Assembly: GCA_051010835.1 (NCBI GenBank) | Contig: JBPCVC010000024.1 | Location: forward strand, 8,229 to 72,228 | Reading direction: 5' to 3' | DNA: 64,000 nt | Source: Mariniblastus sp. | GTDB taxonomy: Bacteria; Planctomycetota; Planctomycetia; Pirellulales; Pirellulaceae | Shown here: piece by piece, positions 1 through 64,000 of the stretch | Numbering within the stretch: the stretch's first letter is position 1 | Layout: each line of letters opens with the position of its first letter | Made by a program: the position numbers and the translations under genes | The notes under the pieces: generated by a model | What the model was told of the DNA's origin: nothing | Seen by the model: only the letters and a program-made list of their open reading frames with translations | Database searches by the model: none

Positions 1-9913: not shown

Positions 9914-11059
9914 TTAATTTGCCGGGTTGAGGACGCTTTCCCCCGATAACGCCTTCAGGAATTCGACCAGAAAGCCGACCTCTTGCTCTGAAAGGTTAAG
10001 GGGAGCCATTTTTTTATCGAGGGAGGGGTCGTCGGGCGCGCCGCCCCGATTGTAAAACTCGACAACTTCTCGAAGTGTTTTGACACTGCCATCGTGCATG
10101 TAGGGAGCAGTGAATTCAATATCTCGTAAAGTCGGTGTTTTGTATTGAAACTCGTGGGCGGGGTTTTTCGTTGCTTCGAATCGACCCTGATCTCGATCGG
10201 ATTTACCAAACCCGACTCCAGTATTGTGGAATGCCTCATCCGATAGATTTGAACCCGAATGGCATTTCCAACATCCGCCACGACTTTCAAAAATCCACAA
10301 TCCCTGACGAGCTTCTTTTGACAAAGCTTCGTATTCAGCCGCACGAAAGCGATCGACTTTCGAATTACCAGAGGTAAGGGTTCGTTCAAAGCTTGCAATC
10401 GCCTTGGCGAGATTTTCTACAGTCACGGTCTGGGCGGTCGGTGGCTTCGCGCCGCTTCCAAAAACGACATGGAATTCCTGAACATACTCAGGATTGTTCT
10501 TGATGTTTTCAATCACGAGTTCGACATTACCACCCAACTCAGTTTCGCTCTTGAGCGGTCCTAACACTTGTTGTTCTAAGGTGTCATCACGACCGTCCCA
10601 GGAAAATTTCTTTCCGAAGACTCGGTTGATGACCGAGGGAGCATTTCGCTTTCCCACTTTTCCTCCAACACCAACAGCGATCGGATCTGGGCTTGCGAAA
10701 CCGTGATCTGGCTGGTGGCAACTGGCGCAAGATACAGTCCCGTCGGTCGACAAAATTGGATCAAAGAAAAGCTTACGTCCCAATTTTACTTTTTCTGCCG
10801 TCGTCGCATTGTCAGCGGGAGCCTCGGGAATTCCGTTGAAGCCGCCGGGTATTTTCGTTGAACTGATTTCGGCCGGAAGGCTGTCGACGGGAAGTTTGGG
10901 GACTTTGCCCAACGGTTTGTCATCCTCGTTAGCATGGTTGTTAGCCGTCGGAAGTGCCCAGCCGCAGACGCTCGCCGCAGACAGAATGACTGCGAAAAAG
11001 AGCAGGCCTCGAGAAAGCGTGGCTTGGTTTCGACCGAGGTTTGCAAAATACAATTTCAT
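9914..11059 (-). CDS. Di-haem cytochrome c peroxidase/MauG family protein, exported
   Basis: CASCH and CWKCH haem motifs, LGRKLFFDP, RNAPSV, FSWDGR, KTPTLR..TAPYMHDG. Confidence 0.9.
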   Translation of the reverse strand: MKLYFANLGRNQATLSRGLLFFAVILSAASVCGWALPTANNHANEDDKPLGKVPKLPVDSLPAEISSTKIPGGFNGIPEAPADNATTAEKVKLGRKLFFDPILSTDGTVSCASCHQPDHGFASPDPIAVGVGGKVGKRNAPSVINRVFGKKFSWDGRDDTLEQQVLGPLKSETELGGNVELVIENIKNNPEYVQEFHVVFGSGAKPPTAQTVTVENLAKAIASFERTLTSGNSKVDRFRAAEYEALSKEARQGLWIFESRGGCWKCHSGSNLSDEAFHNTGVGFGKSDRDQGRFEATKNPAHEFQYKTPTLRDIEFTAPYMHDGSVKTLREVVEFYNRGGAPDDPSLDKKMAPLNLSEQEVGFLVEFLKALSGESVLNPAN

Positions 11060-11167
11060 AGGATTGGCTCATGGGTGATCTGACACAGTAAGTCTAACGA
11101 CTTTTGCGGATAAAACCAACAACTTCCGGTGATGAATGTTTTTGAGAGATCCGGAACGAGGGTTTAA

Positions 11168-11950
11168 TTAAGCGTCCTCGAGTGTCCATGCGACAACTTT
11201 TGCGTGTCTCGCAAAGTGGAGCAAAGGGGCTTCGCTGGGGAGTTGGACTCCCATCCAATCCGTCATCGTATTCTCGCGGATAATCGCCTGAGCTTCCTGT
11301 AGTTGCCATGGTTCATGGTCGATTTCACCTCGAAAGATCTTTCCCTGCTTGTTAGCGGAGTAAAGACAATACCTCGAAGTCAAAAATTGTTCGAGTGAGC
11401 CTGCGGATGCACGAAAAGATTTGCCAATAGGGCGATAATCAATTTTGAACTTAGCGGGAAGTTCACCTTGGTGAGTGCGGACTGAGCGATAACCAATCCA
11501 TTGTCCCTTATTTTTCTTGTGGCAGTCACCCACCACAATTTTTGCATCCATGTAGGGAAGATGAAAGAACTTTCGGGCAATACGAACTGCAATCGGATTC
11601 GTCGCTTCAAGACAAAAGAACCAAACTCCGGGTTTTCCGTTGATTGTCACGTAGGTACGGACGTTGAGTTCGGGAAAGCCCGACATGAACGGTACATTGG
11701 GGACGTAACGCGGGGCAACTCCTGACATTTTGAAGGGGACGACGCCCAACCACGCGGAACCGTCAAAAGTATCGATCTCGAGGCCGTCGGGAATTAATCG
11801 CTGAAGAGCATCCTTTTCGATCCTCCAATGCATGAAAAGTAGATCGTGCCACTGCATTCGCATGGACCATCCGCGGTCTGGGAGCGGCCACCTCCGGTCG
11901 TTTTCCGTCTGCTTTTCTAATACCGTCGTAATCGGCTTCTCCTTGAACAA
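11168..11950 (-). CDS. YqjF/DUF2071 family protein (start uncertain)
   Basis: MQWHDLLFMHW, FDGSAWLGVVPF, ELNVRTYV, PGVWFF, FLTSRYCLY, HEPWQL. Confidence 0.85.
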   Translation of the reverse strand: MFKEKPITTVLEKQTENDRRWPLPDRGWSMRMQWHDLLFMHWRIEKDALQRLIPDGLEIDTFDGSAWLGVVPFKMSGVAPRYVPNVPFMSGFPELNVRTYVTINGKPGVWFFCLEATNPIAVRIARKFFHLPYMDAKIVVGDCHKKNKGQWIGYRSVRTHQGELPAKFKIDYRPIGKSFRASAGSLEQFLTSRYCLYSANKQGKIFRGEIDHEPWQLQEAQAIIRENTMTDWMGVQLPSEAPLLHFARHAKVVAWTLEDA

Positions 11951-12143
11951 TACCGTTTCTTGTACCGTTCTCGTCTAGCCTCCCTTAACTCAACTAAGGG
12001 GGACTTTTTCGGCATCGCCTGTGATTTTAGCATCTAGCAATGCTGAATGGGTATTCGGAACGCCATTTCGTTATTCCCGCAGAAAAGTTTATACTAAAAC
12101 GTCCTAATTGAGTTTCCACGTCCTTGTTTGGTAAAAAAGTTTT

Positions 12144-13943
12144 ATGAAATACCACCTCCGAGTCATGGCTGCCCTCCTCTTTGTCGCCGCCATTTCTTCA
12201 GCATCGCCCGACTTGGTTGCTGAAGATGTCGAGCGAGAGCAGTTGCAGGTTGGGGACTCTATGCCAAATTTTGTCTTAAAAGATTATCAAGGCAACCGGT
12301 TTGATTCGTCGAAGCTCGATCACGATAAATCTACCATTGTCGTATTTTTCGGCGTTGAGTGCCCGTTAGTTAAATTTTATGTACCCAAACTGGCCGAATT
12401 GGTTAACAAGAATCGTGATGCCGTACAGATCATTGGGCTAAATTCGAACCGCCAAGATTCCATTACAGAGATCGCTAGGTTTGCCAGCGAATTGAAGGTC
12501 AATTGCCCTTTGCTCAAAGATCCTGCAAACCGCGTTGCCGATGCTTTTGGAGCGAGTAGAACTCCAGAAGTCTTTCTGTTTAATTCAAACTCGGAATTGG
12601 TTTACCAAGGTGCGATTGATGATCAATTCACTTATGGGAAACAGAAATTCAAAGCCTCGCAGAATTATCTGGCAGATGCAGTTGAGGCGATCAAGAACTT
12701 ACGAGTTCCCAAGATTCAAAAAACGGAGACCGATGGTTGTATTATTGGGCGAGTCTTAACTCAGGATACAGAGAACAAATCAACGGTTACTTACGCAAAT
12801 CAGATTTCTCGAATCTTAAACGAGCGTTGTGTGAGTTGCCATCGCGATGGGGAAGCCGCGCCGTTCAGTTTAACCGATTATGATGAGGTCGTCGGTTGGG
12901 CGGGAATGATTGACGAGGTGGTCAAAGACCAGCGAATGCCACCCTGGCACGCGAACCCCAAACACGGGAAATTTAAAAATGACCCAACGTTAACCGCTGT
13001 GCAGAAGAAACTGATTAGTGATTGGGTCAAAGCTGGTGCGCCCTTGGGAGATACCAATGATCTACCCACTCCTCCGGAATTTACCAAAGGCTGGCGGATC
13101 GGAAAGCCGGACGTCGTGTTTCAGGTCACCCAAAAACCCTACTCAGTTCCGGCGACTGGTGTCCTGCCTTATGAGTACTTTCAGGTCAAAACAAATTTTA
13201 AGGAAGACAAGTGGGTGCAGGCAGCGGAGGTCAGAATTGGGAACCGCGCCGTTGTCCATCATGTCATCGTGGCTGTTTCGCGGCGCGGGGGTCGGCCGGT
13301 GCACGGTGAAATTGGTTCGGAGTGGTTGACGGCCGCTGCGCCAGGGTCGAAACCGCTGATTCTTGCAGATGGTTTAGCGAAGGTAATTCCCGCGGGGGCA
13401 ACACTGGTTTTCCAAGTTCATTATACGCCAATTGGAACGCCTCAAACGGATCTTAGCACGGTAGGCTTCAAGTTCGTCGATAAAGCAACGGTTCGGAAGA
13501 TCGTGGGTACAAAGCAAGTTGTCCAAAGAGATTTAAACATCCCGGCTGGGAAAGCAGAGTATAAAACTGACGCCAGTCGAGTAGTGCGGCAGGATGCGTT
13601 GATGCTTGCAATGTTTCCGCACATGCACTGGCGAGGAAAATCGTTCAAATATACCGCAACCTACCCCGATGGTCGAAGCGAAGTCTTGCTGGATGTGCCC
13701 AATTATGATTTTAATTGGCAGAACGGATACATCTTAGAGCAACCTAAGCTACTGCCTCGTGGTACGGAGATTAGATGCGACGCGGTTTTTGATAACTCAG
13801 CCAAGAATTTTGCCAATCCGGATCCTACACAAAAAGTGAGATGGGGAGATCAAACGTCTGATGAGATGATGATTGGTTATTTTGATATGGTGCTGTCCGA
13901 ACAGGACTTACTGAATCGTTTGTCCGATCAGCAAGACCGTTAG
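12144..13943 (+). CDS. Exported redoxin + c-type haem + copper type II (PHM/DBH-fold) monooxygenase-like protein
   Basis: Signal peptide; AhpC/TSA-like domain (ECP, RTPEVF, YQGAIDD); CVSCH; MPPW; VHHV, VHY, PHMH, DEMM. Confidence 0.75.
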   Translation: MKYHLRVMAALLFVAAISSASPDLVAEDVEREQLQVGDSMPNFVLKDYQGNRFDSSKLDHDKSTIVVFFGVECPLVKFYVPKLAELVNKNRDAVQIIGLNSNRQDSITEIARFASELKVNCPLLKDPANRVADAFGASRTPEVFLFNSNSELVYQGAIDDQFTYGKQKFKASQNYLADAVEAIKNLRVPKIQKTETDGCIIGRVLTQDTENKSTVTYANQISRILNERCVSCHRDGEAAPFSLTDYDEVVGWAGMIDEVVKDQRMPPWHANPKHGKFKNDPTLTAVQKKLISDWVKAGAPLGDTNDLPTPPEFTKGWRIGKPDVVFQVTQKPYSVPATGVLPYEYFQVKTNFKEDKWVQAAEVRIGNRAVVHHVIVAVSRRGGRPVHGEIGSEWLTAAAPGSKPLILADGLAKVIPAGATLVFQVHYTPIGTPQTDLSTVGFKFVDKATVRKIVGTKQVVQRDLNIPAGKAEYKTDASRVVRQDALMLAMFPHMHWRGKSFKYTATYPDGRSEVLLDVPNYDFNWQNGYILEQPKLLPRGTEIRCDAVFDNSAKNFANPDPTQKVRWGDQTSDEMMIGYFDMVLSEQDLLNRLSDQQDR

Positions 13944-14038
13944 TTCAGCTTCGATGTCGAGTTCCGCTGGTCGAACAATTCGCTCTTTCTACGTTAGTTC
14001 CCCGAATAATTGGAGTCCGAGGCTCGAATTCGTAGGTT

Positions 14039-14057
14039 CGTTACATCTTTGTTACGT
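14039..14057 (+). promoter_or_regulatory. Direct-repeat operator CGTTACA-N5-GTTACGT upstream of the response regulator
   Basis: GTTAC at 14040 and 14051 (11-bp period); same box at 17076. Confidence 0.65.
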
Positions 14058-14148
14058 AATGATCTACGAATGCATCGTAGAATAAGAAACGGCGGTAGGC
14101 ACTGGACGGCCGCTGTCGAGTCAGCTCGTGTTCCCATGGAATTTAAAA

Positions 14149-14886
14149 ATGGCCAAGACGGTAATATTGACGGTAGAGGACGATGCGGCAATTCGTCGTG
14201 GAATCGTTGATTCGCTGGAGTATACCGGGCATCAAGTGCTGCAGGCGGGTGATGGTATTTCGGGTTTAGAAATGGCGCTCAAATCGGAATACGATTTGCT
14301 GTTGTTGGACCTCGCGCTGCCTGGGGTTTCCGGGTTAGAGATTTTAAAAAAATTAAAACAAGTCCGACCGACCCAACCGGTAATTATTCTAACGGCGAAG
14401 GGGGATGAGCAGGACCGGGTGCAAGGGCTACGGGATGGCGCCGACGACTACGTTGTCAAGCCATTCAGCATCAAAGAATTGTTGGCTCGAGTGGAAGCCG
14501 TGTTGCGTCGGTCACCGGAGCGACCTCGAGACGTGCAGTCTGTTAGTTTTCCAGGAGGGGTAGTTGATTTTGAACGAAGGGAAGTTCGCTTTCGTCCTCA
14601 GAAATCTACCGAAGGCGAATCGGCTGCCACCCGTGCGGAGCTTTCTGAAAAAGAGACAGAGTTGATTCAGTATCTCGTCTCGAATTCCGGACGTGCGATA
14701 TCTCGTGAGGAGTTATTGTCGAGTGTGTGGAGGCTTAGTCCAAAAGGGATTACGACACGCACGATTGACATGCATATTGCCCGGCTGCGTGAAAAAATGA
14801 AAGAGAATAAAACAGCGGCTGCAACTATTTTGACAGTGCGTGGCAAGGGTTACATGTGGTCTGTTTGTGGAAAGGGGGCGAACTGA
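14149..14886 (+). CDS. OmpR/PhoB family response regulator
   Basis: VEDD, LLDLALPG, LTAK, DDYVVKPF; winged helix ISREELL..VW, RTIDMHIARLREK, TVRGKGY. Confidence 0.93.
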   Translation: MAKTVILTVEDDAAIRRGIVDSLEYTGHQVLQAGDGISGLEMALKSEYDLLLLDLALPGVSGLEILKKLKQVRPTQPVIILTAKGDEQDRVQGLRDGADDYVVKPFSIKELLARVEAVLRRSPERPRDVQSVSFPGGVVDFERREVRFRPQKSTEGESAATRAELSEKETELIQYLVSNSGRAISREELLSSVWRLSPKGITTRTIDMHIARLREKMKENKTAAATILTVRGKGYMWSVCGKGAN

Positions 14887-16964
14887 TGCGACGTCCCTGG
14901 CAGATTTGGATCTTGTTTCTCTTTGGACTCGCAATTGTGATTCCAGGAATGGGATGGTTGACAGTCATGACTGTCCGTCTTGAGGAAAGCCGCGAAGATG
15001 ACAGGCGCGAGACCGAACTTGCGAGACAGGAAGCGGAACTTCAGGAACGGATTAGCAGTGCGTTGTACCGGATGGATTTAAAGATGCTTCCTTTGATTGC
15101 CAGGGAAGCGGCTCGTCCGAGTTATTCTTACGATCCGTTTTACCAGGCATTTGTTCCAGCTCAGACAGCCAACAATCAAAAGGGGCGGGGGGCGAGTCGA
15201 AGTGACTCCGAGGCGTCGGAGGGAAGTTACCAGGAAGTTCCCTCACCGTTGATGTTTTCGCCACCTCAATTCGTTAAATTTTATTTTCAGATTGGCTGTG
15301 AACAGGATCTGTGTTCTCCTCAGATTCCAATGGGAGCCGCGAGATTACTTGCGGAGCATCGGTTTGGTCTCAACGCTCAATCGATTGGAGTGAGCGAGCA
15401 GCTGTTGTTAGAAGCTGAAAGTCTATTTACTTATGAGACTTTGCTGGCTGATCTGAGTAGTGAGTCGAGTGGCGACGTTGTGATTGAGATTGCATCGACT
15501 GAGCGAGGGGGAGACTCGTATTCGCAGAAAGCGGTTGAGCAGTCCTATTACAAAGTGCCTGTTTTCGACAAACTTGGAAGTTCCAAATCGAAATCCGGCG
15601 ATCTGTTGAATAAAAATGCGAAAGGTTCGGAAATACCTCAAATCGCTCAGAATAGTAAACGGGCAGTCCAGCAGTCACGAGGAGCGTCGCGGGGTAATGA
15701 GGAGTTCAATCGCCGTTTGCAAAATACGCAGAACCTTACGTCGCAGCGCTGGCAAGAGAATAACTCTGGCAACGTCTATGAGAACAACAGCCTAGGTCAA
15801 ATCGAGGATAAGCTGGGTCGCATGGGGCAGGAAGTTGATGCTCTGGGTTCGGTCGGTGTGATGCAGCCCGTCTGGGTAGGGGAGAATCTGGTGCTGGTTC
15901 GCGAGGTCACTCGGGACGTTTCCGAGGGGGATTCGCCGGTCATTCAAGTGTGCTGGCTCGACTGGGACGCCATCCAAAATGCGCTCCGAGCCGAAGTTGA
16001 GGATTTGCTTCCCAATGTTGAGTTCGAAGAGTTAGAACAGGATACAGATTTAAACGTGATGACGGCGTTAACGACGCTTCCGGTCCAATTGGTCGTCGAC
16101 AGCTCAAGCTTGTTGTCGACCTTGGCGATCGGATCGAGCGCGGATCAAAACTCATTTGCAGGGTTACGGGTCGCTTTGTGGGTAGCATGGCTGGGGCTTG
16201 CGCTCGCAGCGGTTGCTACAGCGACACTTTTATTCGGCGTTATTCGCCTCAGCGAACGCCGCGCGACGTTTGTATCAGCGGTGACACACGAATTGCGAAC
16301 ACCGCTGACGACGTTTCGGATGTACGCTGAAATGCTTGCGGAAAAGATGGTGCCGCCCGAAAAGCAACAGGACTATGCAAATACACTTTGCTTGCAAGCC
16401 GACCGATTGTCTCATTTGGTAGAGAATGTGCTTCAATTCGCTCGGCTGGAACGTGGAGCTGATTTTGGAAGTGTCGAAAAACTCACCGCGGCCGAGATGA
16501 TTGGGCGATTCGAATCCAGGCTTAAAGAACGGGCGTCTGAAGTTGAATGGGAGGTTGGGTTAGAGATTGATGATTCCATGAAGGATTTCAGTTTTGCAAC
16601 TCAGCCTGCGACGGTAGAGCAAATTGTTTTTAATTTAGTCGATAATGCATGCAAGTACGCCTGGCCAAGCTCTCAGCCAAAACTAGACTTGAAAATTTTG
16701 CGTCATGGAAAAAACGTGGCAATCTATGTACAGGACTTTGGCCCCGGGATTCCCGTTCAATATCGCAAGCGAATGTTTCAGCCCTTTTGTAAATCAGATC
16801 AGGATGCCGCAAATACAGCACCTGGTGTCGGGTTGGGGTTGGCGCTCTGCCGGCGAATGGCAGTTTCATTGGGAGGCAAGCTTAAGATTGCAGATCGAAA
16901 AAACAAACTTGACCGCGATTCAGCGGGGGCCTGTTTTATTCTTGAGTTGCCGATCAGAAATTGA
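14886..16964 (+). CDS. Sensor histidine kinase with a large extracytoplasmic region
   Basis: TGATG overlap with the regulator; two TM segments; HELRTPL, NLVDNACKY, DFGPGI, GVGLGL. Confidence 0.92.
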   Translation: MRRPWQIWILFLFGLAIVIPGMGWLTVMTVRLEESREDDRRETELARQEAELQERISSALYRMDLKMLPLIAREAARPSYSYDPFYQAFVPAQTANNQKGRGASRSDSEASEGSYQEVPSPLMFSPPQFVKFYFQIGCEQDLCSPQIPMGAARLLAEHRFGLNAQSIGVSEQLLLEAESLFTYETLLADLSSESSGDVVIEIASTERGGDSYSQKAVEQSYYKVPVFDKLGSSKSKSGDLLNKNAKGSEIPQIAQNSKRAVQQSRGASRGNEEFNRRLQNTQNLTSQRWQENNSGNVYENNSLGQIEDKLGRMGQEVDALGSVGVMQPVWVGENLVLVREVTRDVSEGDSPVIQVCWLDWDAIQNALRAEVEDLLPNVEFEELEQDTDLNVMTALTTLPVQLVVDSSSLLSTLAIGSSADQNSFAGLRVALWVAWLGLALAAVATATLLFGVIRLSERRATFVSAVTHELRTPLTTFRMYAEMLAEKMVPPEKQQDYANTLCLQADRLSHLVENVLQFARLERGADFGSVEKLTAAEMIGRFESRLKERASEVEWEVGLEIDDSMKDFSFATQPATVEQIVFNLVDNACKYAWPSSQPKLDLKILRHGKNVAIYVQDFGPGIPVQYRKRMFQPFCKSDQDAANTAPGVGLGLALCRRMAVSLGGKLKIADRKNKLDRDSAGACFILELPIRN

Positions 16965-17075
16965 ATCTTTTTTACTGGCGATTGCCTGTGATTTTTGCTC
17001 GGTTAACCAAGCGTATTTCTGATAAGGAGCTTCGGCCGAGAACGGCATTGGCGTTGATGATTTAAAATGATCGAA

Positions 17076-17094
17076 CGTTACAATCCCGTTACGT
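17076..17094 (+). promoter_or_regulatory. Second copy of the CGTTACA-N5-GTTACGT operator, upstream of the DUF4139 gene
   Basis: cgttacaatcccgttacgt; 14 of 14 conserved positions identical to 14039-14057. Confidence 0.65.
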
Positions 17095-17215
17095 CCGGCT
17101 TCTGAGATGCCGCGTAATAAAGGTACAGTTTACGAGTTGAAGTTTAGGGTTATCAGAACCGTTCTTCTGGCTCCTGATTTGAAACATAATTTCTTTATGA
17201 AGGCTTGAGGGTATC

Positions 17216-19066
17216 ATGATATTTGGTCGTTTAACGCTGTTCTCTGTTGGTTTAATGACACTTTTCTTCAGCGTGGATCTAAGTTTCGCCGAAAATGAAA
17301 TCCCCGAGGTTTCGCGAATCTCCGAACTGAGTCTAACGACTGAAAATGTTGTGATCTTTAAAGATGGATATTTTTTGATCGTAAAAAAAGGGATAGCAAC
17401 AACTGATGGTGATGGAAAAGTGTTTACAAATGAAGTGCCGGATTCTGCGATTCTCGGTTCTTTCTGGGCGATCGCTCAACAGGGGAAAATCAATTCAATG
17501 GTTGCGGGCTGGGAAGCCTCTGAAACGGAAGATAAGCGGGAGATAAATTGCACGACGGTGATGGAAATCGTAACGGCCAATCTTGGGGCGTCGTGTTCTT
17601 TGCGGATTCGAGGCGAAAAATCGGAAGTGGTTAAAGGCGTGCTCCTCAAGGTGCTTGCGAATCGCAAGTTGATGCCTGAAAAAAATAATCGCACGGTTCA
17701 CGGCCAACACGACAGTGTAGGCGGAGCGGTCGAGTCCGAGGTTTTAGTGGACACGATTCTAGGAACGCATTTTTTATTGCGTACCGAAACGGGTGATATG
17801 ATGATCGCCGCCGATTCCGTTTCTAATCTGACGGTTGAGGGGATGAAAACAACCCTCAAACAGAATATGAAAAAGTTGAAGCGTGAGAAGAAGTTAACGT
17901 TTGATTTTGGATTGCCAAACACCGAGGTTGAATTGAGCCTGATGTACTTTTGTCCGGGAATCCGCTGGATTCCAACCTATCGATTAAATCTGACCGATAA
18001 GCCCTTTGTATTCAAAGGAGATGCGTCAAGCACTGAGGCTAAACGGGCGGCTGCAAAAACGGCAGAGATCTTAATGCAGGGAGAGATTATCAACGATTCG
18101 GAAGATTTAATTGATGTCCCACTGCATGTTGTCGTTGGTGTGCCTAATTTTCGATTTAAGGCATCACCAAGCCCAATGGTGTTGGAAGCCAGTTTGAAGA
18201 ATGTACTCCCGGCAGCAGCGCCTCAAGTAATGGGCAATCAGGCGGTCGATCAGTTCAATAATGGCATGCTCAGTAACGCACTCTATTCCCAGACTACCAG
18301 TGATTTTCGAAGTTCCCGCGCGACTGGTAATTCTGAAGGAGTGGTTGACGGGTTGTCTGCTGATCTAACAGCAAGTAGTGGGAATGATTTGTTTGTCTAC
18401 GAACTTAAGCCAATGTCGTTGAAAAAAGGTGAGCGGGCGAGTGTTCGAATTTTAAAAGCGGACGTGGCTTATCGGGATATTTATACTTGGAATGTAACGG
18501 TTCAGCATTCTCCCTATCAATTCGCTTCTGGTCGTAATCGCAGATCGCCATTAGTTGTCTCGGACAGCGAAGTCTGGCACCAAATTGATCTAATCAACGA
18601 TACTAATGTTCCGTGGACGACAGGTGCTGCAATGTTGGTCGACGGCTTTCAACCCCTCGCGCAGGAACTGCTTACCTACACGTCTCCCGGTGGAATTTGT
18701 CGACTGCCGATGACCGTTTCGGTGGATTTGAAGGCTAAAGTTGACGATCAAGAAACTGGCCGCGAGCTGAATGCAATTAAGTGGCGAAATTCGAACTATT
18801 CACTTGTGAAAGGGAAGATTTCCGCAGAACTTGCTAACGATAAAGAGTCTGAGGTTCCCGTTGAAGTTAGTCTTCGGTTTGGCGGAAAGGCAAATACCGT
18901 TTCCGATGAGGGAACGACCAAGCTTGAGGGATTCAATCCCAATGACTGGTCCAATCAGGGAGGAGATCCGATCAACAATAGTACCGTCGTCAATTGGACG
19001 GCGTCGGTCGCCCCTGGCGAATGTTTAAAGCCAACGGTTGAGTATGAATTTTATTTGCGCAATTAA
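17216..19066 (+). CDS. Exported DUF4139-like protein
   Basis: Signal peptide; VVIFKDG, LSLMYFCPGIRWIPTYRL, IINDSEDL, FVYELKPMSLKKGE, LTYTSPG. Confidence 0.7.
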   Translation: MIFGRLTLFSVGLMTLFFSVDLSFAENEIPEVSRISELSLTTENVVIFKDGYFLIVKKGIATTDGDGKVFTNEVPDSAILGSFWAIAQQGKINSMVAGWEASETEDKREINCTTVMEIVTANLGASCSLRIRGEKSEVVKGVLLKVLANRKLMPEKNNRTVHGQHDSVGGAVESEVLVDTILGTHFLLRTETGDMMIAADSVSNLTVEGMKTTLKQNMKKLKREKKLTFDFGLPNTEVELSLMYFCPGIRWIPTYRLNLTDKPFVFKGDASSTEAKRAAAKTAEILMQGEIINDSEDLIDVPLHVVVGVPNFRFKASPSPMVLEASLKNVLPAAAPQVMGNQAVDQFNNGMLSNALYSQTTSDFRSSRATGNSEGVVDGLSADLTASSGNDLFVYELKPMSLKKGERASVRILKADVAYRDIYTWNVTVQHSPYQFASGRNRRSPLVVSDSEVWHQIDLINDTNVPWTTGAAMLVDGFQPLAQELLTYTSPGGICRLPMTVSVDLKAKVDDQETGRELNAIKWRNSNYSLVKGKISAELANDKESEVPVEVSLRFGGKANTVSDEGTTKLEGFNPNDWSNQGGDPINNSTVVNWTASVAPGECLKPTVEYEFYLRN

Positions 19067-19109
19067 GGCTTGAGGGAAGCCCGCCAAAGGGGCTGCGTAA
19101 TCGCAGGGT

Positions 19110-20606
19110 TTAGGGGTGGTTCTTTTTGTTCCGCTTCGCTTTTTGTCGATTCTTTAACCAGCCTGAATACTCGGGCCGGTTTTGCCATTGCTGGATAAAA
19201 GGTTTGTAAACATCGACGGTGTTCCAGAATCGAGGTTCGGGATTGCCGTCGAGCACTTCCCCCTCAGGATAGTCTTTTCCATCGATGCTACGTCGGATTG
19301 ATACGTCAAAATCAGCTAACAGTCCGAGCATTCGTTTCGCTTCAGCCTCGTTCTTTTCGAATAAATTTAGTGTCTCGTGTGGATCCTGCGGGAGATTGTA
19401 AAGTTCGAATTTAGGTTTCTGTTTTGTGTTGTTACCAAGGCGAATTAGTTTCCAGTTGTTGTCGATGACTGCCTGGTTGCCGAGGCAGTCGAAAGGGATT
19501 GGTTTTTCCCGCGTCGTAATTTCCGTGTCGAAAAGTTTTTTAAGACTCACTCCATCATTCTTATTAAGCATCGAGGACGCGGGAAGTTTCACGACTTCTG
19601 CCAAGGTCGGGAAAATGTCCATGGAAACGGAAGGATAGGACGTCACTCGCGGCGAAATGTGGGACGGCCACTCGATGACAGCAGGCACCCTCAATCCACC
19701 TTCATAAAGACTGCCCTTAAAACCTCGCAAACCACCAACGGTTTCAGGAGTGATTCTAGGTAACCCGCCATTGTCACTTGTAAACCAAATAATAGTTTGT
19801 TCAGCGATCCCCAGTTCTCTAATTGACTTGCGGAGCGTGCCAATGCTACGGTCCATCGCGACGAGTTCTCCGTGTTGGTCTTGTGAATTTCGGTCGAGGT
19901 GCGCAAAAGGAAGCGCGTCCTCTGGGGCCGCCATGAATGGACTGTGGGGGGTGCCAAACCAGATGACAGTAAATGATGGGCGTTTTAAAGAGGCTTGTTC
20001 GCTGATGAATTTCAGGGCTTCATCGACGATGATTTCGGAGGAGTCGCCTTCAAATTCTTCAAAATTTCCATTGCGACTGAGAATTGGATTGCGATCAAAA
20101 AAATTAGTGACTGAGAGCCAGGTGTCGAACCCGAAAACGCCGGGATGGTGACTGTCTTTGGCTGAAATAGGAACGCCGGGTCCACGTAATCCATTGAGAT
20201 GCCATTTTCCAAAGTGTCCCGTGTGGTAGCCAGCATTTGACAGTGCGGTAGCTAAAGTCTTTTCTTGCAGTCTTAACGCATACCCGTGACTATCAACTCC
20301 CGTTCTTCGGTTGGTACGTCCCGTGAGGACACTCGCCCGTGTGGGGGAGCAAACTGGAGCAGCAGCATAAAAGCGTTTGAAGCGAAGCCCGTTGGCTGCC
20401 ATTTCATCCAAGTGCGGCGTTTTTAAAATGGGGTGTCCATTGTATCCAGTCTGTCCCCATCCTTGATCGTCAGCCATCACCAAAACGATGTTGGGTTGGT
20501 TAGAACGGGAGGGAACATCTTGCGAATATGCGGTGCATTGACTTGTCATGAAAAAAGCCAACAATGCGAGGCAAGCGTAGTGCTTCTCAAAAATGGCTTG
20601 GCTCAT
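19110..20606 (-). CDS. Formylglycine-dependent sulfatase (S1 family)
   Basis: NIVLVMADDQG, CSPTRASVLTG, GHFGKWHL, SDNGG, KGSLYEGGLRVP. Confidence 0.92.
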   Translation of the reverse strand: MSQAIFEKHYACLALLAFFMTSQCTAYSQDVPSRSNQPNIVLVMADDQGWGQTGYNGHPILKTPHLDEMAANGLRFKRFYAAAPVCSPTRASVLTGRTNRRTGVDSHGYALRLQEKTLATALSNAGYHTGHFGKWHLNGLRGPGVPISAKDSHHPGVFGFDTWLSVTNFFDRNPILSRNGNFEEFEGDSSEIIVDEALKFISEQASLKRPSFTVIWFGTPHSPFMAAPEDALPFAHLDRNSQDQHGELVAMDRSIGTLRKSIRELGIAEQTIIWFTSDNGGLPRITPETVGGLRGFKGSLYEGGLRVPAVIEWPSHISPRVTSYPSVSMDIFPTLAEVVKLPASSMLNKNDGVSLKKLFDTEITTREKPIPFDCLGNQAVIDNNWKLIRLGNNTKQKPKFELYNLPQDPHETLNLFEKNEAEAKRMLGLLADFDVSIRRSIDGKDYPEGEVLDGNPEPRFWNTVDVYKPFIQQWQNRPEYSGWLKNRQKAKRNKKNHP

Positions 20607-20903
20607 TATTATTCTCTTGCTTCGACGAAGGGATGTTGTGTTTAAGTTAAGTTGAGAACCGCCCGAATGGCGCTCGTTTTTTTGCTTGCGTAGACAGCCT
20701 TCGGCTCATTGTAGCATTAGGATGCGCTCCGGGTTTAGCTAGCGGGATATCCAATCGAGTTTCTCAATTTTCCGAAATGGTTCTCAAATTGAGAAGTTTC
20801 TGCGCGAAGAAAGTGCCCAAAAACCGGCTGTTTTTATTTGGCTTGGGATTTGCACTGCTTTTATACCATTTATTTTTATCTTTTGATTTGCGGAGTATGA
20901 CTT

Positions 20904-21221
20904 ATGAATAGTGTACCTTTTGGCGGATGGGAAATCGATTCGGTTCTCATCGACGCAAGGACGGTGATGAACAATGACGGGATTCGATCGCTTCGAGTTT
21001 CGGATAAGGAGTGGGTCCTCCAACCGTTGGGACAAAAGTTTGATGTGATTCAAGTGACGCCTAAGAGGGTGACGCTGAATTCGAATGGGGAAATTTATTT
21101 TGCGGATTATTCGATTGAAGGTGCCCGTTTGGCTCTTGAGTTGACGCGGCCTGATCGGTGTGAAAAGGTGTCGATCGAAGCTCATGCGATTACAGCGGAT
21201 GTATTTTCGCAGGTTCGCTAG
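20904..21221 (+). CDS. Hypothetical 105-aa beta-rich protein
   Basis: ORF fills an intergenic gap; alternating hydrophobic pattern, GGWEI start; family not recognised. Confidence 0.5.
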   Translation: MNSVPFGGWEIDSVLIDARTVMNNDGIRSLRVSDKEWVLQPLGQKFDVIQVTPKRVTLNSNGEIYFADYSIEGARLALELTRPDRCEKVSIEAHAITADVFSQVR

Positions 21222-21297
21222 TCGGTTGCGTGCTTCGACTAAAAATTTAGGAAAACTGGCAGTGGACAACTGCCAGTTTTTCTATGCGCTATTCACT

Positions 21298-22893
21298 TCA
21301 ATTCGAATCGCCCAGAGATTTCCAGCGAAGTTCTGCATCGCTGGAGGGACTGAAGTGTCTCACGATTTCCGTGGGGACAACTTGGAATTTCGTGGTTGCC
21401 TGCAACCACTCCATGAACTCGGATTGGCGACCGATGTTGTCGAATTCGAACCCCATCAGTGCCTGCCCTTCGGTCTGTCCGGTATCGGTATAGTTCATAT
21501 AGCAAACGCTCGATAATGTGCTGGCGATCCGCATGAAATCACGAAGTGCACCGGGGCGATTTGCGAATTCAATTACTGCGAAAAATGGGAATGCTATTAA
21601 GTCGATATTAAACGGGATGACTCGGAACTCTGAGCCCGGCGACCCCGTAATGTCATGGTGTGGCGGGGCACTCGGATCAACCAGGAATTGATCGAGTAAC
21701 TTGATCTCGTTGTGGGGGACTTCGATTCCGATCACCGGGTAGGCGTTGGTTTCTGAGACTTTTCCGTATTGGAAATCGATAATGTTCATATTCGCAAAGA
21801 AACGATCGAGCAGTTCTGCCATCGCACCGTGCTGTTCGTTAATTTCGAAGGCGTAGTAGCGCGTTTCGGGGCGTTTGACTTGGCCTCGTCTTGCAATTTT
21901 AGGCAGCATCATGAAATCGACGTTGGATCCAGAGAGGACGGTCAGGGGGCGATCGTCTGCGGTCAATGGATACTGGATCGCACCCGCAACTCCGAGGGCA
22001 GCGGAGGGTTCGACGATCGTTCGCTTTTTTTGCCAGAGGTACTGGATTGCTTCACAAACCTGATCATTAGTGACTGTGATCCATTCGTCAATTAAATGTT
22101 GACACAGTTTGAAGGGGATTTCCCCCGGGCAGGCAACGGCTGTTCCGTCACAGAAACGATCGAGCGTATCGATGGTGGTTCTTTGGCCTATTGCTAAAGA
22201 AATACCCATACTGTTTTGATCAACCGCTTCGACGACAATTAATTTAGCCGAGGGGAATTTTTCCTTCGCCACTGAAGCGACCCCCGAGGCCATTCCTCCG
22301 CCACCGACTTCAAGAAATATATGGGTCGGCGGGAGTTCGAGCTCTTTAGCGATTTCTATTCCGATGGTCGCCTGGCCAGCGATGACTTGTAAGTCATCGT
22401 AGGGTGGAATCACAACACCGCCGCTGCCTTCGGCAAAGCGATGAGCCTCCCTAGCCGCTTCGTCGAATGAATCACCGTGGAGCTGGATTTGGATGAATTC
22501 ACCTCCAAAGCTCTTAACGGACTCTTGTTTGAGCACGGGCGTCGAGCGAGGCATGAAAATGGTAGCTGGCAAATTTAATCGTTTTGCGGTCACAGCCACG
22601 CCTTGAGCGTGGTTTCCCGCCGAGGCGGCAACTAATTTCCCTGTGAATCCAGATTCGTGCATCGCCAGAATCTTATTGAAAGAGCCGCGCCATTTATAGC
22701 TGTGGACAACCGAAAGGTCTTCGCGTTTGAGCGTTAGGGTGGCGCCACTCTCCAGCTCGATCGAATCTAAAGGTGTCGGTTGATCGAGCTGATAAATTCG
22801 GTCGAGAGCTGCTCTCGTTTCAAGTTCCAACAGACGCAGTAGTTCCGGAGCTTCTGTGTTGCTAATGGAATTCGATGGCTCTTGTTCAGTCAT
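21298..22893 (-). CDS. ilvA: Threonine ammonia-lyase (biosynthetic, two C-terminal ACT-like domains)
   Basis: LKREDL, SYKWRG (PLP Lys), ASAGNHAQGVA, VGGGG, VLSGSN; RPGALRDF ACT repeat. Confidence 0.9.
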   Translation of the reverse strand: MTEQEPSNSISNTEAPELLRLLELETRAALDRIYQLDQPTPLDSIELESGATLTLKREDLSVVHSYKWRGSFNKILAMHESGFTGKLVAASAGNHAQGVAVTAKRLNLPATIFMPRSTPVLKQESVKSFGGEFIQIQLHGDSFDEAAREAHRFAEGSGGVVIPPYDDLQVIAGQATIGIEIAKELELPPTHIFLEVGGGGMASGVASVAKEKFPSAKLIVVEAVDQNSMGISLAIGQRTTIDTLDRFCDGTAVACPGEIPFKLCQHLIDEWITVTNDQVCEAIQYLWQKKRTIVEPSAALGVAGAIQYPLTADDRPLTVLSGSNVDFMMLPKIARRGQVKRPETRYYAFEINEQHGAMAELLDRFFANMNIIDFQYGKVSETNAYPVIGIEVPHNEIKLLDQFLVDPSAPPHHDITGSPGSEFRVIPFNIDLIAFPFFAVIEFANRPGALRDFMRIASTLSSVCYMNYTDTGQTEGQALMGFEFDNIGRQSEFMEWLQATTKFQVVPTEIVRHFSPSSDAELRWKSLGDSN

Positions 22894-23072
22894 TGCAAAA
22901 CCTTTAGCGGGTGAATAACAGCAAGGAGTGGACTGTTGTTGGGTTCATGAGCCGGGAGAGCAACCGATTCAGCGAGTCTCCAAGTCGGGTTGAAGCGGAA
23001 ACATCCGAATTGGAATAAACGGATGTTCAGCTGTTTCAACGTTAGTCCGGTGGAAGCTCTGAAACGCAAGTC

Positions 23073-24074
23073 TTAACTTTGGTTTTGTTGCAGCCAGGAA
23101 AATTGTTTTCGCAAGGCCTGGCCAGTCGCTTCAATGGGGTGAGCAATGTCTTCTTCCATCATGCGTTTGAAGTTGGCCGATCCAGACGCCGCTTCTTCCT
23201 GCCACTGTTTGGCGAAGGTGCCATCTTGAATGTCTTTTAAAACCGCTTTCATGTTCGCTCGAGTCTCGTCGGTGATGATTCGTTTGCCACTGACGAGATC
23301 TCCATAGGCTGCTGTATCGCTGATGAACTCATGCATTCGCGCGATTCCACCTTCGTAGATTAAATCGACGATTAATTTGACTTCGTGCAGGCATTCGAAA
23401 TAGGCGACATCCGGTTGGTAACCGGCTTCGACAAGTGTCTCCCAGCCAGCAGTAATTAATTCCGTTAAGCCGCCGCAGAGGACTGCTTGTTCACCAAACA
23501 AATCGGTCTCAGTTTCTTCCGGAAAGGTCGTCTGGATAATTCCAGCTCGAGCAGCACCAATCGCCCATCCATAGGAGAGTGCGATGTCCAAAGCGTTGCC
23601 CGTAGCATCTTGATGGACTGCGACTAATCCTGGCACGCCGCTTCCCTCTTCATATTGCCGTCGGACCATGCCGCCAGGCCCTTTCGGGGCAAGCATCACG
23701 ACATTGTTGTCGGGGGTGACCGTAATTGCTCCGTAGTGGATACAAAATCCATGGGAGAATAGAACGGTGGAACCTGGTTTCAGGTTGGGTGCCACAATAT
23801 CGCGGTAAACCTGTGGTTGTGCCATGTCGGGGCACATCATGCAAACGACATCCGCTTGTTTCGCAGCATCTTCCATACTTAGCGGTGTCCAGCCTTCGGA
23901 CACAGCTTGATTCCAGCTTTTCCCGCCTTCGCGAAGCCCAACAACGACGTTGATGCCGCTATCTCGAAGATTCATTGCCTGTCCTCGACCTTGGCTGCCG
24001 TAACCGATCATGGCAACACAGAGGTTTTCAAGGGCTTGTGTATTAATATCTGACTCGAAAAACATGGTCGTCAT
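23073..24074 (-). CDS. ilvC: Ketol-acid reductoisomerase
   Basis: GYGSQGRGQAMNLRDSG, APKGPG, ETETDLFGEQAVLCGG, YFECLHE, SDTAAYG. Confidence 0.97.
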   Translation of the reverse strand: MTTMFFESDINTQALENLCVAMIGYGSQGRGQAMNLRDSGINVVVGLREGGKSWNQAVSEGWTPLSMEDAAKQADVVCMMCPDMAQPQVYRDIVAPNLKPGSTVLFSHGFCIHYGAITVTPDNNVVMLAPKGPGGMVRRQYEEGSGVPGLVAVHQDATGNALDIALSYGWAIGAARAGIIQTTFPEETETDLFGEQAVLCGGLTELITAGWETLVEAGYQPDVAYFECLHEVKLIVDLIYEGGIARMHEFISDTAAYGDLVSGKRIITDETRANMKAVLKDIQDGTFAKQWQEEAASGSANFKRMMEEDIAHPIEATGQALRKQFSWLQQNQS

Positions 24075-24129
24075 TTTGGGCTCCAGCTATTTCCAAAGAT
24101 TCCGGAAGGGATGGGTGGTTGGTTTAATC

Positions 24130-24158
24130 AAAAAACGACTCGCAAACCGTGCGAGTCG
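24130..24158 (-). terminator. Intrinsic terminator-like hairpin in the ilvC leader
   Basis: Perfect 9-bp stem CGACTCGCA/TGCGAGTCG, 5-nt loop, then U6 on the minus strand, 56 nt before the ilvC ATG. Confidence 0.7.
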
Positions 24159-24690
24159 CTCAAGTTTTCTTGCGTGAAATTTGCAGCTCGCTGTTCAACG
24201 GGGTAAAGTTCGCTATCACAGAAATGGACTTTCGTATAATTTGATGCTGCAATCAAACAAACGCATTAGTTTCCGTTTTTCCTCTTCCGTTTCAGCGATC
24301 GAAGCCGATTCTAAAGAGGGAGCGATGAAAGTCAATTCCAAGGTTTTGCCAAATGAAATTGCTCCATGGGTATCCTGGGTAAGAGTTTAAATTACGTAGA
24401 CGTGGCTTGAGCGGATTGTGGTTGATTCTGTTCCGTTGGAGGTGGTTTGCGGTGGTCGTTGTTAAATAGCGATTGTGGTCCAATAAGTGAGGAACTTGGA
24501 ATTAGATTTCAATTTTTTTCAGGCGAATATTTTGAAGCCCTAGTTTTCGTTTTTCCACCGATATATTCGATTTTGCCCTCAGAACAGGGCTAAGATGTGT
24601 CCTGCTCGATTTCGATCGGGTTGGCGTTTTCCAAATTCAGTCCGTCGATGAATCCTGTCGGCCGTCCGTTGTAAGTGATCCACAGAACTA

Positions 24691-27471
24691 ATGAACAAAA
24701 AACAAAATGAGCTGAGCGGAACAATTCGATTGTTGGGCGGATTGTTGGGGGAGACGATCATTGCCCAGGAAGGGCGTGAAGTGTTCGAGATGGAGGAAGA
24801 GATTCGTAAACTGGCGAAAGCCTGGCGAGCGGGTGATGCGGAGGCTAAGCAGCGACTCGACGAGGTCATTCCGAGTTTGGTTAACGATCTTCCTTTAGCC
24901 GCTGCAAATTTAAAGGCGTTCTCAACCTATTTCCAGTTGGTGAATTTGGCGGAGGAGCGAGAGCGTGTTCGGATTTTGCGCGAACGTGCTGAGGCTGCGT
25001 TTGAATCCAATGTCCCGATGGATGAAACCATGGATGAAGCCTTGGGTACACTTAAGCGGGAAGGAGTCGAAGCTGCGGAAATCCAGGAGATTTTGGCCCG
25101 AATGGTGGTAACCCCCGTTTTCACGGCTCATCCTACGGAATCGAAACGACGGACGATCCGTCAGATCCTCAACACAGTATCGACTTTATTAAAGCGACTC
25201 GACTCTGCCGATCTATTCGCTCAAGAACGAAACGAGACTGAGGAGTTATTGCGGGATTATATCGTCCTCCTGTGGCAGAGTGACGAGACTCGGAATCGCC
25301 GGCCGACGGTGATGGATGAGGTTCGCAACAGTGGTTTATATTTTTTCGAAAATACACTTTTTGATTTAGTACCGCGAATTTATGAGGAACTAGATGCAGC
25401 GTTGGCGAAACATTTTCCAGAGAAAAAATTTGAGGTTCCCCCGTTTCTTTCTTATGGTTCGTGGATCGGTGGTGATCGGGATGGTAACCCTTACGTGACC
25501 ACTGAAGTCACTGAGGAAACGTTGCAAGAGCATGAGGCAACGGTGCTGTCCCATTATTTAAAAGAGGTTCGCTCGATGTACTCACTGTTGAGTCCATCGA
25601 CAACGCGGGTGAATTTTAGCCATTGGTTTTTGGCAAGTCTGGAAAAAGATCGCCAGTTAGTGCCTGAGGCTGAATTTGAAGTGCTTGAGCGATTTGCGCA
25701 GGAACCTTACCGCCAAAAGCTCATCATGATTTACCGGCGGTTGGCCGCGACGAAAAAGCAGAATGAAAGTGCCTGGAGTCAGGTTCCTGTTGGGGAAAAA
25801 GATCGGCGAGCCTACGATTCGGTGGATCAATTTCTAGATGATCTATATCTTATTCGCGACAGTTTATTAGCCAATCAGGGTGAGAGATTGGTGCGAGGCC
25901 GATTTTCGCGATTGATTCGGTCCGCCCAGGTGTTTGGTTTTCACATGGCGTCTCTCGACTTGCGGCAGCATTCGAAACGCCATCGAGAAGCTGCGGGTGA
26001 AATTTTTGCGAAAAATCAGACGGTTGAAGATTACCAAGCCCTACCCGAATCTGAAAAAATTGCCGTTCTCAGTCGAGAGATTGAGAGCCCAAGATCCTGG
26101 TCAGGTGGTCGCAAGTCTGACGGTCATTTTGGCTTCACTAGTCAGACGGATGATCTTCTCACTCTGTTCCGACTGATTGGTTTTGCTCAGGCTAAGATGG
26201 GTGAACAGGCAATCGAGGCGTATATTATTAGCATGACACAAGGTGTCAGTCATATTCTTGAGGTTTTGCTGTTGGCACATGATGCAGATCTATTTGGTTG
26301 CCTCGATATTGTGCCGTTGTTCGAGACCGTCGACGATTTGAAGGCGGCACCTGCAATTATGCAGTCGCTGTTTGACAATCCGGTTTACGCAAAACATCTT
26401 GCTGCACGTGGTAATCAGCAGCAAATTATGATCGGTTACAGCGACAGTAATAAGGATGGTGGATATCTTCGCGCTAATTGGATGCTGTTTACTGCTCAGC
26501 GACAATTGGCCGAAGTCTGCCAGCGAAATGGGATTGTATTGACACTGTTTCACGGGCGTGGCGGTTCGATAGGACGCGGTGGCGGGCCTGCGAATCGGGC
26601 AATACTGGCACAGCCCCCTGAATCCGTTCGAGGTCGGATTCGAATAACCGAGCAGGGAGAGGTGGTCAGTTCAAGATACAGCGAACCGGAAATTGCTCAT
26701 CGGCACCTCCAGCAATTGGTTCATGCCGTTCTCTGTTCGACGGGAACTCGCCCTGTCTTTGATAAAATAGAGCGATGGTCTGAAATCATGGATGAGCTTA
26801 GCTCGATTGCATATCGAAAGTATCGCAGCCTAGTGGAGCGTGAAGATTTCCTTGAGTACTTCCATGCCGCTTCCCCTATCGATCAGATTGGACAACTAAA
26901 TATTGGTTCGCGGCCAAGCCGTCGAGCTGCGACCGAGACCTTGGATGATTTAAGGGCAATCCCCTGGGTGTTTGCATGGACTCAAACAAGAACTGATATT
27001 CCGAGTTGGTTTGGTATTGGAACCGGATTTCAGGAGTGGCTTGCCGAAGGGGACTACGATTCAAAATTAGAGGAATTAAGGGAGATGAATCAACGGTGGC
27101 CTTTCTTTCGAACCTTAATGAGTAATGTCCAGTTGGGGATGGGGCGAGCCGATATGTCAATTTCAGCTTTGTATGCGTCACTCTCAGAAGAGCACGGCGG
27201 CGCGGTCTACGAAGACATCAAAGCAGAGTTTGACTTGAGTAAACGGCTGGTGCTGGAAGTTGCGGAGGTTGAAGAGCTCCTGCATTGCGAGCCGTGGTTG
27301 CAACACAGCATTAAAGTTAGAAACCCATACGTCGATCCGCTGAATTACATCCAGGTTGAATTGCTTAAGAAATTGCGTTCTGATCCAGAGGTTCTGGATT
27401 CGGATGCAATTCGCCATGAAATTCTTCAATCGGTCAACGGGATTGCTGCGGGGCTGCAAAGTGTCGGGTGA
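24691..27471 (+). CDS. ppc: Phosphoenolpyruvate carboxylase
   Basis: FTAHPTE, GDRDGNP, GYSDSNKDGG, FHGRGGSIGRGGGP, LRAIPWVFAWTQ, RNPYVDPLN. Confidence 0.97.
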   Translation: MNKKQNELSGTIRLLGGLLGETIIAQEGREVFEMEEEIRKLAKAWRAGDAEAKQRLDEVIPSLVNDLPLAAANLKAFSTYFQLVNLAEERERVRILRERAEAAFESNVPMDETMDEALGTLKREGVEAAEIQEILARMVVTPVFTAHPTESKRRTIRQILNTVSTLLKRLDSADLFAQERNETEELLRDYIVLLWQSDETRNRRPTVMDEVRNSGLYFFENTLFDLVPRIYEELDAALAKHFPEKKFEVPPFLSYGSWIGGDRDGNPYVTTEVTEETLQEHEATVLSHYLKEVRSMYSLLSPSTTRVNFSHWFLASLEKDRQLVPEAEFEVLERFAQEPYRQKLIMIYRRLAATKKQNESAWSQVPVGEKDRRAYDSVDQFLDDLYLIRDSLLANQGERLVRGRFSRLIRSAQVFGFHMASLDLRQHSKRHREAAGEIFAKNQTVEDYQALPESEKIAVLSREIESPRSWSGGRKSDGHFGFTSQTDDLLTLFRLIGFAQAKMGEQAIEAYIISMTQGVSHILEVLLLAHDADLFGCLDIVPLFETVDDLKAAPAIMQSLFDNPVYAKHLAARGNQQQIMIGYSDSNKDGGYLRANWMLFTAQRQLAEVCQRNGIVLTLFHGRGGSIGRGGGPANRAILAQPPESVRGRIRITEQGEVVSSRYSEPEIAHRHLQQLVHAVLCSTGTRPVFDKIERWSEIMDELSSIAYRKYRSLVEREDFLEYFHAASPIDQIGQLNIGSRPSRRAATETLDDLRAIPWVFAWTQTRTDIPSWFGIGTGFQEWLAEGDYDSKLEELREMNQRWPFFRTLMSNVQLGMGRADMSISALYASLSEEHGGAVYEDIKAEFDLSKRLVLEVAEVEELLHCEPWLQHSIKVRNPYVDPLNYIQVELLKKLRSDPEVLDSDAIRHEILQSVNGIAAGLQSVG

Positions 27472-27542
27472 TACTTTGTATTTCAATTACTGCCGCTACG
27501 GTCAAATGCGAAGTCGCGTTAGAAGAAGTGGATCGATTTGAT

Positions 27543-28865
27543 TTAGTGGGGTGAATCCAGGTCTTCCGGATTTTCATTGAACCAAATCGCCACTTCTGGC
27601 GGGACTTCGTTTGGCATTTTTCGAAACTGTTCAAGAAGTTCATTGCTGAGTCCTGCTCGGTACAACTGGAGATTCTTAATGGCAGTGCGCGTCAGACACT
27701 CGTCCATTTTCTGGCCCGCCATTAGTCGGTGATATTTTTCATTGACACTCATCATGGCGGTTCCAACATCAATTACTCGATCGCCAGGAAGAATTTCACG
27801 CCAGGTGAAGTCGGGTAGATCCATTGCCTTTTTACTGGCTTTCAAGATCCTTTCCGGCGTTAATGATTCAAGCAAATCAAAGTTCTCCAATACGAAGTAG
27901 GTTTTTTGAAATTCGCTGATGAGATAATCTGTGTTGGCCAGTCGTAGCAGATCCTGGTCACAAGAGGGATCGATTAAGATGCGATTCGATTCGCCGCCGC
28001 CGATGCTATAGATTGTCTCGCCAGGTGAAGAAAGGATTCCGGCGCCGAAATCCCGGACTTCACCATTCTCCATTACCAGACCAAATTCAACGGTAAACCA
28101 ATAGATTCGCCCCGCATATTTAAGTAATTCATCGGCAGTCGCTTTGATTTGTTGAATTGCCTCATCGTCTCCGTGTACTGCTTCGATTTGTTTATCCCGA
28201 TCAGCGTAAATGATATTTCGGGCTTCGCCGTGATACTTCATCACATTGGCTACTGCCGAAATAGTAAATGTCGCAACGTGTCCAGCGACGTCATGACCAA
28301 TGTCGGGTTCCTCAAGGTAATCTGTGCCTAGCGGACGCATGAACGTCGTCACGGGGAAGAAGCGTTTGCTATGACAAGTGAAGAAGAGTTCGGCGGGAAT
28401 GATTTCATTGACGGTCGCAAGTTGCCAGGCGGTTTGTTGATAGATTCGTGCATTAAGCAAGTAAAAGTCCGGGATGACCCCCCCGGAAATTTCAAATAAT
28501 TTCTCACCGTTCTGGTATTCTTGGCAGGCGAATTTTTCCTTGGTTTTTTTCTGTTGCGCGACAAGGCATGCCCAGCTAAGGTGCTCTTCGAAAGTGTACT
28601 TTTCGTAGTGCTGTTGGCTTTCATAATCACCGAGCGCGACGGACTCGGTGCCAAGGTTGCCAGTCCGAAAGGGCAGCCCAGCCTTGGCTGCCGCGATGTA
28701 GGGAGCCCGTTTGTGCGGAGCGATCGGATACGGGACGTCTGTACGTGAAAGTTCGGTTTCCAAACGCGTGAGTCGATCTTCGAGCGAAAGTGGAGTCACG
28801 TCGCTGAGTTCGAGCCCGTTCTTTTGAGCAAACAGTTCATAATCGGTTTGCGTATGATTGGGCAT
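27543..28865 (-). CDS. Pterin-dependent aromatic amino acid hydroxylase (PhhA-like) with N- and C-terminal extensions
   Basis: EEPDIGHDVAGH (two Fe His), RIYWFTVEFGL (Fe Glu), GAGILSS.GE, FQKTYFV. Confidence 0.8.
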   Translation of the reverse strand: MPNHTQTDYELFAQKNGLELSDVTPLSLEDRLTRLETELSRTDVPYPIAPHKRAPYIAAAKAGLPFRTGNLGTESVALGDYESQQHYEKYTFEEHLSWACLVAQQKKTKEKFACQEYQNGEKLFEISGGVIPDFYLLNARIYQQTAWQLATVNEIIPAELFFTCHSKRFFPVTTFMRPLGTDYLEEPDIGHDVAGHVATFTISAVANVMKYHGEARNIIYADRDKQIEAVHGDDEAIQQIKATADELLKYAGRIYWFTVEFGLVMENGEVRDFGAGILSSPGETIYSIGGGESNRILIDPSCDQDLLRLANTDYLISEFQKTYFVLENFDLLESLTPERILKASKKAMDLPDFTWREILPGDRVIDVGTAMMSVNEKYHRLMAGQKMDECLTRTAIKNLQLYRAGLSNELLEQFRKMPNEVPPEVAIWFNENPEDLDSPH

Positions 28866-29102
28866 GGCTCACTCGCGTATCCAATGGTTTGAAACCGGGC
28901 CGGTTTAAATTTGACCTAGTTATTAATTTTCCGATGCTAAAAATCATAGCGTTGATTCACGCTATTCATAGCGATAAAGAAAAGCCGTCCAAGCTGTGGA
29001 CGCGAGGGGGATGTTGTCCGCGTTGGTTGGAAGTTGAAATTGAACAGCATCTGGTAGATGCAGCGTCGGGAGACTGAGGTCATGAAATCGTATTACCACG
29101 AT

Positions 29103-30035
29103 TCAATGGCGATCTTGAAGGAACTGGGCGGCACCTGCGCTAATCAATTTTTCAGCAACTTGTTGGCCAAGAGAGTCTGATTGAACTAGCCCACTTGTTT
29201 CTTCGCACTCAATTTTGTGTTTTCCATCGTGGCTAAGCACTGCGCCTTTGAGGTGCAACTGGTCATTCCGTACATGCGTCAAGGCACCCACGGGTGAGAG
29301 GCAGCCCGCGTATAGCGTTCGGAGCATCGTTCGTTCTGCCATTGCGCGGTGGAAGCTCTCCGGATCATTGAGACTGCTCAGTTTAGAAATCGTCTCTGAG
29401 TCGGCCTTGCGTGTTTCCAAGCCGAGTGCACCCTGCCCCACCGCAGGCACCAATTCACTGGTAGGAAAGGTATATGAAATTCTGTTTTCGAACCCAAGTC
29501 GAAGAAGCCCCGCAGAGGCCAAGATAATAGCGTCGTATTCTCCGTCATCAAGTTTCTTCAAACGGGTGTCGACATTTCCTCGAATGTCTCGAATTTCAAG
29601 ATCAGGTCTTATATGAAGTATTTGAGCAGCTCGTCGGACACTTCCAGTGCCGATGATTGCCCGCAGAGGAAGATCTTGCAAACTTGTGAAACGGTTACTG
29701 ACGAGCGCATCGGCGACAGTTTCACGTGGTGGCACCGCCGCAATCGTCAGTTGTGGGTGGTCTTCCGTCGGTAAGTCCTTAAGACTGTGGACTGCAAGAT
29801 CGATTTCTTCGTTCAAGAGAGCTACCTGGAGGCGTTTGGTGAAGAGCCCTTGTCCACCAATTTGAGCAAGCGATCCTGTTTGAATGTCACCTTCGGTCTT
29901 TATTTTGATTAGCTCAACACTAGCTCCAGTTTTTTCAAGCTCGCTTTTGACCCAGTTGCTTTGCCACAAAGCTAATTGGCTGCCACGTGTTCCCAGACGA
30001 ATATCTGATTTCTTTTTAATGTTAGTTTGAGTCAT
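29103..30035 (-). CDS. hemC: Porphobilinogen deaminase (hydroxymethylbilane synthase)
   Basis: GTRGSQLALWQ, DLAVHSLKDLP, GTGSVRR, IRGNVDTRL, PAVGQGAL, GCLSP. Confidence 0.96.
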   Translation of the reverse strand: MTQTNIKKKSDIRLGTRGSQLALWQSNWVKSELEKTGASVELIKIKTEGDIQTGSLAQIGGQGLFTKRLQVALLNEEIDLAVHSLKDLPTEDHPQLTIAAVPPRETVADALVSNRFTSLQDLPLRAIIGTGSVRRAAQILHIRPDLEIRDIRGNVDTRLKKLDDGEYDAIILASAGLLRLGFENRISYTFPTSELVPAVGQGALGLETRKADSETISKLSSLNDPESFHRAMAERTMLRTLYAGCLSPVGALTHVRNDQLHLKGAVLSHDGKHKIECEETSGLVQSDSLGQQVAEKLISAGAAQFLQDRH

Positions 30036-30085
30036 GATTGGTAAGGTTGTGCTGAAACTTTATCGAATGTCCACCGTCGCCAGGC

Positions 30086-31144
30086 TTAGTCGTTAGCTGG
30101 GGCATTATTTTTCAGTTGTGCTTGGCTTGCTTGGCTTTTATTCTTTTTCTGAAATTCCCCTTCAATCGCCGTTTTTGCGGTTTGATGATCCGGTACAACC
30201 ACACCGCAGCTAACGCAGTATTGAATCGCCTGATCAATTGTAATGTCGAGATCGACGGTTTCGCTTTTGGGAACCGAAATAGTAAATCCCGTTGCGGGCA
30301 TAGGGCTGGTTGGCATCAAAACTGACAGTACCGGTTCACCGGCAGCATTGCGAATATCTAACATGCTCTCTCCGGTTACGAATCCGATGGACCAGATTCC
30401 GCGACGGGGATATTCGACTGCGACGACTCGCGTAAATTGAACATCGGTTTCGCTGAAGGCAAAGTCAGTAACTTGTTTGACGGACGAGTATACATTCCGA
30501 ATGATTGGCAAGCGATTAATGAGAGATTCAAATTGATGCCAAAAAAAGCGGCCAATTCCCGCCGCGAGTAGTTTCCCGACAATATACATAACGCCAAGAA
30601 AGATCGCCAAAAAGGCAGGGATAACGAGGTGTCGTTTCAGGTATCTAAGTTGCACGTAGCGCTTGTAGTAATCATGTGCTGTAGAGAGATTGGCCGTGCC
30701 GGGATTCGCACTGACTAATTCAAAGACGTCCAAAGGTAGCCACTGATTATTAAATTCAATTAATAAGGTGCCATCGAGGGACGTATAGAGCTTACCTTTG
30801 GGATCGGACTTAAAGCGTTCCTGCACGTTTTCTAATCCGGTTGTTTCGAGTTCGATCATTGACTCGGTGCGGATGTCTTCGATTGCGTATGCAAGTGCCG
30901 TTTCTGAAAGTGATTCCACGGGGAGTAAAATAGCGCGTTCGATGGTGTTCCACGCCCAAGCAAACAGCATGATTGTAAGCAACGGCGGGAGTAGGATTCC
31001 AAGTCCTCTCAGCGTTGCAATTCGGAATGGATTAAATGACTTGCGAAACCATCCCGTCTTGGTGGAGGTTTTCTTTCTATGATTTGGTTTGACAGCGGAA
31101 TTTTTCCGAGTCGATTTGTCTTCTGAGTTCATTAAAATCGGCAA
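30086..31144 (-). CDS. DUF502 family membrane protein
   Basis: LPIIRNVYSSVKQV, VAVEYPRRGIWSIGF, PTSPMPATGF. Confidence 0.85.
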   Translation of the reverse strand: MPILMNSEDKSTRKNSAVKPNHRKKTSTKTGWFRKSFNPFRIATLRGLGILLPPLLTIMLFAWAWNTIERAILLPVESLSETALAYAIEDIRTESMIELETTGLENVQERFKSDPKGKLYTSLDGTLLIEFNNQWLPLDVFELVSANPGTANLSTAHDYYKRYVQLRYLKRHLVIPAFLAIFLGVMYIVGKLLAAGIGRFFWHQFESLINRLPIIRNVYSSVKQVTDFAFSETDVQFTRVVAVEYPRRGIWSIGFVTGESMLDIRNAAGEPVLSVLMPTSPMPATGFTISVPKSETVDLDITIDQAIQYCVSCGVVVPDHQTAKTAIEGEFQKKNKSQASQAQLKNNAPAND

Positions 31145-31235
31145 TCAGCAAACGGGTGTAAGCATACAGAGATGAGGCAGTCGGTTCAGAAACAAGCAGT
31201 GAACTTCGAGACGGTGGACGAACCGCCGGTTTAGT

Positions 31236-32147
31236 TTAACTGACGCGGGCGCCTCTCGCGATGACACCTACGTAAACTTTCTCGACTCCAGAGCGAAGTA
31301 AAATTCGGGAAATTTCATTGGCCGTTGCACCCGTTGTCATGACATCGTCAATTAAGAGTACGTTTTTGCCTTGAATTAAAACCGGACGATTCACTCCAAA
31401 AGCATTCTGGACGTTTTTTTGACGCGAGGTGCTTGCGAGTAATCCTTGCTTTTTTGTGCTGCGTTGGCATTTTAGGATTGCCGGATCAAAGGGTCGATTG
31501 ACAGCGCGAGCGATGGTCTCGGCAAGCATTTCAGCGGCCTGGAACCCTCGTTTGAATCTTCGCCACCAATGCGTGGGGACTGCGGTGATCAGGTCGATGT
31601 TATCAAAGAAATCAGAATCAACTAATTGATTTGCCAGTAAGTTTCCTAACTGAATTGTCAGTGGTTCGTCGTGCTGGTTTTTCATGCGAATGACCAACTT
31701 TTGAAGTTGGCCTTGGTAGTTTCCAAGTGAAATTGCACGCGTGAACCGGAAATTATTCTTAAAGCAATGGGCACATCTCTTACCCAAAGGCGATTGTTGG
31801 CTCAGCTGGGCTCCACAGGTCCAGCAGGTGATACATTGATGACGAATCAATTTTGAGAAACAATGGCAACACCAATGACTGTCCAGCAAAGATGCTAATC
31901 GGTCATGTCGGTGGAGCGGTTCAGCCAAATTCTCTCGAAGTTGATGTTGTTGAATCTCAGGTTGGTTGGTTCCAGCTTGGCAGATTTCGACTTGGCAATT
32001 TGCGCATCGAGGGGGGAAACAGAGAGTCCGCATTTTAGATGCGATTTCTAACATGCCATCGTCCGTGTTTGGGTGAGTGGTGCGCTTGCGAAACTGCCGC
32101 TCTCTGTCCTGAGTTTGGATTGTTAGACGCGAATGAGGAGATGTCAA
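31236..32147 (-). CDS. ComF family protein (zinc ribbon + phosphoribosyltransferase)
   Basis: CxxC clusters; VPTHW.RRFKRGF.QA; R.KNVQNAF; LLIDDVMTTGAT. Confidence 0.85.
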   Translation of the reverse strand: MTSPHSRLTIQTQDRERQFRKRTTHPNTDDGMLEIASKMRTLCFPPRCANCQVEICQAGTNQPEIQQHQLRENLAEPLHRHDRLASLLDSHWCCHCFSKLIRHQCITCWTCGAQLSQQSPLGKRCAHCFKNNFRFTRAISLGNYQGQLQKLVIRMKNQHDEPLTIQLGNLLANQLVDSDFFDNIDLITAVPTHWWRRFKRGFQAAEMLAETIARAVNRPFDPAILKCQRSTKKQGLLASTSRQKNVQNAFGVNRPVLIQGKNVLLIDDVMTTGATANEISRILLRSGVEKVYVGVIARGARVS

Positions 32148-32398
32148 TCAGAAGCCCCCAATATTTCGAGTTAGTTGCCTCGTTAGTCCTCGAATTGCCC
32201 AAGATAACCCACTAGGACCTGGTGGGAGGACCGAGGGGATGGAATCGCCTCTCTGGTGTTTTCGCTAGCAGGCGCAGATAGGCTAAATTGCAAATTGAAA
32301 GAAAGTTGCAGTCGATTGAAAACGTTGGGCAATCTACAATCTTGGAGTAATTTCTCAATCATAAGAATGCTAGAGTTGATGGGTAAAAAAGCAAAATA

Positions 32399-33547
32399 AT
32401 GACAATCGTCGATCGCTATTTACTATCTGTCTTTCTGAAGACATTTTTAATTTGCTTCGCCAGCTTCTTCGGACTTTTTCTCGTCATCGACGGTACTGGG
32501 AATGCTGACGAGATATCGGCGATTGCCGCGTCAGATGGATTGTCTGCGGCGATCTTTGATCGATATTACCCACAGTGTGCCGCCCGTTTCAATGAACTTG
32601 CGGGGGTATTTATTTTAGTTGCAGCCATATTCTCAATTAGTCTGTTGCAACGGAATCGAGAGGTCACGGCAATCGAAGCTGCTGGAATCAGTAAGATGAG
32701 GATATTTAAGGTCGTTTTTGTTGCGGCATCAATAATTATCGTGATGACGATTGTGAGCCGTGAAGTTCTGATTCCCAAAGTTGGTGACCGCTTAACGATG
32801 GATTGGCAGGAATGGACAGAATGGAAGACCTCGTTGGCACCTACGAAAACATTTGACGAGAAGATTGATTACAAAACAGGAGTGGCCTTTTCGGGGGCTT
32901 GTCTTTTACTTTCAAAAGATGGGATCTCGGAACCGCAAGTGAGAATCCCAAGTGAGTTAGAAGCGGGGTTCGAAAAAGTCAAAGCCGAGAGTGCTTATTT
33001 TGAGGTGGCGGAGGAAGGTAAGCCTGCGGGATTTCGTTTTCACAAAGTCAGTTTTCCTAAGGGGATGCACGAATTGAATTCGGTGGAAAGCGAGGGGGGG
33101 GAGACAATCGTCTACACCCCGCAGGATTTTGAGTGGTTGCACAATAATCAGTGTTTTATTGCCACCGAACTCAATGCTAAAAAGTTGCTGGTCAGTGCTG
33201 ATGCCAAATATAAATCAACTCCTGAGCTGATTGTTGATCTGAAAGCGCCCAAAAAACGGAAAGCGGATGAGCTGGCAGTCGAACTCCACTCAAGATTCCT
33301 TAAGCCGGTGATGGACTTTACGCTGCTCTTGTTAGGACTGCCTCTGGTTATTCGGAAGCTGGAAAAGAATATTGTGTCTGGTGTTTTAGCTGGGGTGGGG
33401 GTTATCGTCTTATTCCTGTTGTTAGAATTGACCTGTCACTCTTTGGGAGCCACAGGGATCATTGCATCCCCCGCGCTCTCCGCTTGGTTACCATTGTTGA
33501 TTTTGTTCCCTGTTTCATTGATTTTTATGCGCGATCTCTCACGTTAA
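32399..33547 (+). CDS. LptF/LptG family LPS export permease
   Basis: MTIVDRYLL start, NREVTAIEAAGIS, three N-terminal plus three C-terminal TM segments, ALSAWLP. Confidence 0.85.
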   Translation: MTIVDRYLLSVFLKTFLICFASFFGLFLVIDGTGNADEISAIAASDGLSAAIFDRYYPQCAARFNELAGVFILVAAIFSISLLQRNREVTAIEAAGISKMRIFKVVFVAASIIIVMTIVSREVLIPKVGDRLTMDWQEWTEWKTSLAPTKTFDEKIDYKTGVAFSGACLLLSKDGISEPQVRIPSELEAGFEKVKAESAYFEVAEEGKPAGFRFHKVSFPKGMHELNSVESEGGETIVYTPQDFEWLHNNQCFIATELNAKKLLVSADAKYKSTPELIVDLKAPKKRKADELAVELHSRFLKPVMDFTLLLLGLPLVIRKLEKNIVSGVLAGVGVIVLFLLLELTCHSLGATGIIASPALSAWLPLLILFPVSLIFMRDLSR

Positions 33548-33658
33548 ATTTTCGCTTAAATATCATGTCGAGCAGACATTTATTCAGCTTGAATTGGGAT
33601 GTCATCAATCAGAATTGGTTTTGGCCTCGGATTAAATTTACAGATAGAGGAGTTTGGG

Positions 33659-34303
33659 ATGAGGATATTAATCTGTGCGGCGATGGTCTTCACTGTTGCA
33701 GCTGTTCTCGGATGCGATGGAGGGCAGCTGTCTGAGAATGAGATCGCGCAAGCGGCTCAAGATGGAAAAGTGAAGGCAGCTCTTGAGAACCAGGGTCGGC
33801 AGCCATTAAGCAAGCCGCCGGAATTGGAGGAGAGCCCAGCGGAACCGGTTGTAACTGAGAGTTCCGAGACGTCATTGGTGGCCGCCGAGGTTTTGGAAGC
33901 TGCGGTGAAGTCGGCCAAGGCAGAAAGCAAAGCGGTCTTCGTGCACTTTACTGCGGACTGGTGAGGGTGGTGCCACAAACTCGAGGAGTTCCTCGTAAAT
34001 AACAGCCCCTTGTTCGAAGACAATTATCAGGTTGTTGCGATTGCGACTGACAAGATGGAAGGTGGCCAAGCCATGTTCGATCAAATGAAAAAGGAGCGTT
34101 CCGGTGGCATGCCGTGGATTGTAATTCTTGACGGTGACGGGAAGGAGCTTATTACATCGGTTGGACCAGAAGGTAATATAGGCTGTCCCGTGCAGCCCGC
34201 TGAAATCGATTATTTCGTGACAATGATCAAATCATCTTCGTCTTCAGACGAGCAGCGTCTGGAAGAAATTCGCGAGGCGTTAGTGAATCGTAAGAAGAAC
34301 TAA
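33659..34303 (+). CDS. Thioredoxin-fold lipoprotein, probable selenoprotein (W-U-G-W-C, UxxC); in-frame TGA at 33962-33964
   Basis: Track ORFs 33599-33964 and 34010-34303 are in the same frame with no stop other than this TGA; read-through gives KAVFVHFTADW(U)GWCHKLEEFL...GGMPWIVILDGDGKEL; lipobox VLG-C. Confidence 0.88.
33982..33995 (+). promoter_or_regulatory. Candidate bacterial SECIS hairpin of the thioredoxin-like gene
   Basis: CGAGG-AGTT-CCTCG; loop G at 33988 is 24 nt after the UGA. Confidence 0.6.
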
Positions 34304-34384
34304 TGGGTGAGTTTGGTTAAGCGGCCGTCAACAGTTGAATGCGTGGCATTTTAGGGCGAGGCATTTGAGTTAGCCGCGGTTAAA

Positions 34385-35182
34385 CTAAACATTGAGATGT
34401 GGAGTTGCTTGTTGAAGTAACTCTGCAGTTGCGGCGGCGCAGAAAAAAGGTTTTTCCAAATCGATTTCATTTCCTCTAAAATCAGCCACCGAAGCCCCTG
34501 CTTCGCGGGCGATTAGCCAGCCAGCAGCAACGTCCCATTTGGCGAGGCTGGTTGCCCAGTAGCCATCTGCACGCCCACATGCGACGTAGCACAGATTAAG
34601 GGCAGCGGAACCGAGTCGGCGAATGCTGCCAACGTTTTCCAGCATGTTCAAAAATCGAACGACTTCCGGATTAGTACGGGTCATGCCGCGAGGGAAACTG
34701 AATACAAACAAAGATTTGTCAATCTCCTTGCAGCCGCTTGCATGAATGGGCTCGCCATTTAATTTCGCCCCCAATCCCCGCGATGCCCAGTAACATTCCT
34801 CGAGCACGGGGTCCAAGACGGTGCCAACGAGTGGGGTCTGTCGATGATACAAGGCGATGGAAACGGCAAAGGACCTAAGGCTGTGAACGTAGTTCGTCGT
34901 CCCGTCGAGAGGATCAACAATCCAGCAAAAATCTGAATGAGATGTTGTATCGGATTCGCCGGTTGTTTCTTCTCCGATAAATTGATGGTCGGGGAATTCA
35001 GATTTCAAGAAATCTTGAATTACTTGCTGAGATTCAAGATCCGCCTGCGTTACTAAATCTCGAAATCCTTTTTCCCGGGTCGTAGTTTTCCCCATCCATT
35101 TTAAAAGAACTTGACCGCCTCGCCTGGCTGCTTCGCGACTGGCCACTGAATAGATTTCCAGTTCATTGGGGCTGATTTTCAT
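34385..35182 (-). CDS. Inositol monophosphatase family protein (SuhB-like)
   Basis: DLVTQAD, GEE, WIVDPLDGTTNY, RLGSAAL, WDVAAG. Confidence 0.92.
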   Translation of the reverse strand: MKISPNELEIYSVASREAARRGGQVLLKWMGKTTTREKGFRDLVTQADLESQQVIQDFLKSEFPDHQFIGEETTGESDTTSHSDFCWIVDPLDGTTNYVHSLRSFAVSIALYHRQTPLVGTVLDPVLEECYWASRGLGAKLNGEPIHASGCKEIDKSLFVFSFPRGMTRTNPEVVRFLNMLENVGSIRRLGSAALNLCYVACGRADGYWATSLAKWDVAAGWLIAREAGASVADFRGNEIDLEKPFFCAAATAELLQQATPHLNV

Positions 35183-35443
35183 TAATGCGTTTCTGTAGTA
35201 AGGCTAGAAAATGATTAGGCTAGAGTCGTTAGATTAGAATTGAGCTGCCGGGTTTTGTTCGAGTTGTCGGGTTGAGTTTATCGAGGTCTGGTTCAAATTC
35301 CGTTTCGGATATGTCCATGTCACAGCAAAAGCAAACGGGCGAGACTTAGCCATCATTGGCGGTTGTAGCTTGAATCCGGGAGCAGGGAAAGTAGATTGGA
35401 AAGGCATCGGTGTACGGTATTCGTAGGAAGTTGGAGCGAGCGA

Positions 35444-35716
35444 ATGTTGCGTGGAACGGAAATACTCTTTAAAGGCCAAGTTCAGGGAGTCGGATTCAGG
35501 TATAAGGCTAAGCAAATCTCCGGTCGATTCGACATTGCTGGAACGATTGAGAATTTGCCTGACGGACGGGTTAAACTGAAGATGGAAGGTGAACTCTCGG
35601 AAATCGAAGGGTTTTTCGAGGCTTTACTGGAACAAACCCCCGGGTTCATTACGGATGCGGAAAGAAGCGAAAAACCCTATCGGGGTGAGTTTACGGGCTT
35701 CGAAATCATCGGTTGA
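35444..35716 (+). CDS. acyP: Acylphosphatase
   Basis: GQVQGVGFRY, GTIENLPDGRV; ATG at 35444 preferred to the track start. Confidence 0.88.
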   Translation: MLRGTEILFKGQVQGVGFRYKAKQISGRFDIAGTIENLPDGRVKLKMEGELSEIEGFFEALLEQTPGFITDAERSEKPYRGEFTGFEIIG

Positions 35717-35892
35717 ATCAGCGTATTCGGAACCATTGAACCTCCCTTTGCCCTACTCTGACATTTGCAACCACTCTCCCTTTGAAGAATCTGAACAATG
35801 TGAACATAATATCCGTAAGCACAAGGATATATCTCTTTCCCGCGTAATAGTGCCGTATTTCCATTTGGCTTCACTAATAAGACGACAACAGC

Positions 35893-37653
35893 ATGACTAG
35901 CGTCCCCTTTCTCATTGCTCAGAACATCAAAGTAACCAACTGGTTGACCCCCGTCTGGCTAGTTTCTTTGGGCATCACGATCGGCTTCATCTTTGTACTG
36001 TTGATGATGGCCAAGATTCTGATTTTTCAGCGGGTCAAGTTTTTCAACACGGTCAGCGAGGATTCCCGGAAATATGCGATTTTCGGTTTGCTAACGGGTG
36101 GGCTTTATTTTGGCCTTTTTACGTGGTTTTTGTCTTGGAAGACCGGCAGTGTGTTCTCATCTGAGTCCATCATGCCACTCTGTTTTGCGTTTCCAATTTC
36201 TATGTTTGTTGGATTCGGTGTGTGGCGGCTGATTGCCAGGCGAATGATTGGTGAGACGTCCGGACTTTTCCGAGAGGGATTCCTGAGTTGGGTGAATAAA
36301 GTTTGTGTGGCGATGGTCGCATTTACCATTCTCGGATTCATTCTTGCTTCTTACAACGGATTTGGTTTTATCAAATTCGTCGATCAGCCCAACGAATTAG
36401 TTGAATCTTTGACACGCCTTCCGTTTACCGGAAAGTTTGAGAAATCGTTCACTGTGCCCGCGTCGACGACTGCCGATGGTGGGACTGGAGTGGACGTTGG
36501 TTTCGATGGTGCGGAATTGAAGATCTTTGGGATTCAAACCAACGAACGATTGGACATGGCTGTTTTTCCGATCGATGAAGCCGCGACGACTGGGATCGTC
36601 GATATTCAGCCCGGTTCTGATGAGATGATCTTGAGGCAGCGAGTTGACGGACGTGGACCAATCCCGCTTGACCAGATCGATCAGCTTTATTTCCGATACA
36701 TGGGACAAGAAGGGACCGAGGCCACCGTCAATATCTCATGGCTGGTAACGCCGATTTACCAGGAGGTAGGTGTGGTGCCCAGTATCGCCGTATTCGTGTT
36801 TGCGATCTATCTGTTGTACCTGACCTTTGCGACGATGTGCCCTAAGGTTTTTGCAATTGCCCACTCGACGTTTAAAACGGAAGTCAACCAGCCGTTGTAT
36901 CTGCTCATTTTGGTAATTGGAGCGCTGTTCACTGTCGGTTCGATTTATGTTCCGTATAACACCTTTGGTGAAGATATAAAAATGTACAAGGATTCGGGGT
37001 TAACCCTAATTCGAGTCCTTGCAATTTTCCTCGCGATCTGGGCGGCCAGTAAGTCGGTTGCTGAAGAGATTGAAGGTCGAACCGCATTGACGGTGCTTTC
37101 GAAACCCGTTGGCCGGAGGCAGTTCATTTTTGGAAAGTTTACCGGAATTTCTTTGGCGATTGCGGTGATGTTTATCGTCCTTGGGTTGTGGTTTGTAATC
37201 TGGACTTCCTACAAACCGATTTACGATTATCAGGAAGCTTCAAAAGGGCTGTGTGAATGGCCTCAATGTTTTCTCGAGTCAGTCCGGGTCATTCCGGGCG
37301 TGTTTCTTTGCTTCCTCGAGGTCTTGATTTTCGTTGCGATCAGTGTTGCGATTTCAACCCGATTCGGAATTCTTGCCAATTTCTTGATTTGTTTTTCGGT
37401 ATACGTTCTGGGGCATCTGACACCGCTTTTAGTCCAGTCGTCACTTGCTGAGTTTGAACCAGTGGTCGTTTTTGGAAACTTGATTGCGATTGTGTTTCCT
37501 GTGCTCAACCACTTTGACATTCAGGCAGCGATCAACACCAATTCCGTGGTGCCTTATTCGTACATGGGTTGGTCAATTATCTACACCTTTCTTTACGGTG
37601 GGATGGCCATGCTTTTGGCATTAGTGCTGTTTGAAGATCGAGATCTTGCTTAG
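35893..37653 (+). CDS. ABC-2-type permease-like membrane protein with extended N-terminal region
   Basis: Multiple TM segments; EEIEGRTALTVLSKPVGRRQFIFGKF motif. Confidence 0.7.
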   Translation: MTSVPFLIAQNIKVTNWLTPVWLVSLGITIGFIFVLLMMAKILIFQRVKFFNTVSEDSRKYAIFGLLTGGLYFGLFTWFLSWKTGSVFSSESIMPLCFAFPISMFVGFGVWRLIARRMIGETSGLFREGFLSWVNKVCVAMVAFTILGFILASYNGFGFIKFVDQPNELVESLTRLPFTGKFEKSFTVPASTTADGGTGVDVGFDGAELKIFGIQTNERLDMAVFPIDEAATTGIVDIQPGSDEMILRQRVDGRGPIPLDQIDQLYFRYMGQEGTEATVNISWLVTPIYQEVGVVPSIAVFVFAIYLLYLTFATMCPKVFAIAHSTFKTEVNQPLYLLILVIGALFTVGSIYVPYNTFGEDIKMYKDSGLTLIRVLAIFLAIWAASKSVAEEIEGRTALTVLSKPVGRRQFIFGKFTGISLAIAVMFIVLGLWFVIWTSYKPIYDYQEASKGLCEWPQCFLESVRVIPGVFLCFLEVLIFVAISVAISTRFGILANFLICFSVYVLGHLTPLLVQSSLAEFEPVVVFGNLIAIVFPVLNHFDIQAAINTNSVVPYSYMGWSIIYTFLYGGMAMLLALVLFEDRDLA

Positions 37654-37658
37654 TCATT

Positions 37659-37679
37659 GAACTCATGGGGATTGAGTTC
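37659..37679. terminator. Hairpin between convergent genes
   Basis: GAACTCA-N7-TGAGTTC just after the permease stop; no clear U-tract. Confidence 0.3.
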
Positions 37680-37869
37680 GCCGGTGAGTTCGTGCTGTGA
37701 AATAGACGTGGACGGGAACTTATATCGCGACCGCCGATCTAGCGATGAATGACGATTAGGCTAGTCCTGCTTCGGTTTGACGAAAACCTGCCATCGGAAA
37801 ACCGACCATCGTATCCCGAATACGGAGTAACTGAGTTCGGCTCAATTATTCCGCGTCAATCGACTGTCT

Positions 37870-38979
37870 CTAGGCGGCCTTGCGGTGTTCTTCGTCTTGA
37901 CCGTTCAGCGGGAACGGGAGAAGCGTTGGGGGCACGTGAGGCATCGTTTCCGATGAATGGGTTTCTGAAGCATTCGCACTCCAGTTATGTGCATCAATTG
38001 ACTTGATCACGGCGTCCGCGATTTCAACTGCCTGCGCGCCTTGTTGGATGCTCACACGCGTAGTTTGAGATGTCCGGATCGCATTTAGCCAATCTTGTTG
38101 TTCCGCCAGAATTGCATTTGTTTGCGGGACTTCAATCTCTGACATGGGAAGTATTTTTGAAAAGAGATTTTCGCGAATAAAGGCTTGCTGTTCAGGGGTT
38201 GTATCGAGTAGATCGTACTTTTTATTTTGAATCCAGGTGGGAACTTTTACGAAAGTGACTTTGTTGGTTGCAAGGTCGGCGTTGGCAAATCCATCAGTGC
38301 CAAAGATCTGGAAATTTCTTTGTGCCTGAAAGCTGCATCGGGAAGCGGTCAAGTTTGCTACGCCTCCACAGCTGAACTGTAAACGAGCGTTAGCGATATC
38401 TTCATTGTGACCGAACATGGAAACGCCCGTGGCGCGTGTTTCAACGAGTTCCCCTGCGAACATAGAATTAATGAGATCGATATCGTGAATCATCAAGTCG
38501 TGAACGACGCCAATGTCAGTTGACCGAAAAGTGTACCCGCTCATTCGTGAGGCCTGAATGAATTTGGGTTGGCCGACCAGCTCAAGGGCTGACTGAATTG
38601 CTGGATTAAATTGCTCAACGTGGCCGACTTGAACAACGCAGTGGTTGTCTTCCGCGGTTCGGGCCAATTCATGTGCGTCCGTTACCGAGTCAGTGAGCGG
38701 CTTTTCTATGAGTGTGTGAATTTTAGCATGGAGAAGTTCATTGGCAATCTTGAAGTGCATTCGAGTCGGCGTGGCAATGACGGCGGCATCGATTTGTTCA
38801 ATGAGTTTGCGATAGTCGCTAACGACCTTGACTCCAAATTCATCAATGATCTGTTGTTGAGCGGCTGGACTGGGGTCCGCCACAGCGACTAAATCGACTT
38901 CTGTTTGAGTCTTAAGGAGACGTGTGTGGATTCTCCCTAAATGACCTGCACCAATAACGGCAACTCGTAATTTTGTCAC
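37870..38979 (-). CDS. Gfo/Idh/MocA oxidoreductase, GnnA-like
   Basis: VIGAGHLGRIH, IEKP, GHVEQFNP, DLMIHDID; GTGA overlap with lpxA. Confidence 0.8.
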   Translation of the reverse strand: MTKLRVAVIGAGHLGRIHTRLLKTQTEVDLVAVADPSPAAQQQIIDEFGVKVVSDYRKLIEQIDAAVIATPTRMHFKIANELLHAKIHTLIEKPLTDSVTDAHELARTAEDNHCVVQVGHVEQFNPAIQSALELVGQPKFIQASRMSGYTFRSTDIGVVHDLMIHDIDLINSMFAGELVETRATGVSMFGHNEDIANARLQFSCGGVANLTASRCSFQAQRNFQIFGTDGFANADLATNKVTFVKVPTWIQNKKYDLLDTTPEQQAFIRENLFSKILPMSEIEVPQTNAILAEQQDWLNAIRTSQTTRVSIQQGAQAVEIADAVIKSIDAHNWSANASETHSSETMPHVPPTLLPFPLNGQDEEHRKAA

Positions 38980-39851
38980 GCTGCTTTTCTCCTTAGCTCG
39001 CGTCCGCGACCATGACGACCCGCTTGCGACTGGGCGACCGTTTCCAAGAAATGGCTGATCTCAGGAATTAAATAGCCTTTTGATTTAAGAATTTCCTCGC
39101 AATTACTAAGCCCGACACGGGCTCGATACATCAAGCGATACGCTTCATTGATCGCGTCAACCACGGGCTGTTCGAAATCATTTCTACGAAGTGCGACGAT
39201 GTTGACACAGCGAGGGCGAGCGGGGCTTCCGTCAGCCAGCATGTACGGTGCGATGTCTTGTAACACGCGACTTGCGGCGCCTACGAATGTGTAGCAACCA
39301 ATTGCGCCGTAGTGGGTGACGGCGACGGAGCCTGATAGCGTTGCGTGGTGGTCAACATGGACGTGACCGCCGAGCATGGAGCCATGACCGATAATAACCC
39401 GGTCGCCAATAACGCAGTCGTGGGCGATATGAACATTGCCCATAAAATAGCAATCGCTACCAACGCGGGTGTAATGATCTTCTTTTACAGTTGCCCGATT
39501 AATAGTGACACATTCCCGAATTACATTTCGGTCACCAATAACGACTTTGGTTTCAGTGCCTCGATAACTGATGTCCTGAGGCGCTCCGCCGAGTACAGCA
39601 CCCGGTGAGACGATATTATCTTCGCCTAAAGTGACGTCACCAAGAATGGTCACGTTATTAATTAGTTTTGTGTTCCTGCCGATTTTCGCTTTGGGGCCGA
39701 TAACGCAAAACGGCCCGATTTCGACACCCGGTGCGAGCATCGCCTCGGGGTCAACGCAAGCCAAGTTTGACACCTTGGGTGCTGGTTCTTGTGTGTCCAC
39801 TTGCGGCGTGCCTTCGTTGGGGGAATATATATCCACAGGAGTTCGTTTCAA
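38976..39851 (-). CDS. lpxA: UDP-N-acetylglucosamine acyltransferase
   Basis: Hexapeptide repeats, GGAPQD, IRECVTINRAT, HIAHDC, GHVHV, QDIAPY. Confidence 0.93.
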   Translation of the reverse strand: MKRTPVDIYSPNEGTPQVDTQEPAPKVSNLACVDPEAMLAPGVEIGPFCVIGPKAKIGRNTKLINNVTILGDVTLGEDNIVSPGAVLGGAPQDISYRGTETKVVIGDRNVIRECVTINRATVKEDHYTRVGSDCYFMGNVHIAHDCVIGDRVIIGHGSMLGGHVHVDHHATLSGSVAVTHYGAIGCYTFVGAASRVLQDIAPYMLADGSPARPRCVNIVALRRNDFEQPVVDAINEAYRLMYRARVGLSNCEEILKSKGYLIPEISHFLETVAQSQAGRHGRGRELRRKAA

Positions 39852-40720
39852 GCTGATTTTCGAATGGAGTTAGTATGGCCTATTTGCTGTAGTAGCGCGA
39901 ATACCAATTGAGAGTTCAAACGGTGGCCGCTTTTTGATGCGGTAAATTTTCCAATCAGGTCAGTCCCGGATAGCGAAAAATCACCAATCATATCTAGTAG
40001 TTTGTGCCGGGCACATTCGTTTTCGAATCGAACTTGGTTGTCGATCGGTCCTTGGGGGCCAAAAACGAGGATATCTTTGTAGCTGACTCGTTGCCCTAAT
40101 CCCTTTTTTTGGAGTTCTTCGGCTTCCTCGAGAAGCACAAAAGTCCTTGCCGGTGCAATTTCTGATGCAAAAATTTCAGGTGTGACCTGAGTTTGGTATG
40201 TCTGAGTTCCAATGGCTGGACACTCATAATGGAGTTGGTAGGCGAGCTCAAATTGATCTTGTTCAACCGGTTCTGCTTGAATCCAGGAATTTTCGTCACC
40301 GACCCGAATATTAGAAGTGACGCGAAGGGTTTTTCGGTCAGCATCCAGTTCGACCCGTTCTGTTTGACTTAGGGCATCGGAGAACGCCTTGCTGGATCCA
40401 TCATCCCCCGGCATTTCTGCGCGGGTAGCATGGATTTCGCAATTGTCGATATTTAATCCAGCGAGTGCTGCGAGAACATGTTCGACCATTTCAACGGGGC
40501 AACCCTCGGCAACCAGGGTTGTTCGCCGAGGGCCGTTGATTCGATTCTGAATAACGGCTGGAATCCTTGGTTGACCTGGAAGGTCGGTTCGCACGAAGAC
40601 GATGCCACTATTGGCTTCCGCAGGTTGGAATTTCAATTCGACGTCCCTGCCACTCCAGAATCCGTAACCGGAAACCGAGACACTTTGGGAAATCGTAGTT
40701 TGTTTTCTGGGAAGAGCCAA
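39848..40720 (-). CDS. lpxC: UDP-3-O-acyl-N-acetylglucosamine deacetylase
   Basis: QTTI..SVSVSG.G..SG, VEHVLAAL, DGSS, APARTF, RFENECARHKLLDMIGD, SGH.LN. Confidence 0.95.
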   Translation of the reverse strand: MALPRKQTTISQSVSVSGYGFWSGRDVELKFQPAEANSGIVFVRTDLPGQPRIPAVIQNRINGPRRTTLVAEGCPVEMVEHVLAALAGLNIDNCEIHATRAEMPGDDGSSKAFSDALSQTERVELDADRKTLRVTSNIRVGDENSWIQAEPVEQDQFELAYQLHYECPAIGTQTYQTQVTPEIFASEIAPARTFVLLEEAEELQKKGLGQRVSYKDILVFGPQGPIDNQVRFENECARHKLLDMIGDFSLSGTDLIGKFTASKSGHRLNSQLVFALLQQIGHTNSIRKSA

Positions 40721-40776
40721 TTTTTTACTTTCGAGGGGGCGTGCGAGGAAGCGACATCGTTTTACCGGTATTGGAG

Positions 40777-41391
40777 TTACTTTTGAAAAGTACCACCGGA
40801 ATTCTGCCCTACCGCGATCTGATTAACTCTGGCAATGACAATGTCTGTGATGTCATTTTGTGGGAGATAATAGATTACATTTCCATTGACTTTTTGCATC
40901 ACTGATCTTGGATTGGTCGAGTCGATCTCACCTCGATCGAATTTGAGAACTAGTCTAATTTGGTTGAGTTCGCAATATTGCTCAATGACCCCAGTGACTG
41001 TTAGATAAGTTTGATAATGCAATTGAGCTTCGCGTCGCATCAGCTCGCGCATGGTGTCTTTTTGGTCGACTTCCATCTTGGCTGCTTGTTGAGCCAGTGC
41101 GGTTTCTTCGCGCTTGAAATCCGGCGTACCTGGCTGGAAGCTTTGCTCCAACAACCTCGCCTTATCCATCAAGGTTTTTTGGGCGGCCATTGATGCTTCT
41201 TTGAATTTTTCGGCTTCAATTTTCAGGCCATTGAGTTGTTGCTCAAAATTGACATGGCTCTTGAAAATTAAAGGAATATCCACGATGGCGACTTTTTGTT
41301 GAGCCGATGTGGAAGATAAATTTATCAAGGCGGTTACCGTGAGAACGGTAAGAAAAGTTGCGATCCGTCGCTTATTGTTCACTTTCAGCAC
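40777..41391 (-). CDS. OmpH/Skp family periplasmic chaperone
   Basis: Signal peptide, KVAIVDI, long coiled coil, DITDIVI C-terminus; upstream of lpxC. Confidence 0.8.
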   Translation of the reverse strand: MLKVNNKRRIATFLTVLTVTALINLSSTSAQQKVAIVDIPLIFKSHVNFEQQLNGLKIEAEKFKEASMAAQKTLMDKARLLEQSFQPGTPDFKREETALAQQAAKMEVDQKDTMRELMRREAQLHYQTYLTVTGVIEQYCELNQIRLVLKFDRGEIDSTNPRSVMQKVNGNVIYYLPQNDITDIVIARVNQIAVGQNSGGTFQK

Positions 41392-41563
41392 TCCTTGCTG
41401 TCGTGAGGGTTACTCGATTCGGTTTCGGAAATCCATTTGCCGAAGCCAGCCGGTTCGAGTTATCAAATTATCTTGTGGCAGGCATTGTGCCGCCGATTGG
41501 GTTTTTCGTAAAGGGAGATTTGTGCGGAAAATATCTGCCAGCACTGAATAAACGGTCAAGCAG

Positions 41564-42574
41564 TCAAAAATTGGTTGTAAATGTTTCTCGAAGCTCGGCT
41601 GCTAATTCTCCGTAGCGCACGTAGAATCCCCGTGAAATCATGACTAAATAGACATTGAGTCCTAGAGAGATTAGCAGCATAACGTAAATGAAAAAGGTGG
41701 AACTTTTTGGAGAATTGATTGGTTTCGTATCTGTGGCTTCCAGGGGGTTAGTAACGTCGCTGGAAACGTTGTTGACGAATTTTTGCTCAGCCATATTCAT
41801 TGCGGTGTTCGTTGACGAGGTTCGATTTCCATTACCAATTGAATTATCGGGGGGAATATCGTCGGCATGGTTGGCAAGTTGGGCATGGGGAGGGGAAAAT
41901 ACGCCCGTCGGATTTCGATTTGGCGGGGTGGTTGTCCACGAAGGAGTTGGGATTTTGGCTAGGTTGGCCGGGGACGGCAGGCTCTTGGGTTGTTGGTTTA
42001 GCGGCATGAAATCTTGGCGTTGCGGGGATTTTTGAGGCGTTTCCCCATCCAGCATGTAAGCTGGTTGCGTGGTAATTGCGGGCCAGGCAGGTTTAGGATT
42101 GTTCGCGAGTTTGGGCTGATCATTAAAATATGCGAATTGAACTTTGGTAAAACGTCCTCGGTCTTCTTCTGGCAATTCATAAACCAGACGACAGGTTTGA
42201 AGGGATTGGATGTCAGATTCGCGTAATTGAAATCTTATGATTCCGTCTTTTTGTCCAGAATCCTGGCGATTCAGTTTTCGAAGTACTAAATTTTGATTTT
42301 GATTGCCGTGTTTTGTAAGTGTGAAACCATTGACGCACTCCAATCCAAGAGGTTTTTGGTTTTCATCGCGCGGATCAATGTCGGCGATGAGTAACCCATC
42401 TACTCGAAATTCGTTGATGGTGGCTTCGTCTAAGGTAAAGGTCACAGGCTGTACAAGGCCCTGTGTGATCGAAGGCTCTGAGGTTGGGATTTGCTTACTG
42501 AGCGTGCCGTGCGCAGTTGAGCTAAGGCAACCTGCAATGGCAACGGTAAAAAATAAGGTAGTGAACCCCTTCAT
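41564..42574 (-). CDS. Hypothetical exported protein with Pro/Asn-rich linker and C-terminal TM anchor
   Basis: GGAG 6 nt before ATG 42574; signal peptide; FFIYVMLLISLGLNVYLVMI near the C-terminus. Confidence 0.65.
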   Translation of the reverse strand: MKGFTTLFFTVAIAGCLSSTAHGTLSKQIPTSEPSITQGLVQPVTFTLDEATINEFRVDGLLIADIDPRDENQKPLGLECVNGFTLTKHGNQNQNLVLRKLNRQDSGQKDGIIRFQLRESDIQSLQTCRLVYELPEEDRGRFTKVQFAYFNDQPKLANNPKPAWPAITTQPAYMLDGETPQKSPQRQDFMPLNQQPKSLPSPANLAKIPTPSWTTTPPNRNPTGVFSPPHAQLANHADDIPPDNSIGNGNRTSSTNTAMNMAEQKFVNNVSSDVTNPLEATDTKPINSPKSSTFFIYVMLLISLGLNVYLVMISRGFYVRYGELAAELRETFTTNF

Positions 42575-42680
42575 GGACAACTCCAACATTCAATTAATTT
42601 CTGGGTAGCATTCTATAATAATGATTCGGTAACATGCGGGTAAATAGCGAAATCTATGTGGAGCCCTTTAAAACCTTAGA

Positions 42681-43775
42681 GTGAATGCGGAAGTAGCTTT
42701 TATCCGCGATGGGAACTCGTTGTTGCTGGAACAACCTAAAACAGAAATTATCAAAGTGCCTAATCAAACTGACGATACGTTGGCTAAAACGTCGGATGTT
42801 TCCTCTGCTGATCCAAAATCAGGCGGTAGTGAGGGGAATCGTTGGGGTAAAGCCAAGCTGGTTCGTTTTTTCCGTATCGTGATGATGATCTCTGTTGTGC
42901 TCGCAGTTGTCTACACTGCTATCACTTCTTTCCAGCAATTGCGGCAAGAGGGTTTTGATTTTTCAGCTGTCAAATACGGTTGGTGGATCGGTGCGGTCGG
43001 AGTTTACGTTGGAACGATGTTTTTATCCTGTTGCTTTTGGTTTCGTGTACTGATTGCTTTAGGCCAAAAGCCGAAGTTTGGCGCGGCGTTGATGGCGTTT
43101 TTTGCAAGTCAGCTTGGTAAGTACGTGCCGGGGAAAGCCATGGTTGTTGTTATCCGAACCGATATGATTCGCGGAGATGAGGTCAGTACTGCACCGGCTG
43201 CCGCGAGTGTTTTCGTCGAGACGCTAACCTGGATCTTTGTCGGTTCGGTGATTGGCAGTCTACTATTAGTTCTGCAATTCGAGGGGCAGACATTGCTCAA
43301 AACGATTGGCGTCTTACTGGCGATCATTGCCGGTACATTGACATGGCCACCGATTTTTCGCTGGATTGCTTTGAAATTGGGGGTTGTAAAGGGTCGCAAG
43401 GCAAAAAAACTATTGAGTGGCCTGAATCTTCAGACGATGAGTTTCGGTTGGCTGTTGATGACAATGGGTTGGTGTTTAAACGGTTTGAGTTTGTGGATGG
43501 TACTCAAGGGGTTACCTGGAACCGCCGTGGCAATTTCTGATTATTCGTTGGCGATGGTCTGTGTTTCTCTGGCGACGGTTGCCGGTTTTGTCTCGTTACT
43601 TCCGGGGGGTCTGGGCGTTCGGGAATTGGTCATGATTCCGCTACTTGGTTCTCAGTTTGGTGCGGTCACGGCGATTGTAGCGGCGATTGTGATTCGGGTG
43701 ATCTGGTTAACAGCGGAACTGGCTACGTCTGGTATAATTTACGGGTGCCGGCAGGCAATTGGTAAAGTACCGTAG
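42681..43775 (+). CDS. Lysylphosphatidylglycerol synthase-TM/UPF0104 flippase-like membrane protein
   Basis: QLGKYVPGK, LPGGLGVRE, many TM segments. Confidence 0.8.
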   Translation: MNAEVAFIRDGNSLLLEQPKTEIIKVPNQTDDTLAKTSDVSSADPKSGGSEGNRWGKAKLVRFFRIVMMISVVLAVVYTAITSFQQLRQEGFDFSAVKYGWWIGAVGVYVGTMFLSCCFWFRVLIALGQKPKFGAALMAFFASQLGKYVPGKAMVVVIRTDMIRGDEVSTAPAAASVFVETLTWIFVGSVIGSLLLVLQFEGQTLLKTIGVLLAIIAGTLTWPPIFRWIALKLGVVKGRKAKKLLSGLNLQTMSFGWLLMTMGWCLNGLSLWMVLKGLPGTAVAISDYSLAMVCVSLATVAGFVSLLPGGLGVRELVMIPLLGSQFGAVTAIVAAIVIRVIWLTAELATSGIIYGCRQAIGKVP

Positions 43776-43803
43776 AGAAGTTCTTCTCTGGAGCAAAAGA
43801 AAC

Positions 43804-44775
43804 ATGCCAAAAATCTCAATCATAATTCCCGTTTTTAACGAAGAAGATTCGCTGAAAGAACTTCATCGTGAGATCAGTGCAGTTGCTGAAGTAAATCAGT
43901 ATCAGGTTGAGTGTGTTTTTGTGGATGACGGCTCAACCGATCGTAGTTGGAGCGTCTTGTCTGAGTTGGCGGAGTGTGATTCACGCGTCCAGTGTATCCA
44001 GTTTCGCAGGAATTTTGGTAAGGCCGCTGCATTGCGAGCGGGGGCTGAAACTGCCACGGGCTCATTGTTGGTGACGATGGATGCAGACTTGCAGGACGAT
44101 CCGTCTGAGCTGCCCAGCATGCTCGAGAAGTTGGGCGACGATTACGATCTGATCAGTGGCTGGAAGCGGGTACGGCATGACCCCCTTGGAAAAACGGTGC
44201 CGTCGAAGGTTTTCAATTGGTTGGTTGGTTTTCTGACTGGCGTTAAGCTTCATGATCACAATTGCGGATTTAAGTTATATCGCCGCGAGATCTTTGACGA
44301 AGTCAAGCTCTACGGGGAAATGCACCGATTCGTTCCAGTTTTGGCTCATGCGAAAGGTTTTCGAGTTGGCGAAATACCAGTCAATCACCGAGCCCGCGAA
44401 CATGGCGTCTCCAAGTATGGATGGTCGCGTTTACCAAAAGGATTTCTAGATTTACTGACAGTCAGTTTTTTAACTGGATTTAATCAGCGTCCGCAGCATG
44501 TCATTGGTGCATTGGGTTTGTTTTCGTTGGTCGTTGGTTCAGCTGGAATCGCCTACATGTCGGTTTATTGGGTGCTTCGAGTATCTTTTGAAGCCTGCAG
44601 TGAATGGGTTCCTGTCCATCAGCGCCCTTTGCTCGTTTATTCATTAGGCGCTTTTTTGCTGGGCACTCAATTGTTGTGTATGGGGTTTCTGGCAGAACTG
44701 ATTGTTGCCCGTGGGCAAGAGGGGCGAGAGCCTTATTCCATTCGAAACCAGCTTGGTAAATCCCGGAAAAAGTAG
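43804..44775 (+). CDS. GT2 polyprenol-phosphate glycosyltransferase (ArnC/DPM-like)
   Basis: IIPVFNEE, VDDGSTD, RNFGKAAAL, DADLQDDP, DHNCGFK, EMHRF, SKY; two C-terminal TM segments. Confidence 0.9.
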   Translation: MPKISIIIPVFNEEDSLKELHREISAVAEVNQYQVECVFVDDGSTDRSWSVLSELAECDSRVQCIQFRRNFGKAAALRAGAETATGSLLVTMDADLQDDPSELPSMLEKLGDDYDLISGWKRVRHDPLGKTVPSKVFNWLVGFLTGVKLHDHNCGFKLYRREIFDEVKLYGEMHRFVPVLAHAKGFRVGEIPVNHRAREHGVSKYGWSRLPKGFLDLLTVSFLTGFNQRPQHVIGALGLFSLVVGSAGIAYMSVYWVLRVSFEACSEWVPVHQRPLLVYSLGAFLLGTQLLCMGFLAELIVARGQEGREPYSIRNQLGKSRKK

Positions 44776-44861
44776 TTGGACAGCATCTTCGAAATTAAAT
44801 AGAACCTTTAGATTTTATCGTTGAAGTTTATTTAGCGGTTTTAGGCGGTAGTGCAGTCAGT

Positions 44862-46526
44862 ATGAATGCGTCTTCAAATTCTAAAAATCAGAATGAAACT
44901 TGTCCTGCCGAACTGCCAAATTTCTGCGCACAGAGGCACTGGGCAATTTTTTGGATTCTGATCTTATGCTCACTGTCGGTTGTGGCCGGACGTGTTTTGA
45001 CCGTCCAAAACTTCCAGGCTCGAGGCGATTCACCTTTTTTTAGTGCAAATGATCGATCTCGATGGTGCACGATTCGTTCGCTCGGTGATAGTGGAACGTT
45101 CAGGATTGACGAAGTGATTCGTCGAGGACAGCCAGTTGATTGGGATTCTATCGACAAAGTTCAGCATGTTGGTGAGGACGGACGCCTTCATTTTTATTCC
45201 AGTAAGCCGACGCTTTTGCCGACGCTCCTCTCGGGGATTTACCTTGGAGTCAAAACGACAACAGGGAAGAACCTCGAAAACGATCCGATGTTTGTGGCAC
45301 GGCTAATGCTGTTGCTGGTCAATGTTGGTGGATGGGGGGTCTACCTGTATTTCATGGCACTTACGATCAACTCCATTCCCGTTCGCGATTGGTCTCGATA
45401 TTACGTTTTGGCTTGCGCTGGTTTTGGAACCTATCTTTCGACCTACGCCAACACGCTCAATAATCACTTGCCTGCAGCGATTAGCGTGATGATTTCCCTT
45501 TATTGTCTGTCTGTGATTTGGCGCAAAGACAATTCAGGCTGGCGTTATTTTTTTGCGGCGGGTCTGTTTTCGGCGTTTGCGGCGGCTAATGAATTGCCAG
45601 CGCTCTCGTATTTTAGTCTGGCTGCATTGTTTTGTTTTCTGCGCTCGCCCGGCAAGATGGCGACTGGATTTGTCCCCGGGTGTGTTCTCGTTGCCGCTGG
45701 TTTTTTTGGAACCAATTTTCTGGCTCATGGAGAGTTTCGACCGGCCTATGCTCATCGCGGTGATGGTGAAGTGGTCAAGACACTCGCGGGAGATTTTGAC
45801 GGTGTGTTAGACAAAGGTCAGTTGCCATCGGCACTTAATTTCTTCGAAATGGAAGCTCCCGAGGTGAGTCCAGGATCTTGGCCTAGTTCGCCAAGTAACG
45901 AAACCAGGTGGGTGGTGCGGGATAGGTTTTCAGCGAAACAGTTTTCGGTAGTCAAAGTGGGCGATGCCGGAGAGCCCGGTTCGGAATATGAGATACGTCA
46001 ATGGGATAATTGGTATGACTATCCGGGAAGTTACTGGCTGGATGTAAATGCAGAATCGAAATCCCCCGTTGACCGCGGGCAGCCGTCGAGGGTTTTGTAT
46101 GCATTTCACGTACTGTTTGGCCACCATGGTATTTTTTCATTGACCCCGATGTGGGTGATGAGTTTTGCCGGAATGTTTTCGTTTTTGTTGGGGGCAAAAA
46201 TTGCGGGGCAATTTCGAATGCGATGGCTTGGCTGGATGACGGTTGTGCTGTCATTTGTTGTCATTGGGTTCTATTTAAATCGACCTGAAATGGATAGGAA
46301 TTACGGTGGTGTCACGAGTGCCTTGAGGTGGCTGTTTTGGTTAGCGCCGTTGTGGCTGGTTTGTATGTTGCCAGTTGTGGATGGTTTGGCAAGAACGAAA
46401 ACTGGCAAGGCGATTTGTTACTGCTTGTTTGCCGTGAGTGCGGTATCCGCCTGTTATTCCGTGGCGAACCCCTGGGTGCATCCATGGCTGTATGAGGTCT
46501 GGGAACTTACGGGTCTACCGCAATAG
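44862..46526 (+). CDS. Polytopic membrane protein, possible GT-C fold glycosyltransferase
   Basis: TM1 followed by a loop with SANDRSRW and YSSKP, then many TM segments; follows flippase and GT2 genes. Confidence 0.6.
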   Translation: MNASSNSKNQNETCPAELPNFCAQRHWAIFWILILCSLSVVAGRVLTVQNFQARGDSPFFSANDRSRWCTIRSLGDSGTFRIDEVIRRGQPVDWDSIDKVQHVGEDGRLHFYSSKPTLLPTLLSGIYLGVKTTTGKNLENDPMFVARLMLLLVNVGGWGVYLYFMALTINSIPVRDWSRYYVLACAGFGTYLSTYANTLNNHLPAAISVMISLYCLSVIWRKDNSGWRYFFAAGLFSAFAAANELPALSYFSLAALFCFLRSPGKMATGFVPGCVLVAAGFFGTNFLAHGEFRPAYAHRGDGEVVKTLAGDFDGVLDKGQLPSALNFFEMEAPEVSPGSWPSSPSNETRWVVRDRFSAKQFSVVKVGDAGEPGSEYEIRQWDNWYDYPGSYWLDVNAESKSPVDRGQPSRVLYAFHVLFGHHGIFSLTPMWVMSFAGMFSFLLGAKIAGQFRMRWLGWMTVVLSFVVIGFYLNRPEMDRNYGGVTSALRWLFWLAPLWLVCMLPVVDGLARTKTGKAICYCLFAVSAVSACYSVANPWVHPWLYEVWELTGLPQ

Positions 46527-46734
46527 CTTTTTTGGTTCCGGCTGATTGAGCTGGCAGAGTCTTGGCTGTTTCGGTTGTCTCTTTTGCCCTCAGTGGCAGA
46601 TTTAGAGTTTTTGTTCGGTTGAAAAGCCTTGGTTCCGCCAGCATCTGGCTTGAGCTAACTCATGGTTAGAGTGTAAATTTGTGCAGACCACATGATTATT
46701 AAATTTGCTCTCCATCTCGCAGCGAACTAACGCA

Positions 46735-48303
46735 ATGAAAATTCAATTTTACAATTCTTTGACGAACCAGCAGGAAGAATTTACTCCGTTAGAGCCTGGT
46801 AAAGTTTCCATGTATAGTTGCGGACCAACGGTTTATGATTTTGCACACATTGGAAATTTCCGGTCGTTTTTGTTCGGCGACTTACTCAGAAGGTTTTTTG
46901 AGTTGACGGGGCATGACGTTCACCACGTGATGAACATTACGGATGTCGGCCATATGGTCGAGGGTGAAGCGGATAAAATGATGGAGGCGGCGAATCGCGT
47001 CAAAGTCAATAAAAAATCCGGAAGAGTGCCTGAAGGAGCGATTGAAAACCCAGAAGATCCTTACCAGATCGCCGAGTTCTACACACAGGCATTTTTGGAG
47101 GATGCTCGACGCCTGGGTTACAAGGTAGCTTACGAGTATCCACAGAACGTTCCGAAAGCGACACATCATGTTGAAGGTACCGACGGAATGATCGGCATGA
47201 TCCAGACGTTGCTTGAGCGGGGGCATGCCTACGTCGCTGATGATGGCGTTGTTTATTACAGCGTTGAAAGTTTCCCGGGGTACGGACAATTGAGTGGTAA
47301 CTCGCTGGAAAAAATACAAAGCAATGCGGGTGGTCGTGTTTCTGAAGAAAATCAATCTCAAAAGCGGCATCCCGGAGACTTCATGCTTTGGAAGCCGGAT
47401 CAGAATCACATTATGAAATGGGATTCGCCGTGGGGGGTTGGCTATCCAGGTTGGCATATCGAGTGCAGCGTGATGGCGCGATCAATCATTGGTCGGGATG
47501 TGATCGACATCCACACCGGGGGAGAAGATCTGATTTTCCCTCATCACGAATGTGAGATTGCGCAATCATGTGGCGCGACGGGAGAGGATCGGTTTGCCAA
47601 TTTTTGGATTCATGCAAGATTTCTTTTTGTTGAAAATGAGAAGATGTCAAAGTCGTTAGGGAATTTCTACACGGCACGGGATGTGTTTGATGGGAAAGTG
47701 AAAGTCGCTGACGAAAATACCGGGAAATTGATTGAAATGGGACGTAGTGTACATCCGGCAGTTCTCCGGTTTGAATTAATCAAATCACATTACCGGACCA
47801 ATATGAACTTCACAGCGAAAGGGCTGATGGATTCTGCGCAGACGATTGACCGGATGGTTGAGTTCCGTAAAACACTCGAGAGTAAGATCGCAGGTGACAG
47901 TGCTCAGGCTGAAGTTGATTTGTCGCATCCGGTGCTTGGTGAGTTTGCTGCAATGTTGGCCGATGACCTGAATGTATCGGGAGCGTTGGGGGTTATGCTT
48001 CCTTGGATTAAAAGCGACCATCCAGACCCTCGGTTGTCTCTGGCGGTATTGAAAGCGATGAACTCGGTTTTGTCGGTGGCTCCGATTAATGAAGGGATTG
48101 CCAACGCAACTGAAGAGGTTGAGTCTGAATCTGATGCAGCGGAATTCGAACAAGCTCAACAATGGGCAACTGAAATGGACACCGCCCGTAAAGATAAAGA
48201 TTGGCCAACATCAGATGCTTTTCGTGACAAAATTCATGCAGCAGGATTTGAAGTGCAGCAGACCCCGGAGGGTTCAAAAATCAAGAGAAAACTCAGCGTT
48301 TAA
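46735..48303 (+). CDS. cysS: Cysteine--tRNA ligase
   Basis: [46 protein letters not shown]. Confidence 0.97.
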
Positions 48304-48309
48304 TTTTAC

Positions 48310-48333
48310 GGTGGTTGGTGGTTGGTGGTTGGG
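48310..48333 (+). repeat. (GGTGGTT)x3 + GGG short tandem repeat
   Basis: Direct reading of 48310-48333, just after the cysS stop. Confidence 0.7.
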
Positions 48334-48433
48334 AGAGTTGACAAGGAAGAGCTGAGTTGAATATTGATTGGAACTTTGTTCTTGGTGAAGCTGCTGTAAC
48401 AATATTGCATTCATTGATATAAGAATTGATAGC

Positions 48434-48955
48434 ATGGAGGATCGCATGACGGTACCGATGAACGAGTCGTTAGCTGTTCAGGAAAATATTGTTCTGCCTG
48501 GTGATACCAACGCGCACGATACAATGTTTGGTGGTCTTTTGATGAAGCGTATCGATGAAACCGCTGCCATCTCAGCTCGTCGACATTGTCGTGGGTCCGT
48601 GGTGACAGCTTCGAATGACGGTGTCCATTTTCATCGTCCTATTCAACGCGATGATATCGTTGTGTTGGAGTCATATGTATGCTCGGTGGGGCGAAGCTCG
48701 ATGGAGATTTTCGTCAAAATAATGACAGAAAATGCGAGTCGGGATTCGGAGCGAAACGTCGCCGCAATTTCTTTTTTGACATTTGTGGCGCTCGATGAAG
48801 AAGGAAAGCCGACTCCCGTTCCTGGCGTTGAACCACAGTCTTCTGAAGAGGTTTCTGTGTTTCGAGATCGAGATATCCGAAAGCAGATGCGGCTAAAAAA
48901 GCGTGAAGAAACCAACGGCTTGATTCACGCGTTGATTGGTGACGCGGCGGGTTAG
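48434..48955 (+). CDS. Acyl-CoA thioesterase (hotdog fold, YciA-like)
   Basis: PGDTNAHDTMFGG.LM..ID, VVTAS.D, VGRSSMEI, TFVALD..GKP. Confidence 0.9.
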   Translation: MEDRMTVPMNESLAVQENIVLPGDTNAHDTMFGGLLMKRIDETAAISARRHCRGSVVTASNDGVHFHRPIQRDDIVVLESYVCSVGRSSMEIFVKIMTENASRDSERNVAAISFLTFVALDEEGKPTPVPGVEPQSSEEVSVFRDRDIRKQMRLKKREETNGLIHALIGDAAG

Positions 48956-48996
48956 GCTAACGTTGTCGCTTCAAACGTCATTTCTAATTGTCATCT

Positions 48997-50268
48997 TCAG
49001 CTGTTGTTCTCGATGGTGCCCGGGTTATCTGACTGTTGCTGTTGGGGCGGTAAAATATCGTATCCCACTGTTTTTATAGATTCGTCAATTTTTAAGCGAA
49101 TGGACCCTTGCGAGAAATCATCAAGGCAGTAGGCAGCAATGAATTCAGAAATTGAAATTTGTTGCGAGGGGATTTCTGGGAAAAATGAGTGCTGAGCTGC
49201 TGATTCAATACCATGAGGCATCCCGTCGCTTCCGAGTAACAGGTTCTTTCCTGGGGTGTATCCGATCTTATCGATTAACATTCGGAATGGATTGTTTCCA
49301 AGACAGTACGCGTGATCGAGTCTATCTGCGTAGTTGCTAGAGTCACTGCTGAAGTTTGGCTGCATGCAGAGTTTGATGCCGAGATCGATTGCCACGCTTG
49401 CCTGCTCTTCGGTAATTAGTTGGGCGTGTTCAATTCTGATTTCAGGGGCACGTACCAATCGTGGTTTCAGGTGCATTAAAGAGGAGAGAGTTTGTTCAAT
49501 AGCACGATCGCCAATGGCGTGGATTGCTAGAGATTTTTCCGTTTCTAAGCAGTGTTCGATGGTTTTGGTAAGTTCAGGATCTGTGTAGATCAACATGCCT
49601 CGATTAGCTTTTTTTCCGGTAAGGAATGGGCGGTGGAGTGCTGCCGATTCTGAACCAATGGCTCCGTCGGTAAATAACTTGAGGCCGTGTACCTGCGTTT
49701 TTGCTTGAGGGGATAGGGATTGAAATATATCCGGCGCCGACCAGAACCGGGTGCGATTGAGGAGGTTACAATCCTCGAAAATCTTTATCTCGTCTTCGTC
49801 AACAAGCAGCATTTCTTCGAGATAGTAAATTCCAATTTCTTTTAATTGAGCAAAGAATTGAGTGAGGTTCTCTCGAGAAGCGTAAAGATTGGCAAACCAG
49901 TTCAGAACAACTCGTAGGTTGTTTTCGTACCAAACTGGATCTGCTATTTGGTTGACTGTATCGCCGTATTTTAGTCTCAGGTAATCCATTCCACCGCGAT
50001 TGATAAGCAGGGAATGGAGGGAGACATTGAAAACCGCCAGGGGAGGCATCAATTCCATTTCTGCCTGAGTCCAATGGTAGCGATTGCTTCTCCAGCCATG
50101 GGCGACGGTGAGCCCGCCGTTCTGATGTTCAAACGACTGGCTAAGGATCTGTTCGGCAGCCTGTTTGGTTTTAACTGCGTTCAGAGAAATCGCATGATTG
50201 AAAGCGGAATAAAATAATGGATGTGAATGATGGTCTTTAAGCAGCGGAATAGTAACCGTGGATTCCAT
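48997..50268 (-). CDS. Amidohydrolase family protein (Amidohydro_3-like, short)
   Basis: DHHSHP, LKLFTDGAIGS..AAL, HAIGDRA, RIEHAQ, GSD. Confidence 0.8.
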   Translation of the reverse strand: MESTVTIPLLKDHHSHPLFYSAFNHAISLNAVKTKQAAEQILSQSFEHQNGGLTVAHGWRSNRYHWTQAEMELMPPLAVFNVSLHSLLINRGGMDYLRLKYGDTVNQIADPVWYENNLRVVLNWFANLYASRENLTQFFAQLKEIGIYYLEEMLLVDEDEIKIFEDCNLLNRTRFWSAPDIFQSLSPQAKTQVHGLKLFTDGAIGSESAALHRPFLTGKKANRGMLIYTDPELTKTIEHCLETEKSLAIHAIGDRAIEQTLSSLMHLKPRLVRAPEIRIEHAQLITEEQASVAIDLGIKLCMQPNFSSDSSNYADRLDHAYCLGNNPFRMLIDKIGYTPGKNLLLGSDGMPHGIESAAQHSFFPEIPSQQISISEFIAAYCLDDFSQGSIRLKIDESIKTVGYDILPPQQQQSDNPGTIENNS

Positions 50269-50274
50269 AGATAG

Positions 50275-51648
50275 CTATTTTAAAACCTCAATTGTTACAG
50301 GGTTAGCGAATTGGTCGCTTAGATGCTTAAGGGTTTTATTGTCAGGTGCTCCATCGATGATCCAATAACGATAGTGAACGCTGAGAGGAGCTTCTGGCAC
50401 AACAGTGGTTTGAAAGTAAGATCCAAATCTACCATAGTCGCGCTCGCTGAATCGACTTGGTTTGGGATTCGCATCATCGCTTAGGTAGGCAATCGTATAG
50501 ATCGAGTTTCCCGTTTTTTTACCTTCGGTCGCTGGATCGGGGATCGCAATTGTCATTGCCAGAAAAGGGAGGTTGATGTGAGATTTGTTAATGTCACTTT
50601 CATTTTTTTTATTTGACCAGTTGCGGAATTTTCCGGGTTTAGCTTGTCCGTCGGGGCGATTGTAGTAGGTCAAGTTTTTTGTTTTGTCAGGTACTAACTG
50701 GGACGCGCGAAATTGGACGCCGGCGTGTTGGGGGTCACCGTCAAGTTTCAATTTATCGACTAGGGACACGAGGCTTGTACGAAAGTCAATTACGGTTGCG
50801 TTGTTCAGTTTTATTGCTGTGAGTTCGCGGCTTTCTTTTGCAAATGGTTGGCCGTCTCTTCCGTTCCAATCAATCAGGCTGCGTGATTGACCAAAGACTG
50901 GATTGGTAGTGGTCACGAGTTTACGATTAATTTGCGATTCGCCTTGATTGCAATGCCAGACATCGGCTTGCTGGTTCTCGCCGTAGGAAATTCGATTGAA
51001 TCCGAAAAAAATTCCGCGGTGGTGCGGGAAGAGTCCGCCAGGCCCTTTGGTAAGCAGGCGATCTCCGTTTGGCGAATAGACATGGTGAAATACTTTGTAG
51101 GTAGCTTTTCGTCTTTCTGGAGAACCGTTGTCGACTTCTTCGTACATATACGCCATGACTGGGTTGCCATCATGTTGAAGCTCAGCGCGGGTTGATCCAT
51201 CGTCGTGCCACTGGTATTTAATTGGGGCACTCCGTTTAATTTCTTTCCCTGTCAAAGTAATTGATTTGCCCGCAGAAAGACTTGGAAGAACGAAAGTTAA
51301 TTCAACCAGTTTTTTATTGCCAGCGGTCTTCGCTTGCTCGGCAGATGCTAAAGCGTCGCAGTAGCTGGGAGACGAGAGTTGGCCGGTGAACCGGTGGTTG
51401 GATTTATCGATTAACGATACGGGACGTGGTTCGGCATTCTCCATCCAAAGGAGGGTTCTCACAATGTCGTTGGAGCGATCGGTCTCTCCAGCGTCAATTT
51501 TGATTTTAAAAATTGACTTTGAGCCCGTTTGTGCTCGACACTCTCCGTTGAAACTTAGGCAGGAAATCGCCACAAACAAGAGGATCGCTGTCCTCGCTCG
51601 CGGTTTAATTGGAAAGAGCGTGGTGGCCAGCAAGTCGGTTTTAGGCAT
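50275..51648 (-). CDS. Exported PmoA-like/DUF6807 family protein
   Basis: Signal peptide; FHHVYSPNG..LT....FPHHRGIFF; HAGVQFRA. Confidence 0.65.
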   Translation of the reverse strand: MPKTDLLATTLFPIKPRARTAILLFVAISCLSFNGECRAQTGSKSIFKIKIDAGETDRSNDIVRTLLWMENAEPRPVSLIDKSNHRFTGQLSSPSYCDALASAEQAKTAGNKKLVELTFVLPSLSAGKSITLTGKEIKRSAPIKYQWHDDGSTRAELQHDGNPVMAYMYEEVDNGSPERRKATYKVFHHVYSPNGDRLLTKGPGGLFPHHRGIFFGFNRISYGENQQADVWHCNQGESQINRKLVTTTNPVFGQSRSLIDWNGRDGQPFAKESRELTAIKLNNATVIDFRTSLVSLVDKLKLDGDPQHAGVQFRASQLVPDKTKNLTYYNRPDGQAKPGKFRNWSNKKNESDINKSHINLPFLAMTIAIPDPATEGKKTGNSIYTIAYLSDDANPKPSRFSERDYGRFGSYFQTTVVPEAPLSVHYRYWIIDGAPDNKTLKHLSDQFANPVTIEVLK

Positions 51649-51731
51649 CGAATATCCCCAAGTTGTTAAGGTAAGGAAACCATCTTAGCAGCAAAGTAAG
51701 GCTGAATAAAGAAATGGCTATCGAAAGGTGA

Positions 51732-52046
51732 TTAAGATCCTGTAACGGGCTGGAGAACTTTGAGGGAAACTGAATTTACTAAATCTTTGATTTTGTCGCG
51801 ATATTCGTTCATGTGAGGCGCAATTAGATGGTCACGCAGGGCTTGAAGCGATTCCCATTTTTCAAGGATAGTCACTGAGTCTTCGTTCTTTGATTGGCTG
51901 GTGATTTCAGAATCGATGTCAATTGCCGGATAATATTCCAGGCACCCTGTTTCGCGGTGGACAGCCGGGACAATTTCGAGAAAGTGCTCGAGGAATTCGA
52001 TTTTGGTATTTGGCTTTAGTTCGATGGAGGCGACAACTGTAATCAT
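51732..52046 (-). CDS. Putative quinol monooxygenase (ABM family)
   Basis: E.GCLEY, LEKWES..AL..H..APH. Confidence 0.85.
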   Translation of the reverse strand: MITVVASIELKPNTKIEFLEHFLEIVPAVHRETGCLEYYPAIDIDSEITSQSKNEDSVTILEKWESLQALRDHLIAPHMNEYRDKIKDLVNSVSLKVLQPVTGS

Positions 52047-52182
52047 GGTTTTCTTTCGTAAAAATGGAACGGTGAGGCGTGAGATGTTAATCTAATTGAA
52101 TGGTACCAGGTTTGCATCTGGCCCCCTTTGAGTCTATCGCAGAACCCCTTCTAATTAAGGAATCTAATTCCAAAGGTGAATC

Positions 52183-53016
52183 ATGCAGATCAGTTTTAAA
52201 CATCAAAATGTCGAGTACCAATGCTCCGTGGCTGAGGCAAAATCACTTGCCATTGTCCTTGATTTTGAAGGGCTTCAACCGAACCACTTTGGAACTGAAA
52301 AAGCATCCAATGAGGTATTGAAGTTGGGTGGTTTTACCGGCGATACCCGAGTCGGTGGAAGTTGTAATGTTGATTGCCTGGAGATGATACCGCATTGCAA
52401 TGGGACTCACACAGAAACCGTGGGGCATATCGTTAATGAAGATATCTGGGTCGGCCATGCAGCACTCGATTTATTCTCATTGGCTTTTTTAGTTACGGTT
52501 GACCCCCAATTGGCAACAGAGACTGCCGACACTTACCGCCCGGAGCTTGAGCCTGAGAATTGGGTCATCACACGCGAGATGCTTGAAAAAGCAATCGCTA
52601 GAGTTGGGGGGATTCTGGCTGTAAAGCCGGCCGCTTTAATTGTTCGTACGCTGCCCAATTCGAATGACAAGTGTGCACGAGCGTACTCGACTGAGAGCCA
52701 ACCGGCATTTTTTACGGTCGACGCTTGTCAGTTCATAAACGAGACCGGCATTCGCCATCTTCTGGTTGACTTTCCGTCGGTGGATCGAATGAATGACGAT
52801 GGCTTGTTGACGAATCATCATATTTTCTGGAACGTCCAGGAAAGAACCCATGAATTATCGGAGGATACGTGGCAGGAGAAGACGATTACAGAGATGATTT
52901 TTGTGGCTGACGAAATAAATGATGGCATTTACGGTTTAAATCTGCAGGTGCCTGCTTTTGGAAGCGATGCAGCGCCATCGCGGCCTGTGATTTTTCCAGC
53001 GAACGCGGTCTCGTAG
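52183..53016 (+). CDS. Cyclase family metal hydrolase, probable kynurenine formamidase (KynB-like)
   Basis: PHCNGTHTETVGH, D.PSVD, ITEMI, DAAPSRPV; directly upstream of kynU. Confidence 0.75.
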   Translation: MQISFKHQNVEYQCSVAEAKSLAIVLDFEGLQPNHFGTEKASNEVLKLGGFTGDTRVGGSCNVDCLEMIPHCNGTHTETVGHIVNEDIWVGHAALDLFSLAFLVTVDPQLATETADTYRPELEPENWVITREMLEKAIARVGGILAVKPAALIVRTLPNSNDKCARAYSTESQPAFFTVDACQFINETGIRHLLVDFPSVDRMNDDGLLTNHHIFWNVQERTHELSEDTWQEKTITEMIFVADEINDGIYGLNLQVPAFGSDAAPSRPVIFPANAVS

Positions 53017-53057
53017 GTTCTGTTGGTTCAACTAACTTCTAATTGTGTTTCGGGATA

Positions 53058-54341
53058 ATGATGACTGCTATGGTAGATTCAAACGCTTTGCTGGAAGAGG
53101 CGCGGGAATTAGATAGAACTGATCCACTTGCTGGATTTCGGAGCCAATTTCATATTCCTCACGTCGACACTGTCGAAGATTTATATCTTGTTGGTAATTC
53201 GCTTGGCCTCGTTCCACGGCGAACGGGGGAGTACGTTCAGGAGGAGTTAAGTCGTTGGGCGAACTTGGGAGTCAGGGGGCATTTTTCCGGCTCCCCCAAT
53301 TGGGCGTCTTACCACGAATGTCTTGCCAAACCGATGGCGGAACTGGTGGGGGCGATTGAGTCGGAAGTCATTGTGATGAATACATTGACCGTTAACCTCC
53401 ATTTAATGATGGCCACCTTCTATCGTCCTACAAAAGGGCGGTCCAAGATCTTAATTGAGTCCCACGCATTTCCATCGGATAAAAATGCAGTGGAATCGCA
53501 AATTCAATTACATGGATACTCAGCGAGTGATTCGTTGCTTGAGGTGCCGCCAAATGATCGGGGATTGATAGACACCGCAACGATTTGCAAGATGATCGAT
53601 GAGAATGCTGATTCTCTCGCATTGGTCCTGCTCCCCGGCGTTCAGTACTACACGGGACAAGTGCTCGAGATGAAGGCGATTACTGAGTGTGCGAGACGAA
53701 ATCAGGTTGTGATTGGCTTTGATTTGGCTCATGCGGTGGGAAATGTAGTGATGGAACTTCACGATTGGGAAGTCGATTTTGCCTGTTGGTGTACCTATAA
53801 GTATCTTAATTCCGGCCCGGGTTCACTGGCTGGGTGTTTTGTACACGAGCGTCATGCTCGCAACACTGCCCTGCCCCGCTTGGCAGGATGGTGGGGACAT
53901 CAAAAAGAAACGCGTTTCCAGATGACCGGAGAATTCAATCCGATTCCGACGGCTGAAGGCTGGCAGTTAAGTAATCCGCCAATTTTATCGTTGGCAGCCA
54001 TTCGGGCTTCACTGGATGTTTTTGGTGAAGCGGGGGGGATGCGTGTTTTGGTTGAGAAGTCAAAAAGTCAGGGCGCGTTTTTTCGGCGATGTCTTGAAAG
54101 CCGGCTGGGCGATCAAGTGCAGGCGATCGCACCGTCAGCGGTTTCGGGGTGTCAGTTGTCTCTGGAAGTTCAGTTAGAGGGGGTCGAGGGGCGAAGCATC
54201 TACGCGGCGCTGGAAGAAAAAGGAGTGCGGACGGATTGGCGGGAGCCGAACGTAATTCGGGCCGCCCCAACGCCGCTTTATAATCGCTACGAAGAGATTT
54301 GGAAATTTGTCGATTTGATGGTGAGTTGCCTGCGAGATTAG
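53058..54341 (+). CDS. kynU: Kynureninase
   Basis: GNSLGL, MNTLTVNLH, FPSD, DLAHAVGN, CTYKYLNSGPG, DWREP..IR.AP.PLYN. Confidence 0.95.
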   Translation: MMTAMVDSNALLEEARELDRTDPLAGFRSQFHIPHVDTVEDLYLVGNSLGLVPRRTGEYVQEELSRWANLGVRGHFSGSPNWASYHECLAKPMAELVGAIESEVIVMNTLTVNLHLMMATFYRPTKGRSKILIESHAFPSDKNAVESQIQLHGYSASDSLLEVPPNDRGLIDTATICKMIDENADSLALVLLPGVQYYTGQVLEMKAITECARRNQVVIGFDLAHAVGNVVMELHDWEVDFACWCTYKYLNSGPGSLAGCFVHERHARNTALPRLAGWWGHQKETRFQMTGEFNPIPTAEGWQLSNPPILSLAAIRASLDVFGEAGGMRVLVEKSKSQGAFFRRCLESRLGDQVQAIAPSAVSGCQLSLEVQLEGVEGRSIYAALEEKGVRTDWREPNVIRAAPTPLYNRYEEIWKFVDLMVSCLRD

Positions 54342-54397
54342 CTGCGCAGGTTCTAGAGAAACTTAGATTCCCATAGTGGGTTCCATTTTTAGTATTT

Positions 54398-55792
54398 ATG
54401 GATTTGAAAATTGTGAGTAAGCCAAAAAAGATCCTAATTTCCGGTGCAGGTTTAGTGGGATCTCTGCTCTCGGTTCTGCTTGGACGTCGGGGCTATGAGG
54501 TTGCGATTTTCGAACGAAGGCCTGACATGCGGGGAGTCGAGGTTGACAGTGGTCGCTCGATCAACCTTGCACTCTCGTCCCGTGGGATTCACGCTCTTGA
54601 ACAAGCGGGGTTGCTCGAAGAAGTTCGTGAATTACTGATTCCAATGCGAGGTCGGGCGCTGCATTTAAGTGGGGGGAACGAGGAGTTTTCTTCGTATGGG
54701 CAACGTGATGAAGAATTGATCTATTCCGTTTCACGGCGAGATCTCAATTGCTTGATGATGTCGGCGGCGGAAGAAGCGAAACCCGTCGAGATTAGATTTA
54801 ATCAATCCGTTGAGAAGGTTGATTTCGAAACGGGAGAACTAACCGTTGTCAATTTACAAGATAATAGTTCTTATCGGCGGTCGTTTGATTTGTTGATCGG
54901 AGCGGATGGTGCTGGGTCACCGACACGCGAGGCATTGTTGGCCGTTAATGGTGGCGAGTGTTCTGTCGATTTCCTAGATCACGATTATAAAGAACTTGAA
55001 ATTCCTCCACTGAGTTCGAAGTCTGGAGGCTATCAAGTGGAGCCTGAAGCTTTACATATTTGGCCGCGTGGTGGTTATATGTTAATCGCCCTGCCGAATC
55101 AGGACGGCAGTTTTACAGTTACTCTTTTCATGCCGAAGCAGGGAGAGATCAGCTTTGAGAAATTAGAAAATCCGGACCAGCTAAACGCCTTTTTTGAAGC
55201 GGAGTTTCCGTCTGCGAAGCGACTCATTCCAGATCTCGAAACTGATTTTTTTGCCAATGCGCAGGGGCGTTTGGGGACAGTGCGGTGCTCAAAGTGGCAC
55301 CATGAGAACAAGGCCTTGATTTTGGGCGATGCATCTCATGCGATCGTGCCTTTTCATGGCCAGGGAATGAATTCGGGATTTGAAGATTGTTCTGAATTAA
55401 TCAGGTTGCTGGAGAAGCACAACGATGATTGGAGCGAGGTGTTGCCAGAGTTTGATCGAATTCGGCGACCCAACGCGAATGCGATCGCCGATATGGCGCT
55501 TGAAAATTACGTGACGATGAGAGAGAGTGTTGCGGATCCTAAGTTTCAATTGAAAAAAGAACTGGGGTTTGAGTTGGAACAGCGTTTTCCTAGTCGTTTT
55601 GTGCCACGATATTCAATGGTTATGTTCCATCTTCTACCCTATGCCGTTGCGTTGGAACGTGGAGTCATCCAGCAGGCAATTCTATCCGAGCTGGTTGAGG
55701 GGATTTCGGAGATTGCTGAGGTGGACTTCGCGAAAGCTCATCAACGAGTCACCGAACAACTACCCGAAGTAGATCTCACGCGTCCTTATTAG
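54398..55792 (+). CDS. kmo: Kynurenine 3-monooxygenase
   Basis: GAGLVG, RSINLALS.RG, HIWPRG, GDASHAIVPFHGQGMNSGFED, AIADMALENY. Confidence 0.92.
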   Translation: MDLKIVSKPKKILISGAGLVGSLLSVLLGRRGYEVAIFERRPDMRGVEVDSGRSINLALSSRGIHALEQAGLLEEVRELLIPMRGRALHLSGGNEEFSSYGQRDEELIYSVSRRDLNCLMMSAAEEAKPVEIRFNQSVEKVDFETGELTVVNLQDNSSYRRSFDLLIGADGAGSPTREALLAVNGGECSVDFLDHDYKELEIPPLSSKSGGYQVEPEALHIWPRGGYMLIALPNQDGSFTVTLFMPKQGEISFEKLENPDQLNAFFEAEFPSAKRLIPDLETDFFANAQGRLGTVRCSKWHHENKALILGDASHAIVPFHGQGMNSGFEDCSELIRLLEKHNDDWSEVLPEFDRIRRPNANAIADMALENYVTMRESVADPKFQLKKELGFELEQRFPSRFVPRYSMVMFHLLPYAVALERGVIQQAILSELVEGISEIAEVDFAKAHQRVTEQLPEVDLTRPY

Positions 55793-55831
55793 AAAGCATG
55801 CTTTGAAATTCCAGCTTCCTGTCAATCGAGT

Positions 55832-57016
55832 TTACTTGCGTAACTCCCGTGTCAACTGACTGAAGGCATCTTTCATTTTTTCATTCTGGAACGGACGCAG
55901 ATCGGGAACTGAAAGTCCAGAGATTGCGTCAAACGCTCTCCGGCTAACGGCCATGAGTGCCGCAACATCTTTGCTCAAGGCTACTGTTTTGTAGGTGTTG
56001 GCTGCGGTCAGAATGTTTTTTTTGCATTCGAGGTTCGCCATCATCATTTGATGTTTTTGATGGGCGAGGCCCTCTTTGTAAAACATCGCGGCGTCGTAAG
56101 TCAGTTGATTACTTGCGATGTTGTTACGAAGGACAGTTTCATCTCCACCTGCAGCGATGGCCCGTTTTGCTTCGTTAATGTTTTTTCGCGCTTTTGCAGC
56201 AAACTCATCGAGTTTGGGGTAGTACTCGTTGTCCACGCTTTCAACAAACTTTTCCTGCAGTCGTGACACTGTCTTGAGAAGCATTAGGTAGACACCATAA
56301 TATTTTTTTGCAGCCTCAAGATCTTCGCCAGTTTCATTCGTAAGCCTCTCGAGTTCCGCTGCAAACGATTTCGCATTATCAAAGATGATTGAGACTCGTA
56401 CGAATTCGTCTCCGGTGATTGATTCTAAAAGGTTGTCGATACTATCAGAGTCTAAATCCATCCCGATCCGATTCAAGTCTTTGACAAAACTCTCTTTTTC
56501 AACCTCAATGGAATTTTGAGCTTGAACGATTGCGTCTTTGGCAACTGCGATTTTTTTATCGTAGCCGGACTTGGTTACTCCCAGTGGATTGAAGGTGGAT
56601 GCTGGAGCGGAGATCCGTTTTCTTTTGAAAGTAGAAATGTTTCTTTGGTTTTCCGAGATTGATTCTCGAAGGTCGAGGATTTGTTGGCGGCGATTGCTGA
56701 TACTTGAGATTCCGAGCGCATCTCCAGCAACATCAAGGTAAGACTCGACCTTACGCGTTTGCGATTCTTTGGTCCGGCTGAGGAAATCATAAAATCTCAG
56801 GTCACCCTCTTCGGGACGGGTTTCGGCATCGTCGAAAAGGTTCAGGGCGTCATCGAGGGCGTCATGCGCCTGTTCGAAGAACTTTTGAACTTCTTCGTTT
56901 TCTTGAGCTATGACTTCTTCAGTTTGTGCGTGAGTTTCGAGACTGACAGCAAGTAGGCTTGCGCAGATTGCGAGGCACATTGAGGTAATTCGGAAGTAGC
57001 TGTTGAGAATTTGCAT
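55832..57016 (-). CDS. Hypothetical exported alpha-helical/coiled-coil protein
   Basis: ATG 57016 gives a signal peptide (MQILN...LETHA/Q); heptad-rich body. Confidence 0.7.
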   Translation of the reverse strand: MQILNSYFRITSMCLAICASLLAVSLETHAQTEEVIAQENEEVQKFFEQAHDALDDALNLFDDAETRPEEGDLRFYDFLSRTKESQTRKVESYLDVAGDALGISSISNRRQQILDLRESISENQRNISTFKRKRISAPASTFNPLGVTKSGYDKKIAVAKDAIVQAQNSIEVEKESFVKDLNRIGMDLDSDSIDNLLESITGDEFVRVSIIFDNAKSFAAELERLTNETGEDLEAAKKYYGVYLMLLKTVSRLQEKFVESVDNEYYPKLDEFAAKARKNINEAKRAIAAGGDETVLRNNIASNQLTYDAAMFYKEGLAHQKHQMMMANLECKKNILTAANTYKTVALSKDVAALMAVSRRAFDAISGLSVPDLRPFQNEKMKDAFSQLTRELRK

Positions 57017-57298
57017 ATTTCGACTCGGTATTAATTTCGAGAAGTTGTAGGTATTCCCTTCCATACTAACGGAGGGACGAAACGCGACAAGTTTTTGGAA
57101 CATCGCAAGTTGTAATTTCCAAGTTTCGATTTTAGTGGATTATTACTCGCTTTTCCCGTGAGGTAACGGACTGATTAACTTTGGTTTGAATGAAGGCAAC
57201 GTAGGGGTAATTGAATAGATGTCGCTGATCGGGATTTCTAAATTGGCTAATGTGGCAGTCTATTCGCCCAAACTCGGTGGAAATTAGATTAATTTTGT

Positions 57299-57332
57299 AA
57301 AAAAAGACCGCAGGAGATGAGTCCTGCGGTCT
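57299..57332 (-). terminator. Rho-independent terminator
   Basis: 11-bp perfect stem AGACCGCAGGA/TCCTGCGGTCT, 6-nt loop, U-tract on the minus strand, downstream of the 57471 CDS. Confidence 0.85.
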
Positions 57333-57470
57333 ATCCAATCGCCCTCTAATGGCCAGTTTTGTCCCGCAAAAATATATTTCTTGCATGAAAAGCATGGCGA
57401 GAGGGATGCTCGGTGAATCCGGTAAAATTCCTGGAATTCAATTCCCAAAAATTGCCCGGTTAGGAAGCGT

Positions 57471-59528
57471 TTATGGGATGACAGCGACTCCCGTGGTCAC
57501 GAGAGCTTGGCGAACCGCTCCGTTGAGACTGAATGGGATCGGGTCTTTTAGCCAAGGGGCACAATCGCCCGGGCGGTAAAATCCAAGTGCGTATTGGCAC
57601 TCGTTAACAGGATGGATTCCTGTTTGATAGGGAACCGTGACCAAACTCACAAAAAAGTGAGCGACGGAGTGGATTGGTTGCCGGAGCGGGCCGTGCGTGT
57701 GCCCATATCGTTCGAGCTGTACATTTTCAAAGTAAAGTGGTTTATGACAAAGTGCCGAGGCTTGCCAAGCGTAAGTTTGAGGCATCCAGGCTCGAGCTGC
57801 GGTTCCTTGATCACCTGCGCTGCACAGTTCGGGTATTTGCCAGAATTTGGAAATGGTAGCCCAGTCTGCGTCACTCAGTTTGGCATATGGGATCTTTTCA
57901 GTTCCCGAATCGGATTCGATGATCACGTAACCGCGGCGGAGGTCGATCATCGTTCCCGTAGCCACTATATTGCCGGCTCGATCAATCCAGTCTCTCGATT
58001 CGGTTTGGTAGAGTGAGCGGTTTCGCCCTGGAAGCGGGCTCAAGTCTAAGGCAATATCTTTGATTGAACCGTCGAGCAATTCGGCTCGAAACTCATCACA
58101 GTTTTGAAATGATGAAATCGTAGGACGTTGGCTGTTCCCGAAATCGAAGTTGGGAGCCGGAAGTTCCTCGCTGGGCGATTCTTGCGTTGGTTTTTTGAAC
58201 CGGCCGGGCTCTTGATTGCCTTCAGTAGCCATCCTGCTTAAGGAATTGGAAGAATCTGGAGTCGTTACTCTGTTCAACACAGAAATTTGCGACATTGTCG
58301 ACGGGTCGGGTTTCGGCTCAGAGTCTTCTGCTTGTTGGAAGGTGGCGGCTGATTCCTGGTTTGACTCAAATCTACCAAGAGATTGTTCGACAACAATGCG
58401 TTCCGCGGGTGGCAGTTCGACAGATTCATCGTTAAAGGGGTCTTGAGTGGGTACTACCATGATCACTTGTTGAACCGCATTTTGTACCGTCGTTGGCAGG
58501 TTTGAATTGTCTTCGTTTGGGTAGGCGTACTGCACGCCGGAGGTGTTCGCAGATTTCTGCTGGGTTGAGTTAGCCCGATGTGCTTGAAAGGAAGTGGTGT
58601 TGTAATTTGGTTTCTGGCGGGTTACTGATTTTCCATTTGGTCGCGACTGCCGGGGTGTGGTCCGGGATCTTGAGTTAGCGGACGACCTGTTGTTGAGACG
58701 CTGAGACGGCACTGCTGGTGTGTAGAGGAAATTGGTAATTTGGTTTTGGAATTTCGATATCGCATTTTCGCGTTGCGGTTTTTGTGGGGTAGATGTGTTG
58801 GGTCGCTGTCTTGGAATTTCCGCTTGCGAGGCTCTCGGAGAAGGGACGGATTTTGCGATCAGCATTCGTTGAGGTGTACTTCTGCGGGTGTTGACACTGT
58901 TCCTAAGTGACTGAATGGGAGCGTTGTATATCGAGTCGACAGCAGCGCGTCTTGGAGGCGTTGCTATGCGAGTGCTTGCGGGGAGCTCGGCCTGGTCGCT
59001 GAATTTGCGATATTGCGCTGGTGGAGTGGTTGCTGATCCGGGCTGAATGTGTACCGGTGGTGCAAAATTTTTGTAGCTAACCTGTTTGGAGTCGTTTGAC
59101 GCATCGGAGCCATTTTTCGAAGCTGGATCCGTAGCAGGTATTGAATTGGCGGTTCCGGTTGGTCGGAGCGTTGGTGGTGCAGAAAGGGCGCGGGGCGCCT
59201 GCGAATAAGAAGTGTCTCTGAGATGATTCGGAGTCGCCGTTCTGTGTCCGGTAGAACTTTGTGCCGTTTCCCCAGGTAGCACGGGCGTTTGAAACTGTTG
59301 AGCCATCAACCCCTGAGAAGGGAGGATGTAGGCGATCAGGGTGAACACGCCGAGGGTTGCTATTCGATGGAAAGAAGGAGATTCGGATTTTATAAATCGG
59401 CGATCAGCGGAAGCAAACTGGCAGAAAGGTGGCTCGCTGATTTGGTGGGTAAGGATATCGTCAGTGAGATTCCCCTGCGGGTGCTTCCGAAGAGTAGTTC
59501 GGAGCTTCTTGAGTAATGGCAATATCAT
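57471..59528 (-). CDS. Large hypothetical protein: long P/S/T/Q-rich disordered region, SHD1-like module and conserved C-terminal domain (start uncertain)
   Basis: [18 protein letters not shown]...[13 protein letters not shown]; [14 protein letters not shown]. Confidence 0.7.
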
Positions 59529-60936
59529 GAGGGTGGCTTTCTCTAACACTCGCAGCAGATACCTGAATAAATCTTGCATCGGTACGTAGTTGGTCGATGG
59601 TTTGCGTGCCACAGTACCCCATACCGGCACGCAATCCGCCCACCAATTGGTAAACGAAATCGCTTAACGCCCCCTTAAACGGTACGCGCCCTTCAACCCC
59701 TTCGGGAACCAATTTGCCTGGTCCGCTTTCGGTTTGTCGGTAGCGTTCACTTGATCCTTTGACCATCGCACCAATTGACCCCATACCCCGGTACGCCTTG
59801 AAGGAGCGTCCCTGGTAAAGAATCGTTCGGCCCGGGCTTTCGGCCAGCCCGGCAAACAGTCCTCCGATCATTACCACGCTTGCACCAGCAGCGATTGCTT
59901 TCGTGATGTCGCCGGAGTAGCGAACTCCTCCGTCGGCAATGATCGGTATGTTGTGTTTGTCGCCTACCTTTGCCGCTTCGTAGATCGCAGTAATCTGTGG
60001 AACTCCAATTCCACTGACAACGCGAGTCGTGCAAATCGACCCAGGTCCAATTCCTACTTTGACGGCATCCGCGCCAGCTTTGATTAATGCTTCACAACCT
60101 TCGGCCGTGGCAACATTTCCAGCAATGACGTCGATATCCCATCGTTCTTTGATCGCCCGAACCGTGTCAATTACATTTTTCGAGTGACCGTGGGCACTAT
60201 CAACGATCAAAACATCAACATCCTTGTCGATGAGTCGCTGAGCTCGATCAAGATCGTGCACACCGATCGCAGCACCGACTCGTAAACGTCCCTGCTTGTC
60301 TTTGCAAGCGTTGGGAAATTGACGCATCATGTCGATGTCACGGATCGTAATAAGTCCCTTTAGTTTCTTATCTTCGTCAATCAGTAAAAGCTTCTCCACC
60401 TTTTTTGCCGTTAAAACTTTCTCAGCTTCCTCAAGCGTTACATTCCCCGTCGCCGTTACTAAGTGTTCCGCGGTCATTACTTCAGAAACGGCGACTTCGG
60501 TGCAATCCAGGAATTTTAAATCACGTCGGGTCAAGATTCCCGCTAGCGTCCCGTCAGCATGCACGATTGGAACGCCAGATACGTTGTTTTGAGCCATGAT
60601 TTCTTTGGCGTAACCAACGCTCGCTTCTGGTGGAAGGGTTACTGGATCGACGATAATGCCGTTTGCACTTCGTTTCACTTTGTAGACTTCCTCGGCTTGA
60701 GCTTCGGGAGCCATGTTCTTGTGGATAACGCCGAGGCCTCCCATTTTGGCTAAACCGATCGCCATAGAGCTTTCGGTTACGGTATCCATGGGCGAACTTA
60801 TCAGTGGGATTTTGATGCCAATTCGCTTGGTCAATCGGGTTGCCGTTTCAACCTCAGAGGGGACAACTTCGCTGTAACGCGGCTCAATTAGAACGTCATC
60901 GAACGTGATTGCGGTGTGTCGGATTTTGTCTTGCAT
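59461..60936 (-). CDS. guaB: Inosine-5'-monophosphate dehydrogenase
   Basis: [20 protein letters not shown] pair, [30 protein letters not shown]. Confidence 0.97.
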
Positions 60937-61281
60937 TGTGAGCCTCAGAGTACCCAAAGTTTGGATTGATTGAAGCACTTCATTATGGCGTTAAATCTCC
61001 TAATTGACAATCAGTCTAAGCATGGAATCACTGAATCTTATTGGCGGTAGATTGAGTGTTCGGAGTGTTTGTGAATTTAAGCTGATTAGACGAACGCTGG
61101 GTCGAGGGAAGGTGTTTTGAACTCGGGATTTTTCCTGCTGAAACAAGTCTGTCAGGCGAGCGAAATCAGCGGTGGGGCCATCAGAGGCGGGTCCTTTGCG
61201 GAGTCTGAAGTTAGGGCAGTCGGGTTCGTTTTGGCTAACAAATATGGCACAATCGGCGAGTCAGTTTAATTCAACAAATCG

Positions 61282-62556
61282 GTGTCGTCGTTGTCATCTA
61301 GAAATACCTCAAGCAAAGTCCAGTCAGTATCCGAACTCACGCAATCGATCAAGCGGCGATTGAACGATGAATTTAGGTCTGTCTTGGTGTCTGGTGAAAT
61401 TTCGGGGATGACCAAGGCTGGTTCCGGACACATCTACCTCACGCTTAAAGACGACAAGTCTTCGATCAATGGAATTATCTGGAGGAGTGATGCTGCGAAG
61501 TTGAAGTTTGATCTTTCCAATGGTTTGGCGGTTGAGTGTCGTGGTGGCATTGACGTTTACGCTCAGCGGGGGACTTATCAAATTATCATCCGTGGGATTC
61601 GACCCCAGGGAATTGGGGCCTTGGAGTTGGCTTTTCGTCAACTTCATGAAAGGCTTGCTGGAGAAGGACTGTTTGATTCTTCGGTAAAAAAAGAACTTCC
61701 CTCGATCCCAAAGCACATCTGCGTGGTCACCAGTCCAACGAGTGCTGCGGTGCGAGATTTTTTACAGGTGTTGACTCGAAGGTGGCCCCGAATCCGTGTG
61801 ACGGTCGTGCCTGTGAAAGTTCAAGGGCCGGGAGCAGCTGAGGAGATTGCTGAAGCAATTGGATTGTGTAACAGTATGAGTGAGTCGGTAGATGTCATTG
61901 CAGTCACACGTGGCGGCGGTAGCGTCGAGGATTTGTGGAGCTTCAACGAAGAGATGGTTGTCCGTGCAATCTATCAAAGTGAGATCCCGGTTATCTCGGG
62001 AGTTGGTCATGAGATAGATGTTACGCTCGCTGATTTAGTAGCCGACGTTCGGGCGTTGACTCCAAGTGAGGCAGCTGAGAGATTGGCTCCCCAATTCAGT
62101 GAGATAACCGGCGGATTGGACGCTGCTTCGGAACGTATGACGAAACTGTTGCTGGGGCGACTCGATCGTGCTCGTCGCGAGCTGGCTGTGTGGGGGACCC
62201 GGCCAGTTTTAACTCAGCCGCTTGAGCGTCTGCGTGAATCGGCGATAGAGCTTGATTTTCTCGAAAACTCAATGTCACGATCAGTTCGAGGGCATCTAGC
62301 GGATGCGAATCGGGAGCTCGTTTCGATGACGGCACGACTGGATGCGATTAGTCCCCTGGCTGTTCTCTCACGAGGCTACAGTTTGACGTTGGATTCAGAG
62401 GGGACGCCAATCCGGGATCCTGCTACATTGGCCCCAGGAGATCGGTTATTTACTCGATTGTCCGGGGGCACGGTTGAGAGCATTGTTGAATCGACTGAAA
62501 AAGAAATTGGAAATCCCGAAAGGCAGGACGGTAGTCTGCGGACGGGCAAGGGTTGA
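61282..62556 (+). CDS. xseA: Exodeoxyribonuclease VII large subunit
   Basis: SVSEL, GEIS, SGHIYLTLKD, VTSPTSAAVRD, RGGGSVEDLWSFN, GVGHEID, TPSEAAE, L.RGYS. Confidence 0.96.
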   Translation: MSSLSSRNTSSKVQSVSELTQSIKRRLNDEFRSVLVSGEISGMTKAGSGHIYLTLKDDKSSINGIIWRSDAAKLKFDLSNGLAVECRGGIDVYAQRGTYQIIIRGIRPQGIGALELAFRQLHERLAGEGLFDSSVKKELPSIPKHICVVTSPTSAAVRDFLQVLTRRWPRIRVTVVPVKVQGPGAAEEIAEAIGLCNSMSESVDVIAVTRGGGSVEDLWSFNEEMVVRAIYQSEIPVISGVGHEIDVTLADLVADVRALTPSEAAERLAPQFSEITGGLDAASERMTKLLLGRLDRARRELAVWGTRPVLTQPLERLRESAIELDFLENSMSRSVRGHLADANRELVSMTARLDAISPLAVLSRGYSLTLDSEGTPIRDPATLAPGDRLFTRLSGGTVESIVESTEKEIGNPERQDGSLRTGKG

Positions 62557-62685
62557 TGCCCTGAATGGCTTTCGGGTAATTTTGTCGATGAATTGGGAGT
62601 CTGTGATTTTTGTTTGATCGGTGATAAAATGACGCGTAACGGGGAAGTTTACTTGAAGCTGGCGAGCGTTAATTGAAGGATTGTT

Positions 62686-63066
62686 TTGGCGAAAAAGAAA
62701 TCAGCAAAGAGTGCTTCCAAAGAGGTTCCTTTTGAGGCATCGTTGGAACAGTTGAGAACTGTCGTTGCCGAGCTTGAAGCCGGGAATTTGAGTTTAGGAG
62801 AATCGCTTGAAAAATATGAAGTGGGGATCACGAGCCTGAAGGCTTGTTACGCGGCGTTAAACGCGGTGCAGCAGCGAATCGAATTGCTTGTCGACCTCGA
62901 TGAAGAAGGTAACCTCGTGACCGCCACTTTTGACAATACTTCGTCTGAGCAGTTGCGAGAGGGGACTCGGCGAGGATCGCGAGCGTTCGTGACTGAAGAA
63001 AGTACCGAGGAATACGCTGCCGATGGCGATTCTGAGGACGTGGACGATCAGGAGAGTTTGTTCTAA
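62686..63066 (+). CDS. xseB: Exodeoxyribonuclease VII small subunit
   Basis: FEASLEQL..VV.ELE.G.LSLGESL..YE.G. Confidence 0.92.
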   Translation: MAKKKSAKSASKEVPFEASLEQLRTVVAELEAGNLSLGESLEKYEVGITSLKACYAALNAVQQRIELLVDLDEEGNLVTATFDNTSSEQLREGTRRGSRAFVTEESTEEYAADGDSEDVDDQESLF

Positions 63067-63160
63067 AATTGGTTAGAAATTACAGTGAATCACGGTTAAC
63101 ACAAATCGGGACGTCAATGTTTACTTGTTCATTCCAATCTCAAATCTCCCGTCTGGAACC

Positions 63161-64000
63161 ATGTGGATGACTGCTTCGGATACGACCTTGTTCCCGCCGG
63201 AAATCGAGTCTTTTCGGCACCAAATAGATACTCAGTTGGAGAGCTATTGCCAACTTGATGCGGATTGTCCGGAACACCTTCGTGAAGCGATTGAGTATTG
63301 TCTGCTCGCCCCTGGAAAGCGTATTAGACCGCTGCTTGTTTTGACCGCGGCCAAAATGTGTGGTGGTGATCTGGATAATGCGATGCCTGCCGCTTGCGCG
63401 GTCGAGATGATTCACAACTATTCATTAATTCACGATGATCTACCGGCGATGGATGATGATGAGCTTCGCCGCGGCCGGCCGACGTGTCACGTGAAATTCG
63501 GGGAGGCGACAGCGATTCTAGCTGGGGACTCATTGATCCCCATGGCGTTCGGTATTGTTGCTCGCGACATTCAACCGGCGGAAATTGCACTTCGGTGTGT
63601 GGAGAGGCTGGCATTGGCGTCGGGGCCAACTAGACTGGTAGGCGGGCAAGCAGACGATTTAAACCTGCAGTTTGCGGCACCAAGTGTTCAATCGCTGGAG
63701 CATATCCACCGCCGGAAAACGGGTGCCTTGTTGACGGTCTCGCTGGAAATGGGGGCGCTTACCGCGTCCGCAAACGCTGAATTGCGGGAGAGCTTGGTAA
63801 ATTATGGTAAAAACCTAGGTTTGGCATTCCAAATCGTCGATGATCTGTTGGATCTTAGGGGATCTCAGGCCAAAATGGGAAAGAAGATTGGGAAGGATGC
63901 GGCACTCGGTAAACAAACCTATCCGGCTGTGCTTGGCGAGGCTGCTAGTGAGGAGAGGGCGCACCAGATGGCCGAGGCGGCGATTGATGCATTGAAACCT
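63161..64000 (+). CDS. ispA: Polyprenyl synthetase (farnesyl diphosphate synthase), truncated by the window end
   Basis: Hand translation: GKRIRP, IHDDLPAMDDDELRRG, ILAGD, KTGALL, FQIVDDLLD, GKDAALGKQTY; follows xseB. Confidence 0.9.
   Translation, partial: MWMTASDTTLFPPEIESFRHQIDTQLESYCQLDADCPEHLREAIEYCLLAPGKRIRPLLVLTAAKMCGGDLDNAMPAACAVEMIHNYSLIHDDLPAMDDDELRRGRPTCHVKFGEATAILAGDSLIPMAFGIVARDIQPAEIALRCVERLALASGPTRLVGGQADDLNLQFAAPSVQSLEHIHRRKTGALLTVSLEMGALTASANAELRESLVNYGKNLGLAFQIVDDLLDLRGSQAKMGKKIGKDAALGKQTYPAVLGEAASEERAHQMAEAAIDALKP

What the first reader, a model, noticed from the sequence alone, without database searches (positions are those of the whole stretch)
12144..13943. Possibly self-sufficient bacterial PHM/DBH-type dicopper monooxygenase with redoxin and haem c modules
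The C-terminal half keeps candidates for all six Cu ligands of peptidylglycine/dopamine monooxygenases (HH, H, HxH, M in VHHV, VHY, PHMH, DEMM). It is preceded by a CxxCH haem site and a single-Cys redoxin domain. This suggests an internal thiol-to-haem-to-Cu electron path replacing ascorbate. The substrate is unknown.
Basis: partly seen in the sequence, partly recalled or inferred. Interest (0 to 1): 0.62.

Follow-up and report, generated by a model that had tools for sequence, protein, structure and literature searches.

The report
Bacterial haem-fed PHM-like copper monooxygenase
This planctomycete gene encodes an exported enzyme that joins a thiol-redox domain and a c-type haem to a two-copper core like the animal enzymes that amidate peptide hormones and make noradrenaline. 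It belongs to a very large bacterial family that has not been studied and is labelled only "redoxin".

Summary
ORF 12144-13943 (+) encodes 599 aa. It has a Sec signal peptide, a thioredoxin-fold domain without a CxxC motif, a CxxCH haem c domain, and a two-subdomain beta-sandwich.

The predicted fold matches PHM and DBH (Foldseek E about 1e-14). A family profile hits only DBH and PHM among all PDB sequences. It places H372/H373/H426 and H493/H495/M575 exactly on PHM's CuH and CuM ligands. These residues, the haem motif and Met265 are at least 97% conserved in 105 diverse relatives.

The haem c plus copper core is the constant unit: 9,831 clusters at 50% identity, in Planctomycetota, Acidobacteriota and Verrucomicrobiota. 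The redoxin is an accessory. It is fused in most planctomycete copies, encoded as an adjacent separate gene in others, and absent in the Acidobacteriota loci examined. It carries two conserved cysteines, C73 and C199. One homologue has an in-frame TGA, possibly selenocysteine, at position 199.

The most likely function is an O2-dependent hydroxylase that receives electrons through its own haem instead of ascorbate. The substrate is unknown; PHM's carboxylate-binding Arg240 and Asn316 are missing. "Self-sufficient" is not supported, because there is no reductase module. The thiol-to-haem step remains speculative. I found no publication on this family.

The parts
12144..13943 (+). Complete ORF, 599 aa plus stop: signal peptide, redoxin, haem c, PHM-like two-copper core
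   Evidence: ORF; more than 4,400 full-length homologues. AF2 mean pLDDT 84.6, pTM 0.77.
12144..12203 (+). Sec-type signal peptide (MKYHLR / VMAALLFVAAI / SSA, predicted cleavage after A20)
   Evidence: Read from the sequence. Residues 16-30 have pLDDT below 50. Export is required for c-type haem attachment (established knowledge).
12237..12758 (+). Thioredoxin-fold 'redoxin' module of the 2cvb/2ywi (PRX-like) type, residues about 32-205. C73 (12360-12362) sits at the nucleophilic Cys position, V76 at the second CxxC position, T140-P141 is the cis-Pro loop, and C199 (12738-12740) lies in the terminal G-C-x-I motif.
   Evidence: Pfam AhpC-TSA 56.4 bits against a cut-off of 26. Foldseek 2cvb TM 0.83. 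ResA alignment places C73 on the first Cys of CEPC. C73 is conserved in 71/71 and C199 in 70/71 diverse modules.
12777..13043 (+). Mono-haem cytochrome c module, residues about 212-300. C229-V-S-C232-H233 is at 12828-12842. The candidate distal ligand M265 is at 12936-12938, in RMPPW.
   Evidence: Weak Pfam hits to Haem_bd and Cytochrome_CBB3; relatives reach the Pfam threshold. C229, C232, H233, M265, P266, P267 and W268 are at least 97% conserved in 105 representatives.
13089..13484 (+). PHM-like N-terminal beta-sandwich carrying the CuH-type site: H372, H373 (13257-13262), H426 (13419-13421), plus Q424 (= PHM Q170)
   Evidence: Profile alignment to PHM H107/H108/Q170/H172 and to the DBH HH and H motifs. 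Fold match. Conservation.
13497..13901 (+). PHM-like C-terminal beta-sandwich carrying the CuM-type site: H493, H495 (13620-13628), M575 (13866-13868), plus Q526 (= PHM Q272) and Y579 (= PHM Y318). F491 and I577 stand where PHM has the substrate-binding R240 and N316.
   Evidence: alignment (chain index + 44 = PHM numbering). Pfam Cu2_monoox_C is weak here (13.6 bits) but matches 23 of 26 relatives, best E 6e-7.

Best explanation
The gene encodes an exported (periplasmic) redox enzyme with three modules.

The catalytic end is a non-coupled binuclear copper centre of the PHM/DBH type. The CuH-type site uses H372, H373 and H426. The CuM-type site uses H493, H495 and M575. By analogy with PHM and DBH, CuM binds O2 and hydroxylates a C-H bond, while CuH stores and delivers the second electron.

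In animals the two electrons come from ascorbate. Here a covalently bound haem c (C229/C232/H233, probably with M265 as sixth ligand) is fused directly in front of the copper core in every full-length relative. It most likely serves as the one-electron entry gate to CuH.

The N-terminal thioredoxin-fold module carries a conserved C73/C199 pair. It is a redox-active accessory functionally coupled to the core. It either feeds electrons towards the haem or copper, or protects or services the enzyme by handling peroxide or copper. The haem may equally be reduced by soluble periplasmic cytochromes.

The substrate is unknown. It is not bound as in PHM, because R240 and N316 are not conserved.

Shown here: the fold, homology, ligand conservation, constancy of the haem-copper fusion, and redoxin-core linkage by fusion or fission.
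Inferred: copper and haem occupancy, the direction of electron flow, and monooxygenase chemistry.
For: Fold:
- AF2 model pLDDT 84.6, pTM 0.77.
- Foldseek against PDB gives PHM entries at E 1e-14 to 1e-12 (TM 0.56-0.66 on the target) and DBH 4zel at 1.4e-12.
- An independent model of an acidobacterial short form (pLDDT 86.9, pTM 0.82) has PHM or DBH as its top 31 hits. Unrelated jelly rolls follow only at E 5e-6 or worse.

Sequence:
- Profile A2 hits only DBH and PHM in the PDB.
- It aligns HH, H, HxH and M, and also PHM Q170, Q272 and Y318, with H372/H373, H426, H493/H495, M575, Q424, Q526 and Y579.
- All ligands and the haem motif are at least 97% conserved in 105 representatives that share no more than 50% identity.

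Architecture:
- CxxCH lies about 142 residues before HH in nearly every full-length representative.
- Of 118 representatives with CxxCH, 86 are redoxin + cytochrome + core and 29 are cytochrome + core only.

Redoxin linkage:
- Among 16 short-form planctomycete loci, 5 have a separate redoxin gene immediately upstream and 3 immediately downstream.
- One is fused through an in-frame TGA, one is fused but cut by the contig end, 2 are solo and 4 cannot be assessed.

Redox activity of the pair:
- C73 is conserved in 71/71 and C199 in 70/71 modules.
- TGA aligns exactly with Cys199 in a homologue from a genome that has tRNA-Sec and SelB.

Other:
- A signal peptide is present.
- The family has no conserved neighbouring gene that could supply a dedicated reductase: the most frequent neighbour occurs in 9 of 84 loci and is a sulfatase.
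Against: - There is no biochemical evidence of copper, haem or activity.
- This protein itself is below the Pfam gathering scores for Cu2_monoox_C (13.6 against 23 bits) and for the cytochrome models.
- PHM's disulfides and its substrate-binding R240 and N316 are absent, so the chemistry could differ.
- A His/Met haem c is usually high-potential, so electron flow could run the other way.
- Genomic context gives no clue to the substrate.
Confidence: 0.6

Rival explanations
1. One reading: a self-contained relay. The redoxin thiol(s) reduce the haem c, which reduces CuH and CuM, so the enzyme needs only a periplasmic thiol reductant (for example a CcdA/DsbD-type membrane system) and no ascorbate or external cytochrome.
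For: - Redoxin and core are fused, or adjacent genes, in most planctomycete copies.
- C199 sits exactly at the boundary between the redoxin and the haem module. It is 70/71 conserved.
- It is replaced by TGA (possibly Sec) in a homologue whose genome has SelB and tRNA-Sec. This is reminiscent of a mobile redox arm.
- C73 occupies the nucleophilic Cys position of ResA.
Against: - 29 of 118 diverse representatives and the abundant acidobacterial subfamily lack any fused or adjacent redoxin, so the core works without it.
- Two-electron thiol/disulfide chemistry feeding a one-electron haem c is unusual.
- No contact or distance data are available.
- There is no reductase module, so 'self-sufficient' does not hold in the strict sense.
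Confidence: 0.22
2. The copper core is fed through haem c by respiratory or periplasmic cytochromes. The redoxin is a protective or servicing module instead. It could be a 2-Cys peroxiredoxin-like scavenger of H2O2 or hydroperoxide leaking from uncoupled copper-oxygen chemistry, or a helper for Cu(I) loading or repair.
For: - The closest structures are the PRX-like 2cvb, 2ywi and 3u5r.
- PMC3091736 treats the C-terminal Cys of 2ywi as a resolving Cys.
- The active-site Cys-Pro and the terminal Gly-Cys are conserved as a pair.
- A di-haem cytochrome c peroxidase gene lies divergently upstream in the window and in 5 related loci. This is a weak hint of a peroxide theme.
- The core exists without the redoxin.
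Against: - The Prx Thr/Ser at position -3 from the Cys is Gly here (GVEC).
- The NCBIfam thiol-peroxidase match is far below its cut-off (25 against 140 bits).
- Where Sec occurs in peroxiredoxins it normally replaces the peroxidatic Cys, not the resolving one (general knowledge).
- The CCP neighbour is limited to close relatives (6 of 84 loci).
Confidence: 0.3
3. Electron flow runs in reverse. The protein is an oxidase or dehydrogenase. One version is a QSOX-like periplasmic thiol oxidase: substrate thiols to C73/C199 to haem to Cu to O2. Another is a copper-site substrate oxidase that passes electrons through haem c to the respiratory chain.
For: - Modular logic similar to Trx-fused sulfhydryl oxidases (general knowledge).
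- His/Met haem c is commonly high-potential (general knowledge).
- There is no substrate-binding similarity to PHM.
Against: - The His3 plus His2Met ligand sets, with PHM Q170 and Q272 equivalents retained, are specific to O2-activating monooxygenases.
- The core occurs without the redoxin.
- PHM-type CuM does not reduce O2 without substrate (PMC9064607 abstract).
Confidence: 0.1
4. It is simply a peroxiredoxin or thiol-disulfide isomerase, as the databases name it. The C-terminal half would be a non-catalytic beta-sandwich, for example a binding module.
For: Database names 'redoxin domain-containing protein' and 'peroxiredoxin'. Jelly-roll folds often act as binding modules (PMC8812541).
Against: - Six metal-ligand residues and the haem motif are essentially invariant across thousands of clusters.
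- Relatives without any redoxin domain carry the same names by propagation.
- The C-terminal half is the most conserved part of the protein.
Confidence: 0.03

Closest known systems
Peptidylglycine alpha-hydroxylating monooxygenase (PHM, catalytic core of PAM; PDB 1phm, 1opm, 1sdw, 3mll)
   Same: - Two beta-sandwich subdomains.
- CuH ligands HH...H and CuM ligands HxH...M align residue for residue.
- PHM Q170, Q272 and Y318 equivalents are conserved.
   Different: - Bacterial and exported to the periplasm.
- About 17-19% identity.
- No PHM disulfides.
- R240 and N316 (peptidyl-Gly binding) are replaced by F491 and I577.
- A family-specific FDNSxxNxxNPDP loop.
- Fused haem c and redoxin modules instead of dependence on soluble ascorbate.
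- No PAL partner seen in this window.
Dopamine beta-hydroxylase / tyramine beta-monooxygenase / MOXD1 (PDB 4zel)
   Same: - Best sequence-profile hit (E 1.9e-6) and a fold hit.
- Like DBH, the copper core is preceded by an extra N-terminal domain. In DBH this is DOMON, a fold that binds haem b in other proteins (my own knowledge).
   Different: The preceding domain here is a c-type cytochrome with covalent haem plus a thioredoxin fold, not DOMON. There is no dimerisation domain. The substrate is unknown.
Haem c-tethered copper nitrite reductases and the CDH cytochrome domain feeding LPMO copper (functional analogues; my own knowledge)
   Same: A cytochrome domain tethered to, or partnered with, a copper enzyme to deliver single electrons.
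   Different: Different copper sites (T1/T2 Cu; histidine brace), different folds and different chemistry. There is no homology to the present core.
PRX-like / TlpA-like thioredoxin-fold proteins 2cvb (Thermus), 2ywi (Geobacillus), 3u5r (Sinorhizobium); ResA
   Same: - Fold TM 0.79-0.85.
- Cys-Pro active site.
- cis-Pro loop.
- G-x-x-DD motif.
- Terminal Gly-Cys.
   Different: These are stand-alone proteins of unknown function. ResA has a true CxxC motif, whereas here the second position is Val (A/S/V/G/T across the family).

Membership tests
PHM/DBH copper type II monooxygenases (Pfam PF01082 + PF03712) | Two jelly-roll beta-sandwich subdomains facing each other | tested here: met
   AF2 models. 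Foldseek gives PHM at E about 1e-14 and DBH at about 1e-12 for both models. For the short form, the top 31 hits are all PHM or DBH.
PHM/DBH copper type II monooxygenases (Pfam PF01082 + PF03712) | CuH ligands: HH motif plus a distal His (PHM H107, H108, H172) | tested here: met
   H372, H373 and H426 align to them and are at least 97% conserved in 105 representatives.
PHM/DBH copper type II monooxygenases (Pfam PF01082 + PF03712) | CuM ligands: HxH plus Met (PHM H242, H244, M314) | tested here: met
   H493, H495 and M575 align to them and are at least 97% conserved.
PHM/DBH copper type II monooxygenases (Pfam PF01082 + PF03712) | Reaches the Pfam gathering score | tested here: not met
   Cu2_monoox_C scores 13.6 bits against a cut-off of 23, and the N-domain model gives no hit. 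Some relatives pass (P0171, 25.0 bits). 23 of 26 relatives match at E up to 1, best 6e-7. Precomputed PF03712 is present on many relatives.
PHM/DBH copper type II monooxygenases (Pfam PF01082 + PF03712) | PHM-specific substrate carboxylate and backbone binders R240 and N316 (and Y318) | tested here: not met
   F491 and I577 occupy the R240 and N316 positions. Only Y318 (Y579) is kept.
PHM/DBH copper type II monooxygenases (Pfam PF01082 + PF03712) | Conserved intradomain disulfides of the eukaryotic enzymes | tested here: not met
   The C-terminal half has a single Cys, C545. It is not conserved in the wider family.
PHM/DBH copper type II monooxygenases (Pfam PF01082 + PF03712) | Binds two Cu and performs O2- and reductant-dependent C-H hydroxylation | not testable with these tools
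   Needs protein chemistry.
Class I-type c cytochrome | CxxCH haem attachment motif in an exported protein | tested here: met
   C229-V-S-C232-H233 and the signal peptide. The motif is invariant.
Class I-type c cytochrome | Distal Met ligand | tested here: inconclusive
   M265 in RMPPW is invariant and lies where the Cytochrome_CBB3 model expects it. Ligation cannot be shown without coordinates or spectra.
Class I-type c cytochrome | Reaches a Pfam cytochrome c gathering score | tested here: not met
   Cytochrome_CBB3 scores 15.1 against 27 bits here. The relative P0128 scores 27.5 bits, and the best E among extended relatives is 4e-9.
TlpA/ResA thiol-disulfide oxidoreductases | Thioredoxin fold with a cis-Pro loop | tested here: met
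   AhpC-TSA 56.4 bits against 26. ResA alignment with T140-P141. ResA fold hits at TM 0.77-0.80.
TlpA/ResA thiol-disulfide oxidoreductases | CxxC active site | tested here: not met
   The site is C73-P-L-V76. The second position is A/S/V/G/T in 68 of 71 relatives. The NCBIfam ResA score is 50 against a cut-off of 170.
PRX-like 2cvb/2ywi-type proteins | Active-site Cys-Pro plus a conserved Cys at the C-terminal end of the domain | tested here: met
   Alignments to 2cvb and 2ywi include both Cys residues. C73 is 71/71 and C199 70/71. PMC3091736 discusses the 2ywi C-terminal Cys.
Typical peroxiredoxins | PxxxT/SxxC peroxidatic motif | tested here: not met
   The sequence is VVFFGVEC: Gly at -3 and no Pro at -7. 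The Bcp equivalog scores 25 against 140 bits.
Self-sufficient fused monooxygenases (P450 BM3 type) | Own NAD(P)H/flavin reductase module | tested here: not met
   No such domain was found by Pfam, NCBIfam or fold search.

The most novel reading that the evidence does not exclude
This is one member of a large bacterial branch of the PHM/DBH copper monooxygenases: about 10,000 clusters at 50% identity, in Planctomycetota, Acidobacteriota and Verrucomicrobiota. The enzyme class is usually listed as eukaryotic.

In this branch ascorbate is replaced by a covalently tethered haem c. A dedicated Cys/Cys (in some lineages Cys/Sec) thioredoxin-fold partner forms a thiol-to-haem-to-copper relay in the periplasm. 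The enzymes would carry out an unrecognised oxidative modification of extracellular or periplasmic peptides, amines or glycans. A subset carries CBM48-like, SGNH or EF-hand modules.
Probability: 0.3. Interest if true: 0.82.

Novelty: new variant of a known kind. Interest (0 to 1): 0.64.

Why it matters
PHM, DBH and TBM are textbook non-coupled binuclear copper enzymes. How an electron crosses about 11 Å of solvent from CuH to CuM remains debated, and the family is generally treated as eukaryotic; PMC8812541 contrasts PNGase F in bacteria with PHM in eukaryotes.

A very large bacterial branch with a built-in haem c donor would offer three things:
- Bacterial members that may be easier to express.
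- A natural handle for triggering and timing electron entry, by photoreduction or stopped-flow through the haem.
- A new periplasmic oxygenase chemistry in abundant environmental heterotrophs.

It would also correct thousands of database names. These proteins are called 'redoxin', 'peroxiredoxin' or 'thiol-disulfide isomerase', the last even for proteins with no thioredoxin fold.

The possible Sec/Cys exchange at position 199 marks that residue as catalytic.

Tried and rejected
- **Conserved operon partners.** I clustered ORFs from 84 loci. The most frequent real neighbour (9 of 84 loci) is a sulfatase at varying distance and strand, which is chance in planctomycetes. The second cluster consists of antisense ORFs.
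- **CCP_MauG, MoxR and 640-aa block.** It accompanies the gene only in 6 closely related loci, so this is synteny, not a system.
- **Short-form neighbourhoods in Acidobacteriota and an unnamed contig.** They show no common theme; TonB-type receptors are nearby in 3 of 4, but such genes are abundant there.
- **Control by the adjacent two-component system.** The GTTAC-N6-GTTAC boxes lie at 14040 and 17077, downstream of this gene. There is none upstream.
- **Literature.** Six full-text searches combining PHM, DBH or Cu2_monoox terms with bacteria, Planctomycetes or cytochrome c found nothing on this family. One search was badly worded and uninformative.
- **Technical failures.**
  - The search for related loci failed with the divergent alignment A2 and was repeated with A1.
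  - A Pfam scan of 118 sequences exceeded the size limit and was done on subsets.
- **Conservation of the TGA.** The G040 protein has no relative above 49% identity, so this could not be tested. The phylum-wide search with alignment A6 listed only stop-free top hits.
- **SECIS hairpin.** The candidate hairpin is not statistically distinguishable from shuffled sequence (z = -1.05).
- **Ligand distances.** Model coordinates are not exposed, so ligand-to-ligand and haem-to-Cu distances could not be measured.
Full report
**1. Observation**

The window has one long ORF at exactly the stated coordinates: 12144-13943 on the + strand, 599 codons plus TAG.
- VHHV at residues 371-374
- VHY at 425-427
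- PHMH at 492-495
- DEMM at 573-576
- CVSCH at 229-233
- one cysteine, C73, at the thioredoxin-fold active site (FFGVECPLV)

The N-terminus (MKYHLR-VMAALLFVAAI-SSA) reads as a Sec signal peptide. This fits a protein that must receive covalent haem in the periplasm.

**2. Domain evidence**

Pfam recognises only the redoxin domain with confidence: AhpC-TSA 56.4 bits and Redoxin 54.7 bits, residues 35-157. The haem region gives sub-threshold hits (Haem_bd, Cytochrome_CBB3), and Cu2_monoox_C scores 13.6 bits against a cut-off of 23. NCBIfam gives only far sub-threshold ResA, StoA and Bcp matches. The C-terminal assignment therefore needed independent tests.

**3. Fold**

An AlphaFold2 model built on 60 homologues has mean pLDDT 84.6 and pTM 0.77.

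Foldseek against the PDB returns two groups of hits:
- The PRX-like thioredoxin-fold proteins 2cvb, 2ywo, 3u5r and 2ywi (TM 0.79-0.85 on the target) for the N-terminal domain.
- About 30 PHM entries (E 1e-14 to 1e-10, TM 0.53-0.66, roughly 280-300 aligned columns) and human DBH 4zel (E 1.4e-12) for the C-terminal half.

As an independent check I modelled P0180, a 406-aa acidobacterial relative that lacks the redoxin (pLDDT 86.9, pTM 0.82). Its top 31 PDB matches are all PHM or DBH (E 9e-15 to 5e-10). Unrelated jelly rolls begin only at E 5e-6.

**4. Ligand-for-ligand homology**

A profile of 26 diverse C-terminal domains (A2) was searched against all 177,635 distinct PDB sequences. It hits only DBH (E 1.9e-6) and PHM chains (E 4.6e-6 and weaker). 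Converting chain indices to PHM numbering (+44), the printed alignment pairs residues as follows:

| This protein | PHM | Role in PHM |
|---|---|---|
| H372, H373 | H107, H108 | CuH ligands |
| Q424 | Q170 | conserved second-shell residue |
| H426 | H172 | CuH ligand |
| H493, H495 | H242, H244 | CuM ligands |
| Q526 | Q272 | conserved second-shell residue |
| M575 | M314 | CuM ligand |
| Y579 | Y318 | substrate binding |
| F491 | R240 | substrate carboxylate binding (not conserved here) |
| I577 | N316 | substrate backbone binding (not conserved here) |

PHM's disulfide cysteines have no counterparts. The C-terminal half has only C545, which is not conserved in the wider family. The core is therefore a PHM/DBH homologue with both copper sites intact, but its substrate site differs.

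**5. Family size and conservation**

The full-length protein has more than 4,400 homologues among the 8,000 candidates scored. All named ones are Planctomycetota, and they are annotated 'redoxin domain-containing protein', 'peroxiredoxin' or 'AhpC/TSA'.

The C-terminal 299 residues alone match 9,831 clusters at 50% identity (E up to 1e-3); 5,707 of these have E up to 1e-10.

In 105 representatives spanning the haem and copper parts, the following are each at least 97% conserved: C229, C232, H233, M265-P-P-W, H372, H373, H426, H493, H495, R497, G498, W525, Q526, Y529, the D550-N-S, N555 and N558 loop, E574 and M575.

Distribution:
- The copper core occurs in 75 of 201 sampled genomes of the phylum, with 1-5 copies each.
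- The window's genome has a second copy on another contig, with an EF-hand tail.
- The genome collection gave at least 589 confirmed loci; the 80 best are all Planctomycetota.
- The short form is abundant in Acidobacteriota (Bryobacteraceae, Solibacter).
- A relative of the fused form is labelled Chthoniobacteraceae (Verrucomicrobiota).

**6. Architecture**

In nearly every full-length representative, CxxCH precedes the HH motif by about 142 residues.

Among 118 representatives with CxxCH:
- 86 are redoxin + cytochrome + core
- 29 are cytochrome + core only
- 3 have another N-terminus

The haem c plus copper core is thus the constant unit and the redoxin is an accessory.

Extra C-terminal modules occur in subsets:
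- EF-hand pairs in 13 of 41 extended members
- AMPK1_CBM/CBM48-like modules in 5
- SGNH hydrolase in 2
- PQQ-type propeller, 3-keto-disaccharide hydrolase-like, alpha/beta hydrolase and ankyrin once each

This variety gives no firm clue to the substrate. A link to carbohydrates in some members is only a hint.

**7. The redoxin module**

Alignment to ResA puts C73 on the first (nucleophilic) Cys of CEPC and V76 on the second. T140-P141 is the cis-Pro loop.

The nearest structures (2cvb, 2ywi) share a second Cys at the very end of the domain, in a G-C motif, which aligns with C199. PMC3091736 treats that Cys of 2ywi as a peroxiredoxin-type resolving Cys.

In 71 diverse redoxin modules of this family:
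- C73 is present in 71
- C199 is present in 70
- the canonical second CxxC position is Cys in only 3

The module is therefore not a single-Cys domain. It carries a conserved C73/C199 pair.

**8. Test of redoxin-core coupling**

Earlier scan notes reported separate redoxin partner genes in other phyla. I tested this in Planctomycetota by fetching 16 loci whose copper-core ORF is short and scanning all six frames with core and redoxin HMMs.

| Arrangement | Loci |
|---|---|
| Separate redoxin gene immediately upstream, same strand | L097, L098, L102, L104, L105 |
| Separate redoxin gene immediately downstream | L092, L093, L096 |
| Fused through an in-frame TGA | L095 |
| Fused but cut by the contig end | L101 |
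| Solo, with full flanks | L091, L103 |
| Cannot be assessed (contig ends) | 4 loci |

In the upstream cases each protein has its own signal or lipoprotein peptide, and the redoxin ends right after the G-C-x-I motif.

So 10 of 12 assessable loci have the redoxin fused or adjacent. This pattern of fusion and fission is good evidence that redoxin and core work together. The five short-form loci examined outside the phylum had no adjacent redoxin, so the core can also function without it.

**9. A possible selenocysteine**

In L095 (genome G040) the redoxin and the haem-copper reading frames are one continuous frame interrupted by a single TGA (CCA GGG TGA ATA). This codon aligns without gaps to Cys199 of the window protein; the overall alignment is 35% identity at E 4e-120.

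Supporting points:
- G040 has tRNA-Sec (71.3 bits against a cut-off of 47) and SelB (360.8 bits against 242).
- A GGUGCG-N9-CGCACC hairpin starts 12 nt after the UGA, but its stability is not significant against shuffles.
- In L096 (G181, which also has tRNA-Sec) a stand-alone redoxin reads ...EAPG-TGA-KLNR-TGA followed by a GC-rich hairpin. Its relatives in L092 and L093 read ...APGC... and ...AAGC... at that point.

G040's protein has no close relative (next best 49% identity), so conservation of the TGA could not be checked. A sequencing error or pseudogene remains possible. I put Sec at roughly even odds. If real, it marks position 199 as a catalytic redox residue.

**10. Genomic context**

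Neighbours of the gene:
- Upstream and divergent: a DUF2071 gene (11168-11950) and a di-haem cytochrome c peroxidase (9914-11059).
- Further upstream: a MoxR-type AAA_5 ATPase and a 639-aa protein with no Pfam match.
- Downstream: an OmpR-type response regulator and a histidine kinase.

The GTTAC-N6-GTTAC boxes lie at 14040 and 17077, after this gene and not before it. Nothing ties the gene to that regulon.

Across 84 loci no neighbour is conserved. The peroxidase block recurs only in 5 related loci.

**11. Mechanism**

The best-supported reading is a periplasmic PHM/DBH-type monooxygenase in which a tethered haem c replaces ascorbate as the one-electron donor to CuH. CuM activates O2 and hydroxylates an unknown substrate.

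- Shown: homology, ligand conservation, the invariant haem fusion, and redoxin linkage.
- Inferred: metal occupancy, direction of electron flow, and the chemistry.

C199 sits at the boundary between redoxin and haem, there is the Cys/Sec hint, and the two modules are coupled. However, the step is unproven and is not required for the core. 'Self-sufficient' is not met, because no reductase module exists. A protective peroxiredoxin-like or copper-servicing role for the redoxin is at least as likely.

**12. Novelty**

Six full-text searches found no paper on bacterial PHM/DBH homologues fused to cytochrome c. PMC8812541 describes PHM as widespread in eukaryotes.

Public Pfam pre-computations already tag some relatives with PF03712. 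The resemblance is therefore latent in databases but not reflected in names or in the literature searched.

This scan has met the family repeatedly: 69 earlier notes hold all the search words, and the eight shown describe this family. Those notes are not independent evidence, but they show how widespread the family is.

I rate the finding a new variant of a known kind.

Noticed in passing
L095 6171-6173 (minus strand; genome G040, contig C70); also L096 6461-6463 (genome G181): An in-frame TGA sits exactly at the codon that aligns with the conserved Cys199, inside an otherwise continuous 607-residue redoxin-cytochrome-PHM-like frame. G040 has tRNA-Sec and SelB, and a hairpin lies 12 nt downstream. 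A second, weaker case is a stand-alone redoxin ending ...APG-TGA-KLNR-TGA. This may be a Sec/Cys exchange at a catalytic position. A sequencing error is not excluded.
   Followed up: partly
L097, L098, L102, L104, L105 (redoxin gene upstream); L092, L093, L096 (redoxin gene downstream): In planctomycete genomes where the haem-copper core is a short ORF, the redoxin module is a separate adjacent gene with its own signal or lipoprotein peptide. This is fission of the fused architecture seen in the window.
   Followed up: yes
G000 contig C112, L004 1-1941 (+): A second paralogue in the same genome (cut at the contig start) has the same three modules plus a C-terminal EF-hand tail. It is followed by a large membrane protein gene. 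EF-hand pairs are the commonest extra module in the family (13 of 41 extended members).
   Followed up: partly
window 9914-11059 (-), with 8591-9577 (-) and 6668-8587 (-): A di-haem cytochrome c peroxidase (CCP_MauG), a MoxR-like AAA_5 ATPase and a 639-aa protein with no Pfam match form a block divergent from the gene. The block recurs in only 5 related loci (L002, L005-L008).
   Followed up: partly
P0180, P0283, P0294 and many others (Acidobacteriota): Proteins of about 400 aa that consist only of the haem c and PHM-like core are named 'thiol-disulfide isomerase' in NCBI records, although they have no thioredoxin-fold domain. This is an annotation propagated from the fused planctomycete proteins.
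   Followed up: yes
P0125, P0128, P0132 (AMPK1_CBM/CBM48-like); P0174, P0185 (SGNH); P0172 (PQQ_2 propeller): Some family members carry carbohydrate-binding-like or esterase modules after the copper core. This is a weak hint that part of the family acts on glycans.
   Followed up: partly
window 14040-14055 and 17077-17092 (+): Two perfect GTTAC-N6-GTTAC boxes lie upstream of the response-regulator/kinase operon and of the next gene. This is the subject of an earlier finding. Neither lies upstream of the gene studied here.
   Followed up: partly
window 11168-11950 (-): A DUF2071 (COG2071, acetoacetate-decarboxylase-like) gene lies between the peroxidase and the studied gene. It is present in only 4 of 84 loci.
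   Followed up: no

What the first reader, a model, noticed from the sequence alone, without database searches (positions are those of the whole stretch)
33659..34303. Exported thioredoxin lipoprotein with a UxxC active site, immediately downstream of lptF/G
The two track ORFs join through one TGA that falls on the nucleophilic position of W-C-G-W-C, giving W-U102-G-W-C105. The cis-Pro motif (MPW) follows in the second half. The N-terminus is a lipoprotein signal (MRILICAAMVFTVAAVLG-C), so this would be a periplasm-facing selenoenzyme. Its place after an Lpt permease suggests an envelope redox role, for example disulfide handling of outer-membrane assembly proteins (inference). Standard pipelines will split or pseudogenise it.
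Basis: partly seen in the sequence, partly recalled or inferred. Interest (0 to 1): 0.85.

Follow-up and report, generated by a model that had tools for sequence, protein, structure and literature searches.

The report
Selenocysteine thioredoxin-fold lipoprotein gene
The "stop" codon inside this gene almost certainly encodes selenocysteine at the active site of an exported, lipid-anchored thioredoxin-like redox enzyme of a marine planctomycete; the gene is real and mis-split by annotation pipelines, but it belongs to a long-known class of bacterial selenoproteins.

Summary
Window 33659-34303 (+) is one 214-codon frame interrupted only by TGA 33962-33964, giving W-U102-G-W-C105 in a Thioredoxin_7 domain behind a lipoprotein signal peptide.

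Reading it as selenocysteine is strongly supported:
- The genome has tRNA-Sec, selA, selB and selD, and uses TGA as an ordinary stop elsewhere.
- The TGA is kept in 8 congeneric genomes (46-80% protein identity) and in about 45 further metagenomic sequences. It aligns with Cys (TGC/TGT) in Cys-type homologues.
- The AlphaFold model is one confident thioredoxin fold spanning the TGA.
- A hairpin, CGAGG-AGUU-CCUCG, starts 17 nt after the UGA. It pairs in all 37 distinct Sec-form sequences, shows compensatory changes, and uses codons this genome disfavours. Cys-type relatives with the same L-E-E-F-L peptide differ at exactly these silent sites.

The genome holds at least eight more candidate selenoproteins, mostly with exported-type N-termini, including a DsbD. 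This gene is therefore one of many. The proposed link to Lpt rests only on synteny that is lost in more distant orthologues. Whether the enzyme reduces or oxidises is unknown.

Verdict: a new member, possibly an uncatalogued PF13899 UxxC subfamily, of a known kind. Interest is modest.

The parts
33647..33652 (+). Shine-Dalgarno-like GAGGAG, 6 nt before the ATG at 33659
   Evidence: Read from the sequence. It supports the 33659 start over the upstream in-frame ATG at 33599 that gene callers used (P0002).
33659..34303 (+). Selenoprotein gene: 214 codons plus TAA, encoding a Thioredoxin_7-type lipoprotein with a U-G-W-C motif
33659..33715 (+). Lipoprotein signal peptide MRILICAAMVFTVAAVLG followed by lipobox Cys19 (TGC 33713-33715). 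Residue +2 is Asp.
   Evidence: Sequence. G-C is kept in all 7 full-length orthologues. lspA and lgt are present.
33716..33870 (+). Low-confidence linker, roughly residues 20-70, between the lipid anchor and the fold
   Evidence: AlphaFold pLDDT 39-65 over residues 1-70. This stretch is poorly conserved in alignment A1.
33962..33964 (+). In-frame TGA, read as Sec102, the N-terminal residue of the U-x-x-C redox motif
33971..33973 (+). Cys105 (TGC), the second redox-motif residue
   Evidence: Invariant column in A1
33982..33995 (+). Candidate SECIS hairpin: stem CGAGG (33982-33986), loop AGUU (33987-33990), stem CCUCG (33991-33995). It starts 17 nt after the UGA and lies within the L-E-E-F-L codons.
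34112..34114 (+). Pro152 of G-G-M-P-W, the predicted cis-proline of the thioredoxin fold
   Evidence: Invariant in A1. It lies immediately before strand 153-157 in the model.
34184..34186 (+). Cys176 in N-I-G-C-P, a third Cys that goes with the Sec-type clade. Its role is unknown.
   Evidence: Cys in 53 of 59 Sec forms, and Phe or Tyr in most Cys forms
32399..33547 (+). Context: LptF/LptG-family permease gene, 111 nt upstream on the same strand
   Evidence: Pfam PF03739, 118.9 bits. Synteny.
34385..35182 (-). Context: inositol-monophosphatase-family gene, convergent with the selenoprotein gene
   Evidence: Pfam PF00459, 231.5 bits. Synteny.

Best explanation
Window 33659-34303 is a single functional gene for a selenoprotein.

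Proposed mechanism of Sec insertion:
- The ribosome reaches UGA 33962-33964.
- SelB carrying Sec-tRNA(Sec) is held by a small mRNA hairpin that starts 17 nt downstream: CGAGG-AGUU-CCUCG, with a G-U in the loop.
- Selenocysteine is inserted instead of termination.

Proposed fate of the product:
- It has a lipoprotein signal peptide, so it is exported unfolded, lipidated on Cys19 by Lgt, and cleaved by LspA.
- It then faces the periplasm on a roughly 50-residue flexible tether.
- Its Thioredoxin_7 (DsbD-gamma/DsbH-like) domain carries a U102-G-W-C105 centre that cycles between selenol/thiol and selenenylsulfide. This performs thiol-disulfide exchange on envelope proteins, with Sec as the attacking residue.

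What is shown in silico:
- one continuous frame;
- a conserved UGA aligned with Cys in homologues;
- a thioredoxin fold spanning the UGA;
- complete Sec and lipoprotein machinery;
- a conserved, covarying hairpin.

What is inferred:
- actual Sec insertion;
- lipidation and periplasmic location;
- oxidoreductase activity;
- most likely a reductase or isomerase fed by the genome's own Sec-containing DsbD. The direction of electron flow and the substrates are not known.
For: 1. Sec machinery. tRNA-Sec scores 67.4 bits and ARAGORN calls it SeC(tca). selB scores 369 bits, selA 588 bits and selD 258 bits, all above their cut-offs.

2. TGA is otherwise a normal stop. 423 of 1607 long frames end in TGA.

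3. The TGA is conserved. Eight genomes of the genus carry the orthologue with exactly one in-frame TGA at 46-80% protein identity (translations). Seven of these eight have tRNA-Sec. Two independent metagenome assemblies carry the identical sequence (L065, L066).

4. In alignment A1 the U column is Cys in every Cys-type homologue. Conservation is strongest after the TGA: GWCHKLEEFL, GGxPW, NxGCP.

5. AlphaFold gives pLDDT above 90 for residues about 70-213. This is one thioredoxin fold, with U102 at the N-end of helix 103-114 and P152 before strand 153-157. The best Foldseek matches are 3fk8, thioredoxins, 3f9u and DsbH 2ju5.

6. The hairpin.
- Its inner 5 bp are paired in 100% of 37 distinct Sec-form sequences. 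Three columns show compensatory changes, and no register shift comes close.
- In the two-domain clade the stem extends to 7-8 bp.
- Silent sites inside it are invariant while neighbouring silent sites vary freely.
- It uses CTC-GAG-GAG-TTC-CTC, although this genome prefers GAA (63%) and TTT (62%), and CTC is only 18% of Leu codons.
- Cys-type homologues lack it.
- Two Cys forms with the same R-L-E-E-F-L peptide differ at exactly those silent sites: CTG breaks a pair, and GAA removes the loop G.

7. Other candidate selenoprotein genes of the same genome have hairpins starting 13-18 nt after the UGA; four of them have a G at the first or second position of the apical loop.

8. Lipoprotein features. 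The lipobox Cys is conserved, and lspA and lgt are present.
Against: - There is no direct evidence: no reads, transcripts, proteomics or selenium labelling.
- In the window's own clade the hairpin has only 5 bp. Single-sequence folding energies are not significantly better than shuffles, with z from -1.7 to +0.5.
- By my recollection, the 17-nt spacing differs from the 11 nt of E. coli fdhF.
- No Rfam family matches.
- One TGA carrier, G021 (86% complete), shows no tRNA-Sec hit.
- The metagenome scan pattern required K-L-E-[EK], so that sample is enriched for the hairpin's peptide, though not for its codons or for TGA.
- The redox direction, the electron donor and the substrates are pure inference.
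Confidence: 0.87

Rival explanations
1. The gene is a pseudogene or carries an assembly error. A nonsense TGA has inactivated a Cys-type thioredoxin gene, and only a 101-residue fragment, or nothing, is made.
For: Under table 11 the frame is split. Public gene calling gives a 121-aa fragment. There is no expression evidence.
Against: - The same TGA is kept in 8 congeneric genomes at 46-80% identity and in about 45 further distinct sequences.
- Protein conservation is highest after the stop.
- Identical sequence appears in independent assemblies (L065, L066).
- The Sec machinery is present.
- The hairpin is conserved.
Confidence: 0.02
2. The UGA is decoded, but not as Sec. Possibilities are near-cognate readthrough inserting Trp, Cys or Arg, or a local reassignment of TGA. 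The product would be a W-W/C-G-W-C protein.
For: The sequence alone cannot tell which residue is inserted. Low-level UGA readthrough by tRNA-Trp or tRNA-Cys occurs in bacteria (general knowledge).
Against: - TGA ends 26% of long frames, so it is not reassigned.
- The codon aligns only with Cys, as expected for Sec/Cys pairs.
- A dedicated hairpin with conserved silent sites follows the codon, and it decays in Cys forms.
- The same genome has at least eight other UxxC/CxxU-type candidates in known selenoprotein families.
Confidence: 0.04
3. It is a real selenoprotein, but it works as a periplasmic oxidant (DsbA-like) or as a peroxide or sulfenic-acid scavenger. It would not be a DsbD-fed reductase or isomerase.
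For: - Sec-containing DsbA-like and peroxiredoxin-like proteins are known predicted families (PMC1088965).
- The C-G-W-C dipeptide is not that of any characterised reductase.
- The extra conserved Cys176 could act as a resolving residue.
Against: - The best family and structure matches are DsbD-gamma, DsbH and thioredoxin-type proteins, which are reductants. There are no matches to DsbA.
- AhpC/TSA and Redoxin hits are below their cut-offs.
- The genome encodes a full DsbD that could donate electrons.
Confidence: 0.25
4. The enzyme is functionally dedicated to the Lpt machinery, for example forming or rearranging disulfides in LptD-like outer-membrane proteins, and it is co-transcribed with lptF/G.
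For: - It lies on the same strand 111 nt after lptF/G, with no predicted terminator between them.
- The order LptFG - Trx - IMPase is kept in all close relatives and in the more distant G022 orthologue.
Against: - The adjacency is absent in three other congeneric orthologues (L024, L026, L027) and in all two-domain Sec-type relatives.
- No conserved partner gene was found in their flanks.
- The retained synteny may simply reflect recent common descent.
Confidence: 0.1

Closest known systems
UxxC 'thiol:disulfide interchange protein' / 'Trx-like 2' selenoproteins (PF13098 or cd02953 DsbD-gamma type), predicted by Kryukov and Gladyshev and in the GOS survey (PMC2398784; tables in PMC9312934 and PMC13188914)
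   Same: - A thioredoxin-fold domain of the DsbD-gamma / Thioredoxin_2/7 type.
- Sec at the first position of UxxC, with abundant Cys homologues.
- Marine bacteria as the source.
- A bacterial SECIS directly after the UGA.
- The window protein passes the PF13098 cut-off (36.2 bits against 27).
   Different: - I could not compare it with the catalogued exemplar sequence.
- Its best domain is PF13899 rather than PF13098.
- It has a lipoprotein anchor, a W-U-G-W-C motif and an N-x-G-C-P third Cys.
- It forms its own well-supported clade of 19 sequences, all Sec (support 100/99).
Trx7/PDZ domain-containing (seleno)protein, NCBIfam NF041199, the only PF13899 selenoprotein family in the catalogues
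   Same: Thioredoxin_7 domain, a selenoprotein, known from environmental bacteria.
   Different: - It scores 15.3 bits against a cut-off of 300.
- The motif is CxxU there and UxxC here.
- There is no PDZ domain here.
Tandem Thioredoxin_7 'thioredoxin family proteins' of Planctomycetota, in both Cys-type forms (P0003-P0021) and Sec-type forms (for example L080, L089, L100)
   Same: - True homologues at 30-48% identity.
- Same W-C/U-G-W-C motif, G-G-x-P-W and N-x-G-x-P.
- Sec-type members share the identical SECIS hairpin.
   Different: - They have two domains, an N-domain that always has Cys followed by a C-domain, and an ordinary signal-peptide-like N-terminus.
- The window protein has only the C-type domain, behind a lipobox and a linker.
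Cys-based periplasmic Thioredoxin_7-type reductants: the DsbD gamma domain, Chlamydia DsbH (2ju5), and the Xylella 'disulphide isomerase' 3fk8
   Same: They share the fold and the position of the active site. They are the best sequence and structure matches.
   Different: - Scores are far below the family cut-offs: DsbH 33 against 190, DsbD 27 against 330.
- Here Sec replaces Cys.
- The dipeptide is G-W.
E. coli fdhF-type bacterial SECIS (SelB-binding hairpin inside the coding sequence)
   Same: - It lies immediately 3' of the UGA within the ORF.
[quoted passage not shown]
- The stem shows compensatory changes.
   Different: - It has only 5 bp in this clade, and 7-8 bp in relatives.
- The spacing is 17 nt, against 11 nt in fdhF by my recollection.
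- No bulged U.

Membership tests
Bacterial SelB/SECIS-dependent selenoprotein gene | In-frame UGA aligned with Cys in homologues, with protein conservation on both sides | tested here: met
   The U column is Cys in all Cys forms, and conservation is strongest after the UGA.
Bacterial SelB/SECIS-dependent selenoprotein gene | Genome encodes tRNA-Sec, SelA, SelB and SelD | tested here: met
   All are above the curated cut-offs.
Bacterial SelB/SECIS-dependent selenoprotein gene | Stem-loop just downstream of the UGA, with a small apical loop containing G | tested here: met
   - Hairpin at 33982-33995 with loop AGUU.
- It is 100% paired in 37 distinct sequences, with 3 compensatory columns.
Bacterial SelB/SECIS-dependent selenoprotein gene | Selenium is actually incorporated, shown by 75Se labelling or MS | not testable with these tools
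   No expression or proteomic data.
Thioredoxin fold, Thioredoxin_7 (PF13899) | Profile match above the gathering score | tested here: met
   39.3 bits against 27. PF13098 scores 36.2 against 27.
Thioredoxin fold, Thioredoxin_7 (PF13899) | C/U-x-x-C at the N-end of helix 1, and a cis-Pro loop before strand 3 | tested here: met
   In the AlphaFold model U102 lies at the start of helix 103-114, and P152 lies before strand 153-157. Both columns are invariant. The cis conformation itself is not observable here.
Bacterial lipoprotein | Signal peptide ending in a lipobox with an invariant Cys, and Lgt and LspA encoded in the genome | tested here: met
   - The signal peptide ends V-L-G-C19.
- G-C is conserved in 7 of 7 full-length orthologues.
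- lspA scores 95 bits and lgt 186 bits.
- Lipidation itself was not tested.
Trx7/PDZ (seleno)protein NF041199 | Score above the 300-bit cut-off, a CxxU motif and a PDZ domain | tested here: not met
   15.3 bits, a UxxC motif and no PDZ hit
TsoB rhodanese/DsbD-fusion selenoprotein NF045694 | Score above the 805-bit cut-off and the fusion architecture | tested here: not met
   34.3 bits, covering only the C-terminal Trx part of the profile
DsbH (NF043050) / DsbD (NF001419) | Score above the curated cut-off | tested here: not met
   33 against 190, and 27.4 against 330. This is resemblance, not membership.
'Thiol:disulfide interchange protein' UxxC selenoprotein (PF13098) as catalogued | PF13098 domain with UxxC, and homology to the exemplar WP_011366075.1 | tested here: inconclusive
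   The domain and motif criteria are met. The exemplar sequence could not be fetched for comparison.

The most novel reading that the evidence does not exclude
This planctomycete may run a largely selenium-based envelope redox relay. A DsbD whose periplasmic gamma domain carries U-P-T-C would pass electrons to a set of exported or lipid-anchored UxxC enzymes, including this lipoprotein. This lipoprotein in turn would service disulfides of the LPS-transport or outer-membrane assembly machinery encoded next to it. On the catalogue side, the W-U-G-W-C Thioredoxin_7 family, in single-domain lipoprotein and two-domain secreted forms, would be an uncatalogued selenoprotein subfamily. Its SECIS would dictate the K-L-E-E-F-L peptide.
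Probability: 0.12. Interest if true: 0.6.

Novelty: new member of a known kind. Interest (0 to 1): 0.3.

Why it matters
For annotation, the gene should be called as one 214-residue selenoprotein, not as a 121-aa fragment plus an orphan ORF. The same correction applies to dozens of relatives in marine Planctomycetota.

For biology, it adds a lipid-anchored Thioredoxin_7 UxxC form to the list of exported selenoproteins. Together with the Sec-containing DsbD and the other UxxC candidates in the same genome, it suggests that much of this organism's envelope thiol chemistry uses selenium. That bears on selenium demand in marine Pirellulaceae.

The hairpin is also a clean example of an RNA signal fixing both the codons and the peptide (L-E-E-F-L) of a protein.

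None of this overturns current understanding.

Tried and rejected
- Single-sequence folding of the region after the UGA was uninformative. Over 75 nt the z-score was -0.59, and over 49 nt it ranged from -1.7 to +0.5. Only the comparative analysis revealed the hairpin.
- RNAalifold on 8 sequences proposed a helix pairing the UGA itself with CUC. I preferred the 5-bp hairpin register because it alone is 100% paired and covaries.
- The Rfam scan of 33900-34100 gave only noise.
- NCBIfam has no model above its cut-off.
- The PDB sequence search gave only weak Trx-family hits.
- I searched the flanks of 43 relatives for a conserved partner gene. Beyond the family itself, one unidentified flanking ORF cluster recurred in 13 loci; I did not identify it or link it to redox function.
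Identical sequence in independent assemblies (L065, L066) serves as a substitute.
- L032 showed '1 TGA', but this is just its terminal stop.
- The search of earlier findings by place and by sequence returned nothing.

Full report
THE OBSERVATION

Window 33659-34303 (+) is a single 214-codon frame ending in TAA. Its only interruption is TGA 33962-33964, which gives ...F-T-A-D-W-U102-G-W-C105-H-K-L-E-E-F-L.... Under table 11 the frame splits into ORFs 33599..33964 and 34010..34303.

Pfam places residues 79-158, on both sides of the TGA, in Thioredoxin_7 (39.3 bits) and Thioredoxin_2 (36.2 bits). Weaker hits go to Thioredoxin, DsbH, AhpC-TSA and Redoxin.

The N-terminus, MRILICAAMVFTVAAVLG-C19-D, is a lipoprotein signal peptide with a lipobox. 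A GAGGAG motif lies 6 nt before the ATG at 33659.

The neighbours are an LptF/LptG permease gene (32399-33547, same strand, 111-nt gap) and a convergent inositol-monophosphatase-family gene (34385-35182).

IS THE TGA DECODED AS SELENOCYSTEINE?

(a) The machinery is present. The window's genome is a 5.35-Mb, 134-contig assembly, 94% complete, from a marine Pirellulaceae / Mariniblastus-like planctomycete according to the titles of its closest relatives. It encodes:
- tRNA-Sec (67.4 bits; ARAGORN calls it SeC, anticodon tca);
- SelB (369 bits);
- SelA (588 bits);
- SelD (258 bits).
All are above their curated cut-offs. TGA is otherwise a normal stop, ending 423 of 1607 frames of at least 400 codons.

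(b) The TGA is conserved. A six-frame search of 60 related genomes found the orthologue in 8 genomes of the genus, at 46-80% protein identity, each with exactly one in-frame TGA. Translations show that it is always at W/[AQ]W-U-G-[WY]-C. Seven of these eight genomes have tRNA-Sec; the exception is an 86%-complete MAG.

A metagenome scan with peptide patterns that start after the Sec codon returned 49 loci. In every one where the codon could be read, the C-terminal-type domain has TGA. Two independent assemblies, L065 and L066, match the window exactly over this stretch (TGA plus 48 nt) and over the 112 residues after the Sec codon, which excludes a sequencing error.

(c) There is a Sec/Cys pair. 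In alignment A1 the U column is Cys in every Cys-type homologue (W-C-G-W-C). The strongest conservation lies after the TGA: G-W-C-H-K-L-E-E-F-L, G-G-x-P-W and N-x-G-C-P. Cys forms use TGC or TGT.

(d) It is one fold. AlphaFold2 on A1 gives pLDDT above 90 for residues about 70-213. The model is a thioredoxin fold with U102 at the N-end of helix 103-114 and Pro152 immediately before strand 153-157. Foldseek finds the Xylella 'disulphide isomerase' 3fk8, thioredoxins, the exported cytochrome-c-biogenesis-related domain 3f9u, and DsbH 2ju5. A product truncated at residue 101 would lack most of the fold.

(e) There is a SECIS candidate. Seventeen nucleotides after the UGA lies the hairpin CGAGG-AGUU-CCUCG (33982-33995), formed by the codons CTC-GAG-GAG-TTC-CTC-G.
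- Among the 8 genus orthologues all 40 pair cells are standard pairs, and two columns show compensatory changes: G-C to A-U, coupled to an E-to-K change plus a silent TTC-to-TTT; and C-G to U-A.
- In 37 distinct Sec-form sequences the inner five pairs are 100% paired, with three compensatory columns. No shuffle reaches the observed pairing or covariation score, and all shifted registers fall to 33-56% paired.
- In the two-domain clade the stem extends to 7-8 bp (GCUCGAGG-AGUU-CCUCGAGC).

Three controls argue that the RNA, not the peptide, is being conserved.
- Silent sites just upstream (the third positions of Gly, Cys and Lys) vary freely, while those inside the hairpin are invariant or covary.
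- The hairpin uses codons this genome disfavours. GAG is 37% of Glu codons, TTC is 38% of Phe codons and CTC is 18% of Leu codons, so the joint expectation is about 0.002.
- Two Cys-type homologues with the same R-L-E-E-F-L peptide read CTG-GAG-GAG-TTC-CTC and CTG-GAG-GAA-TTC-CTC. They differ at exactly the silent sites that are fixed in Sec forms: one change breaks the fifth pair and the other removes the loop G.
Other Cys forms have no hairpin at all.

Other candidate selenoprotein genes of this genome have hairpins beginning 13-18 nt after their UGA; four of them have a G at the first or second position of the apical loop. This fits the geometry seen here. [quoted passage not shown]

Caveats. 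The stem is short in this clade. Single-sequence folding energies are not significant. Rfam has no matching family. No experimental data could be consulted.

WHAT THE PROTEIN IS

The lipobox Cys is preceded by Gly in all seven full-length orthologues, and lspA and lgt are present. I therefore infer the following:
- export through the Sec translocon;
- lipidation of Cys19;
- a tether of about 50 residues that is poorly conserved and modelled with low confidence;
- a periplasm-facing thioredoxin domain.

Five of the seven orthologues have Asp at position +2. In E. coli this is the signal for retention in the inner membrane (general knowledge). Whether the rule applies in Planctomycetota is unknown.

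A maximum-likelihood tree of the domain shows the single-domain lipoprotein forms as a clade of 19 sequences, all Sec, with 100/99 support. This clade is nested in a larger group of two-domain secreted proteins: an N-domain that always has Cys, and a C-domain with either Sec or Cys. Within that group, Sec/Cys switches occurred several times (architectures).

A third Cys, in N-[IV]-G-C-P (C176 here), is present in 53 of 59 Sec forms, whereas most Cys forms have Phe or Tyr there. By analogy with thioredoxin, this loop borders the active-site groove.

HOW IT LIKELY WORKS

Step 1. SelB-GTP carrying Sec-tRNA(Sec) binds the hairpin and delivers Sec at the UGA. This is inferred from the evidence above.

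Step 2. The mature lipoprotein carries out thiol-disulfide exchange, with the Sec102 selenolate as nucleophile and Cys105 resolving the intermediate to a selenenylsulfide. This is inferred from the family and from the position of the motif.

Step 3. Its closest relatives by sequence and structure are reductant-type periplasmic domains (DsbD-gamma, DsbH, thioredoxin). The same genome encodes a complete DsbD (DsbD_N + DsbD_TM + Thioredoxin_7) whose gamma domain itself reads U-P-T-C. The most likely role is therefore a DsbD-fed reductase or isomerase.

An oxidant or peroxide-scavenging role cannot be excluded.

The Lpt connection rests only on adjacency. The order LptFG - Trx - IMPase is kept in close relatives and in G022. 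It is absent in L024, L026, L027 and in all two-domain relatives. No other conserved partner was found.

COMPARISON WITH WHAT IS KNOWN

UxxC thioredoxin-fold proteins are the most common class of predicted bacterial selenoproteins. [quoted passage not shown]

These catalogues list only one PF13899 family, the Trx7/PDZ protein with CxxU (NF041199). The window protein fails that model (15 bits against 300), along with every other NCBIfam selenoprotein model. By the catalogues' own rule, which defines a subfamily by domain plus motif, it could count as an uncatalogued PF13899 UxxC subfamily. It also passes PF13098, so it may fall under the 'thiol:disulfide interchange protein' family. I could not compare it with that exemplar.

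Periplasmic and even lipid-anchored selenoenzymes are not new in principle. Examples from my own knowledge are periplasmic formate dehydrogenases and the [NiFeSe] hydrogenase of Desulfovibrio.

Earlier notes of this scan report several other exported thioredoxin-fold seleno-lipoproteins in Planctomycetota. This agrees with the view that such genes are common.

VERDICT

P0002 in the public collection is exactly the truncated 121-aa product.

This is a new member, perhaps a new subfamily, of a well-known kind. The Lpt-related function is speculation. Interest is modest, at 0.3.

The points most worth keeping are:
- the very clean SECIS evidence;
- the Sec-rich envelope redox set of this genome, including a Sec-DsbD;
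- the annotation fix for dozens of relatives.

Noticed in passing
window 1780-2010 (+), TGA at 1822-1824: A second candidate selenoprotein lies in the same window. It is a 76-residue Rdx/SelW-like protein with the motif C-E-S-U (Pfam Rdx, 64.9 bits), and standard gene calling would split it.
   Followed up: partly
own genome G000:C16:54684-57272 (-): A full-length DsbD (DsbD_N + DsbD_TM + Thioredoxin_7) has a C-terminal periplasmic domain that reads D-W-U-P-T-C, with a 7-bp hairpin 17 nt after the UGA. It is a possible electron donor for the window protein.
   Followed up: partly
own genome G000: C20:23943-24263 (-), C26:4601-5770 (-), C21:17907-18239 (+), C30:9146-9679 (+), C63:7326-8729 (-), C38:4287-5849 (+), C73:13601-14581 (-): There are further in-frame-TGA candidates in known selenoprotein classes. 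Together they indicate a Sec-rich set of candidates, most with exported-type (hydrophobic or lipobox) N-termini:
- thioredoxin (UPPC);
- an AhpC/TSA lipoprotein (UPPC) and a related fragment;
- a Prx-like protein (UPPC);
- a TlpA-like protein with TPR (UAGC);
- a deiodinase-like protein with EF-hands (C-L-T-U-P-P-F);
- a second Thioredoxin_7 protein (S-T-U-P-P-C).
   Followed up: partly
metagenome loci such as L080, L089, L096, L100 (TGA at locus position 1498-1500): Two-domain secreted Thioredoxin_7 proteins of marine metagenomes carry Cys in the N-domain (N-W-C-G-W-C) and Sec in the C-domain (P-W-U-G-W-C). They share the same nucleotide-identical hairpin, CTCGAGGAGTTCCTCG. No NCBIfam model reached its cut-off for the window protein, and I found no PF13899 UxxC family in the catalogues.
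   Followed up: partly
own genome G000:C86:3641-4549 (-), locus L018: The selD match lies in an open frame of 740 aa, much longer than a stand-alone SelD. This suggests a fusion protein.
   Followed up: no
window 34184-34186 (Cys176): The third Cys, in N-I-G-C-P, tracks the Sec-type clade: Cys in 53 of 59 Sec forms, against Phe or Tyr in most Cys-type homologues. It might be part of the redox centre.
   Followed up: partly
L114 (gene 516-1472) and L115 (gene 3001-3813): Two Cys-type homologues keep the R-L-E-E-F-L peptide and a partly decayed version of the hairpin. This looks like relics of Sec-to-Cys conversion.
   Followed up: partly
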